From Schmidtea polychroa (taxonomy: Eukaryota), in the NCBI GenBank assembly GCA_044892525.1, contig CM097885.1, forward strand, positions 11,906,001 to 11,970,000: a stretch of 64,000 bases of DNA. The letters run 5' to 3'. The number at the start of each line of letters is the position of its first letter. Positions within the stretch are counted from its first letter, which is position 1. A program made the position numbers and the translations under genes. The notes under the pieces were generated by a model. It did not search any database and was not told the DNA's origin. It saw only the letters and a list, made by a program, of their open reading frames with translations. Below, one piece after another: positions 1 to 64,000 of this stretch.

Positions 1-101
1 TATTAGCCCCACAAAATTCAAATGCTTAATTTTATAAACGTTGTCCTTGGTGAGTAACAAGGCCGTCCTATCCAATATGCACACCAGGAACTGTGCTTAG
101 T

Positions 102-501
102 CATGGGCGTCCGCAACAATTCTATTTTTCTATTAATTTAAACACATTTTAATAGATGCGCTCAAACAATGTTGGAAAAACCCAAGACAAAAAAAAATTA
201 ATAAAAAAATATAATTTAAAGAGGCTTCCTGTTTTCTTTAATTGTTATTAACTATATCTGGAAATCAATGATTTAAAATCATTTTATTTTTATAAAAACT
301 TTCAATATTAACTGACTTTCTGGTTTAAAAAAAGTGTTCTATTTTGTACATAAACGAAAAAAAGTACCATTTTGTATAATGCCCCAAATATTTATTATAA
401 GCATGCATAATTTTTTCAACTCTCTTCCCCCCTAGAAAAATTGTCTACTTGGTAAAAAAATATTTTTGCTCCCCTTGGAAAAATTCCTGCGGACGTCCAT
501 G
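102..501. mobile_element. hAT-type MITE, 400 bp
   Basis: 14-bp TIRs CATGGGCGTCCGCA (102-115) / TGCGGACGTCCATG (488-501), 1 mismatch; perfect 8-bp TSD TGCTTAGT (94-101, 502-509). Confidence 0.9.
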
Positions 502-630
502 TGCTTAGTGCCTATATAATTCAAAAATAAGATATTGAAAAAGTAAATTAAGTAATTGAAAAATATAATGCTAACTTTGCGGATCTTTGCATATCTGCAT
601 AAATTATGATAAAGTTATATTTTTTCAAAA

Positions 631-762
631 TCACTTGACAATGGTAGTGCCGAAAATTCATGAAAAACATCGATATCTTTACTGATTCATAGTCAAATGT
701 TTTTAATAAATACAATGTCAATTGAAAAGAAATCAGTGGTGAAAACTGAAAAAAGTTCTTAT
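631..762 (+). repeat. Family A HHR-variant repeat, degenerate copy
   Basis: TCAC-TTGACAAT-GGTAGTGCC-GAAAATTC-ATGAA followed by the shared tail (ACATCGATAT...TACTGATTCATAGTCAA...AAATCAGTGGTGAAA...AAGTTCTTAT). Confidence 0.8.
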
Positions 763-996
763 AAATAAACTACTCGAATCTGTGTGCACACAATAATTTT
801 CCACACATCGAGTGGTTGAATTTTGATTGAATGAGTATATGGTGTCGAATTATCATTATTATTAAATTTTATCTGGATCCTTCGGATTGATTCCTCGTGT
901 CTTTTGTTTAATTTTGTGAAGTTTCGAATTCCTGTAATTCGAAAAATGTGTTTTTGATCGTTGGAGTTCAATTGTTTTGTGAATAATAATAATAAT

Positions 997-1614
997 ATTA
1001 CTGCCTGAACAATTGGCAATGAACCTTGTATGTGCAAAGTCGGATTCTCAGGCAATAAAGCTCCAAAAGCTTTATTACTGTCAATTATCTAAAGATTTCG
1101 TCATCAAGATCTCGTCATTGGGCAATTCGAGTTTCGTTTATTTGGCATTAATCATTTTGTTAATCATAACAAAAATAATTATTTTAGCTCTTCGGTTCAT
1201 AGAGAATTAATTATTTATCTGCCTTGCATCAAAGAAAAAACCATGAATTACATAAACATTGGCAGCCTAATTGATTGGATTCTCTGTAGAAAGATTCAAT
1301 ATAATTTCGGTTATATTGGAGATAGTCATATTTATATCAGTTGTTTGGCGGCTTTAGCAAACTCTCATTCAAAGTTTATTAATCTTCATTCTCAAGCTAA
1401 TGGACCTATGCGCAAGCAAAATTACCCCTCGTTCATCTCCACAACAAAAGGCTAACAGAAAATTACTCAAATCATTTTGAAACATTCAATGTTCAGATAT
1501 TGAAGCTGTTCTGTCGCTTTATGGTTCAGGAAGAACTACCGGCATTTTTTAGATTCTGGCGATGGTGTACCACACACAATATCAATTTATGAAGGTCATG
1601 TGTTGCTTCATGCT
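997..1614 (+). pseudogene. act: Actin pseudogene fragment 1, interrupted, with stops and frameshifts
   Basis: 1012-1125 translates IGNEPCMCKVGFSGNKAPKALLLSII*RFRHQDLVIGQ (actin [37 protein letters not shown]). About 1447-1614 gives KANR..TQI..ETFNV..IEAVLSLYGSGRTTGI..DSGDGVPHTISIYEGHVLLHA. Unrelated ~320 bp lies between. Confidence 0.9.
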
Positions 1615-1732
1615 ACACCCAAATCCGAAATTTAATAACCTCTATAATTCACGTTGGTGTGCACACCAGTTGAGGTGAGTCACCATTTACGTGAAAATGA
1701 AGTTATTAAATTTCATTTATTCAATTTATTAA

Positions 1733-2655
1733 AAATGGTTTTCAGGTAATTTTTTTAATTTCAAGTAACTTTTAAGACTTGAATTTTGATTTTATATAAT
1801 TATGAGATCATTATTCAAGTTCTTAAATATTACTGTTAGTCAGCATTTATAATATAACATTAATAATTAAATTTCAGGTGTTTATTAGGAATTATATGAT
1901 ATTTTATGCATTTATCTAGAATTATTTCGTTAAAATGTAAATTAGATATATTTTTAACTAAATAAATAAACTAATCACCGAATACATTTATTTTTATAAT
2001 GCAATCTTCCAAATTCTTGGTAATTGTCCCCATTTTCAAAGGCATTAATAAGCCGTATTTTGTTATTTTCTGTATATCTATGAAAATATTAATTTATTAA
2101 AATAATTTATTTAAATTTACGATTTGCGAATTTCTTTCTGTAAATCAAAAGATCTCGAAGGACCTTCAATATTTTAATGTTTTGTAATTTAATGAATAAA
2201 ACTTACATTGTATTTTCTTCTTTTTCTCTAAAGCTCAATGAAGAGCAGTTGGAATCTAAATTAAAAGTATTTTCTTGCATTTTTTAATAATTTAAAAATA
2301 ATGACAAAATTATCAATTAATCATCTTTATCAATTTATCATTTATCAATTTCTCATCATGAATTTATCTTGGAAATTTATTTTAGCCATTTTAGAAATGG
2401 CTTTCAGGTAAGATATTTAATTTTAAGTAATTTTTAAGCCTTGAATTTTGATCCATATAGATATGAGATCATTATTCAAGTTCTTAAATTTTACTTTTAG
2501 TCAACAATATAATTATAAATTATTTTTAATTAATTTTCAGGGTGTTTTTAGGAATTTTATGACATTTATTTTTAAGTATTTTGGAATTATTTCGAAAAAA
2601 AGTGAATCAGATATATTTTTAATTATAATTAGTTAAATAAATCAATCACCAAAAA
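1733..2655 (+). repeat. Diverged direct repeat, ~260 bp x2 (about 1733-1990 and 2395-2655)
   Basis: Collinear blocks AAATGG(T/C)TTTCAGGTAA...CTTGAATTTTGAT...TATGAGATCATTATTCAAGTTCTTAAAT...TTAGGAATT...AATCACC. Confidence 0.8.
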
Positions 2656-3688
2656 TATGTATATTTTTGAAACATTTTGGGAAAAATCTTCTAGTATGAA
2701 ATAAATAATTTTTTTTATTTTTGTAATTTTTTTTTCTGAGCTCTATATGAAGGGGCTTCTTTCAGGAAAGCAAATCTGGATTGAAATGAAATTGAACCAA
2801 ATTCATCTGCTCTTGAAAAATTCATTAAAAATATATTTTTAAAAATTTTCAGCGATCTATTTTTTTCTAAAAATTGTCTAAAATAGTATTATTATAGAAA
2901 CGTATCTCATCGGTGCATTTCGATGAATCAAAAGTTTGTATGTGTTTTTTAGTATGTGTTGTGTTTGTGTGCAGTTTTTAATTTTTCTTAGACTTTTCAG
3001 ATTTCTATAGTATAAGCTGTATCTGACTGCACTCTAAATGAGAACATCAACGTGAAATCAAAGTAAGTATGCATGTTTCTATAATATAAGAATTTGTTAT
3101 TGATTTTTTTGTTATATTATAGGAAACGGTTCTCAGTGGCGTTTGGTGTAGATATGACGAGGAGAGATGTGACAGATTATTTGACAAAAATTAAACACAT
3201 ACATACACACATATAATAAATATTTGTATAAACTACGATAAAATTATACTTTCCTTGAAGCATCTGTACCCCTTCCCTGGGAAAAGCACACCTTTCCGAT
3301 TAAGAACTCCTGCTCTAATGTTGAGTTGATTGCATATACTATTTTATTAATAATATACCCAAGCCTATTTGAAAATATATTTGAAACAATTTTATTTAGA
3401 AAATATTTAACATATACATGCATGGGGAATCAAAAATTTAGCATTGTCACTGTCATAAAGAATAACTAATCTTTTTAATTCTGCTTAGCTCCGAGTTACA
3501 TATACACAATACAAGTGTACAACATTACAGTTTGATATTCCGCATTCATTTTTGACACAACCATTTAGAAAAGTACATCTTGTTGATTTTGTTTTTGTGA
3601 AGTTTTATGCCAATCGTATTTCAATTTCGTTTGAAGCTTTAACCACTATAAGCAGGTATGTTCTCAGCTTCCATTATTGGCTATTAAA

Positions 3689-3726
<38 letters not shown>

Positions 3727-5587
3727 TTTAGTGGATTTTATGAAATGGTCCCTAAATTGTCATACGTGAAACATTTCAAAAATTAAATGAAGTCCCACGA
3801 AAATTATGAAATAAATTTTTCTCAAAAACCTTATCTGAATCGGCGGCGAAATTATTCTTCCACACTCAGAAATGATCTTGAGCTTAACAGGGTTAAAGGA
3901 GATTTTATTTATTTGCTTTTTTCTGAAATTTACAAATGATTCTCGTTTAATTTAATACAAATCGCAAATCTCACTCATACTTTTTATTTTAAAATAATTT
4001 CTCTCTAAACATCTTTTGAATAAATAACTAAATAAACATTTAATTTATGCATTAAAACAACAAGGAAAAATTAAAAAATTATATTTGTAAAGTAAAAATT
4101 ATTTACTATCACCAAAGAACATTCCAACAATTGAAGTTTTGGTTTCAATAATGAACTTTCTACAATTTATTTTTTAATTGAATAAAACAAATAAATATTC
4201 AGATTGAAATTGAATTTTCTAAGATAATCGAATAATCAATCTTTTGTTTTCTTTCGAAATTGTTTAATTAGATTATTGATTTATTTATAATTGAATAATT
4301 TATCAACAAACAAAACATTTTTTGTAAAACTTTAGGATCAACAAAAATCTGCTTTTTAATAAGGAAATAATCAATTAATAATAAATATTCATCATTTATC
4401 CAATGAATAATTATAAAATTTTAAATTAATAATTTAATTGCTAATATTATTTATAAATAAAATTAATAAATATAATAATAAACAAAAAAGTTATTAAATT
4501 AAATCCATTTCAAAGTTTTGCATATAATAATGTTTTATTGACAATCTAATATTATAGTGATAATTAAAACAAATAAACATAATAAAGAAATATAAATTAA
4601 TAACCTGCAGTAATTAATATGTATTACATAGCCTAATCAGTAGGGGTTGAGAGGCTCAATAATTAGAAGAAATTAATGTACACAAACTAAATAGGAATTA
4701 TTTTTCGATTTAGACTAAAAAAGAATTTTTTTTCATTCTAAAAAATTTGTTTATTTCCTATATATTTTTATATATTTATTTTTATCACTTTAAGTTTGTC
4801 AGAAACCATGTTACCATAAACGAAAAAGGGCAACACCTAAGGGAAAACTACGACGATCCCCATCGACAATATTATATAATATCCGTGTATACTCTTCTTG
4901 ATTTACAATGTATGTATTGGGTTTGTATTTTTTCCTATCACCATAATATTACTATAGACTCTTCTTGATTTACAATTTATGAATGGCATTATTCGCTTTT
5001 TTCATATTCCCATATAGTTTTTTTATCAAAAATTATGACTCAAGTTGAAAAAGTATATATAATTTATAGCCTCGAGTTTTGCTAAGAACAACTTAGTTTT
5101 ACTACCTAATGACCAAAAATATTAAAAAAGAAATCTTTTGTTAAAACCAATTTTATTATAATAATCACACTAGATATTCTAAACTTTATCTAATAAATCT
5201 TTGGTTATTATAAATTGATTCAGTCATGTAATCATTTTCTGATAATCTAATCACAGAACATGCAGTCAATGGATACGTCAAGTTCAAATCAACAATTACA
5301 CTCGGATTATGGAAACTGCATCATCGCAATTAAATATCCAAACAACCCGAAATGAGGAGAGTCGTATTCAATGAAATGCAATGCCATTCCTAAATTCACA
5401 AATACCGGATAAACTTTGTACAAAGATGTGGAATTCAATAAATATATTTTACCTATCAGCATTATGTCCTACACTCCTTCATATCAATTCAATTTACCGT
5501 TTGGCGATGAGTTTGAATTTAGAAAATCTCTAAAGACTCAATGCAATGGTTGTAAAATGTTGACATTAATTATGTCAAGTTCTTTAA

Positions 5588-5813
5588 CCACTTGCCGGGC
5601 TATTTTTTTTTCATGTTTTCAGTCAAAAAACACTATTTTTTTTAAATCATTAATTAATAGTATATAATCAAAATATAACGTAAATATATTTTTTTAATTT
5701 TCCTAGTTTGTATTCACTATTTTTTCTATATGAGTTTGCGCTCACATGTGAGCGCTCGCCCGAAATGGTAGACACTTTTTGCACACATATTTGAGCGCGC
5801 GCCCGGCAAGTGG
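5588..5813. mobile_element. piggyBac-type MITE, 226 bp
   Basis: Perfect 13-bp TIR CCACTTGCCGGGC / GCCCGGCAAGTGG with TTAA on both sides (5584-87, 5814-17); subterminal repeats near the right end. Confidence 0.9.
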
Positions 5814-6249
5814 TTAATAATAAATATATTATTGTCAACATGGACATTTACATCTATAAAATAATAAGACATTTTTTTTTAAAAACATTTTTCTAAACGA
5901 TTATAACATCAACTTTGACAAATAATATTGTCCAAAAGTTGTTGTAAATGATTGCTTATATTTAATTTTGTTGTATAAAATAGGCATTGTCGTTCTTGAT
6001 AATTATGTCATTAATATAGATAGTGGAGACACATGATCGTAAACATCAATTTTTAGAGTTCCCATGTTCTTCACCAAGATGGGATAGAGTATTAACAATT
6101 ATGGCTTTATTAAAATTCATATATAAAATTTTATCTTTACATTCAAACTCTAACTCAAGTAGATTTCTTCAAATTCGATAAATCTGAATAAAAGTAGCAT
6201 AACATTTTGATAGTTAAATAAAAGAACAATGCTTCATGACAAGTTATGT

Positions 6250-6945
6250 CGGCACATAAACACATTTATACTAGTCCAGATAACCAATATTTCTTATAAG
6301 TGATTGCATTTATGTTGCACAATAATTGTCATTTTTGAAATCCTGAATATATGTTTCTTGATAGTCAATACAATGTGATAAAGATAGCGAGGTAACATTA
6401 AAATGTTTAAATGTTAAGCTTCAATCAAATCAGTGCATCCAATATCCCAGTTATGAGACATGAAACAACTTTATTGTTTTTCACAATCTCTAACAGCCTT
6501 TAATTTTTTTCCATTGTTTTTTGAAGTCTCTCATTATTTGTAATATTTCCCTCCAACCTAGCTTCTATTTCTCATATAAATTAATTAGATCCTTCCTCTT
6601 AATTTGTTTAATATAGCTTAATTCAATTCCACATATTATGCATGGAATAGCTTTTTAACTATTATAACAGTTATTTTTCTTTCCACATTGTTAATTCTAA
6701 CAATAACATATGTTTTTCCGATTGTCTCTAATTTACTATTATTTGCACATTTTAACATCTCATCTATTTTAAAATATTTGGTCATATTTTCTTGTAGTTG
6801 AGGGTTCACTATTTGATGCGAAAATGAAACCGTAAGGGTCTTATGATTACTTTCTACCAAATAATGTCAATTACGCCTCCATCCGGTTATTTTTCCTAGA
6901 TTCCCTGTTTCAAATTTACTGAATTCACACAATTTCGCCATCTTG
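6250..6945 (-). mobile_element. Decayed Ty3/gypsy pol remnant (protease to start of RT)
   Basis: ORF 6636-6860 LKCANNSKLETIGKTYVIVRINNVERKITVIIVKKL resembles retropepsin; downstream NWDIGCTDLIE is typical of the gypsy pre-RT region. Confidence 0.6.
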
Positions 6946-8831
6946 TTTTATTACATTTTATAAAAACTTTTCCTAGCAATAATTATAAAATTTAATTTTC
7001 ATCAATTCTCATAAAAACAACATTAAACAAATTATGAAACAAAATAAGTCAAAAGTTTTTGTCTTTGACAAAATCTCTGTCATTTCTGACAGATTGGATT
7101 ATTATTTATCATATGTTTAAGATATTTTTTGTAATTTTAATTTTTAAAATTAATAAATATTTATGTTTTTATTTTTACAATTTTTTGTTTTAATTCTTTT
7201 AAGATTAGGGATTGAGTTTAGGTCCGAAAATATACCTAATACAATGTCAATTGAAAAGAAATCAGTGATGAAATTTGAAAAAAGTTCTTTTATTACTAAT
7301 ACAAAAAGACATACGAAGTACAAACATTTTCTTTCTAAAAAATATTAATTAAAGTTATAAGCGTGAGTTAGTGTAAAGGAAAGAATGTAAACATTTTCAT
7401 TCAGGATTTTATATAAAATGGAAAACTTTAAAATTTTAAATGCTTCAGAAATGGAAGAGCCGATAGTTTGAAGGGGACATTTAACAAATGAACACAGATA
7501 TTGAAATAACAACCAATTATTCGTATCACTTCTTTACCATTGTTGAGGTTACACAAACATGCATAAAATAAATAAAAATGAAAATTCTTTGAAATTACCT
7601 ATATGATATATATGATATATATATATCCAATTAAATTAAAAATTAATATTTTTCTGGGGGGAGTGATTACCAGTGACAATTTAAAAGTTGAAGGCGATTA
7701 AAATAAATTTAAAATGATAAGAGGTTCCTAAGAGATGCTACAACGAAAAAAACAAATTAATTGATTTATTAATTAATGTAATTTATTATTCAAGAAAAAC
7801 CCACGAATCATTGAAAATATTCTTAGTTGACAAGTTGAATTGTTACATAAATTATTTTAGAGGGGATTGCTCTAGTAGTCCATCCCAATTATAAGTGAAA
7901 ACTACTGTGAAAGACTTGTGTTTTCTTTTGTTGGGTTTTTCTACTAAAAACGAAACGCGAGATTTTGGACAGATTTCTGCTGAAACTTTCTTAATATCAC
8001 AACACCATAAAGGACAAAAAATTCTATGATTTTTATCAAATTTAGCTTCTTTACATTGGATAAGTTATTGAAATGTGGATAAAGTAGGCACAATATACAC
8101 CCAGACAAATCTTAGGATAAAAATAAGTAAAAAATGAAATGGTCAATATCATGAAAAGGATTCAAGAATAAAGTTACCAATCTAGAAATAATGAATTCAA
8201 CAGTTGATATTAAGCTGGAAAAAATATCAAGGTTGTCTGAAAAGTAAGATTCAAATTTTGAACATAAAAAAGTAAGAGTTTGACTATAGGTATCAAAAAA
8301 GAGAAAATGGTCATTTTCCATTTAATAAAATAACTTTTCTATTTTATTAATTTTATTTTATTACAACATTATGAAATTAATGAACGAGGATTTAATTTTG
8401 TTTATTGAAATTACAAAATTACAAAATTACAAAATTAAATTTTATTCTGCATTTTGAGTTTGATTAAGATTATTTTGTTTGAATAATTTAAATGAAAAAT
8501 TGTCTTGAATTTTAAAAATAGAAATGAAAATAAATATGATTACCAAAATGAATAATGCAACAGTAAAAATGAATTAAATTTGTGATATTAATAATTTAAT
8601 TTATTTTCATTATGACAACAGATCAAAAATTTATTTTCTAAGAAACAGAAATTTTCATCACTGACCTTATCAAGTGTTATAACAGTTGATAAGGGGAGTG
8701 TCGAAAATGTGAAAATAAATGAGAAATAAAAACAGATAAAAGGTGAACAAAATAAAATTCATTTGCAAATAAAAAAGGGGAAATAATTTTGTAAGCCTGA
8801 AGCCGCATTTTTTACACAAATAATAACTATC

Positions 8832-8864
<33 letters not shown>

Positions 8865-8869
<5 letters not shown>

Positions 8870-9007
8870 TTGAAGACTACGAATCAGTAAATATATCGAT
8901 GTTTTTGATATACACGAATTTTCGGCAGTGCCTTTTTCAAGCGAATATCAAAAACATCGATATGTTTACTGATTCGTAGTCTTTAAGTTTTTTAATAAAT
9001 GCAATGA
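8865..9007 (-). repeat. Family A fold-back palindrome with HHR-variant core at ~8913-8944 (minus), between (TA)n tracts
   Basis: Arms GACTACGAATCAGTAAATATATCGATGTTTTTGATAT / ATATCAAAAACATCGATATGTTTACTGATTCGTAGTC enclose a core reading CGC-TTGAAAAA-GGCACTGCC-GAAAATTC-GTG on the minus strand. Confidence 0.85.
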
Positions 9008-10056
9008 AAAAGAAATATATATATATATATATATAATATATGATTTGTGGCACAGCTGAATCTGCTACATGCGGAGCTGTATGATAACAGTTTTTACAAT
9101 TTATACAATACAGCGAACAATACAATAAAATCTGATAAAATAGGTGAAATAAAATGTTATTAAATTTAAACATTTTACTAAAAAATAAATTAATTACCAT
9201 ATTAATAAGTTTGCAATTAATTACAAATTAAATATTAATAATTATCTAATTTATTTAATAATTACAATTTACAAAAATTATCATTTTTCTAATTCACAAT
9301 GCATTAAAAATTGTGAATTGGGAATTTAACAGCAATAAAAATGAATTTTATATGAAGAGAAATCTTCAAACGTCATAAAATAATAGAATATGCAATCGAA
9401 ATACAGTTAAAATCGGAGGAAAAAAGCAGAATTAAATGAGATATTTATGGGTAAAAGGTTTTAATCAATTTTTTTATGAAAGAAAGATTAAGAAATAAAA
9501 AATGAAAATAAATCTAAATTAGAGTGCAATTTATTTTATATAATAGGCTAAGGAGGAAATGTTATTGTAAACCGATTGTTTCCTTTTATTAAGAGTAAAG
9601 CTTTTAAATGCTTTAACATGATTCTATGAGATGTTATGAAATTTTAAAATTTACAATTTTGAACGTTTTATTCGTTTAAGTCTATAAATTATAATTTTTT
9701 GTAATATTTTGACAAACTGTTTTTTTTACATTTTTTGTACATTTAAAAAAATTAATTTTGATAATTTGTAAAATCTTATTTAAAATCGCATATGGATAAT
9801 AATTCCTCTGATAATATCTGTATTATAAATAGTCACTACAATTATAGGAAACACAAAACTTACTTGTGTGTTGAAAACTTTACTTGAGTAATTGTATTTT
9901 ATTATACGTGGTATAAAATCGAGTGTCTTTAAAATCTTTTAACTTATTCACCTCTGATATTTTATTTACGATAACTTTTAAATTAAAACACAAATATTAA
10001 AGGTTAAAATAAAGAAATTATAAAATAGGGTAAAAAATCATCAAAATATATTAATA

Positions 10057-10453
10057 CACCAATCCCCCGCTTTACGAAACTCTTTACGAAATTTCGCTAG
10101 AACGTAATTTAGAAAAAATTTAGTCTTTGTTTACGTAAAAAAATTCGATTTACAAATTTTTGTTAAAATTTATTAATTTAATTAAATACTTAATGTTCCT
10201 TGAATTATTTATGTAATAGAAATATTTTTTTTGTTATGAGTAAATAAAATACACACATATTATTTCTTTTGAATTATGAATGTTTTCTTCAATAATATGA
10301 ATTGATTCAATTTTTTAATTTATAAATTACCGTTTTTAATCAGAATTCTTGGTTTATATCACTGATAATTTAAAATAAAAATTCGCTTAACAAAATTTCG
10401 ATTTACGTTCATTTTTTTGGGAACGAATTAAGTCGTTAAGCGAGGGATTGTTG
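10057..10453. mobile_element. Tc1/mariner (pogo/Tigger-like) MITE
   Basis: TA|CACCAATCCCCCGCTTTACGA ... TCGTTAAGCGAGGGATTGTTG|TA; imperfect ~21-bp TIRs with TA TSD. Confidence 0.8.
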
Positions 10454-11033
10454 TAAAACAGACAGTAAAAATTGAAACAGACTTCTGTTAGGAACTCACC
10501 ATTTATATAATAAATGATAATAATAATTTAATAATAATGAAAATAAAATTTAATGGTTTATGATTTTCGAATGACTAACTAATCAAAATCATGTTATAAA
10601 GTAATATTCACTGTGATTATTAATAGAAGACTAATTTACAATTAATTTGTTTCTTATCAATACTATGTAAGAAGCTCGATCTATTCTGAGATCAAAACCA
10701 AAAACTTTGTGATCATAATCCAGAATCTGACACTCCCCCACCATCACAATTTCTGTACCACACTTATCATATGTATATGAATACATTTAAAATCTTAAAG
10801 ACTGCGTTGAAACAGCCAAAACTTAATTTTATTCTGTTAGTCCTCCAAAAATATAAGTGTTTGATAAAAGTGCATTTGATAAAAGAGGTACAACATTAAT
10901 GATATTTAATGCGGCTTGAATGAAAAGTGACAAATATCTGGGTTTTGGTAACAAAATTGATAGGTTCACTCCTTGAAAATAATAAAAATAAAATATTTTT
11001 TACTACTATTATTATTTTTATCGTATTTATAAA

Positions 11034-11540
11034 CAGGGGCGGCTCAAGAAATTTTGTCCAAGCCTAGCGCCCTAGGCGAATTTTTATGAAGCGCCTACCT
11101 TAAAGAATGCCAACTGAAACATTATGTTTTAATAATTTAAATTTCTTAATTCAACGAGTAGGTATTTCATAATAAATTTTATATTGAGTGATATAAAAAA
11201 TTTGTCGATTTCAAAATATAATAATATATGCAGTTTCAAAATACATAAATAATAGTACAAAATAATATAGGAGTGACAATTGTGAAAGAGAAAAATTAAA
11301 GATATCAATAATTTTCATTAAAAATTCACTTTTCTTGCTTTCATTTTTGCAAAAAAAAATTAGCGCTTACGATTCTCACAACGTTTTCTCGCCAGTAAAA
11401 TTTAGTATTTACTAAGCTTATCTGTTTAATAATGTAAGAATATTAGATGCAATTTGTTAGTAAATAATTTTTTTATATATTCGAGAAATAAATTAGAAAA
11501 ATATTTTTGCGCCCTAGGCGGCCGCCTAATTTGCCTATGT
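11034..11540. mobile_element. Truncated hAT-derived non-autonomous element
   Basis: Starts CAGGGGCGGCTCAAG; GCGCCCTAGGCG subterminal motif at both ends; minus-strand FAKMKARK hAT C-terminal remnant. Right TIR not seen. Confidence 0.55.
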
Positions 11541-12359
11541 AATTTTAAATGCAATTTTAAAAATGTAAAATTACAAATTTGGACACTATACAACTGTAAA
11601 AACACTTATTTTCCAATAAATGAAAAAAAATATTTTTAAAAATTTTTCTAATTAAAATAAAATGGTAAACAAAGAAAACTATTTCAATAAAAAAATTTAA
11701 TTTCTAAAATCAAATGAAATGAGACAGATTTTTGATTAGTTATTGATTTTCAATGGAAATTGGCAGGAAAAATCCAAATAAGAATACATTATTTTTTAAA
11801 ATTTTACAACTGAAAAACATTTTTTCACTAAATAATAATCATAATAATAAATAAATATACTGTGATAATTTAATTGTTGTAAGATAATATTTTAGAAGAC
11901 CAAGTAAAGACCTCCTCCCTCATAACAACTCATTTTACACCATATAACAATCATTCTATTTTATATGTCTTCTATACCATTATTTTATGTTTTATTTTTC
12001 ACAATATATCTCATTTATGAAAGATGTTATTTGAGTCCATTCAATCATTCACCATCATCGGATGCCACTACAAACTTTAATTGTGTTTATACGTACTTAG
12101 TGATATAGGTGTGATATGAGTGACTAATATTAATGATTTTCAATGAAAATTTATAAGAAAAATTTGAATTAGAATATATAAATTTTTTTAAAACTCTATA
12201 ACTGCAAAATATTTTATTAAGTAAATAATAATAATAAGAATAATAATAATTATCACAAATAAATACATAAATAAATAATATGATTTATTTCAGATAATAT
12301 TTTCAAAATAAAAACCCCACTATCGTGATAACTCATTTCAAATCATCTAAAGATGATTC

Positions 12360-14285
12360 TGTTGGGTTATTATATAACAAGTCGGTTAGTTTCTGACTCA
12401 TCGTGTACTTTATTATTGCAATCAAATAACTTAAACCCAACACAAAACACTTTATTCAATTTTTATCACAATTACAACTTTTCGCTGTATTTACTTTTTC
12501 TCTCTAAATAATTTACAATGTAGGTTGCCCAATGAGTAATCAACTTTTCTATTAAGATAATTTGTAATTTTCTTTAATTTCACTTAAATTTTAAATCTTT
12601 CGTTTCTCTTGGAGCTTCGCAAACCTTCACAAATTCTTTATTGCTTTATTAGACAAACTGGCAATTCTCGTCTTATACTCTGTCTTTCAAAACAATTTAA
12701 TTGATATCCAACAATTATTCCCTCGCTTCGGGTCTAATTGCCGAAGGGGTTTTCCATTGCTACAATGGGTCACAGGTTTTTTTCAAAATCACAACATAGT
12801 GATGGGGTATTTAAAGTCTTTAGAATTGTTTTACACATAATTCAGCCCTCGTTAAAAAGGTCAAAAAATATTGCAAATCAAAATAAATTAGATTCATTCT
12901 CTCGCTAAAAAAGTCTAAGTATTTTTTATACTATTTTTTATACAATAATATTTTGTACTAGAATAGGTTCTCGTTAAAAAACTATATGCATTTTTTAGGT
13001 TTCAAGGTAAGGTATTTTGAAAAATCAAGGTCTTATGAGAAATAAAAGTAATAATTAAAAAATAAGTAAATTAAAGTAATAACTTAAAATATATGGAACA
13101 ATTTTTTGAAGAATAGATATCTTATGAGAAACTATGGTAATAATTTAAATTAATTAAAGTATTAATTTTTAAATAAGTAAAGTAATATTTTAAAATTAAG
13201 TAAACAAGTAAATTAAAATAATAATTAAAACTAATGTAAGATAATTTTTTAAGAATCAACGTCCACTGAGAATTTAATAAATAAAATTAAATAAATTTTT
13301 AATGCAAACTAATAAAAAGTATACATTCATAAATTAAAATAGAGAAAATTAATAATATTAAAAATTTAAATGATTCAAAACATAGTAAATAAATATCATA
13401 AAAATGTAATTAATGGAAAAGAAAGAACTTTAAATTCTAGTTCAATAAATATTTATCTTAAATACTGATCATTGAAGTTATTAATTAATTTAAATATGAA
13501 TCATCAAATATCTTCCTTCAAGTTAATAATAATTTTCTAATAAAATCTAGTAAATAATTTATTTAAATTGAATAAATTAATTGAAATAAATAAATTTTAA
13601 ACTTATCACATGTATTTGATTGATTGATTGCTCAAATTATTCATAAAATTCACTATAAATTCATTTAAAAATTATCAAAGTCATCAATCTATGTTAGAAA
13701 TATTTTAATAATTATCATAAAATTTCAAGGGAGACTGAAAATTAATACATTATTACATTATTACAAATAAACCAGTAAATTAATTTAAATATCTATATTC
13801 TATCTTTTGTTATATCCAAGTGAATAAATGATTCCCACTAAAATCGTCTAAAAAGCATCAAATTTCCTTACAATATCTGTCCGTTTTTAAAGATTTGTAT
13901 TTTAGCGATAAGTATCTGTAAAATATTTCCCTTCTTAATATCAAACCAATAATATTCATTATAATTCCTTTAAATACCTATATCTCTCTATTCTACTCCC
14001 TTTAACTTTGATCTTAATTCCTATTATCTAAATATCACAAATATTTCACTATTAAACTTCTAAAATCAACTAAATAAAATTAGTCATTAACCCTAAATAA
14101 TTTATAAAATCTATTGATAAAACTAGTTATAGTTAAAAATAATTAAATCTTTTTTCTAAACCACATTATTCTAAAACTTTAAAAATGACATTTAAAGATT
14201 TTATATTACTGTAGAATTCACTTTTATTCACTAGTACAATTCACTAGATCCATTAAAAGATTAAAATTTTAACCTTACCCCGGCA
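12360..14285 (-). mobile_element. Large solo LTR (~1.9 kb) inserted into a local tandem duplication
   Basis: TG...CA termini (TGTTGGGTTATT ... CCCCGGCA) and 4-bp TSD ATTC (12356-59, 14286-89). Removing it restores the second copy of the 11740-12030 repeat. Its left end is the reverse complement of 33820-33905. Confidence 0.75.
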
Positions 14286-14710
14286 ATTCTATTTTATAAA
14301 ATTCTATTTTGTTTTATTATACATAATATATCTCATTTATAAAAAATGTCATATTACATAAATATGAAATATATGTTTGATAAGAAAATCATTTGAAGTG
14401 TATATAAACTTATTTTGGACGAAGAACTTTATAAAATAAACCAAAACCTTTACATGAAGTGAAATCTTTATTTATTAAATAAATTAAGAGTAAAGAAATG
14501 CAATATTATTTTTAATGTGTAATGTTATTTTTTTGGTTTTTTCTATTTTTTACGCTTTTATATAGAATTCAGAAAATGATTGCATTTATCTACCACTTGA
14601 CATATTTTATTAAAACGTTAATTTTAAACAAAATGACCGACATGAGTATTGCACAATAATTTTGTTTAATTTTGACTGGAAAGGTAAAAATAAAATATAA
14701 AAAATAAGTA

Positions 14711-14905
14711 TTATAAAAACTTTATTCAAATTTCATTACTGATTTCTTTTTCATTGACATTGTATTTATTAAAAAGCTTGACTATGAATCAATAAATATA
14801 TCGATGTTTTTGAAATTCACTTGAAAAAGGCAGTGCCGAAAATTCGTGAATATCAAAAACATCGATATATTTACTGATTCATAGTCAAGCCTTTTTAATA
14901 AATAA
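14711..14905 (+). repeat. Family A fold-back palindrome capped by an intact HHR-variant core
   Basis: Left arm 14711-14820 is the reverse complement of the family tail starting GTGAA; right arm 14846-14905. Confidence 0.9.
14816..14850 (+). ncRNA. Minimal type-I hammerhead ribozyme variant (C3U/G8A core), family A
   Basis: TTCAC TTGAAAA A GGC AGT GCC GAAA AT TC GTGAA: stem I TTCAC/GTGAA, core UUGANAA plus extra A, stem II GGC/GCC, GAAA, palindromic AATT stem III, UC cleavage site. Matches the minimal variant HHRs known from Penelope-like LTRs. Confidence 0.65.
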
Positions 14906-15940
14906 AATATATTTCAATAACAACCATTTGTTTGTAAAAATCTCTCTTATCAAATCCATCTCGACAAGTCCGAATTTCAAGAAAAACGTTGACCAACTAC
15001 TGTCGGAATTCATTGATATAATTACTGATTTTTTTTACTAAGAAAAATTTAAACGTGAAAACTAACAATTTTGCCCCCAGTCGAAATAGACAATCAAAAT
15101 AAATCAAAGAACAAATACTAACAATTCATACAAATAAATTTAGCGAAATATTTCTTATAGTTTCAGATTTTCCCCCATTTTAAGCTGTTCGTAGGAAATT
15201 TTGGTTCGGTAACTCAAATGGAAATGGAGATTGTCAAATTTCCAATTCTCCACAAACCGTTCCCGCTTCAACGCTCAAGCGTACGACCCATCTCGAAGGA
15301 AAATAATTAAGTTATCAATCTAGTTTATTAATACAATTATGCATGGATTGATTGTGATATATTACAATTGAATTGATAACTGTGTCAATGTTTGACACGA
15401 TGAAATTGAAACCACAAATTAAAACAAAACGGATTTATCTGAATTTACTGAAATTCACCAACTAATTGTAATTCCAACTCTCGATAATTAATTAATTTCA
15501 GAAAGAAAAACTTCATTAACATTTATTATTTTTCCACTCTGATTAAAACAACTCTGCATGTTTGTGTGGATTCAAAGATAAGACCATTTTTATCATTAAT
15601 AAAATGCTTCACTGACAGAATTCAGCGGAGATTTATTTTTGGATGGGGGCAGGCGAATTATAATGTTGATATTTGTCTTTTTAGATTTTGAAATTTGGTT
15701 TTGATTCACAATATTCCATAATTGGTTTTAATTAGATTTCATTTGGAAAAATCACTCTGGAGCAATGGAGCAAGATGTGGAATAGCAGATAGATAATTAT
15801 TACAACAAAAAGAAAAAAAAACTTAATCAATTTCTTAAATTTAACTGAAAAAATAATTTTTAAAGAATTTATTTTATTTTAATAAAAATTATTTCATATT
15901 TAATAAAATATTTGAAATTATTTAAAAAAAAATTATTATT

Positions 15941-16148
15941 GTAAGAACTAATTTCAAATTTCACCACTGATTTCTTTTCAATTAACATTGTATTTATTAA
16001 AAGGCTTGACTATGAATCAGATGAATATCCATGTTTTTTTTGATATTCATAAATTTTCGGCACTGCCTTTTTCAAGTGACTTTGTGAATATAAAAAATAA
16101 ACATCGATATTTTTACTGTTTCATAGTCAAACTTTTTAATAAATACAA
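15941..16148 (-). repeat. Family A fold-back palindrome, HHR core on minus strand at ~16046-16079
   Basis: Full minus copy 15941-16079, 4-nt filler CTTT, then a plus arm starting GTGAATAT at 16084. Confidence 0.85.
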
Positions 16149-17742
16149 GGAAAACAATTATTATTATTACCCAACTCATTTTTCACATGTTCGTTTTTAA
16201 ACGAATTATTACACGGTCTATGAAAAAGCCGTCTTCCTTATTTGTATGTTTTATTTAGTCTTACACAATCAAGCTTTATTATATTCATTTTTACACAGTT
16301 CTTTAAATTAAATATTGTTTTCGATTTCATATTATACGGTTTTTCGATAATTTAGAACGTATTCTTCCTTTTAATATAAATAATGTTTATTTTTCACACG
16401 CATTTCTGAGGAACATATCTACCATGTAAACAAAGAGATTGGTGTATTTATGTCCAGTAAATGAAATCCGAATTAATAAAACAAAAAAGTTTTGATTTAT
16501 GGTGATGAGTCATAATAATGTTTTTATAATATTGGATTAATTATGTCAAAATTAAATTAATTAAATTAATTAATTAAATTTTATTAGTTAGATATTTGAA
16601 ATAAATCTTATTATTCATTGAGTCTTATTGTATAAAAATATAGTGCTAAATAATACATTGTGATTGAGTTTAATATATTTGTTTTTAACAACGATTTCAT
16701 TATTTTATTAAAATTTACTTCGACTTAATTGTAAATTTGGTAAGTACTTTTTAGTTCGCCGATTTCCGTTCAATTGTTTTCTCCAGTAAGTCTATGATTT
16801 TAAAATGAGAATTGTATTGTTTAAATAATTGACGCAAATTTCGTAATGTTATGTTTTAATTTTAATTTTAATTTAATTTTTTTTGTAATAAAATTTCAAA
16901 CTAAATATTCTTTTTTTTATGTGTTTTTTCATTTATATTTATACACCTTTTATATACTTATATTTTAATGAAGTGAGTCATTTTGAATACTTTTAAGTAA
17001 CTTTTAAACGTTTAGCCAGGTTATCACTTGGAATTATTCGTTCTTTAGCATGTCAATGAAATATATAGAACATACAAGCTCTATCTTTATAAAACTCATT
17101 TTATTAAAACTTCTATATAAAGTGTCAAAACAATAAAATGTTAGATTACTAAAAAGTTCCAAAATCAAATATAATGAAATGTGTTTACATATTTATTTAT
17201 ATAGATATATTATATTATAAAACACTAAAAAGTACTATATAAAAAATAAAAGTATTAAAAAAACACTTTTTTAAATAAACAGAAGAAACAAAAAACGCAC
17301 ATTCGAAATAAAAAGTAACATGAAGATAAATAGAGATAAAGCACAGCAATAAAATTTATACCAATAATTCAGAAACAACTTTTCATCCGGAACCCGTATC
17401 GCAGTCAAATCATTATTACCATCAGATAAAATTCAGATCGCGACATCACAATTTTATACTCAGTAAATTTTTAATGTTATTAATTATAATGTATTTCATA
17501 GTTATAAAAAAATTATTTAAATTAATTATTAAAAATATTTACATTTGTTTAAATAATTATATTTAAAACACAAAATTTAAAAAAAGAGAAAGTTTCAATC
17601 AGAAAGATCATTAAATTTTAATAAATAACAATTAATAATCATTTTGTAATTAGCATAATAAGTCATTTGATATGAGTTCAACATTTAGTTTTCTTCAATA
17701 CTGTTAAAATTATTATTTTGTAGAGGCTACTTTGTAATACAC

Positions 17743-18762
17743 TGTTGAGGATACCTAAATAACAATTTTTAAAGAAATAAATAAAATTACCTGGTGGAAG
17801 ATCGCCATGACAAACGGGACGATCTATAGAAACTCAGAAAAGAAAACGGAAGTGAAAAGAAATTAAAAATGAGAAAGAGAATGGAAATAAAAGTTATCAA
17901 ACAGGAAAATAAAAATCAAGGTCAGTACTAATTTAAGGAAAAGGAATTTTGAAATCGGGGAAAAAGGAAAACAACAATATCCTTATCTCGACAGCTTGCC
18001 AGTGATAATAGAATTGATGGGAGAAGGCGGTCAAACAAAAAAGAGAAAAGGGAAAACAACTTGACAGCTGTCAGAGATAAAAATGGGACAGTCGGGAAAA
18101 GCAGGAGAAGGAAAATGGAAAAACACTTGATTATCTAGAGTGCCAGAAGAGAAGCGAACTATATAAGGGAAAACTGGTGAACATGAGAGGAGAACAAAAT
18201 TAGAAGGAAAATTAGAGACAAAGTGACGCGAAATTGAAAACGAATTGAAAGACGATTTGAGATACGATTTGAGATACGAGTTGAGAGACGATTTGAGAAA
18301 TAAAATTATTGGAGAAAATTAGACGTTGGACGAAAAGTTGTTGGACAAACGATTGTCAAAAATAATTGTAAAGGAATTAATTGTGGAAAATAATTATTGG
18401 AGAAGAGTTGAAGAAAGGAATTAGTTGAATAATAAAACGAAAAGAAATTATTTGATTATTTGAATAAAGTTTGGAAGAAAGTCAAAGAAAACAACCAGCT
18501 CAAAATCCCAGTTTAGAAACCAATCAGTAATTTGTGATCTTTTAATCCGGTGTTATACAAAAGTGCTATTCTCACCGAGTGTTGTAATAAGCATTGTATA
18601 GTCGCCAAGCAGAGTGTTGAATTTATTGTCAGTGTCAAGTGAAAGTTTATTTGTGATTATCAATAAAGATTTCTGTTGTCAAGTGTTATTTGTGAGTTAT
18701 ATAAAGACACACTTGAAGTCAGAGTAACATTTAAAATTTATCACCAACACAATAACCTAACA
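17743..18762 (+). mobile_element. Solo LTR, 1020 bp (gypsy-type)
   Basis: TGTTGAGG...CCTAACA termini with 4-bp TSD ACAC (17739-42, 18763-66); internal TATA (CTATATAAGGG ~18159), AATAAA and 12-bp tandem repeats (~18250-18298). Confidence 0.8.
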
Positions 18763-19411
18763 ACACCAAAGAGCAATAAGTAAGAATCTAAATTACTAAA
18801 AATAAGTCTCAATAATATAAAAAACTAACCAATGAAAAATAAGTATATCAACCACAATAATAACAGGAAATAAGGTCCTTTGGCAATAAGTAAAAGCCTT
18901 CACTATAAAAAACTAGAAATATTTATTGAGAAGAAAAAGATAATAATTCATACACAAATGCACGGTGCACAAAATTTCTATAATATAAAATCCACACAGT
19001 TTAAAAAGAAATAATCACACTTGACAATAAGTTAGAACCTCGTTGTAAATATAAATAAAGAAATAACGCATGTTTTTGAAATTTCTTTTGACATCACAAA
19101 TTATCCAATAAAAGTAAATATGTAGGGTTATTAGTTAAATGATGTATTTGATAGAATCTTTGTCAAAGATTTTGACTTTTACTAAGAAATAAAATTATTA
19201 CATCAAATTGGAAAAAATTCAAAAAGCAATTAAGACATTTAAAAACATTTAGTTATTAACAAGATTGCTTAATATCTGGAATAAATCTTTATAGAGATTT
19301 TATTCAGAAATTCTAAAAATTGTTTGAAAAATTATTAAATCAAAAGCATGAAAAATAATTACTAAATCACTTTATAATTACTATTAAAAATATTACTACG
19401 TTAATCTAGGT

Positions 19412-19868
19412 CAGTGGTTCCCTAACTGAAAATTGTTGATTGTATTTCCGTCATCATACATGGTAGAACGTGGATTTAGTGCAGTTGCGAGTCTTATAAC
19501 TAGAAAAAAGAAACGACTGCAAATAATTGACTGTGGAGATTTACGAATACTCCTGACCAACACCAGGCTCATCCATGGCATTAGAAATAAATTTTGTTTT
19601 ACTTCGATTCATTTATTAATCTAAATGTGCAATTTATATTTCGTTGTTTTGTTTTTCTCAATAAATATTATTTCTTTTCTAAATTGGTTTATTTCCAAAA
19701 TACTTCAATAATTTAAGTAACGGCCTATCTTATTAGTAACACTATTGATACATAAAAAAAATTTCAATACATTTTTCTTTTTATTTAATTTATAGAAGGT
19801 AAATTTCCAGGGTGGCATTGTGTATTTTTTTAAGAGGGTAGTGGGTCAAATAAGTTTGGGAAACTAAG
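19412..19868 (+). mobile_element. Internally deleted hAT (Buster/Charlie-like) element with transposase C-terminus
   Basis: Begins CAGTGGTTCCCTAACT, ends AGTTTGGGAAACTAAG; ORF 19433-19624 FPSSYMVERGFSAV...RLQIIDCGDLRILLT is the hAT dimerisation/catalytic-E region. Confidence 0.8.
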
Positions 19869-19976
19869 ATCTTTGATTATTGCATTTTTGTATATTAAAA
19901 CTTTTAAAAATTAAAAGTTAATGATTCATTGAATTTTATGGCTACACCAAACTTTACAGCGATGAATCTTCTATAA

Positions 19977-20388
19977 CATCTATTCTCAAACCATGGGTCG
20001 CGACCCGCATGTGGGTCGTGGAAACTTCCCAGGTGTGTCGCGAGGATGCTAGTTGTAAAAAAATGAAACAAACTACGTCACAAACTTTTTAATCTGCTAC
20101 AAACAAAACAAGAGCATTAGTTTACTAGTGTTAATTTGCGATTTGCTCCATATAAAGCGCGATCTAGCGATCACAAATAAAAATCCGCATTAGTTCATTA
20201 GCGTCAACTAACGAGACATTATTGATCAATTGCAAAATAGAGATGGTTTGCTGGCGAAAACAACATTAAAATTTTTAAATTTAAGAGACCATAATCTTTC
20301 GACATAAGATATTTAATTTTGTATTGGTTCGCCAAGTTTCTGGTTTCTGGCTAGTGGGTCCCTATTTAAAACAGTTTGAGGACCCCTG
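19977..20388. mobile_element. hAT MITE, 412 bp
   Basis: Perfect 8-bp TSD TTCTATAA (19969-76, 20389-96); degenerate TIRs CATCTATTCTCAAAC / GTTTGAGGACCCCTG; GGGTCGCGACCC subterminal palindrome. Confidence 0.85.
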
Positions 20389-22898
20389 TTCTATAATATA
20401 AGAAAACAGATCAAAAACGTTATAATATAGAAACACACCTGCTCACTTTGATGTTATTCTTTGTGTTAGAAGAAGACATAGTTTCACAGAAATCTTTATT
20501 CACTTCAAAAATCTAAACGGAACACACAATCGTTATACTATTTATAGTACATTGAATTGCGTAATCTACAAAAGGGAGAATTATTAGTTTAAGTGATACT
20601 GTTGACACAGAAGACAAACATACTTACTTAATTTAGTTATACTTAGCATTCCCGCATCATTCAATAGATATCAAGGTCTAGTGACCTGGTTATGTAAGTA
20701 ATTCTTTGGAAATTATTATATCATCTTACACTTTGCAAGTGCAATGAGATACAATCTACAATACACAATTTGAAAAATTGATAGAAAAATTAAATACTGC
20801 ACACAAATATATGTACACTTTGAGGCAATGAAATACACACCTATAATAAATTTGTTATGAACAATACTTAAAAACAACATATGGCAGGAAAATTGAGTTT
20901 CCGTAAAAAAGGAGATCATCTAAAGATATATTTTAAAGTTAAAATTATTTTAATATTTCCTTAGCATTTCAGACATTTCTCTCAAGACTCATTTCGCAAA
21001 TGTAATTTAATAATTCCATAGATTTTCAGATATTGCTGGACTTTTACCGTTGGTAATAATTTTACGTTGGTAATACCGAAACAAATAAAATAAATAAGTT
21101 TCTGAAAATGTAGAAAGTTTTATAATAAAACGACTGACAAATTATTCATCAAATTATTTCAAATTTACTCACCAACTTGTAGTACAAAATGTGTATTTCA
21201 GTAGAGTTTGGTGTATAATAAATATAGCAAAATCCACTTCATTATCCGTATGTTTTCACTACCATTATTGAAGGTATTTTGTCAGACACATCTTACATCT
21301 GCTGTGACCATGCATGACCACCTTGACAATCTATGTATATTTGTATTATTCTTTAATATATGAATATATTATTATTTTAATAAAATTAATCAATTATTTT
21401 ACTTTGGCTTTTAGGGTAACCTGATTAGTTTGGCAATAATAGTCTTAATGAATTTCTCGTCGTCAAAACTTGACTGAATGGCATTTTAATTATTCAAAAT
21501 ATTTGATTCATTATTTGAATTTATTCCAAAAATTAACGCCATATTATCAGTTAATTTTTAATATTATTTATGAACAGGTCTAACACAAATAGTTGATGAA
21601 TGTTTCCAGACGATCTGGCCAACAGATATTGGGGAAATATTTTCTATTAGATAATATCATAATTGCAATACTTTTTAATTAAATTACTTTTACAATATGA
21701 AATCAGTCTGGTCAAATCTTTGAAAATTACTTTGAATTTTCCAAAAAAAATATTATTAATAAAAGTAAAATTGTTTTTAAAACTTGAAATTTAATATCTG
21801 CAATAATTATTACAAATTAATATATTTAATATAAAATATATCTAGAACGAATTTTGTCTCTAAATCCATTGAACCATAAACAATAACATTTATCGCTGGA
21901 ATTATATTGAAGTAGTAAAGAAAACGTTAAAAATCATTGTACAACATTACATCATCAATTTCTGTTACTTTTATACAAATTGCTCTTCTTTGATCCACGT
22001 GGGACACATTTTGCCATTATTTTCATTGCTATTTTTATTATCGATTGCCCTTATTCTATAGCGGTTGGTCCACTTTGATTCAAATCCTAAATCCTTTTGA
22101 TATCGAATCATAAACCTTGCCATTCCATAGAGTTATACCAGTTATCCCACGAGACCACATTTGAATTTCATAAAACATTGCTATAAAAAAGTCTGAGAAA
22201 TTATTGTTTTAAATTTTTAAATGTTATTTAAATTTAAATTCAGATTTAAATTAAAGATTTATAAATTTAAAATTTATTATTGATTTAAATATTTTAATTT
22301 AAATTTCAAAATTTTCAAGCATTGTATCGAAATTAAAATTTCGGACATTTATTAATTTCGATTTCAATATTATTATAATTTAAAATAAAATTACCTCAAA
22401 ATTCTAGAATTCTTTCGACATTAAAAACTAAATTTTCTTAAACTTAATCCAATATTCTTTACAAAGACCAAATAACAAGTTATAACAAGTTTTTATAAAA
22501 TATATGTTAAATAATTCAAAATCTGGTAAATTCTAAAATCTATTTTATAACATAATAGTTCAAGTATTTATTTATTTAGGATCGATAATGAACATAAAAT
22601 ATGAAACATGTTTAAGACATACAATAACATAAACACACGCATCAAACTATTTACGATAATTTTAATTAGGTAATTTAATTTAGATTATTTATAATATACA
22701 AACAAAATTTAAGAACATCCATTAAAATAATAATTCATTTGTTTAAATGATAAAGAAATTGTAATTTTTATTTTTTAAAATGTTTTTAAAATGATTTTTG
22801 TTACATAACTTATTATTATATATATATATATATCAAAATTAGACCCTAAATAATTTGTTTAATTCTCTTCTTTGAACTGTGAAGAAAACAAATGATAA

Positions 22899-23515
22899 TT
22901 AAATAAACATACTACCTACTTTGCAAGATTTTGAAACAATTCTATGATTCAATGTACCCAGCTGTTTACTAATCTTTCTCTTGAAATCTTTATATTCTTC
23001 AGAATACGGCAATACAATCGTATATTTTGGCTCATCTGGTTTGTTAGTATCAATACTCATATTCACTACATCATTCGACATACCAGTCAATTTACATTCA
23101 TTCATATTACGATCCCTAGCATTATTCCTACATTTATCAACAGTCTCTTTCAACGTTAACAATAAAACCGTTTTGAGTAGCCATTCTTCACCAGTAATTC
23201 AACTAATTTATCTACACTTTTTACTGAATTTTTAAAAGTGGAAGATAAGCACCATGATCGATAAACCAATCCTTTCACCATGTTTCTTTTATATTTAAAT
23301 TCACAAAAACTCTCTGGGGTAGTATAGAGGCCGGTATCTGTTGGTTTTCTGTAAATATCTGTCTCATATTGTTCATCTTTACGTTTAATTAACAAGTCAA
23401 GAAATGCTATGTATGAATCCTTCTCAGTTTCACATGTAAATTTAATGTTCTTATGCAAACCATTCATGTAATGCAAAAAAGGTTTCACATGTTCCTTATT
23501 TCTAAATATCAGAAA
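22899..23515 (-). mobile_element. Penelope-like retroelement ORF fragment (RT C-terminus, thumb, linker)
   Basis: MNGLHKNIKFTCETEKDSYIAFLDLLIKR...TDIYRKPTDTGLY...YKRNMVKGLVYRSW...LLVKNGY then IVLPY; characteristic PLE RT motifs, frameshifted. Confidence 0.9.
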
Positions 23516-23649
23516 AATCTTGAAAACCTTTGAAAATCGTAAAAAATTATAAAATTTCTGTGAAAAACCCTTGAAAATCTTAAAAAATTATAAAAAATTA
23601 TAAAAAATTATAAATTTTTGAGTTGACCTACAAAATTAAAAATTTTTTG

Positions 23650-23900
23650 AATAATGCTAAGGAAATAAATGTAAATTGACTGATATGTCGAATGATGTAG
23701 TGAATATGAGTATTGATACTAACAAACAAGATGAGCCAAAATATACGATGGTATTGCCGTATTCTGAAGGATATAAAGATTTCAAAAGAAAGATTGGTAA
23801 ACAGCTGGGTACATTGAATTATAGAATTGTTTCAAAATCTTGCAAAGTACGTAGCATGTTTGTTAGTAAATCTCAAACACCGGTTGGATTGTGTTCGGAT
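23650..23900 (+). mobile_element. Inverted duplicate of the Penelope linker region
   Basis: Near-identical reverse complement of ~22900-23130 (DMSNDVVNMSIDTNKQDEPKYTMVLPYSEGYKDFKRKI...), extending further to KSQTPVGLCSD. Confidence 0.9.
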
Positions 23901-24684
23901 AATTAAATAATTTATCAAATTAAATTAAAAGTTTATGTAAATAAATATTGAAAATGCAAATATTTTTATTGAAAAATTTGTCGAGTTGTTTCATTAAATG
24001 ATTGAAAATTTGTATTTTAAATAATTTTATATCAACAGGCTTGTTCTTATTCTTAACAAACTTGATTTGAATTTGTTGAACAAAACTGTTTAATTATTAA
24101 AACAATTTTACAATTTGGAGCAATATAGTATTTGTCAATGAAGGTAATAAAAATATATTCAAGAAACTCTGGAATAACGGGACAGAAAATGATAATACTA
24201 AATGAATACCGAGAAAGTATTTTAAAATGATATTCTTAGATATTATATTTTGGTTATAATGTAATTATTTTTCAGTATTATTGGCATATTCTTATATCAA
24301 AATTAACTTTCTTCATTCCAATATCAATTTTTTGGCTTGGCTTCCATAGAGTCCAGACTTAAAAATTATGAAAAATCATTTTATTTTTAAATTTTATGTT
24401 CAAATTAGGTGATATTTGTGTCCAGAAAATTTAGTGTAGATTTTTTTGTTTAAATGAAGTTAATATTTCCAATAAATATAAATTTCAACGTGATGATTTC
24501 CTTTAGCTCTTCTGATATATTTTTCATTTTTTATATAATTTAATACACGAATGTCAATATTTTGAATTTTAATAAGACTTATCTTTGTCAATGTAATATG
24601 TATTTATTTTCTTTATTATTTTTATCCTTCTTCCTTATAACTAAATAAAGAAATAATAAAAAAATATTTAAATTAAAATAGTGG

Positions 24685-24742
<58 letters not shown>

Positions 24743-25847
24743 AGAGAATTTTCGATTATAAACCAATCCTTTTCAATTTGATCTAAGTAACTGCCACTGA
24801 TATCATTTTTTCATCTGAAAGGAAAGAAATATTCAGTAGAAGGATTACAACAGCAGTTCTGATTTGAATTAGATTGAAAAGGATTATCTTATTGCTGATA
24901 ATTCATATTGAATATAGTTGACAGCAAAAGCTTACTATTAATATTTATTTAATGTGTATCATTTACATTAAGTTTCTACTAATAAACTCTCAATATTTAT
25001 TATTATATATATCCAAATCAGGTTTTTGTAGTTAATAACCTAATAGTTAACAAATGAAATAATTATAAAGACTGGACACTTCATCAGTTTTTTCGTAAGT
25101 TAACAATTAAAAATAAATAAATTACTTGTTTAAACTACAAATTTAAAATCAAAACTAGCCTGAAGACATAAAAAATGATTAAAATTTGAAAATCCCTAGA
25201 AGAGAAAGATTTATCCTGATACAAATAAAAAAATTCAACCAATATTGACATAATGTACTTTTAACTTTTACCTGCAGATAAAACAGACAGAGACGAATAA
25301 AATGTAATTTTAATACGAAAACTAATGTCTTTTTCATTTTGACTTTCTTTTGTATAGAAATCTAGTCGACCGTTTGAATTTTCTTTTTAAAGTTTAAGAG
25401 TAACAAATTTTAATTACTTTACTCAAACAAAAAGCTGATTAATGATAAAACTCTAAGAAAAGTAGAATTTAATAAAATTTAAATCACCTATTAGTGTTTT
25501 GATGTAATTTTAACGAAATATTTGATTTTCCTGTTATATCATTTTGACTCATTCCTATGTTGACAATAATCAACATATTTCAATAAAATCATCTGTTCTT
25601 TTATATAGTATCCTCATATTAATCAGATCAACAATCTCTCCCTATTTTAGTAATAACTAAATAAATAAATATAAATATTTACTATATTTACTGGTATTGA
25701 CATGCCTCTAACATGCCGCAACTGTAATCAGATATGTTATCAATAAAATTTCAAATAACTATTTAATAAATTTTATTTCAAACATCTCCAATGAAATTTT
25801 ATTTCTGCAGTCTTTCACACAACAAAAACTATATATATATATATATA

Positions 25848-25992
<145 letters not shown>

Positions 25993-26626
25993 AAATTTAT
26001 CTGATTTAAAATTTTAATTTAAAACTTTAACTAATCGTCTTCCAATTCTATCATTATTAAATTCATTTAAAATACTAAATACATAATAGAAAAGCAGATA
26101 ATTCCCTAGAACAATTTGAATTTTGTTGCTGAAATATTTTAAACAAAAGGTTTTACCGAAAAAAAATTAAATTTAATTACAATTAAATAATATTCACATC
26201 CTAATTTATCCTAGAAGAAATAACGGTTATTTTCAACATCAAAAAAATATTGAGGCGTCATCAAAACAATTAAAACTTTCAATTTATTACTTGAAATATT
26301 TTGATAGTTATTTTTAATCAGGTTATAAAATAAAAATTAATTATTTAACTAAATATTTTGAAATAAGGAAAAGAACTCTTGATATTATTATTAGTGAGAT
26401 GCATTTAGATTCTGGCAAAATCTCTGGGGCCAGAGAAAGAAAATACGAAGTGTTTGAGAAAAAAACTGCAGTTTTCCGTTTGATTATATATTGGACACTT
26501 CAAATTTGTTTTTCTTGTATAATAATAAGTGGTTCACTTTCATAATTTCTCATTTTTATAGGGAATTTAGATTTTTAAAAATAAATTTATATTTTTAAAT
26601 GTAAATTATCGTACGGATTATTATTA

Positions 26627-26710
<84 letters not shown>

Positions 26711-27189
26711 TAATAATAATTGTTTAATTCTGACTACTCGCGTCTGTGTGCGATCTATGACTTGTACACACTGAGAAGTTGGATTTGTGATTGTGTGTGT
26801 GTGTTTTGGTTTTTGCTTTTTCTGAGGTTTGCAGTATGCAGTTAATCTCTTATACTCCTTATTGACGATTACAGCACACTAGGTTTCATCTTGCCGAAGT
26901 TCAGTGAGCAAGACAGGATGAACAATCAAAATCATTAGATTTGATAGATCTAGGCATAATACAAACCCAGATAGTAAAAGAAACAAATAAATTGTCATGA
27001 ATAATTGAAACTTTATAACTAATTAAACAAAAGTGAGCCAATTACAATGTCTTAGATTATAACTAAATCCTCATTGAAAATTATTGAAATTCTTCCAACA
27101 AAAAGCGATACGAATTTAACCACCCCTTTCGAACGTTGGTAATGTAACAAAAAGCGAGACAGGTAAAATGGACAATTTAAACCTTTTAT

Positions 27190-28150
27190 TAACATTTGCT
27201 CACATGATTTTTAAGTAGATTCATAACAGATGCAGACAGTAGATAGATATATGCACTCCAGATCCTATAGAAATGCTGAACACCAACAATTTACTTTGGT
27301 CGAATAGGGGACCTCTTTTTGTTGACACCGCCCATAAAATGTTTTCAATTTTGTTTTAATCAGTGATTATGTAACTTTTAAATTTGTTAATAATCAGTTA
27401 CACAATATCAATAAAAAACTTTAAATCGCTGATTACATCATCAATTTTCATTTCTTATAAGAATTTCAAAGACTATTGATTGAAATTAAATTCTCTATTT
27501 AATGAGACTGACGCAATCAAAAATTTAAAATTTCATTTTTAGTATTCCATTTTTGAATTTACACATCATTTTAAACAACTAAAGATATTTTCACTCAAAC
27601 ACTATAGATAGAATTTAAATCTCTACGAAATGACATCATTATTTATTTTAAATTTACACTCATAACACCTTAAACAATGACGTTTTCAGCCAACTTATAC
27701 AAACACACACATTTCCAACATTTAAAAAATACAAATTATTCATATATACTTAAGAAAATTCATTAAAAAACCATATTTAAAGACATAATAAAAATTAAAC
27801 ATTTATTAAAATCCCAGAGAAATTAGAGCGATATCTACTTTTCAAATTGGTGTTATGACATCTTTATCATCCATTTTATATGCCTGTATTGAAATATTTA
27901 GAAACCAGCTTTCCCCATTTTTATATTCAATTTCTTCATATGCATATGAACACGGGAATTTCGATTGTCGATGAATATTTTTTCATTGCAACTTAGACTC
28001 TTATTGATTTTACCCAACACTTTATTTACTGCAAAATCTTCTTTTGTTATATGAACAATGAAGCTTGTGACTTCATTAAATGAAGTTTTATCTACCTTAC
28101 GGTTATGATAAATTTGTACTGGTTTTACATCTTTCTTGATTTGAACCAAT
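27190..28150 (-). mobile_element. Decayed piggyBac transposase remnant
   Basis: ORF 27898-28149 NKVLGKINKSLSCNEKIFIDNRNSRVHMHMKKL resembles the xxDNxFxS catalytic-D region; ~27340-27220 reads HFMGGVNK...WSAYIYLLSASVMN (MGGVD region). Confidence 0.5.
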
Positions 28151-28333
28151 TTGAGTTATTTTCTTAATTGAACTTGTTTCTTTGAATACATTAATTCAAA
28201 ATAATTTTATTACTAATTATTTTTTATTAAATTTTATTAATTAGTATTTTATTAATTTCTATTAATTATTCTATTTCATTTACATTTTTATTAATTATTA
28301 TAATTATAATTATAATTATATTTATTATTATTA

Positions 28334-28371
<38 letters not shown>

Positions 28372-28373
28372 AC

Positions 28374-28764
<391 letters not shown>

Positions 28765-29096
28765 CCATTAAAAGTTAGAAATGCTAAAGGTTTACGGATG
28801 AACTTGTAAACAGTTTCTGTGTATGACGGTGTCTCCAGAGGCGAATATGATTTTTCCTACGCCATGTTTACAAGTTTGCAGATATTTGTTCCTGTGATTT
28901 TGCGAATTTGTAAGTGATGTAATTTCCAGTGTAACAGGGAAAGTATGTAATAGAGTTGAATCAGCAATATTGTATACTTACCTGGCTCGAAGAGAAATCT
29001 TCGCGTCTCCTGCATAGTACTGATGAAAGCCAAAAGCTCGAAACTAGTCCACTATTGAGATTTGTACTGGGTATCACAAAGCTTGTAATATTTATC

Positions 29097-29099
<3 letters not shown>
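28765..29099 (+). mobile_element. Second family B copy (putative Penelope 3' end / pLTR) ending in (TTA)n
   Basis: 28928-29099 is collinear with the minus copy at 28520-28697; the upstream part has an extra hairpin AACTTGTAAACA/TGTTTACAAGTT. Confidence 0.8.
29014..29055 (+). ncRNA. Hammerhead ribozyme, family B, slightly degenerate
   Basis: ATAGTA CTGATGA AAGC CAAAA GCTC GAAA CTAG TC CACTAT; core intact, mismatches at the first pair of stem II and of stem I. Confidence 0.85.
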
Positions 29100-29174
<75 letters not shown>

Positions 29175-29369
29175 GTGTCACTAATCGTGAAAACCAGTAA
29201 GTCAATACTCAAAATATATTAAATAATTCACATAGAAATAAAGTATATCACATAGAAATTTTAAAAATAAATAATATCAAACACCCTTCACAAAATAAAT
29301 TTAAATAACTGAACACATTATTATTACTATTACTACTATCATTATTAATATTATTTCAAAGTACCTACC

Positions 29370-29840
29370 GAAACCATGTACATCTTATAAATTATGACGA
29401 TTGTCCTCTTAATAAAGACAATTTACATTTGTTTACATGTAGCTTTACAAAGATTTTGTCGAAATTTAGTGTTTACAAGCGATAAAAGTGGTTTTTATGT
29501 GTTTGTTCAAGACTTGTTCATTCGATTTACTGATATCAATGTTAATAATATCATACAAATCGTAAATGACATAAGTAGGAAACTACTGTAAAATATTCAT
29601 TCATAGATTAAAGGTTTTTTCGGTGGGGTGAAACTTGTTTATGGTGGAATTAGTGTTTCACGATTCTTTTTAAAAACCTTTTAAAACCTTTGATAATTTT
29701 GGATGTTTACCACGAGATTTAAGTGACATGATTAATAAAATATTTTGCTTGAACTTAGTTTATAAAAAGTTGTGATTATTTGAACATGTTGATTGTGCTA
29801 AAATATCAATAACTCTTTGCATTCCATGAATTTTTGAAAA
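29370..29840 (-). mobile_element. Highly decayed Penelope-like ORF remnant
   Basis: Minus-strand patches resembling LKSRG.P.IIKGF and KATCKQC (linker/GIY-YIG region); many stops and frameshifts. Confidence 0.4.
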
Positions 29841-29894
29841 TAAATAGATATTGTATAATAGATATTATATAATAGATATTGTAAATAGATATTG

Positions 29895-30060
29895 AGACAA
29901 GTCTTGAGTTATAAAAGTGAGTGTTACATATTTATATGTAGCTATTTTTGCAAAACATATTATTAATATATTTTATTAGCTTCCTGGTACAAATTATCGA
30001 TAATAATCACATCTCCCTATCGTAATCTATATGGCCAGTTTTTATCAAATCCTTTTATTT
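29895..30060 (-). mobile_element. Probable Maverick/Polinton A32-like packaging ATPase remnant
   Basis: IKGFDKNWPYRLR*GDVIIIDNLYQEANK (Walker-B-like IIIDD), then frameshifted FAKIATYKYVTLTFITQDL (the ...IFITQ motif). Confidence 0.5.
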
Positions 30061-31760
30061 TTTCTGATTTCCACTTATATCAACAAATTGGTAGTCTGCA
30101 TCATTTCCTAATTAAATTAAAAAAAATTAAAATTAAATTAAATATTCATTAAAACAAAATACAAAATGGCGACCACTGAATTAAAACAAAATATTGATAT
30201 GATACGATAGTGTGTGTATGTAATTATATGATAGTGTGTAATATACAAATCTATATATACATGTAATGATGACATAAACATACACATCAAATAAAGTCCA
30301 ATGATTACATAATAACATACATGATTATGTCAACATTAGTCATATTATGTAATACATACACGGTGAAAGAGGTTTGGAGCTAACATGTAACCCAACTAAT
30401 ACTGTTCATGTAATTGGTGTGATTGAAAGTAGTTAAACAAACAAAGATAAATTAATTACTTGATAAATACAATTTTTAATATTTCAATTAAATTAAATTT
30501 TAAATTTAAACTTTTTATTATTTTTATTGTTGTTGATGTTTGTTGTTACAATTATCATTATTTAATATATTTTTTTTCACTTCGAATGTTATACAATACC
30601 TAAAAGGTAATGTATTTTTTGCTTTTCAAAAGTCAGAAACAACCTGATAAAATCTGAGAATAGCCTCAAAGAAAATGTTCAGGGTCAGGAAATGTTTGTC
30701 TCTTTCATTATCTATTTCATCTGAGAAAAATTGAAATTATTTTCTGTGCATTTAAAAAGTTTTAATTAAATAATTAAAAAAAGTTAAATTACAAATTAAA
30801 ACAAATAATAATTTTTAATAAAATTTAAAAAATCTATGCTTAAGTAATAATCTAAATTTCTCTGTTAAAGAAATATCGAAAATTGATGGAAAGCTCAATA
30901 TTGTTGGCGAATATTATTCGTCAAATATTACAAAAATTTCGTCAATTAATGAAAAGTAATTATCGGTTCAATTATGTCTGTTCTAGAATGTAACAAACGA
31001 AAATATCAATTTTGCTCTGTATTTTACTGTTATAAAGAAGATTTAAATATTAAGTCCATTAAATGACCAAAGAGGAAAATGGGAAATATTGAAATCTATG
31101 TCATTTTATAAATTCTTTATCGTTTTTGAATAATCGTTGATTAAAACCATTTGGAGAGGGAGGCAGTAGAATTTGGGATGAATTCCGATAGTATTTTGAT
31201 TATTAGTTTATGTTAGCAGTTTAAATCCAACAGCGCATTGCATTTGGTCATTTAGCCATTTGTTTATTGCAACAAAAAAATGCAAACATGTACGTGTTTG
31301 AATCGACTAAGTCATTACTCATGAAAAGCTTATAAATATAAACTATAAATATATTTCCTACATTTTCCACAAAACTCCCCAATCTATGGATTTTTTGGAT
31401 TTAACATTATATTATTTATTTATCCTATTCATTAAAACAAGTGAGATTATATATTTTATTATAATGAAACTTAGATGTTATCTTCGCATTTGTTTAATAA
31501 TATAAAAAATATTTTTAATATTTGATGAATTTTTTAGAAATAAATATATTAATAATTATTTATATAACTTAATTTTATTCATTTAAAAAAAATACAAATG
31601 AGATATTTTAATATTTTAAATAAATGAAAATCTTTTTATTTTGAGTTCCTAATTTTTGATGATATTGAAAGTGTAAAAAAGCAAATAAAGTTTATTGATT
31701 TTAAAAATGAAAAGAATTACAACTTTTTAATTGAATAATAATTGGATAAATGATGTAGAC

Positions 31761-32012
31761 CAGTTTTTTCCGATCTTCTTTATACCATGCCCCACTGTAG
31801 TATTTTCAAAAGTCATATGCCACACCGGCCCCTTTGAAGTAGCTGTCAAACTTCGATAATCAGTATCGCCAGTATGGAAAATTAATTGCTGTATGCACGT
31901 TGTTATATTTAGTTATGAATGAGCATATTATATTAAAAAAATATATTTGGAATAGTTGATAATTGCTGACGTGTCCAACCTCTGAAGCATGATGCCCATG
32001 TAGAAAACACTG
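31761..32012. mobile_element. hAT MITE, 252 bp
   Basis: Perfect 8-bp TSD ATGTAGAC (31753-60, 32013-20); TIRs CAGTTTTTTC / GAAAACACTG. Confidence 0.85.
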
Positions 32013-32472
32013 ATGTAGACGAATGTCTTCTTGATATAATATTTATTTAAGGTTAGTTTTTGTCATTTTATTCCAGAAGCTCATATTATACAAAATGTCT
32101 TAGAGGAATTTCTTTAAACTAAAACTTAGAAAATAATTAAAAGAAAATATTTTTTTTAATTTTAAATTTCCAAAACAACGTACACAGCAGCTCTAAAATA
32201 TATGATATCGTATAAATTTGATTTGTTTTAAATACTCAATGATAAATGTCTTAATTTTTGTCTTAAATTTTGTATCTATATATTTGGTTAATTAATTTAT
32301 TAATTAGTTTGTACTTTTAAAATTACACATGGGGTCCCTATCAATTAAAAATAAAACTGCACTATTGTTTTAATTCTTTACACATTTACATACATCTATC
32401 ATTTATTATTATATTTATTATTAATTTGAAAAATATTATGTAGAATGTCATAATTAAATATTATATTAAAAT

Positions 32473-32545
32473 TTGACTATGAATAAGTAAATTTATCGAT
32501 GTCTTTTTATATTCAGGCATTTTCGGCACTGCTTTTTTCAAGTGA
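32473..32545 (-). repeat. Family A HHR-variant repeat, partial
   Basis: Plus-strand TTTTCGGCACTGCTTTTTTCAAGTGAA preceded by the reverse-complement tail (TTGACTATGAATAAGTAAATTTATCGATG). Confidence 0.8.
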
Positions 32546-32798
32546 AAAAAAATTCTTATAATATTAAAATATATTACAATTAATGTTGAAAAATCTAATT
32601 TTCGTTACAAAATTCAGGAATCTTGAAAATAGATCACCTGTTATTATACAAAAACAAATAAATAAAAAAACATTGTAATATTTATTAATATTATTTAACT
32701 AAAAAGTCATGTCTAATTTTAACTATGATTTTCTTAATAAGGTGTTTTGGAACTTTATGATTTTACATGTAGTTTCCTGTAAATCTATGAAGAATACA

Positions 32799-33905
32799 TG
32801 TTGTTGGGAGGTTTGTATAAATATACATACGTAGAATGTCTAAAATATAAAGTGATAAAAAGGGTAATCTTTCTTTCAATTAACTTTTATTTTAAATACA
32901 TCCTCTAAAAATATATCGCTTTTTGAAAACTCAAATTAATTTTAATAAAATTATTAATAATTAATTTAACCAAAATTCATGTTAAAGAAAACCTAACCGC
33001 ATTAAATATTTAGATCTGATCACATTATATCTTAATTGTATTTAAAACTGAAAACTATGGCTTAAAACTATTTGTAAGGATAAAAATAATTTATATTTCA
33101 GCTGTTTGATTTGTCACTTTTAACATTAAACTGGAATTTCAAAAAAGGTATTGAAGTTAATTAAAAAGAGAAAATAATTGCACATTTTTTTGAAAGCTTT
33201 TAACAATTTTTCTTTAAAGTCTCTAACCTCTATTTGTTACCATTCTCTAATAAAAACACCAAAATAATAAAAGTGTAAAATTAATTAAAATTCATTAAAA
33301 ATTGAAAATTAATATTGGACGAGGTAAATGAGTATGATTGAACGCATAATCATGAGACAAGCCCAAAAATAATAATAAAAATTTAGTGAGGGGTTCCTAG
33401 AGAAACTTATAACAAAATAACAAAGTAATTAAAATGAATTAATTCGCCCGAGTCAATAGAAAATCCGAGAAGTGTAGAAAACTGAAGCCGTGTAAAGAGC
33501 GGAACTTTGTGGGAGCTCCAGATAATAAGCAAAATGATCTTTGATAAGAAGACCTGAGGCCGAGCCAAAAGATGGGCAAATTAATTTGTTCTAGTAATTT
33601 GATCAAAATTCGGAAATAACGCTATAGAAGAAAGTTGAAAAAAGAGAAAAAAATAAAACAGATGAAGATGTGAAACAATTGTAATCTAGTTCTTTACTAA
33701 AATAGACGTATGAGAAAAGCCCATTAGATTCTCTGCCTTAAGAGCCAGAATTTGTATTTGAAATAAAAATGCCAATATTGTGACGATTTTGTAAATTATA
33801 TTGCGAGTCAATAAATTTGTTTTGTGTTGAGTCTTAGTCATTTGGTTTATAAAAGAAAACACGATGAGTCAGAGATTAACCGACTTACTAATTAATAACC
33901 CAACA
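32799..33905 (+). mobile_element. Probable solo LTR related to 12360-14285
   Basis: Ends ACACGATGAGTCAGAGATTAACCGACTT...AATAACCCAACA (shared with 12360-12450 rc). The start TGTTG at 32799 is tentative (flanks ATACA/ATACT). Confidence 0.55.
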
Positions 33906-34704
33906 ATACTAATGTTCATTTTTTAAAGAATAGACTGCTATTATTTGTTGACTTATCTTCAAAGTTCACATTATTCAACATCACGTTTATTTCTTTAAAC
34001 ATTTACATAAGAAATTTTAAAAACAAATAAAATTTCACAAATACATAAACACCAAATCCTCACAATTAAAATAAATTTAATTCCAAAATTTTGATAAAAT
34101 ATAAATTCACAATTAAAAAGAATGAACAAAACAGTTACCTAAACATTTGGACACGCTGAGTACAATATTAGAGCACTAAATCAAATGAAAATATTTAAAT
34201 AAAAAAAATAAAAAAAACAGTTTAAATATTTAAAATAAAAATACGGTAATTAGGCGAATTTTATGATATTGTAGAATTACTTTTCTCATTAATCATTTTG
34301 CCGCCACCTTTACTTCCGGCTATAAAACTGAGAAAGCGTTCGGCATTTTAAAAACAGTACGACTTAAGATATAATTTTTTTGTTTTCATATAAACAAATA
34401 AAAATAAAATTTCAAGATAACCTTGAAAATTTTAATTTTAAAATTGCATAATTGAAATTTGTTTATCAGATAATATCTATTTATTCATATTTTCACTTAG
34501 TTATGATATCTTTCTATAAATGTCAGGTCCAATAAATACAATGTTAAAAAATAAGTATCAGAACTTGTAGCACAACGATAGAAGCGAACGATTTGAGGAT
34601 TAAATTTCATCTTTTCATTTTTTATTTCAAAAAATAAATATTTTTACCATTAAAAATGATCATAATGTTGTTCATAAAATCTATAATTTCTATAGTTATT
34701 CTAT

Positions 34705-34770
34705 CCTACCTGACGATGACAGGAAAACTGTCAAAATATATCGCAAAACGAATGTTTGAGTGGCGTTTTC
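34705..34770 (+). ncRNA. Degenerate hammerhead motif, family C
   Basis: CTGACGA T GACAG GAAAA CTGTC AAAA TATA TC GCAAAA: 5-bp stem II and palindromic ATATAT stem III, but G12 to A; the related fragment at 36748-36797 retains GAAA. Confidence 0.6.
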
Positions 34771-36747
34771 TCATGATTAAATTATTGCCATGTATGTTTA
34801 ATTATTTATAAAAAAGTTGTTGAAAATGGCTTTTAAATTGATTTCTGGTCATATTATTTAAAACTACAGCTTCAAGTTTTAAAAATTATTCGTTACCTGT
34901 TTTACTCATTTTATATTTGTCTCTAGATAATTACACAAGTCGAAATTCAGAAAAAGTTACTATTATTTTTTCATTTACAAATTTGAGTACCGTTTAAAAA
35001 TTACTATTGCTTTTTTACAGTCATAATCCAATTTTATCAAATATAAAAAGTCAAATACGTCTAGAACGTTCATCAATCTCAAGTAACACCAAATTCTTTC
35101 CAAGTAGACAAGACATGTATAAAAAAGTTTACATGTAGAAAGCGCTTAGTAAAGAAACCATAAATATGTATAACTGTGGTATTGAAAATGGAGAGAATTT
35201 TATTACAATGCTGTTTTTATGATTATTGTTTGGTTGAATTAAAACATGTTCATATTTTTGTATATTTATGTTTTGTAGATTATTTAGAAATTACAACCTG
35301 ATTAAATAATTTCTAATAAATATGCATCAATGTCTCATTGAATATATTACTCAAATTATCTATATTTAACTGATAATTTGAAATCCTGACAGTTTTAGTA
35401 GTTATTTACATTCAAAAACAAATGCTTCAAAAGATACCTTTTGGTCGAAATAGATATACAGAAAATCGTGGAAGAAATAGTGTAATAAATGATATAGGAA
35501 CAATAAAAATAATAATATTTTATACAAATAAGAAAAGATTTACTGAAAATTGAAAAGTGTAAGTTTAATAATATACAATAATCTGTCCGAATTGAGATTT
35601 CAAAAAATTTAGTTGCTACCACAAAGAAAAAATGAGAAAAGCATAAATACCATTAAAAAATATAAAATAAAAATATTGTTTAACATAATTTTCTAAATTA
35701 AAAATATAAAAATTACTACTTTAATAACTTAAAAATTTAGTTTAAAATATTAACACAAAACAGTGTAAAATTATTTTTAAAATTCTAATCAAATTCATCC
35801 CTAAAATATCATCCAATTTAACAATTGAAAGCAGACCTATAGAAAACAATATTCTCATACAAAAATTTAATATAATAATTCTCTTGATATGTATGTATGT
35901 CTGTTGAAACGTACAAGCCTGTGAGTCATAAGCTCACTTCAAACAAATACAACTAATCTAACCAAAGCGTATTTTCTAAATTATGAAAGCAAAGCAAGAA
36001 GGCCACTTATACTTGTGATGAGGAACTAATTTTGAAATAAAAAACAAAAATACATTTCTTATATTTACAAATCACATTGTAAAATTAGGCCTGAACTCTG
36101 ATCAAATATAATGGAAAAAAGTAACAGTTTTGTATCGTTTATTAAATCCTTACATAAAAATGCACGTGTTCTTATAGAAGAAGCTAGAAATAAGCGATAT
36201 TTTATTCACATACCAAAAAGCCAGAAGTATATCAAAATGTCATTCATCAAAATTAAGTTATTTATATTAATAAAATTATATTTTCTTTTAAATACACGAG
36301 TTATTTCTATTAGAAAAAAAATCCCATTATTATCTAAGAATTAGTTTTCAAGTGGTTAATTTTTTAGGATAAAATTTTAATGAAACTAAATTAAACTTTC
36401 AAAACCTCATTAATTAAAGAATTAATTGGAAAATTCAGAGAAAATTCAAGAATTTATTTTAATGCTCAAATTGTAAATTGTTTGTTTTTACCAATAAAAG
36501 ATTGAGTTTTCCTTGAAAATGGATACGAAAAGTTCCTTTGGTAATTGAGTTGAATCAAAATTTATTTCATTAATGATAAATAAATAATTTTATTTTTAAC
36601 AAGATAAAATCTGGTAATGCAAACCGAAAGGTTTGAAATAGAAAAATAGTATTGGGAAATCTAAATAAATAATTATGAATAATAAAAATATTAATAAATA
36701 ATAAATAAATAAAACTTATTATATTAAAAAAAGCATTATTAATAACA

Positions 36748-36858
36748 TTATAATAAAGCACCACTCAAATATCAGTTTTACAATATATTTCGATAGTCTA
36801 ATTAATATGAACTGATAATGACAGTTAAACGAATATATGAGTGGCGTTTAATAATAAT
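36748..36858. repeat. Fold-back pair of family C fragments
   Basis: Minus arm ACTATCGAAATATATTGTAAAACTGATATTTGAGTGGTGCTTT and plus arm CTGATAATGACAG..AAACGAATATATGAGTGGCGTTT both match 34710-34768. Confidence 0.6.
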
Positions 36859-36950
36859 TAAATCATATTAATTAAATTAATTAGCTATTTAAAATGAGAA
36901 ACGGTTATTTCTGTTTTGATTTTTTGTGTTATTTTTGTAAATTTATTATT

Positions 36951-37060
36951 ATATTTATAAAAAGCTTGATATCGATATATATAATGATTCATAGTCATGC
37001 TCTTTAATAAATAAAATGTCAATGGACATCAGTGGTGAAATTTGAAAATAAGATTCTTAT
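36951..37060 (+). repeat. Family A tail, core deleted
   Basis: ATCGATATAT..TGATTCATAGTCA..TTTAATAAATAAAATGTCAAT..ATCAGTGGTGAAATTTGAAA..TTCTTAT; another tail fragment at 7238-7290. Confidence 0.7.
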
Positions 37061-37914
37061 GATAGTAAAATTAATAGTTTATATTATTTTCTTTTCAAGA
37101 AATTAAGGAAAAAAAGAGATTTGCAACTAGATATATCTAATGGTGTTTCGGAATATGTAAAAAAGGTTTTAAAAAGGTTTTCTGATAAATATAAAACAGT
37201 GATTTGAAGTCATAACAACTTAAGATTTGAGAAATTGTAAAAAGATACAGTCAATTAATATTTTTGGCGTCATTATTAAAACTATTCATGTCGTTTGAAA
37301 AACATAATTCTTAATAAAAATTTTAATTTTTAAAATTTATTAATGTTTCCATATTAACGCGACTGTTAAATTTGCTATTGTAACAATTATATTCATTCTT
37401 CACTTTACACAGTAGCTTTGTTCCCATAAGTTGGTATATCTATTTCATATATCGAAATTACGTAAGTTGAATACTTCTAAAATATTTTGCAATAGTCAAA
37501 ATGTAGTTTGTCCTCAGTAATAGCATCATTTAACTTTTAAATGGATCTTAAAAAGAAATTTGAAGTCTGTTACCTGATTTATATTTTTCCGATAGAATTA
37601 TTTGTAGTAGTAGCAGTCTATTGCCCAAATTACAAACGATTGTGGTGGTTTATTCTGACTACTCGCGTTTGTGTGCGCACATATATTTCATTTTTTACAG
37701 ACTTGAGCATTGTATGTGTGTCGAATAAACCTTTTTTTGTTTTGGAACTTTGAGATCGATTTAATTATTCTCGAAGAAAATTTCTGGAATTTGATTGATT
37801 ATGTTTTGATTTATGCTTTGTAATTTGAAAATGCAAAAAAGGATTTTGTTTGATTCTTTCTTGTTGAAATTCATTTGTTTTTGAAAGTTTATTATTCACA
37901 TATTCAAAGTGCTT

Positions 37915-38301
37915 ATTATTGACTCAGTAATTGACAATGGATTTGGTATGTGCTATTTCGGATTACTAGGTAATGATGCTTCAAATATTGTTTTCCCAAC
38001 GATTATCAGAAAAACTCGTCATCAAGGTATTATGACTGGAGTAGGCCAAAGAGATAGCCATGTGGATGATGATATTCAATTCAAAAGAGGTATTATGACG
38101 ATAAAATGTCCCATTGAACATGGTATCATTACCAACTTGAATGATATGAGAAAGACATGACATTATACATTTTACAATGAACTAAACATTATGCCAGCAG
38201 AGCATCCAGATTTTCTAACCAAAACGTCACTGAATTCAAAAGCTAACAAAGAAAAAATGACTTAAATCATGTTTGAAACATTTAATGGTGCTATTTATGT
38301 T
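37915..38301 (+). pseudogene. act: Actin pseudogene fragment 2 (intronless, about residues 6-133)
   Basis: [118 protein letters not shown]; two in-frame stops, truncated at both ends. Confidence 0.95.
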
Positions 38302-38789
38302 TTTATTTTTTTAAAAATTATTTTGTCATAATTAAGCATATACTTAAAATAAATAAATACGTTTTCAGATCTATGAGAAACTAAGAAGCCATTAATATTC
38401 CACTAATTGAGTATTTACATAATTTCAAGAAAGATCTCATTGTAATGCGATCTTGAAATCATTGAATTACAACTTTCAAGATTTATCCGGGGTTAGAATC
38501 ATTTTCAGAAGAAAAAATGATATATAATAAATATTATATTATAATGGAAAAATAAAAAATTATAAATAAATAATTTCAAATTTCTAATAAATTCTTAATA
38601 AATAATTCAAAATTTCCAGCACAAATATTATGAAAACTTAAATTAAACTATTATGTTAAATAATAATATTATAATTACGCTACAATTAAGTATGTGCAAA
38701 TATTTATTATCAATAACATTAGATATAACATTAACATTATTTATTTAGATTATGAGTCACAAATAGTTTGTTTAAATAATACAGAACAG

Positions 38790-39200
38790 CAGAACAGAAG
38801 AAATTTAAATAAATAGATATTAAATAGATGTTAAATAAATATTAAATAAATATTAAATAAATATTAATTAGAATTAGAAATTAGAATTTGAATATTTGCA
38901 GAAATAATTTCTTTTTAAAAATTATTTTGTCATAATTAAGCATATACTTAAAATAAATAAATACGTAAATAAAACAGAAGAAATTTAAATAAATAGATAT
39001 TAAATAGATGTTAAATAAATATTAAATGAATATTAAATAATTATTAAATAAATATTAAATAAATATTAAATAAATATTAAATAAATATTAAATAAATATT
39101 AAATTAATATTAAATAAATATTAATTAAATATTAAATAAATATTAATTAGAATTAGAAATTAGAATTTGAATACTTGCAGAAATAATTTCTTTTTAAAAA
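38790..39200 (+). repeat. Local tandem duplication with expanded 11-bp minisatellite (TTAAATAAATA)
   Basis: 38790-38920 is repeated at 38972-39200; 38307-38362 is repeated at 38911-38965. Confidence 0.85.
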
Positions 39201-40919
39201 TTTCAAAAACAATATCTTTTCTAATTGAATTAATCTATTAAAACAAAGAAATTGGAATTATAAAATAGGACCTTTTAAAAAATTCAAGATTTAGAATAAG
39301 AAAACCTTTAAATTTATGATGCTATAATGATTTTAGCAGATAAGGAAAATCCTAGCTGCTAAATGATAAAAACAAATCTAAACAGTAAAATAATTCACGA
39401 TTATGAATAGGAATTTCTTTCTGCTTGGTGTTGTTTTGAAAAGTTTACAAATGCCACAAAAATATTTTTTTAAATGTATAATAAGCTTTACTTTTAGTAT
39501 AACCAATTATATGACTTCTCCATTTAATAAATCGTGTTTCTTTTTAAAACAATGATTAAAACAATCGCAAATAGATAGTTGTCAAACAATAGAGACTGTA
39601 CAATAAAGATATAATCAAATTCTAAATATAAGTTAAAACAAATGACAAAATAAGGATAATATAAATATTTTTTAAAAGCACTCACTCCTCGAAACGTCTA
39701 TACATCTTTTAATTTGTAACATACTCTAGTTTAATATCAAGGGTTTTCTTTTTTAATTTGCTTAAAACTGTCTCAAATTTATAATCAAAAGAATTTGAAG
39801 TTATACTTTGTTTCTGAAAAAATTGTCAAAATAAAGAAATCTAGTAAGTTGAATATTGTAGAAAATTTATTTTTGGAATATTTTATTAATAATACTTTTA
39901 AAATGGCGATGAAATAAAAAAATAAGATTTTTAAAAAATTAAAAGATTAAAACAAAATTTATATCAAATTATTTCATATATTTTACTTAATAAAACAAAA
40001 TAAATTATTTAATTATTCATTTTTAATTCCTTTTTATTAATATTTTTTGTTGCAAACATTTTTTATGATTCCATTTAAATTTTGACTAGTAGTATTATGC
40101 TAAAATAAATTCTTACAGTGGCAGTAGAAGCTAAAAAGACCAAGAATAAAATTCATTAAAATAAATAAATCTTTTTATATTATTTCAATAAATGTATTTA
40201 TTTTACTTTTTACCATTATTTTATTTTCAATAATATTAAAATATATTTATTTATTACGTTTACCATTTAACTAAAATCTTGCATAATAATCTTTTCTCAT
40301 TTAAAAAAAACATTCAAAAGGTGAATCCCATAAGAGCAGTAAAATATTTGGCTTAGGTCCATGTTATTAATTCTAATAAAAAAGCAATATCAAATTAATA
40401 ACAAAAAAATTCTATGTCAAAATTATTTATAAAAATATGACATTTCAAATATTTTATTCAAAAAAAAAACAATCAAAATATTTAATGATGCATAACTAAT
40501 GTTGTGGATTCAATAAAAATAAAATAAATCTAGAATGAATGCATAAAATCTCTTCGGAAATTTCATAATTTTCATACAGTTCATTTCTGCTAACATATCA
40601 AGTCAAAGTTCCTTCAAATAATTTTCTCTTAGAAGAAAACTTTAAACAAAATAAACAAATTAATCTATATTTAGTTAATTTAATTTGTTCGGATTTTTAA
40701 TTATACCGAAATTTGATTGCATTCATTTCATTTTATATTTAATAATAATAATAATAATAATTATTATTATCTATAATTATTTTTGTCAAAATAATTGGTT
40801 TAGAAAAATAGTAATGAAGCTTTTGCAAAATGGTTAATTGAGAAATTAAGAATCTTTTCAATATGAATTACATAAACATTGTGTAAATAAATGGAAAATC
40901 TTAAATAATTCTAATAAAA

Positions 40920-41550
40920 TTAATAAAACAATCTCAAAATACACGTGGTTAACATATTTTGTAATTTCATTATTTGGTTGCATGGGTTTATTACCAAGGA
41001 TTCACAAATAATAAGTTCCCTATATTTTTTAAAATCTTTAGTTAACACTTTATAATTGACATTGTCTATGTATGTCTTATTATACTCAATAATATTACTA
41101 TTTCCAATCAATTGAGCATACCCAACGACTTGTGTACAGACATGGCGACAGTCTCTCCAATGTATGTGGCATTACATCCATCACAAGTAAAACAATATAT
41201 GGGATCAGAACATAGACGAAATAATTCTAATATTGATAGTTTCGATAACTTTAAAAATAGCTTTTCTAAACCTTTTAAAATCATAAATAAAATTTGTCAT
41301 CAATCTCATTGAGTTTTCAAAACACTTATCATTGGTTTCAATACCATTCAATGTAAGAAATACTTATCGGTCTTGGACACCAATTTCAATCTGTTTAAGG
41401 ATAGATAAATTAATTTGCTTCATAATAATGCATATGTATATCTAAGTCTTATAAAAATGATTTGTGAAACTGCTGATAAGTGTTTTGATAAACTGAATGA
41501 GATTGATGACATAATTTTACCTGTTGTTAATCTGTTAAATTCTATTGATT
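40920..41550 (-). mobile_element. Penelope-like GIY-YIG endonuclease remnant
   Basis: Minus strand LCSDPIYCFTCDGCNATYIGET, followed by YKVLTKDFKKYRELIICESLVI (C-terminal GIY-YIG helix with catalytic E). Confidence 0.85.
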
Positions 41551-43379
41551 AGAAAAAATTCAAATGAAATAAAAAAAACTAAGAACATTATTTTATGACA
41601 GAGACTAAAATGAAAAAATTTGTTATGTAAAAATTGGTGAAAATTATTTTAACTACATTGCCAATTTTAAATACTTATACTTTTCTCATCATTTATATTA
41701 AAACTTGTATACAGATACTCTTTTTATAGACAATATAAACAACTATCTCGACTCTCTAAACATGTGAACAGAAGACTCCTTGGTGGCACGCAGAACTACA
41801 CTACTAAAAATCTAATTAATAATTCAACAAATTTTCCCCTTTCGTACACATTCTAGTTCTTAACTTTCAATTGTAAGAACACAGATAAGCACGTTATGCA
41901 ATGCATTTTTGCAATAATTGTTTTTCTTATCAACGGTTTCTCTAGTTTCGTTGATTGAAATTCCCAAATTTTACCACTGTTAAACAACTGTCATTGTGAT
42001 AACAACTATTTTCTAATAACTTTTCGTTACAAGTCATAAATGTTTCGGAGTACTCTTGGTTAATAAACGTAACATTCCTTTAAATAGATACTCATTATCA
42101 ACCACAAATTTTCAAAAAGTATAAAGTTTCCATATTATTTCCATATTATATTCAAGAAATGTTCATAAACATTGCACTACAAAATTATAAATACCTTGCA
42201 AATACAATGAAAATATGTAAACGAAAATACTATTAGCCTTAATGTTCTAATTGTCATATACGTATTATAACTTTTGATGATAAAGTCAGTAATCAAAGTG
42301 GCGACGTTAGTTGCTGAATTCTACACTAGGCTTTTCCTGATAATGAAAAAATACTTTATATTACGCTAGAACTTTAAAGGCGTACAAAAAGGATATATAA
42401 ACAACAATTAAACTGTATTCATTTATGTCAAAGATTATATTTTGTGAAGAATTGCAACTTACAGTCATAATGTATATCATCGTTTCCCGAACATATTTGA
42501 CCTACTATAACCCTTCATAAAAAACACAAGGCCCCACTGGAAATTTACTTTCAATAAATGTATTGAACATTTTTTATGTACATATCAATAGCGTAACAAA
42601 TAAGATTGGCCGTTAAATGATATTTTGGAAATTAACCAATTTAGAAAAGAAATATTATTTATTGTGCAAAAATTAAACAACGAAAAAATTGTAATAAATA
42701 AATGGGTTTTATACAAAATAGATTTATAAATTTAAATATACAAAAACCATAATTATCATGCTAATTCACATTAAGCTCTTTTAATTATACTAATGAGTTA
42801 TTTATGCATACACGTTAAAAATGAATCAATTGCATTTGATATTAAAAAGTACGTGACAAGTATCAGATTGGAATTAGATAATGATTCAAGTGATTTGTCA
42901 AAAACGAATGGGTGTTTTAGAATATTTTATAAGGTTAAAAAGTATTAGCACTTCACGGCTCCTATTTTGCTTACCAAGGCTCCCCTACTTCTCCTAAGGC
43001 CAGCTCGACTCCCTTAATTCCCTCCAATACCACCAAGGGGGCGAGTCCCCATTTTAGGAACCACTGGCTTACATTAATTTCATCAAATTTACAGAAATTA
43101 TTTCATCCTCTAATTCTCAATATCAAATTAATTTTTTTAACAACTCCAATTCATACTTTTTGTAATGGAATTATTTAAATAAATTTTTTGAATCTATATA
43201 TATATATATATATATCTAAATGAAATATTTTGTTTAAATATTCAATAAAATTCAACATTTGACATGCATCTTGCTCAATTCAAAATTAACAATAATTAAA
43301 ATAAAATAAATATTGTAAAGTAAACATACAAATAACTCATCAAATTAAAATTTATCATTTTGAATATTTTACTATTTGT

Positions 43380-43480
43380 TTGTGATTGGCTGTTTTTTTC
43401 GAAATTTTAACTAATAAAAAGCTAAACATAACCCCAATAGGAATAATTAATACTAATAATCTTATCTACTCACTTCTACT
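43380..43480 (+). promoter_or_regulatory. Putative promoter of the Ig-superfamily gene
   Basis: Two opposed CCAAT boxes (GTGATTGGCTG ~43382; CCCCAATAGGA ~43432) and an Inr-like TCACTT ~43470, 50-140 bp upstream of the ATG. Confidence 0.4.
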
Positions 43481-43522
43481 CAATCTGAAAATTTGGGAAA
43501 TACGAAAACATTTGACGCATCG

Positions 43523-43859
43523 ATGGATTCCAAATTGAACCGAGATATTTATATTATTTTGTCACTTTTTATCGCTATTATTATACCAAAGAAAATATTT
43601 GCAACTCTTTCTGTTAAAAATGACATTGACCAAAAATTATCTAAACTCACTAACCAAAATATTATTTATCCAGACGAAGCGGTTCTCTTTCACCAATCGG
43701 AACTTTGTCGAGACGAAGAACTAAAGAACAACTTGCAATGCTTCAAAGAAATACCGGAAGAGAACTATGAAGCACTAATCGGTGATACTATTCTCATCAA
43801 GTGCATTGTAGCAAATCAGAAAGGCAAAGCTCAATGGCGGATTGAAGATCGAATGTTGG
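43523..43859 (+). CDS. First coding exon of a nephrin/Kirre(Neph)-like Ig-superfamily cell-adhesion protein
   Basis: ATG 43523; hydrophobic signal-like segment IYIILSLFIAIII; first half of an Ig domain QCFKEIPEENYEALIGDTILIKCIVANQKGKAQWRIEDRMLG matching the Q.F...P...A..G..V.L.C.V.N..G..QW..D...LG pattern; phase-1 donor G|GTAAGA at 43859/43860. Confidence 0.85.
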
Positions 43860-44190
43860 GTAAGATTATTTTAAATAAAAAACAACATAAAATTTATTAT
43901 TAAATAAAAAATGGGAATTAATTTCATTTCTTGGAAATGTTTTTACAGAGAATTCATTTTCATACTCCAATGCTTCAATGGGATAATAAATAAAAATTCC
44001 AAACTGGCAATAGAAGTCTTTTCATAAACTCTTGATTTGTTGACAATTTATAAGGAGTATAAAATAAAAATAATGAACTTTTCATAGAATTTTTTAAATA
44101 ATTATAAATTCTTTAATTCACAATTTATTGCAAAAACCATTCAATAAAATACATAATTAATTAATTAAATAATTAATAATACAATAATAC

Positions 44191-44335
44191 TTATAACAAC
44201 TTTTTTCAAATTTAACCACTGATTTCTTTGCAATTAAAATTGTATTTATTAAATAGCTGGACTATAAATTAGTAAATATATCAAAAAAACTTCGATATCT
44301 TTTACTCAAGGTTTTTAATAAATACAATGACAATA
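44191..44335. repeat. Family A palindrome with core deleted
   Basis: Reverse-complement tail (ACCACTGATTTCTTTG..TTGTATTTATTAAA..GACTATAAATTAGTAAATAT) joined to forward tail (ATATCAAAAAAACTTCGATATC..TTTTAATAAATACAATG). Confidence 0.7.
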
Positions 44336-44957
44336 ATAATTATTATTATAATTCAATAATTTTACATATTAATTTTTATAAATCAAAACAATAGATAAGC
44401 TACACGATAAGGTCTTACAAACATTAATATGAAAATTATTGAATTTAAAAAATGATCAAAAGTGAAACCAAAAGTTAAATTTAATATTTATTATAATAAT
44501 AATATACAATTCAATAAAGATTCCAAACTCAGTAATTATATCATTTGAAAATATTTCCCGATAATATTATAAGCGGTCTAATTAACAATATATGGAAATA
44601 GGTGTACAAATGTGTCGAATTGTAAGATTTAAATAATTTTTACGTTTAATAACACATTTTCTATAGTGTAAAAAGAAATGAAAACAAATGAATTTCAAAT
44701 TAAAATAGATAAATGACGAAATGAATAGTTTTCACCGAAAATATTTTTCAACAATAATATGGGAACAAAGCATGGAATGATAATAATTGTTCTAAATAAT
44801 AAACAAACATTGCACAAAAGGTATTATTTTGTTTAAAATTACATAATTGTATTTCAGTTTTGATTTATTGTTAGGAATTATTTTCAATAAATATTTTACA
44901 GTAATATTTATTTATTAATTTTAACTAAATCTTTATTAAATTGAATAAATTAAAAAA

Positions 44958-45102
44958 TTCACTTGAAAAAGGCATTGCCGAAAATTTGTGTGCATCAACA
45001 AACATCGATATATTACTGATTTATAGTCTTCAAGCTCTCTTTTTAATAAATTCAATGGAAAAAATAATCAGTGGTAAAATTGGAAGAAAATAAGTTCTTA
45101 TA
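44958..45102 (+). repeat. Family A HHR-variant repeat, full unit
   Basis: TTCAC TTGAAAAA GGCATTGCC GAAAATTT GTG plus the whole tail to AAGTTCTTATAAT. Confidence 0.85.
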
Positions 45103-47049
45103 ATAAATATTTTATATATAGCCACAAAAATGGAACGATTTTATACGAATTAATAAAAATAAAACTTGAGTACAATTACGAGGACTCATCTTTTTAAAAA
45201 TTAAAAATCGGAAAACATCCTATAAAACAATAAAAAACCAAAAATGAAAATTCCATTTTAAAATCTGCAAAATATTCTAAGAAACATTATTTGTTGATTT
45301 GTTTGTTTGTTGAAATAGAAATTAAACTTTAAATTATTTAAATAATAAATGAGAAGGAGAAGAAGGAGAAAGTTCTTATTATGTAATAGGAAAAGAAAAA
45401 ACATTAAAAAAAATTTAAATCCTCAAAGGTTTGGTTATTATATTTCTATCAACTTTTATATTATGTTTAAGCTTATTTTTCACCAAATATATTTGGAAAT
45501 TACACCAACAGCGACCAAAACTAACATGTGGTTTAAGAAATAACGAGAGAAGTATATCATAGTGTTCCCCATTATTTTTACAATACTCGATAAATGTCCT
45601 CGGCATTTCATCCAAATTAAGTCTACAGTAAGCAATAAATTTAAAATAAAATCACTGCTAAAAAGTTAATTAAAGAAAATTAGGGACTGCTATAATATTC
45701 ATTGGAAAACACAAATACAGATAAAAATTACAGATTGCTAAGATTGCTGACACTAATTACAATGAAATATATCAAAATTCTTTTCATTTAAAATTTAATT
45801 GAATCCCACGGTAATTCTGTATGTCTTTCACGTATGGTTTTACATAACGAATTTTATTTTGCTATTAATCATATTATGTCATAAATAATTCATGCCATTT
45901 TTACAAAAGCAAGATATAACAATAATTTTGAGAAAGCAGCAGTTGTCTAGAAACCACTTTCTCTTGTATTTTCATTTGAAATTGTTCATACAGAATATAT
46001 TTAGAATCAAAATAAACATAGCATATAAATCCATTTAGTAAAACAAAAAAAACAGATAAAATATAACAAAAAATATACAGTTAAATTTTGACTAATAAAA
46101 GACAAAATAAAGGTAACATGAGAAAAAAATAAAGTTTAGTATTAAACTGAAACTAAATTGTAAAATTTTGTTTTAGTCATTCGACAACCAAAAACCATTT
46201 GATTCTATTTAATCACTTACCCCCATTGGATGACAGGACAAACTTTAATTGTGTTTAATTCTATTTAGTCACATGAATGACATAAATTTTTTTATATGAC
46301 TACGTTGTAAGATACTAAATGTTTTAATTTAAAATAAAATTAATAATAAAAACTTAATTTTGCTTATTTTGTTTAAATTAATAAACAATATTATTTTTGT
46401 TATTATAAGATAATTAATAAATGATACAATACGCCTTGTGGTAGCTTGCCTACTATATTTTGCCTTGCATATTGATTATGCATTTGATATTTTTTATTAA
46501 TAAATTTTTGACCCCTTTATGTGGCATGAAAACAAAAATGAAAATTGTCAACAATAGACGACAAGTTTTATTTTAGTTTTTTTAACGGTTGGTTGGTGTT
46601 CACTTTTATATGGGGTCTTTTAAAACGCCAATTACTTTCTTAAATTTTGCAAGAGAAAATGATTGGTTTACTGTATTATTTACTGAGAACATTTTTCTAA
46701 ATGAAGGAATTCACTGAAGTAAATCATGCATAGTCTTCTAAGTTGGATATAACATAGTCCTTTATTGTGACTCATTTATTACTTTTACACTATTATTTTT
46801 GACAGAATCCTATTGTATTATTAAAAAATCTTAAACTAAAATAGTCTGTTTGTTATATTCATGGACCTCAATTGGAAAAATGTTCAAGATCACTGCTAAA
46901 ATAATTTATATTTTTTAATTTATCATTTTTAATTTTTAACAGATGTTTCAAACAGCCAGACAATTCTAAATATCCTAAATATAGTATCAAGTGATGATTG
47001 CTTGGTAGCAGCATTAATTAAATTTAAAATCAATTAAATGAAAATTTAA

Positions 47050-47157
47050 GCCTTTTGCTGCGAATAATATATTTAATGAAAAAGTTTAGACTTTTTTGAA
47101 AGGACTATCTAATAATCGAAAATTTTTTCATTAAATATATTATTCGCAGCAAAAGGC
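47050..47157. mobile_element. 108-bp hairpin MITE flanked by TTAA
   Basis: Perfect 34-bp inverted repeats GCCTTTTGCTGCGAATAATATATTTAATGAAAAA (47050-83 / 47124-57); TTAA at 47046-49 and 47158-61. Confidence 0.85.
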
Positions 47158-47214
47158 TTAAATAATTATTTAATCGTTTTTATATCCTAAATATAATTTT
47201 TCTATTGTAGATAA

Positions 47215-48140
47215 TGAAAGGATTACGTCGAGCTAGTAAATCAATTGCAAATATTATTCTTCTTGGAATGGATTCTTCTGATGATGAAGATAGTTTTGTG
47301 ATAGAATAAGAAAATAATAATGTTGCTGGTGTTGGAAATGGTGATAATACAATACTGATAGTGACATATATATTCCTCAAGGTAAAATAAATGAAGAAAA
47401 TGATAGTTACATGTAATTGTGAATATGCCGATAAGTCTAGTGAAGAAGAACATGATATTAGTGGAGCAGGAGATGACCAAATGAAATCTGCAAATGGTAA
47501 AATTTAGGAAAAAGTAACTAATTGTCAAACAGGTGGAAAAAAGAGAAGCAATATATATATATAATTTAACCGATGGATTTCAAAAAGGTTGTATCCCAAC
47601 TCCATAAATGAAGCATTTGAAATATTCTTTCAAAAAAGTATGGAGACTCGCAGAATATATTATAATAAGTAAAAATGAAATATAGAAAGTCAAGGAAACA
47701 AATTTCATAAGTAGAAATGAAGTGTTTCGTAGGGCTCCATCTGATTGCTGGTGTTTACAAAGCTTCTCATAAGCACATATAAAAGCTTTGGTCTGAAGCT
47801 GATAGCAATCTAATATTCCAAACTTATGTGAGTTTTGGGTGTTTTAAAACTATAAAATCTGCAGTTAGAATCGCTGAAACTTTACACATGGACACATTCA
47901 ATCAGATTTATTATAATAAAACAAATTTGTTTGTTTCCGTTTGTGTCTTGTAATATGTTTTTAGAGCCGGGTCCTTAAAAGACCCAAATGTCTATAAAGC
48001 AATAATTATAAAAACAAAGTCTTCAATCTTAGAGTTTACTATAGCAAAAAGAGCATATATGTCTAAACAAAAGTCATAGAAATTTTTATGTACAAATAAG
48101 TGCTCTGGGTCTTAAAAAGACCCCGCAACACACACTAACC
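47215..48140 (+). mobile_element. Internally deleted piggyBac element (transposase N-terminal part plus right subterminal repeats)
   Basis: Acidic N-terminus, then VEMKCFVGLHLIAGVYKASHKHI*KLWSEADSNLIFQTYVSFGCFKTIKSAVRI; GGGTC-N-GACCC palindromes at ~47968 and ~48107. Confidence 0.85.
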
Positions 48141-50002
48141 TTTAATAAAATTTAAATATGACTGCAAAGGCTTATTATATTATTTATTTTATATTTAATT
48201 GATACTGCTACAAGGAAATAATTGTTTTATATTATTTTTTTCATTGAAAATTTATAAAAGAAAATTAGAAAAAAATATTTTTCTAAATTGAAATGAATAA
48301 AAATCTTTAGAAAACAATTACTCTATCTTTGATTTTAATAATTATCTAAATTCAAGATTAAAGCGAAATTAAAATTTGACAATTAATAATTACTAAAAAC
48401 GATAAAATTAAACAAAAATTATAAATGTTCAAAATATACGGATACCAGCTAGATATTTTTTTACAAATATTATTCAAATCATAAAAAATAAAATTTAAAC
48501 AAAATTCTTTAAAGTAAAAAGATGTGAATATATTTAAAAATTAATTACATCATAGTTATTTGTTAAAACTGCAAATGCGGAGTGATAAAAAGGCTAGAAC
48601 TAATGAACACACTATATTACTAATTACATTTAATTATACACATCTATTGTTAATCTATTGTTAATCTATTGTTAATTACAATAAAAAGAAAAAGAAAAAC
48701 TAAAAAACTTTGCTTAAATAACGTATTGTCTGGTAGTTTTTACAGAGCCGAAGCTTTTGCAATTTTAGCAGTTGGTCTTCGTTTTCATTTAGTAATATTG
48801 CGTGTGAATAAGTGGTAAATATGATGAAGGTATTATGCATTAAATTGGTACAGTATTACATCAAAATTTAAACAAAATATTTAACATTATTTTTAATAAT
48901 TATTTGTAATAACAATTTACAAAAATTTGATTTGTTTACATGTTGCTATTGAAACACGTACAAAATTCCTAATTTCACAAAAATTATTTATTTTAATAAT
49001 TTTAATAAAGTTATTATAAAAATTCTGCATGTCTAACATTTTATGAAAATTTAATATTTTGCAACTTTTCGAATTACTTTTTATTTTTGCTAAGATATGA
49101 TAGAAGAAGTTTCTTAGTGAAAATATATTTCATACAAACAATGAATGAACCATGACTAAAACGGGGTAGCTAATTGTTAATAAAAATATGAAAAAAAATT
49201 ATTGCGTTTGTATTTGATGGAACGTGAAAGATTATTTTCATCACGAAGATTGACTATTTTGATGACTAGTGTAAATAGCTATGTTGTTTACTTTTATAAA
49301 AGGTTACTTATGCAATAATTACATACATAATGATTGACCTAATATGTAAAGTATTACTGTATTTCTATATAAATTGGATTTGAAATAAAACTGTTAAGGA
49401 TGGTGTTTAAAATATCACGGAAAATGAGGATAATATATTAAAGTAAATTGAAAAAAATGAGTTATTGTTAGTGATATAAAATGACAGTGGGAAAAAATAT
49501 GAAAAGTATGTTAGATAAAAAATTTGCAGGTAAAATTGTGTATAAGTAATAAATTATGTTAACAATAAACAAATTGTTTTTCAAAGGTCTCTTAGATAAC
49601 TGGGGAAATATATCCAAACAGTGATGATTTACAATTGTAAAATGAATAATGTAGTGTAAAGATTAGTTATTTCATTATATAATTAATTTCTGAATGGGTG
49701 CATAATAATTAAATTAATTTTATCCTGTATGAATTCTGATTGGTGCATTAATGGCATCTGAGCAATTTAATTATACAAGTTACTTCGAATTTTAATTCGT
49801 GCATTTTTTAGTATTATTGATGCTATCGATTATTGAATTACTGATAGATAATTGCAAATTGTTTTCTATATTGCAGGAAAACTATTTTTTAATGAAATAG
49901 ATATTTTTTAAATTAAAGTTTAAGAAAAAACAGTTTAAACAGTTATACTTTTGTTCATTTTTGTTCAGATTTTCTTATATGAATCATATATGAATTATTT
50001 AA

Positions 50003-50400
50003 CCCTTTAATGGACAATGACGTGTATACACGTCATACTACTGCGTTCTGTTTATATAAATTGTTTGCATTTAATGTCTATAGAAATTTGTTCAGTATAA
50101 AAAAAGTGTCCCGGTGAAAAGTTATAATTACTGCATTTCCTTCATTTTGCTATTTTCAGAATTTCATTATCTTTAAAAATGTAAAAGATATGGCAAGTGA
50201 CGTTCTGGGAACAGCAACTAAAAACGTGCGTCAGCGAAAGGATAAAAGATTGTTGAGCCCAACAACACATCCTGTAAAGAAAAGCATTACGACTGTTTGA
50301 GTGATGTTATATTAAGAGTGCAATTATTGTGATTACGTATGTTAATATATAGGAATAATAAAATAAAATTAAAACTACAAATTTAAGAAGAATATTACTT
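50003..50400 (+). mobile_element. piggyBac-type left end / remnant
   Basis: TTAA|CCCTTTAATGGACA followed by the palindrome ATGACGTGTATACACGTCAT; the matching right TIR was not found. Confidence 0.5.
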
Positions 50401-50924
50401 TCCTAAGATAAGTTAGGTTTTGAAAAATTATGAATTTGACCTCCTATTCCAAAAAAGAGCTGAGTTTTAAACTGATAAAGTGAAATTAATATGTTTAGCA
50501 CTATTGTTGCAGGAATTTTAAATGATATAGATAAAGAAGTTACGAAAAATGAATAAAAGTTTACTATAAATAATAAAATATTCGAGCAAGCTTTTTCGTG
50601 TCTGAAAATAAATAAGTCAAAATCGATGGTGACTGACTGCAATTTAAAAGCAGTATTGCGAATCACAATCAGTAAACTAGTTCCACAGTTCAAAAACATT
50701 ATCCAAAATTATGAGCAGACACACGCGTTTCATTGATTGTAATTGTACACTGTTCAGATTGTATGTAAATAAATTTCCGTCTTTTTTATAATTATGATAT
50801 GATTGGTAATAATAAATGTTTTTAAATAACTAATAATATGAAAATCTTATTATCAAATTAAGAACTTTTTCAAATTGTATAGTAAAATGTGATGTAGTGT
50901 AAAATATAAGTAAAGTAGATAAAA

Positions 50925-51179
50925 TTATTATAAGAACTTTAATTTCTTCCAATTTCACCACTGATTATTTTATCTATTGAATTAAAAAGAGAGTTTGAAA
51001 ATTATAAATCAGTAATATATCGATGTTTGTTGATATTCACGAATTTTCGGCACTGCCTTTTTCAAGTGAATTGTCGCTTGAAAAAGGCAGTGCCAAAAAT
51101 TCGTGAGTATCAACAAACATCGATATATTACTGATTTATAGTCTTCAAACTCTCTTTTTAATTCAAAGTAGATAAAATA
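50925..51179. repeat. Family A head-to-head pair with two HHR-variant cores
   Basis: Minus core 51036-51070 (intact) and plus core 51074-51106 (G12 to A), each followed outward by the tail. Confidence 0.9.
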
Positions 51180-51334
51180 TATATACGGCCTTCGAAAACA
51201 ATAAATTTTTCAATGTGGCCATCCGTAGAAAAAGTTCGACCACACATAATCTAACTGGATGTTCATAAAATTGTTTTAATCAAATTGTTTAGAAATTTTC
51301 TAAAATCTCTTAGAACTGTTAATGTATATTCGAT

Positions 51335-51472
51335 GTTATCAGTAAATTGAGCGGTTAAAATCTAGAGCCTAATTGTAAAGTTATTGGGTTCAATCCCAGA
51401 AGGAGTTTAAATTTCTTACATGGTACAGATAAAAGCCAGATATTATATTGTCATCAAAAATTGTACCAAATT

Positions 51473-51503
<31 letters not shown>
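51335..51503 (+). mobile_element. Degenerate tRNA-derived SINE-like sequence
   Basis: A-box-like TAAATTGAGCGG, T-arm/B-box TTGGG-TTCAAT-CCCAG at tRNA-like spacing, (TA)n tail; no intact cloverleaf. Confidence 0.4.
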
Positions 51504-51508
<5 letters not shown>

Positions 51509-52879
51509 CAGCCTACCAGCAAATATTCAAAAGGACTAAAATAATTATGCATAACCAAAACATTAATAAAATTTTCTTAGGAAAACCTTCAAATTAAAAT
51601 GTAATAAAATTATTTTTATAAGTTGAATTTTCAAGTAATTATTAAAATAAATACAATAAATAATTTGTTCATAATTTCGGAATTTAATCAAATTCACAAA
51701 AGCAATTTTCTAATATCCATTCCAAAATCAACCTGACAAATTCAAATTAATAAATTTTTATATAAAATCTAATAAATCTAATTTATATTTAATTAATAAA
51801 TACTTTCCGACATATTTGATTCAGTAAAGAATTTGTTTTCTTAGTTCTATAAATAATTCTAGTTTTCCGTCTAGTTGTTATAATGATCTGTAAAAAAATT
51901 TCTCTTGTGAGAATTATGCTTTTTTAATATTTATTATAACATATCTTTGTTTGTTTTAATTATATAAGTTTGAGAATTCAAATTTCAGTGTAATTAATTG
52001 AGATTATTATTAACGAAAAATACTAATAATAAATATACTAATAATAAATACTAAAAAAACTGTCATAGTTAATAAATATTTAAAATTTAAAATTACACTA
52101 CTAAAATTGAAACCATCTCAAATTTTATCCGTTTATATTGTCAATGTAGGAGAAGAATTAAAATTGATTGATTCAAACAAATTGTGAATGGATAATATAA
52201 AATAGTTAAATATTTATTAAAATAATAATAAATAAACATTTTAGAATTTATTAATCATAATAAAATTTTAATTTTATTGATAATTTTATTCGTTATATTT
52301 TTATATTTTTATAGGCATTATGGTGAATCATGTTTGTGATTTGATTTTTGTCATTATATAAATAAAAATTTAATATATAAATATTCGTCAGATGATATAG
52401 ACTATCATAAACTCCCAAAAATAATTGGAAATAAAAATTATAATTAAATTAATTTAATGATTAATTTATAATTAATTAAATAATTAAATAAAAATCAAGA
52501 AAATCTTAAAATGACAAAATAATTAAAAATGCTTATGTAAAACGGTTGTCAGTAAAATGGTTGATCTGAAATTCCAAATTTCGAACAAAAACAAACTATT
52601 TCTGATTGTGAAGAAACAATTGAAAATTATACAACTCTTAAAAGAGTTGCAAAATCAAGTCAAATATTTGGAAAAACAAAATGAAAATAATTAAAAATTA
52701 TCCCAAAATCAAGTAGCAATGAATTCCTTAAGTTTTATTCATTTTATTTTGTCAATGAGCCGTAACATAGTTTGATACAAATGACTGGTTGTTCAGAGGC
52801 TATTGAAGATTTCAGAACTCATGGTGAACATAAAATAGTAAAAAGTCTGTAAAAATGACGAATTCATTTTAATTTTGTT

Positions 52880-53190
52880 TTTATCCAAATATATACACCG
52901 AGCCAACGAATCATTTTTTCAATTTATGCCTTTAAAATCAACAGAGTTTTTGGACTGAGAAAAAAAGATTCATTTTGATTATGATAAAAAACATTTTAAT
53001 CTCTTAAATTGAAAAAATTTTTAAAGAAGCACAAAATTAAAGTTCCAGTTCCAACGGACTAGCAGAAAGACAGTTCAGAACGATTAGAGATTATTCAAAT
53101 GCTTCATTAAAATCAAGCAACACGATGATTGTTTAAATATTATCAGAAATATAATTCACAATTAATGCTTTTATACAAACATCAAAAGAT
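52880..53190 (+). mobile_element. Gypsy integrase remnant
   Basis: SNGLAERQFRTIRDYSNASLK (catalytic E region, NG.AER motif) at ~53050-53115. Confidence 0.75.
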
Positions 53191-55234
53191 TAAAGGTCAG
53201 CAGAAATAACATTGAGGAAATCAATTACAAACAAAGAAATAAAATCAACTATAAAGTTCTAAAAAACGGAAAGAAAGATGTAAAGATAGATAAATTCTTT
53301 CAACTCTTGAATTTTTTTGTTTGACATATCTGTAACTGCAGCATACATTTTTACAATTTCAAGCCAAAATTGTAGACTAAAATTAATTGAAAATTAAAAA
53401 TAAAAACGGTGCATTATAAAAAATGTGCATTCAAAACACTAGATATATTAGTAAATTAATTAATTTTAACAAAAATAGCAACAATCGATGACTAATTATA
53501 TTTTCATAGCTTATAGATATTACCGACATATGCAGTGCAAAAGGTAAATTGTCATAAAATAATTTATCTTATTTAAGATCAACTATTAATAAATGAAATA
53601 TTTATAAAAAATATAAGTAATTTTTAATTTAATTTAGTAGTAAAATTTTAAACATATTTTTATCAATTCACCATTATCAAACAAAATCACTAAATTATTA
53701 GAATTGTTCAAATATTCGATTTAACAGGGATCAAATTTAAAAATTGCGGGTTTTTCATAAGTATTAAAAACGGTGAAAACGAGCTTTGAAAATGACAACT
53801 AAATGTGATAAGATTTTATAATATTTTAATTAAATTTAAATAAGTTTTTAAACAGCCATTTTGTTAAATATAAGAAATAAATTTCACAATATTCACAATA
53901 ATAAAGCAATTAACAGTCATTTTATTGATAATAAGTTGCGTAATATTGGTGAACTTTGAACGTTCTAGGTAAATGATTAAATAAATTTTATTCTATATTT
54001 ACTAAAACTTTATTAAAAACATTCAACACATACGTATTCACTGCATTCTGCATATTGAATATTAATTTTTATTAATAAAATCTTTACCGTGTTTTTTTAA
54101 GTATAGATAAATATTATTATTATATTTATAAGTTATTTTTTTAAATTTATACAGATATTTTTTAATGAAAATTTGTATTTTTTAATATTTTCATAATTTT
54201 CGATTTTTAAGGCTTTTGAACCGCACTTTAGACAAGCTTGCTTTAGAGGGATGCACAGCCCCATACGTTTGGAAACCACTGATATAAATCATACTTCAGT
54301 GTCCGGTAGTTAAACAATTGTATTTTTATAATAATTTTAATAAAGAAATATATTAGATTAATGTCTTAAAAATAAAATAGAAAAACATGTGTGGCAGTCA
54401 ACGTGTTAATATTATTATACATATACCAACTTACCAACATAAATTGGAGTCATAATTATATTTTGTCTATTTTGATTTTATATAAATTTTCAAATTGTTT
54501 GAAATATTCATGTATTTGTATTATTTTATGTGAACAATAAAATTATCTGTAGTTACAAAACTCTATGGATAATTTTCTATTTCAATTGCTGACAGTTAGT
54601 TTTATTAAAACAAAAACATATTAAAGCTTTCTTATAATATCTAAATAATAAATGCTAGAAATCTAAAAAATTCATTAATTATATTTGTTTCCTTACGAAA
54701 CAATTTCATGCATAAAAGAAGCAATTATATCTTTTACAATTCTCCTTTTACAATCATCACAGATATAAGCAGAAACAAAAATTGAAAACATTAAACAAAA
54801 CTGACTATGCCAATTTCCAATTTTCTTTAATAAATCCAGTTCAATTGCTACAATATTTTCAATAATTAGATTCAATGTCAAATAAATTTGATTTTCCCAT
54901 TCTTGATGGACAAAATTATGCCATAAAATGGGGATTCTGGACAGAATTTATGTAAAATGAAAATTTTCAGAAAACAATTAAACAATTAAATGTTTCATTA
55001 TTCAATTGTTTTAAATGAATAAATTTTTAAAGTTTTAGTATATTTATTTTTGTAATTTTCTAGTTGACTGATAAATAGTCAATCTGAAATAAAAAAATTA
55101 ACTTACTAATAAAAATACTGTTTAGCCGTTTTATTAAATATATAGCTAAATGTATATTTTTTGTTTTTTTTAGCAAGAAACAAATTTATAAGATTGAAAA
55201 GGAATTACACAATAATTACATAGTAAATGCATAA

Positions 55235-55413
55235 TACACCATTTCCAAATTGAATCTATTTTAAGCAGATAAAATATGAATATTGATATATTTTTCATGT
55301 ATTTTTCCAGTATTCAGTATAATTATTCACGTGATTTTGTGATCATGCCAAGAATGTGTATGTATGCATGAATATTTTTTTGCATATAGCAGATTCAATT
55401 TAGAAATGGTGTA
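55235..55413. mobile_element. Short inverted-repeat element (MITE)
   Basis: TACACCATTTCCAAATTGAATCT ... AGATTCAATTTAGAAATGGTGTA; the same terminus recurs at ~61018. Confidence 0.7.
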
Positions 55414-56710
55414 TTTAGATTATTTATAAATTTTTTATAAATTCTTTTATAAATAAATTATAAATGGCTGGGTTTTCGCAGTATTTTCGGAATATTCACA
55501 TAACTCCCATAATAAATAGTAACAATCTAAATTGAACAATCACATTACTTTAAATTTAAATTTTATTTGAAATTAATTATTACTCCTAATTATACCAATA
55601 ATTCTTATATCTATTATAATGTTATCAATATTATTACAATTATTATTTATTGTCCCCCTTCCGCAAGTAGATAATGTAGTTTTCTGTTATTTAAATGAAT
55701 TTTTTATTTCAATAATTATTTCTAGTTTATTCTGTTAACTTGTTGAATTATTCAAGACAGAGGGGCACCCCGATTGTACTAAGATATTTTGTAAAGTTGA
55801 CTGTCAGCTTCGGAAAATAAGAATAACAATTAATATACAATTACACGCCTCATAATATAAAATATTATAATATATCATTCACAGCAGGAATAAACCCAAC
55901 ATATGTACGTATACCTGTCTGTATGTTTTATGTTTTTTTTCAACATTCATTTTTCTTTTTTCTTCTCATTAACAGCCGGTTTGAAAGCTATTCCTTTATT
56001 ATTATAATTGTTCGTTACTATGCATAAAATATTTTTTTATCTTTAATTGTTGGTTGATAAGTTTTTCCAGTTATTCAATGTCCTTAGTTGATTACCTTAT
56101 CACTTATTTATTACTATTCATCCTTGATTGGTGTGACGTGATATTTCTGTAATTGTAAAAGAGAAGTTTGTCAAATGATCTGATCATTAATTTGCAAAAT
56201 ATAAATATTCTTGTCTATGAAATATATATTTTTTTTGTATTCAAATGAATCTTACTCTATATTTTCTTGTAATTTTCAAGGCCGACTCCTTCCTGATACA
56301 TTATTTATACTGCAAATTTTAATAAAATTGAAATATAGAATGTATATTTATAAGGAATTACAAAAAAGATTTTTATTAAGTCAACAAAAATAAAAATATA
56401 TAAATAACACTAGCATTCAAACAAATTATATATTGTCAGAATAATTTTAATAATATCGTAATTATATCATTAACAGTCAACATATATCATTATTGTATAT
56501 TATTCTGATATCTCTACTTCCGATTTTCATGTTTAACACGAAAACTGATTAATGTTTTTTAATTTCATTTGTAACATCATTTTGGTTTTATTATATGGTT
56601 ATCAGAGATACATGTTTTATTCTTATACAAATTATTTCAGTGTAAATTGTCTTAAAATTAATTATTCAATTTAATTACACAATACAAATAAATAATAGAT
56701 TAAACAGCGT

Positions 56711-56820
56711 AAGCTTGGTGATACCAGGTGCAAGTCCCAATAATAGACTAGTTTTTGGCTCTCATCAGTACTATGCAAGATATCTGAATATTTCTTTTCG
56801 CGTCAGGTAAGTATACAATA
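56711..56820 (-). repeat. Third family B copy, HHR with stem II/GAAA deletion
   Basis: Minus strand TATTGTATACTTACCTGACGCG...TGCATAGTACTGATGAGAGCCAAAAACTAGTCTATTATTG. Confidence 0.85.
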
Positions 56821-57399
56821 AATCTCTTCAAAGAAAAACAAAGGTAAGCAACTAACAAATTCGCTCTGTTCAAGAATCTTTGATCTTTTCCAATGGTTAA
56901 AATCTTCATATTCCAAATTCCGTTCAGACATTCTTCTTTTAATCTACAAGTCGTTTTTTATTAAACTTTTTAAAATTAGAAAACCTTTTAAAACTCAAAA
57001 ACTTTTATTTACCAGGTAAAAAAATACAAAATTTAAAAAATTCACCTTTTTAAAACAACTTTCCAATCTTACATAAAATTACCAAAATCCAAATAAATCC
57101 TAAAATCAATTCCAATAATTCGAAATATCAATTTAACAAATAAATTCCAAAAAAATTATTGTTCGCGTCTGTATGCGCACACATAATAAGTCCAATTTCA
57201 GAAAACGAAACGCACACTGACGCGACAAATAAACTCAGGATTGACTATATAATATGATTTTATTTATATATTCGAATACATTCGTGTGATTATTATTTCA
57301 TAATTAAAAAAAAACAATATAATAAAAAATTATAAATTAAATATGTATATATTAAATATTATATATACATATTTAATACAAAACTTTTAGTTGTTTCTT

Positions 57400-58692
57400 T
57401 TCTCATAATTCTTGTATATTTGGTTCATGCTAAGAATTTATTACTGTTACACGTGCGACAGTTCTTTCACTACAAAGTCTATTTCTTTGCGGGGATTTTA
57501 TAAAATTCATTGATGAAAACAAAGTTTTCCATACGTATGTTGAATCAAACATTGTTAAAAGAGCGTTTGCCAGTTTTTTCATTGTATTAAATGTATCCCA
57601 CTCTTTTAATATTAAATTATCAGTTCTTTGTTCGAATGCCTTTTTCTTATTGTGAGAAATATTTTCTTAATCTTGTTTCTGTAAATCTGTTATTTAATGT
57701 AAGTATCTTTTAAAAATTTCGTTTTACATTGTAAATACAAGACGTCCTTGCAAATTATACAAAAAATTTTCTTACTTATCTCAACAACATCGTATTTTCC
57801 AAACCCTTCTGTTTGATATAGTCTTGAACTCGTATCATTAATCTTAAGTTTCTTAACAGTTGACATATTAAATATATCTAAAGTATTATTATTTATAATT
57901 AGAAAATAAAAAACTTGAATTGAAATTGAAACGAATCGTTTAAATCTACCGATAATTGAAAAATTAATAAATGAAGATAATTGTAAAACACAATAATTTA
58001 AAGAGCATACACTTATTATGGAATTTTTTGCAATACCTACTATGAAAATGTTATACTCAAATAACAAATAATGGTATTTTAAATATATGAAGAAAACTTT
58101 GTAAATTTGCAGTATCCATTGTAAAAAAAATATTTTTGAAATATTTTGGAATTTAGAATTTTTTTAAAAAAAGAACATTTTTTAAAGAAACTAGGGGCTC
58201 CGCCCCTGTTCTCTGAGCTTCACCAAACCACATTAGAACGCTGGATATAATAACAGGAAATTATAATCATATCACGTTTGAAAAAGGGAACAAAATAAAA
58301 CTTAAAAAAAATAAATAAAAAAAAATAAAATTAAAAAAAATAATAATAATAAAATTAAAAAAAAATTTTAAAAAAAAATAATAAAAAAAATTAAAAAAAG
58401 CAAAAAAAATAAACAAAAATTAAAAAAATTAAAAAAATAAAAATAAAATTAAAAAAAAATATTAATAATAATAAAAATTAAAAAAAATAAATTAAAAAAA
58501 ATTTTTTTTTTAAATAATAAAAAAAAACTAAATAAATAAACAAAAATAAAATAAAATAAAATAAAAAAAGTAAAATTCGGATGGAGGGAACCATTAGCTT
58601 TTTTATATATTTTTTAAAGAAATATTTTGAAATTTTTGGATTATTTGCGTGTGTCAGTGTCTGACCTGTGGGCCATAGGTTCGCCATCGCTG
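57400..58692 (-). mobile_element. Internally deleted hAT (SPIN/GTF2IRD2-type) element
   Basis: 5' TIR CAGCGATGGCGAACCTATGG at 58692; N-terminal KKLKINDTSSRLYQ...IFCIICKD fused to frameshifted C-terminal KLANALLTMFDSTYVWKTLFSSMNFIKSPQRNRL, homologous to the 62822 ORF. Confidence 0.8.
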
Positions 58693-61565
58693 TTCTAGGG
58701 ACCTCCTATCATTTTAAAATTATTCTATAAGTCTTCAACTTTTCATTTGTCACCAGTTACAATATTCCACCCATTCCAAAAATATTGATTTTAAAATTTT
58801 TAAAATTTTATTAGTTTTTAATTATTAATATTTTGTAACAATTTCCATTTCATTTTATACATTATTTTATAACCCGAACAATTATTTATAAAACAAAAAA
58901 TATTCTTATTGAAAAATCGTTTTTACACCTATGCAACTGTAACCCCGCAACTTGTCAAATTATTTACGACATAAAAGTCACAGAAAAAAAACCCACATCA
59001 AAATGGATTCTGTCAGAATTTAACAGTAAAATTAAATTTGTTCAAAATTTTTTTATATCCTATTTCGATACAAGAGGAATGAGAATTACTGATACAATAT
59101 CACACACATTTTTTTAATTTTATTTGTTTATAAATAACATTTGAAATAATTTTTGTTATTATTTCTGAAGATTTTATTGTGAAAAAATTAAAATTGCAAA
59201 AAATTATTAATCTAAAATTTTATGAAATTGACTATTAAAAAAAAATTAAAAAGTTTAAAAATATTTAAAAAAATTTATTTTCAAAAACCTTTACTGAATT
59301 TGAATTATAAAAATATGAAAATCAGTATCTGAATATTTGTTAAATAATTTAAATAGGTGCAATCAAATTTGATCGAAATAAATTTTTATTGGAAATTTAA
59401 TTTTTATGAATTCAGAAATCAACAATTATAATGTTTTGCAACTGACATTAATTAAATAAAACTAATCTACAAGACAACTTTATTGAAAACAATTGAAAAA
59501 AATGAAATAAACATTAATATAAAAACCTATTTCAATGTTTGAAATGATTCTGAAGAGTTAAATCGAAATAGAACTTTTTGTTTTGAAAAATGAATTTTCA
59601 AAATCCCTAAAATACAACGTAGAAAACATTTTATTTTCAATATAGATTAAAACAAAAATATCAATATTATATATTTTTTAAAAAATAAAGTAATAATAAA
59701 CAATTTATAACTGATTTTCTTTTCTCAACAGGACATTCTTTATTTTTCATCACTTTTGATAAATTAGGACAAACTATTAATAATTGAACAAAAATGTTGT
59801 GAAGAAAAACATAATAATAATAATAAAATTAATTTAGAACAATGAATTTATTAAAAAGTTTGCACATTATTAATGTTAATCTCAAGAAACTTTTAATTGA
59901 TTTCGATTGTTTTGTAAGTTTTTGTAATTTTCAACATGAAAGTATAAATAATTTCCCATCGATTCATTGAAACAATGAAAAATGTTTCCAATATGTCGGA
60001 TAGAATTTTCCTTTGAATGACAAAAAGGAGTTCGTTCTGATATGTGTTTAAAATAGTATTAAACAAAACTGTTCAGTTTCTATAGTTACTTATTTTCTAA
60101 ATTATTACTTTGTTTTAATTGAGAATTTATTTTATAATAATTAATGATTTTAATAAGATATGGAAAAAATATTTTCAATTGATTAACGGGTTACAGGCAG
60201 TATTAAAAATTAATAAATAATATAATTCAATATAAAATGATAATTTGAAATTTTGATTATTATTATTAAAATTTTTATATAATATTATGAATCCACTACT
60301 TGATGCCGGCACAGTTAATTCCGATTCTTTGAAATATTAATTTATTTATATTTGATATTTATTATTTAAAGAACAACATTTTTATAAATATAATTTTGCA
60401 ATAAATATTAAAAGCTCGTCATCAGTCACGAAACAATTTCAATAAAAACGATTATATTTATAGATTTATAATTAATTACATAATTATATGTACGGATTCC
60501 AATAAATTTATTAATAATAATAAAATTAATTAAACACTTTCAAAATACACGTGGATAATGCATTTGAATGATCTGTCACAGATTTATTACTGAACATATC
60601 ACACACTTTACAAGACTTTGAAATAATTTTAACACTGACACCTCCAATATATTTTTTAAATAACCTTTTAAAAATCTTTAAAACCCTAAGGTAGAATTTG
60701 TTTCGCTAACTTTATTTTTCTATACTACATTTATTAGTAGAGTCAGTTACAGACTTAAAACATATTAATAATCAGAAATATCCATTATTCTTTTAAAAAC
60801 ATGTACAATTATAACCAATATATAATTGAAATAAATAATTAGTGTAATAAATAATTCAGAAAAGATAAAACGTAAATTAGATTTTGAGAAAATAGAAACA
60901 CTTTCAACAATAGTTAATTTCTAAATTGAGTCGACTATAACCAGTTAATTTGTGAGTTACACTTGCGTGACATTTGATTAAGTTATTTTTAAGTAAGATT
61001 ACATTAATGTGATTTAATACACCATTTCCAAATTGAATCAACTACAAACAGTTAATTTGGACTTCATCACACTCATATTTAATATTTTGTGATTAGTATA
61101 GAAAATACACCAATACGCAATTAACTCCAAATTGTGTGCTCATTTATCACCAAGATATATATTATATGTATGCATATTGTTGATACAATTCCTAAAAAAG
61201 TGTAAATGGATTACCTGGAGGTACAGATTTATCCTGTTTGGAAAATAACATTACTTCTGTATTTATTGACATTATATTGACACTGATATTGTCCAAAATC
61301 ATTCCAATCATATGTCAACAAAATTCGAAAATTAAACTTTGTATTAAATGATCTCATGAACAGCAGTTTTACATACCATAAAGGGCATTCTTTAAACGAT
61401 GAAATAAATTTTTACACTTCATAGAGTTGAAAATTTATAAAAACTTTCTAAACCTTTATTTATTATATATAAATGAATTATTATTTCTTTTTTTATATCG
61501 TTGATAATTTATTTTTTCACTAATTCATCTGACACATTTAAGAAACTCTTGGTAATACTATGTTT

Positions 61566-61696
61566 CAGGGAGTTAGCCAGGATTTTAGCTTGGGTGGATT
61601 ATTAATTATTGCAATTCATCGAGCAATGTTAAAAGTTGACTAGGGAAAATAGAAGAAAATATTTTAGGATAATTAACAAATTTATTATTAATTATT

Positions 61697-61752
<56 letters not shown>

Positions 61753-62204
61753 CATAGAATATATTGCAATATAATAATATATCTTTGTCCCTTCATTTAT
61801 TCAGAAAGTATTTCATCCGGACTTATTTTATTTTCTTTATGAATATATAAGAAAACCAAACCGTTTAACCTTTTTCTATTCATGGTATTTCTAATATAAG
61901 TAGATGTGTCAAATATGGAGAAGTGGGGGTAGTTGGCGCTAGTAACCGAACACAACGATACATGTAACCGGGCCGGCTATCCGGCACTCGTCTATGTACT
62001 TTGTTGTGTTGAAAACACCAACAAACTATGGGAATCACTGTCTTGGATTTGAGAAGATATTTCTAAAAATATACATTGTTCTTTTTTTTCTCCTAGAATT
62101 TTCATAACAAAACCAAAATAAAGGTTTTATTAAAATATTTCATCCCTAACTTATATTTGTTAATCTATAATTTATTTTTTGACCCCCACCCCGCTACGTC
62201 CTTG
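61566..62204. mobile_element. Old hAT-like MITE
   Basis: CAGGGAGTTAGC ... GCTACGTCCTTG termini; degenerate 8-bp TSD CTATGTTT / CTGAGTTT. Confidence 0.5.
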
Positions 62205-62564
62205 CTGAGTTTGCTAAATATAATCCAGAAAAACAATTTTCTTCAAAGTTTTTCTTTTTTTTAAATTTTACTTCAAATAATTCACTTGTGACTTAACATT
62301 GAATCCAGTAATTTTCTTGTAAACTTTATGTTCATTATCATGCTGATCTGGTCTGGTAAATATTTAATGATTCTTTTCTATACAAAATTTGTATTTTGTT
62401 ATTCTCTAACAAAATAAAGTATAAAATTTACGATATTATAAATAATATCAATTTATCTTATGAAGTGACAGTATTTTGCAGTTATTATATATTTTTTATA
62501 AATAATAACGCATAATAATAAAATAATCGTTATTTCATTGGATAACGGCTTATACACTCTAGGG

Positions 62565-64000
62565 CAGGGATGGCAAATAGGTTTTTATCAAAGTGCCAAA
62601 ATAAACTAAATTTAAATTCAATTTTTTTCGCGTGCCCTCGTAACTTTTATTTGTTATATGTACCTATATATATATTTTTTATTCATTTTTTTATTCATAT
62701 TTTTATTCACAAGAAAACAGAAATAAATTTCAATATTTGAGTTCATGTGATAATATTTATTCAATATAAAGAAATAGTAAAAAAAATTATAAAGTTTAAT
62801 AATAAATTTAATAAAAAATTCTTAAATTTTGTTAGAAGTTTTTTGCTTCATATTACTTGCAAGGTTTTTAATATCAGGATGGTATGTTGTCGATTGTAAG
62901 GTAATACAAGCTGCTGAGTCTTCTTCTGTTAATCTGTTTCTTGTCTTTGATAGTACATGATTAAGTACAGAAAAAAGACTCTCACAGTAATAAGTGGATG
63001 CGAAAATGGTTAACATTGCGATTGCTAATTTTTTTACAGAAGCAAATGCTTCTGGCATACTATTCCACACTTCCAATATCAAGTTTTCAATGCGGCATTC
63101 CGACTCTCCATCCTGTGACAATCGATGATATTCCAATTCTTCTATATTTTTTCGCATATTCACAAATTTTTGTGTCCAAATAGGATTAGATTGCAAATCT
63201 ACTGTCTGCATTTCTAAATTTTCTAATTTCATCCAATTAATAAGGTTGTTATCGAAATCCTGTATATCGAATAAGTCCGGATAATTTACAATTTTCAACA
63301 GCCTATCAATTCTTTTAAAATCTTTAAATCGATTTGAAAATTGTTCTTTTATAGTTTCAAGAACTTTAGAAAATTCGTAATTAAAATTCCAATTAGTTTT
63401 TTTGAAAATTGTAGATTCATTTAAAAAACTTTTAAGTTTCGGAAAATTATTATGTTTTCCAGATGCGATATCTCTAGCAAAAATATCTAATTTAATTTCA
63501 AACCCCTTTATCAATCCAAACATAACTTCAATTGTTTTTCCTCGTCCTTGCAATTTTTTATTAAGAACGTTTAAATGTAATGTTACGTCGGTAAAAAACA
63601 TTAATTTTGTTAACCATTCTGTATCATATAATTCTTTAAAACGATCCCTGTCGAATTCGTGTAAAAAAAGTCGAATTTCTTCCAAGCAATTCACAAATCG
63701 TTCTAAGGATGTCGCTCGACTTAGCCAACGTACACTATTGCACATTAAGAGAGTATCGTATTCGCAATCCATATCATTTAAAAGTTTTTTAAATTGTCTT
63801 TTATGCATGTCGCGTGCAACTACAAAATTTATGATTTTATTAACTTGTTCTGATATTTCTTTGAAATCGCTAGTTCCGAATTTTGCACAAAGAACTTGCT
63901 GATGAATAATGCAATGAAAGCCTATTATTGGATGACCAACTAGGTTTTGAAATAAATTAACAAAACCTATCTCTGGTCCAGTCATATTAGGAGCTCCATC
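62565..64000 (-). mobile_element. hAT (Buster/SPIN-type) transposon, 3' part; continues beyond window
   Basis: TIR CAGGGATGGCAAATAGG at 62565 preceded by CTCTAGGG (central-TA target); contains the open transposase frame. Confidence 0.9.
62822..64000 (-). CDS. hAT DDE transposase (GTF2IRD2/SPIN-like), 5'-partial
   Basis: Uninterrupted frame with DGAPNMTG (second catalytic D), HCIIHQ (CxxH), VRWLS, LNKKLQG and FASTYYCESLFS (catalytic E). Confidence 0.95.
   Translation of the reverse strand, partial: DGAPNMTGPEIGFVNLFQNLVGHPIIGFHCIIHQQVLCAKFGTSDFKEISEQVNKIINFVVARDMHKRQFKKLLNDMDCEYDTLLMCNSVRWLSRATSLERFVNCLEEIRLFLHEFDRDRFKELYDTEWLTKLMFFTDVTLHLNVLNKKLQGRGKTIEVMFGLIKGFEIKLDIFARDIASGKHNNFPKLKSFLNESTIFKKTNWNFNYEFSKVLETIKEQFSNRFKDFKRIDRLLKIVNYPDLFDIQDFDNNLINWMKLENLEMQTVDLQSNPIWTQKFVNMRKNIEELEYHRLSQDGESECRIENLILEVWNSMPEAFASVKKLAIAMLTIFASTYYCESLFSVLNHVLSKTRNRLTEEDSAACITLQSTTYHPDIKNLASNMKQKTSNKI

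Follow-up and report, generated by a model that had tools for sequence, protein, structure and literature searches.

The question raised by this locus is whether the junctions of head-to-head repeats record the cleavage of a hammerhead RNA in vivo. The window analysed, a 64,000-nt stretch of Schmidtea polychroa (GCA_044892525.1, contig CM097885.1, positions 11,906,001 to 11,970,000), contains a family of short repeats, here called family A, that carries a hammerhead-like motif. The initial annotation had proposed that one arm of its fold-backs begins precisely at GTGAA, the first nucleotides after the predicted cut, and that a cDNA of the cleaved 3′ product had switched template to form the inverted pLTRs typical of Penelope insertions. 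Our analysis pointed to a Penelope-like family with a modest mechanistic lead, and a cleavage footprint was not demonstrated in the window.

The window has a GC content of 23.8% and contains no N. BLAST with the named loci as queries showed ten family A loci in the window, comprising three monomers with a core, one tail-only piece and six head-to-head structures (8865, 14711, 15941, 36956, 44183 and 50925). Positions within the unit were counted from the predicted cut, with G14846 as +1, and negative positions were counted back from the first core base. The monomers, placed by core alignment together with BLAST or contigs, lie at 626..764 (locus 615, + strand, core 635-659 and tail), 32459..32546 (− strand, core 32541-32517, short 3′ end) and 44955..45105 (locus 44946, + strand, core 44963-44987 and tail); the last served as the contig reference. 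The tail-only fragment (7238..7297, + strand, BLAST) runs from +55 onward. The core was kept in all three monomers possessing a 5′ end, none of which starts at +1. Pairs of units in the window lie head to head, with no head-to-tail tandem among them, and an ORF check found no ORF adjoining family A in the window. The tail starts at an ATG near +61 that stays open for 16–17 codons at 615 and 15941 (715-768 and equivalents), as would be expected if this were the start of a lost ORF. At the 5′ edge (44952-44962), the flank ends in ATC and is followed by AAATTCAC, which may mark a transcription start. The TCACT in stem I of family A is identical to an Inr-like sequence described in the pLTR of a rotifer (PMC3846280; this and the other papers cited were available in part).

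The core at 14821..14845 (+ strand), defined by RNA folding and a descriptor, is a minimal type I hammerhead-like motif with a predicted cut at 14845/14846. It shows U3-A8, one extra nucleotide after A9, G10.1-C11.1 and a palindromic 15.2-16.2. The fold has a 6-bp stem I, a 3-bp stem II with a 3-nt loop and unpaired core boxes. Helix I closes at the cut with 6 bp in both the descriptor and the RNA fold (at least 4 bp being the threshold), and helix II, with 3 bp, is shorter than the 4–8 bp range. The descriptor, composed after the motif had been seen, gave 3 matches in the window and 0 in each of 100 Markov-simulated windows. The hammerhead-like core of the initial annotation is supported. The descriptor was passed by two of the eight family A cores in the window (14821-14845 and 51065-51041). 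C17 is the majority base, with 82%, 80% and 63% of the summed depth in X1, X3 and X2. U3-A8, the unpaired nucleotide between 9 and 10.1, G10.1-C11.1 and the palindromic 15.2-16.2 are all known from minimal hammerheads of metazoan Penelope-like elements, which are described as weak cutters in vitro that fail as monomers (PMC4209133, partial text). The family A core is thus a probable hammerhead motif whose activity is predicted only.

Several searches for the motif gave negative results. No Rfam model, hammerheads included, reached its gathering score in the window, and the 18 matches obtained for 14600-16300 at E up to 10 included no hammerhead. The Rfam matches at 14774-14892 were rejected as generic miRNA hairpins far below their gathering scores. 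Compensatory stem changes were absent among the eight window cores, and the contig data on this point give single positions only. The exact 22-nt core had no match in the viral contigs searched. Two metagenome contigs matched it and were dismissed as chance, being loci of 50–53% GC with similarity confined to the motif.

The fold-back hairpins described in the initial annotation proved real. Outward from stem I, around the 25-nt core, 43 of 45 positions pair at 14711 and 41 of 45 at 8865. Alignment at 14711 showed a long inverted arm (14711..14812, − strand) with the body from +9 to about +110, including a tail of ~50 nt (about 14711-14760). It is followed by the native 5′ flank and the 5′ strand of stem I (14813..14820, + strand; alignment and contigs), in which A14814 differs from an arm copy. 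Beyond the core lies the short core-bearing arm without tail (14846..14899, + strand, +1 to about +54..60; alignment). The 9 nt ahead of the core read GAAATTCAC, and an arm copy from the cut predicts GATATTCAC. The native flank is AAA before TTCAC at 615, at 44946 and at the loose end before 44955 in the contigs. A14814 matches this flank, so the arm at 14711 starts at +8/+9 with no mutation assumed. The same base is compatible with a cleaved partner in a join of two cDNAs followed by heteroduplex repair.

The locus 8865 (8866..9014, − strand; alignment) is a single-core fold-back with its core at 8940-8916 and both ends in (TA)n. Its junction can be placed anywhere in +1..+7, since stem I serves as arm and flank alike, and its tip reads as an arm copy would. 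The tip (8941-8945) and the right unit of the 50925 dimer (51074-51077) have in common an A-to-G change on the 5′ side of stem I as well as membership of a subfamily with a 3-nt insertion. These common traits are a weak hint that the 8865 tip derived from a native 5′ strand. A small head-to-head pair (8649-8710) lies 200 bp from this fold-back and carries a diverged U3-A8 core-like motif with 6 mismatches to the family A core.

The locus 15941 (15941..16155, − strand; alignment) has one core (16075-16051) and an inverted arm from about 16084. Next to the core, the original stem I strand and flank are still present apart from one substitution, and core and arm are separated by 8 extra nt (16076-16083). 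The arm start is ambiguous between about −5 and +2, as TTT at 16081-16083 is either flank, with the arm from +1, or core end, with the arm crossing the cut. The locus can be read as a +1 arm joined to an intact 5′ end. Three further head-to-head junctions, outside the earlier claim, were found, and no single strand was assigned to them. The locus 50925 (50926..51164; alignment) is a dimer with two cores (51065-51041 and 51078-51102). The locus 44183 (44190..44329; alignment) is core-less, with arms from +19 and +5 and a 5-nt microhomology (44278-44282), and can be read as a cleaved-product cDNA with a 4-nt trim. The locus 36956 (36956..37062; BLAST and alignment) is core-less, with a short arm from +40 and a long, tailed arm from +16. 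The native flank is retained at three of the four core-bearing fold-backs (14711, 15941 and 50925).

A start exactly at GTGAA therefore holds in part: 8865 and 15941 permit +1 (two of six junctions), whereas 14711 starts at +8/+9 if no mutation is invoked, and 15941 is in a different register. No junction of the six requires +1, and the claim that junction position records cleavage in vivo was not supported. In a type I hammerhead, the scissile bond marks where the 3′ strand of stem I starts; whatever its origin, a join made in stem I will therefore map to the cut. What stood is stem I as a sequence through which some junctions form. The template switch onto an uncleaved RNA copy fails as written, since its polarity is wrong; after TTCAC, the new strand has the RNA sense, and the template must therefore be a minus strand, either a second cDNA or antisense RNA.

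The preference for stem I was examined by scoring and folding. For a run-off cDNA of uncleaved RNA, ends at −8, −6 and −5 scored highest with stem I and the end at −7 scored highest with the tail, so that stem I won in three of four cases by our own simple score. As DNA, stem I is weak (−3.6 kcal/mol, z −1.0). The partition-function fold of the cDNA end gave 0.12–0.15 for stem I vs 0.31 for the tail site, so stem I is not singled out.

Contigs from 4 of 15 public runs were aligned to a 261-bp stretch around the 44946 monomer. In three DNA-like runs, the stretch was matched by 7,272 (X1), 7,899 (X3) and 18,891 (X2) contigs; their depth gives no copy number, and family A is very abundant. Summed depth in X1 fell from 500,860 (44954-62) to 5,953 (44945-53), with 48 in the far flank, so the 5′ boundary of family A is sharp and lies upstream of the core. 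The best-supported loose end among the rows listed lies before 44955, at −8 of the core (119, 121 and 124 contigs in X1, X3 and X2). At the loose ends before 44994 and 45000, the consensus letters continue back across the cut into the core. The short 3′ end is seen again in a loose end behind 45052 (76, 54 and 71 contigs in X1, X3 and X2). One contig shows a 44-nt step back over the core.

Among the 15 joints listed, of 18 from thousands of contigs, six switch strand. Their inverted arms start at +29, +29, +43, +61, +103 and +19/+68, and none starts at the cut. Allowing for subfamily indels, the joint at +43 corresponds to the +40 junction of 36956. These starts depend on our reading of direction, with rows lacking a strand left out. 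The sample is small and biased, as near-identical hairpin tips collapse, and a sizeable +1 class is still compatible with it. At 44987, 44991 and 44993 the reference copy deviates from the family, so that any class starting at +1 is blurred, and six "skip" joints starting at 44984-44990 were left out of the cut-site events because of this deviation. Arm boundaries scattered genome-wide had been named beforehand as evidence against a footprint. This was borne out in part: other junctions fall between +16 and +40 in the window and between +19 and +103 among the joints listed.

The run X8, presumed to be RNA, gave 20 aligned contigs, two of which span the predicted cut, and some of which end in A-runs. 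It was set aside as transcript evidence, as contigs cannot show ends and DNA of an abundant repeat could explain them. The A-runs come shortly after AATAAA (45038-45090) and could reflect polyadenylation near the short 3′ end or A-rich priming.

The anatomy of the insertions showed two recurrent 3′ ends. Long arms stop near +110 and short arms near +55..63, and five of the six fold-backs pair a long arm with a short one, leaving a tail of about 50 nt at one end only. At 8865 both sides end in (TA)n. An inverted, 5′-truncated head-to-head copy is present at six of the ten family A loci. The more 5′-truncated, inverted arm extends further 3′ at three of the six fold-backs (14711, 44183 and 8865) and does not at 15941, 36956 and 50925. 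A strand copying itself cannot outrun its template, so two independently primed cDNAs or later core loss from a dimer fit better than snap-back.

Target duplications enclose the whole structure at four of the six fold-backs. They measure 14 bp at 50925 (50912-50925 / 51165-51178), 10 bp at 15941 (15931-15940 / 16156-16165) and 9 bp at 44183 (44181-44189 / 44330-44338). The 12-bp candidate at 14711 (14688..14699 / 14900-14911, + strand) is less certain, being set back some 10 nt from the left end. The chance of duplications of 14, 12, 10 and 9 bp in random AT-rich window pairs was 0.002, 0.008, 0.058 and 0.147. No duplication longer than 7 bp was found at 36956 or at the two monomers tested. 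The targets are AT-rich, with 8865 sitting in (TA)n. The monomers, the tail-only piece, the one-sided tails and the variable 9–14 bp duplications fit retrotransposition. Inverted copies, a one-sided tail and duplications are the published Penelope pattern (PMC3846280, PMC8557442, PMC2377424), and the Penelope-like context assumed at the outset was supported.

Two other structures in the window are also inverted. The first represents another family, whose minimal hammerhead core is canonical (28514-29111; cores 28604-28575 on the − strand and 29020-29049 on the + strand). It has the classic inverted plus partially tandem arrangement, lies between (TTA)n tracts and is tailed at the left arm alone. 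The inverted arm begins 121 nt ahead of the cut and the forward copy 4–7 nt ahead of it, with a 3-nt microhomology, that is, inside the palindromic stem III and with bases 5′ of the scissile bond included. The second is a head-to-head retroelement fragment with an RT C-terminal region on the minus strand (22893-23875), in which the downstream linker is copied in inverted orientation, a 10-nt tandem filler occupies the junction and both 3′ ends fall within the ORF; the hammerhead descriptor had no match in it. Its RT fragment (23159-23497), which is not linked to family A, had one relative among 64 longer candidates (PF00078, 78% identity), and its Atlas neighbours were eukaryotic PF26215 clusters at 0.98. 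We take this fragment to be Penelope-type from its motifs. Elsewhere in the window, the C-terminal part of a hAT-type transposase (62822-64000; PF05699, E 1.4e-7) and a Dymeclin-like stretch (1093-1452; PF09742, E 2.3e-7) were observed.

Junctions at the cut had also been offered as the general mechanism of inverted pLTRs. This was not upheld, as two other inverted insertions in the window have junctions off the cut. In the literature, Naiads form inverted pLTRs without canonical hammerheads (PMC8557442, available portion). For PAc, the accessible part of PMC11167929 reports that catalytic mutants left insertion in vitro unaffected, and that no RNA-seq reads begin or end at the cut.

As the best reading, we propose that the inverted repeats arose from two cDNAs made from both target nicks on uncleaved RNA and annealed at short complements, among which stem I scores best. 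We give this reading a probability of about 0.48, and in it family A, a high-copy element of ~120 nt, is a short, non-autonomous Penelope-like element consisting of a solo pLTR and a tail. The RNA template would mostly begin 8–11 nt upstream of the core and would be uncleaved. Each target nick would prime one cDNA, one from the tail end (about +110) and one from an inner start (about +55..63), and both minus-strand cDNAs would extend toward the 5′ end. Their 3′ ends would then meet at a short complement and join head to head, with overhangs trimmed. As stem I would be the best complement for a full-length cDNA, some junctions would fall in stem I and resemble starts at the cut.

The structures, junction positions, tails, duplications and dominant listed 5′ end are observed, and from these we infer two cDNAs, their annealing and trimming, and a mobilising enzyme. 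The scheme borrows from PAc, a Penelope protein that is described as cutting and extending both strands in vitro, with a tail defined by two RT start sites and with a dispensable hammerhead (PMC11167929, in part). Counting against the two-cDNA reading are the total of six junctions, the small and biased set of contig joints, the weak stem I, the competing tail site, the lack of an autonomous partner linked to family A, the readings of 14711, 15941 and 44183 that admit a cDNA of cleaved RNA, and the fact that tip deletion yields the same products.

Tip deletion, which we hold to be rather unlikely, is the strongest of the alternatives. Here, two-core dimers are the primary insertion, and one core is later lost by DNA deletion between tip repeats, with no cleavage. 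A two-core dimer with a target duplication does occur in the window (50925), and long palindromes are unstable. Deletion between an 8-nt near-repeat yields 14711 without mutation, and deletion between cut-spanning repeats yields 15941. Either core could be lost, which would make arm lengths random. The initial annotation had named this process as a refuting alternative, and it explains the stem I cases equally well. However, the 50925 dimer persisted until its arms diverged, and the contig joints at +29 to +103 would need one-sided deletions of many sizes. Tip deletion also accounts for the tip only, and not for the origin of the dimer.

A second alternative, the model of the initial annotation with its polarity corrected, keeps the annealing of two cDNAs and makes one of them a product of cleaved RNA: a cDNA ending in TTCAC would pair with another cDNA, made on uncleaved RNA, at the latter's stem I end, so that a substantial share of stem I junctions would record cleavage. 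The permissive junctions (8865 and 15941), the heteroduplex reading of 14711, the 4-nt trim at 44183 and the majority C17 in X1, X3 and X2 are in its favour, yet we consider it unlikely. A start at +1 is required by none of the six window junctions, none of the three monomers with a 5′ end begins there, and none of the six listed opposite-strand joints lies at the cut. The forward copy of the canonical-core family (28523-29101) begins before the cut, and stem II is merely 3 bp in family A. The poor cutting of minimal hammerheads, absent as monomers, in PMC4209133, and the lack of RNA-seq read ends at the PAc cut in PMC11167929 (both partial texts), also speak against it.

Intramolecular self-priming, in which a single minus strand, be it cDNA or antisense RNA, folds at stem I and extends on itself, is more doubtful still. 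The tip of 14711 is the exact product of an 8-nt fold-back with one mismatch, and by eye the arms of one locus have common subfamily features at 8865, 14711, 15941 and 50925. Self-priming at the palindromes of Penelope inverted junctions has been proposed (PMC3846280, in the part available). Against this, a copied arm cannot exceed its template, yet it extends further 3′ at 14711, 44183 and 8865, and the recurrent short end would have to come from subsequent trimming of the first strand.

It is very improbable that the motif is no ribozyme and family A a MITE-like DNA fold-back, or that the hairpins are assembly artefacts: the missing Rfam hammerhead match (in the window at gathering score and in 14600-16300 at E up to 10), the absent compensatory changes among eight cores and the two of eight cores passing the descriptor favour this, but the monomers, tail-only piece, one-sided tails and 9–14 bp duplications fit retrotransposition, the arms bear separate substitutions, the four odd core features match published Penelope hammerheads (PMC4209133, partial text), and the canonical-core family is likewise far below the Rfam gathering score (21 bits vs 52).

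What hammerheads do in Penelope-like elements, and how the inverted repeats of these elements arise, are called open questions in the available parts of PMC8557442, PMC11167929, PMC4209133 and PMC3846280. Were the inverted repeats formed by stem I pairing of two cDNAs with a measurable share from self-cleaved RNA, of which 15941 and 44183 would be examples, the motif would be kept because the ribozyme supplies the end that joins cDNAs. The thousands of copies would then be a fossil record of cleavage in vivo, readable in one junction histogram. We regard this as improbable. The arms on which core and tail sit across copies would tell two-cDNA joining apart from self-priming and from tip deletion. 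Family A is a good test bed: its copies number in the thousands, its flank has a diagnostic base, and its units have a sharp 5′ end and two fixed 3′ ends.

Family A was compared with known systems. LINE-1 twin priming uses two primers from two target nicks and leaves an inversion junction with microhomology, but it inverts sequence without duplicating it. Family A differs in that the inverted part duplicates the forward part. Short pLTR-derived hammerhead elements are already known (bioRxiv 10.64898/2026.07.22.740005, PMC7229834, PMC6765202; partial texts). In the literature searched, to which the Lunse et al. paper and the Evgen'ev and Arkhipova reviews did not belong, we found no statement of stem I as a joining sequence or of junctions at the cut. 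The non-LTR retrozymes (PMC7229834; bioRxiv 10.64898/2026.07.22.740005; available portions) resemble family A in being short, non-coding and pLTR-related, with a type I hammerhead and many monomers. They are defined by head-to-tail tandem units, whereas family A pairs head to head and shows no tandem in the window.

Cercyon of Schistosoma mansoni (PMC4209133, in part) is like family A in U3-A8, the extra nucleotide, G10.1-C11.1, the palindromic 15.2-16.2 and the short helix I. Helix II is 3 bp in family A, against a reported 6–8 bp. Dual hammerhead motifs on opposite strands have been reported (PMC4209133, same portion). PAc Poseidon of Anolis carolinensis (PMC11167929, in part) is comparable in that its tail is set by two RT start sites, each target strand is cut and then extended, targets are AT-rich and hammerhead activity is dispensable. 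PAc is autonomous, unlike family A, and the available text does not account for inverted junctions.

The Pen2 and Pen3a elements of Adineta vaga (PMC3846280; PMC8557442; partial texts) are like family A in the head-to-head, inverted, 5′-truncated copy and the tail at one end. Their duplications are 8–10 bp, and the junction palindrome was read as self-priming on the antisense strand (PMC3846280). Family A differs from Pen2 and Pen3a in having no ORF between the repeats, a tail of about 50 nt instead of 30–40, a junction complement that is hammerhead stem I, and a very high copy number.
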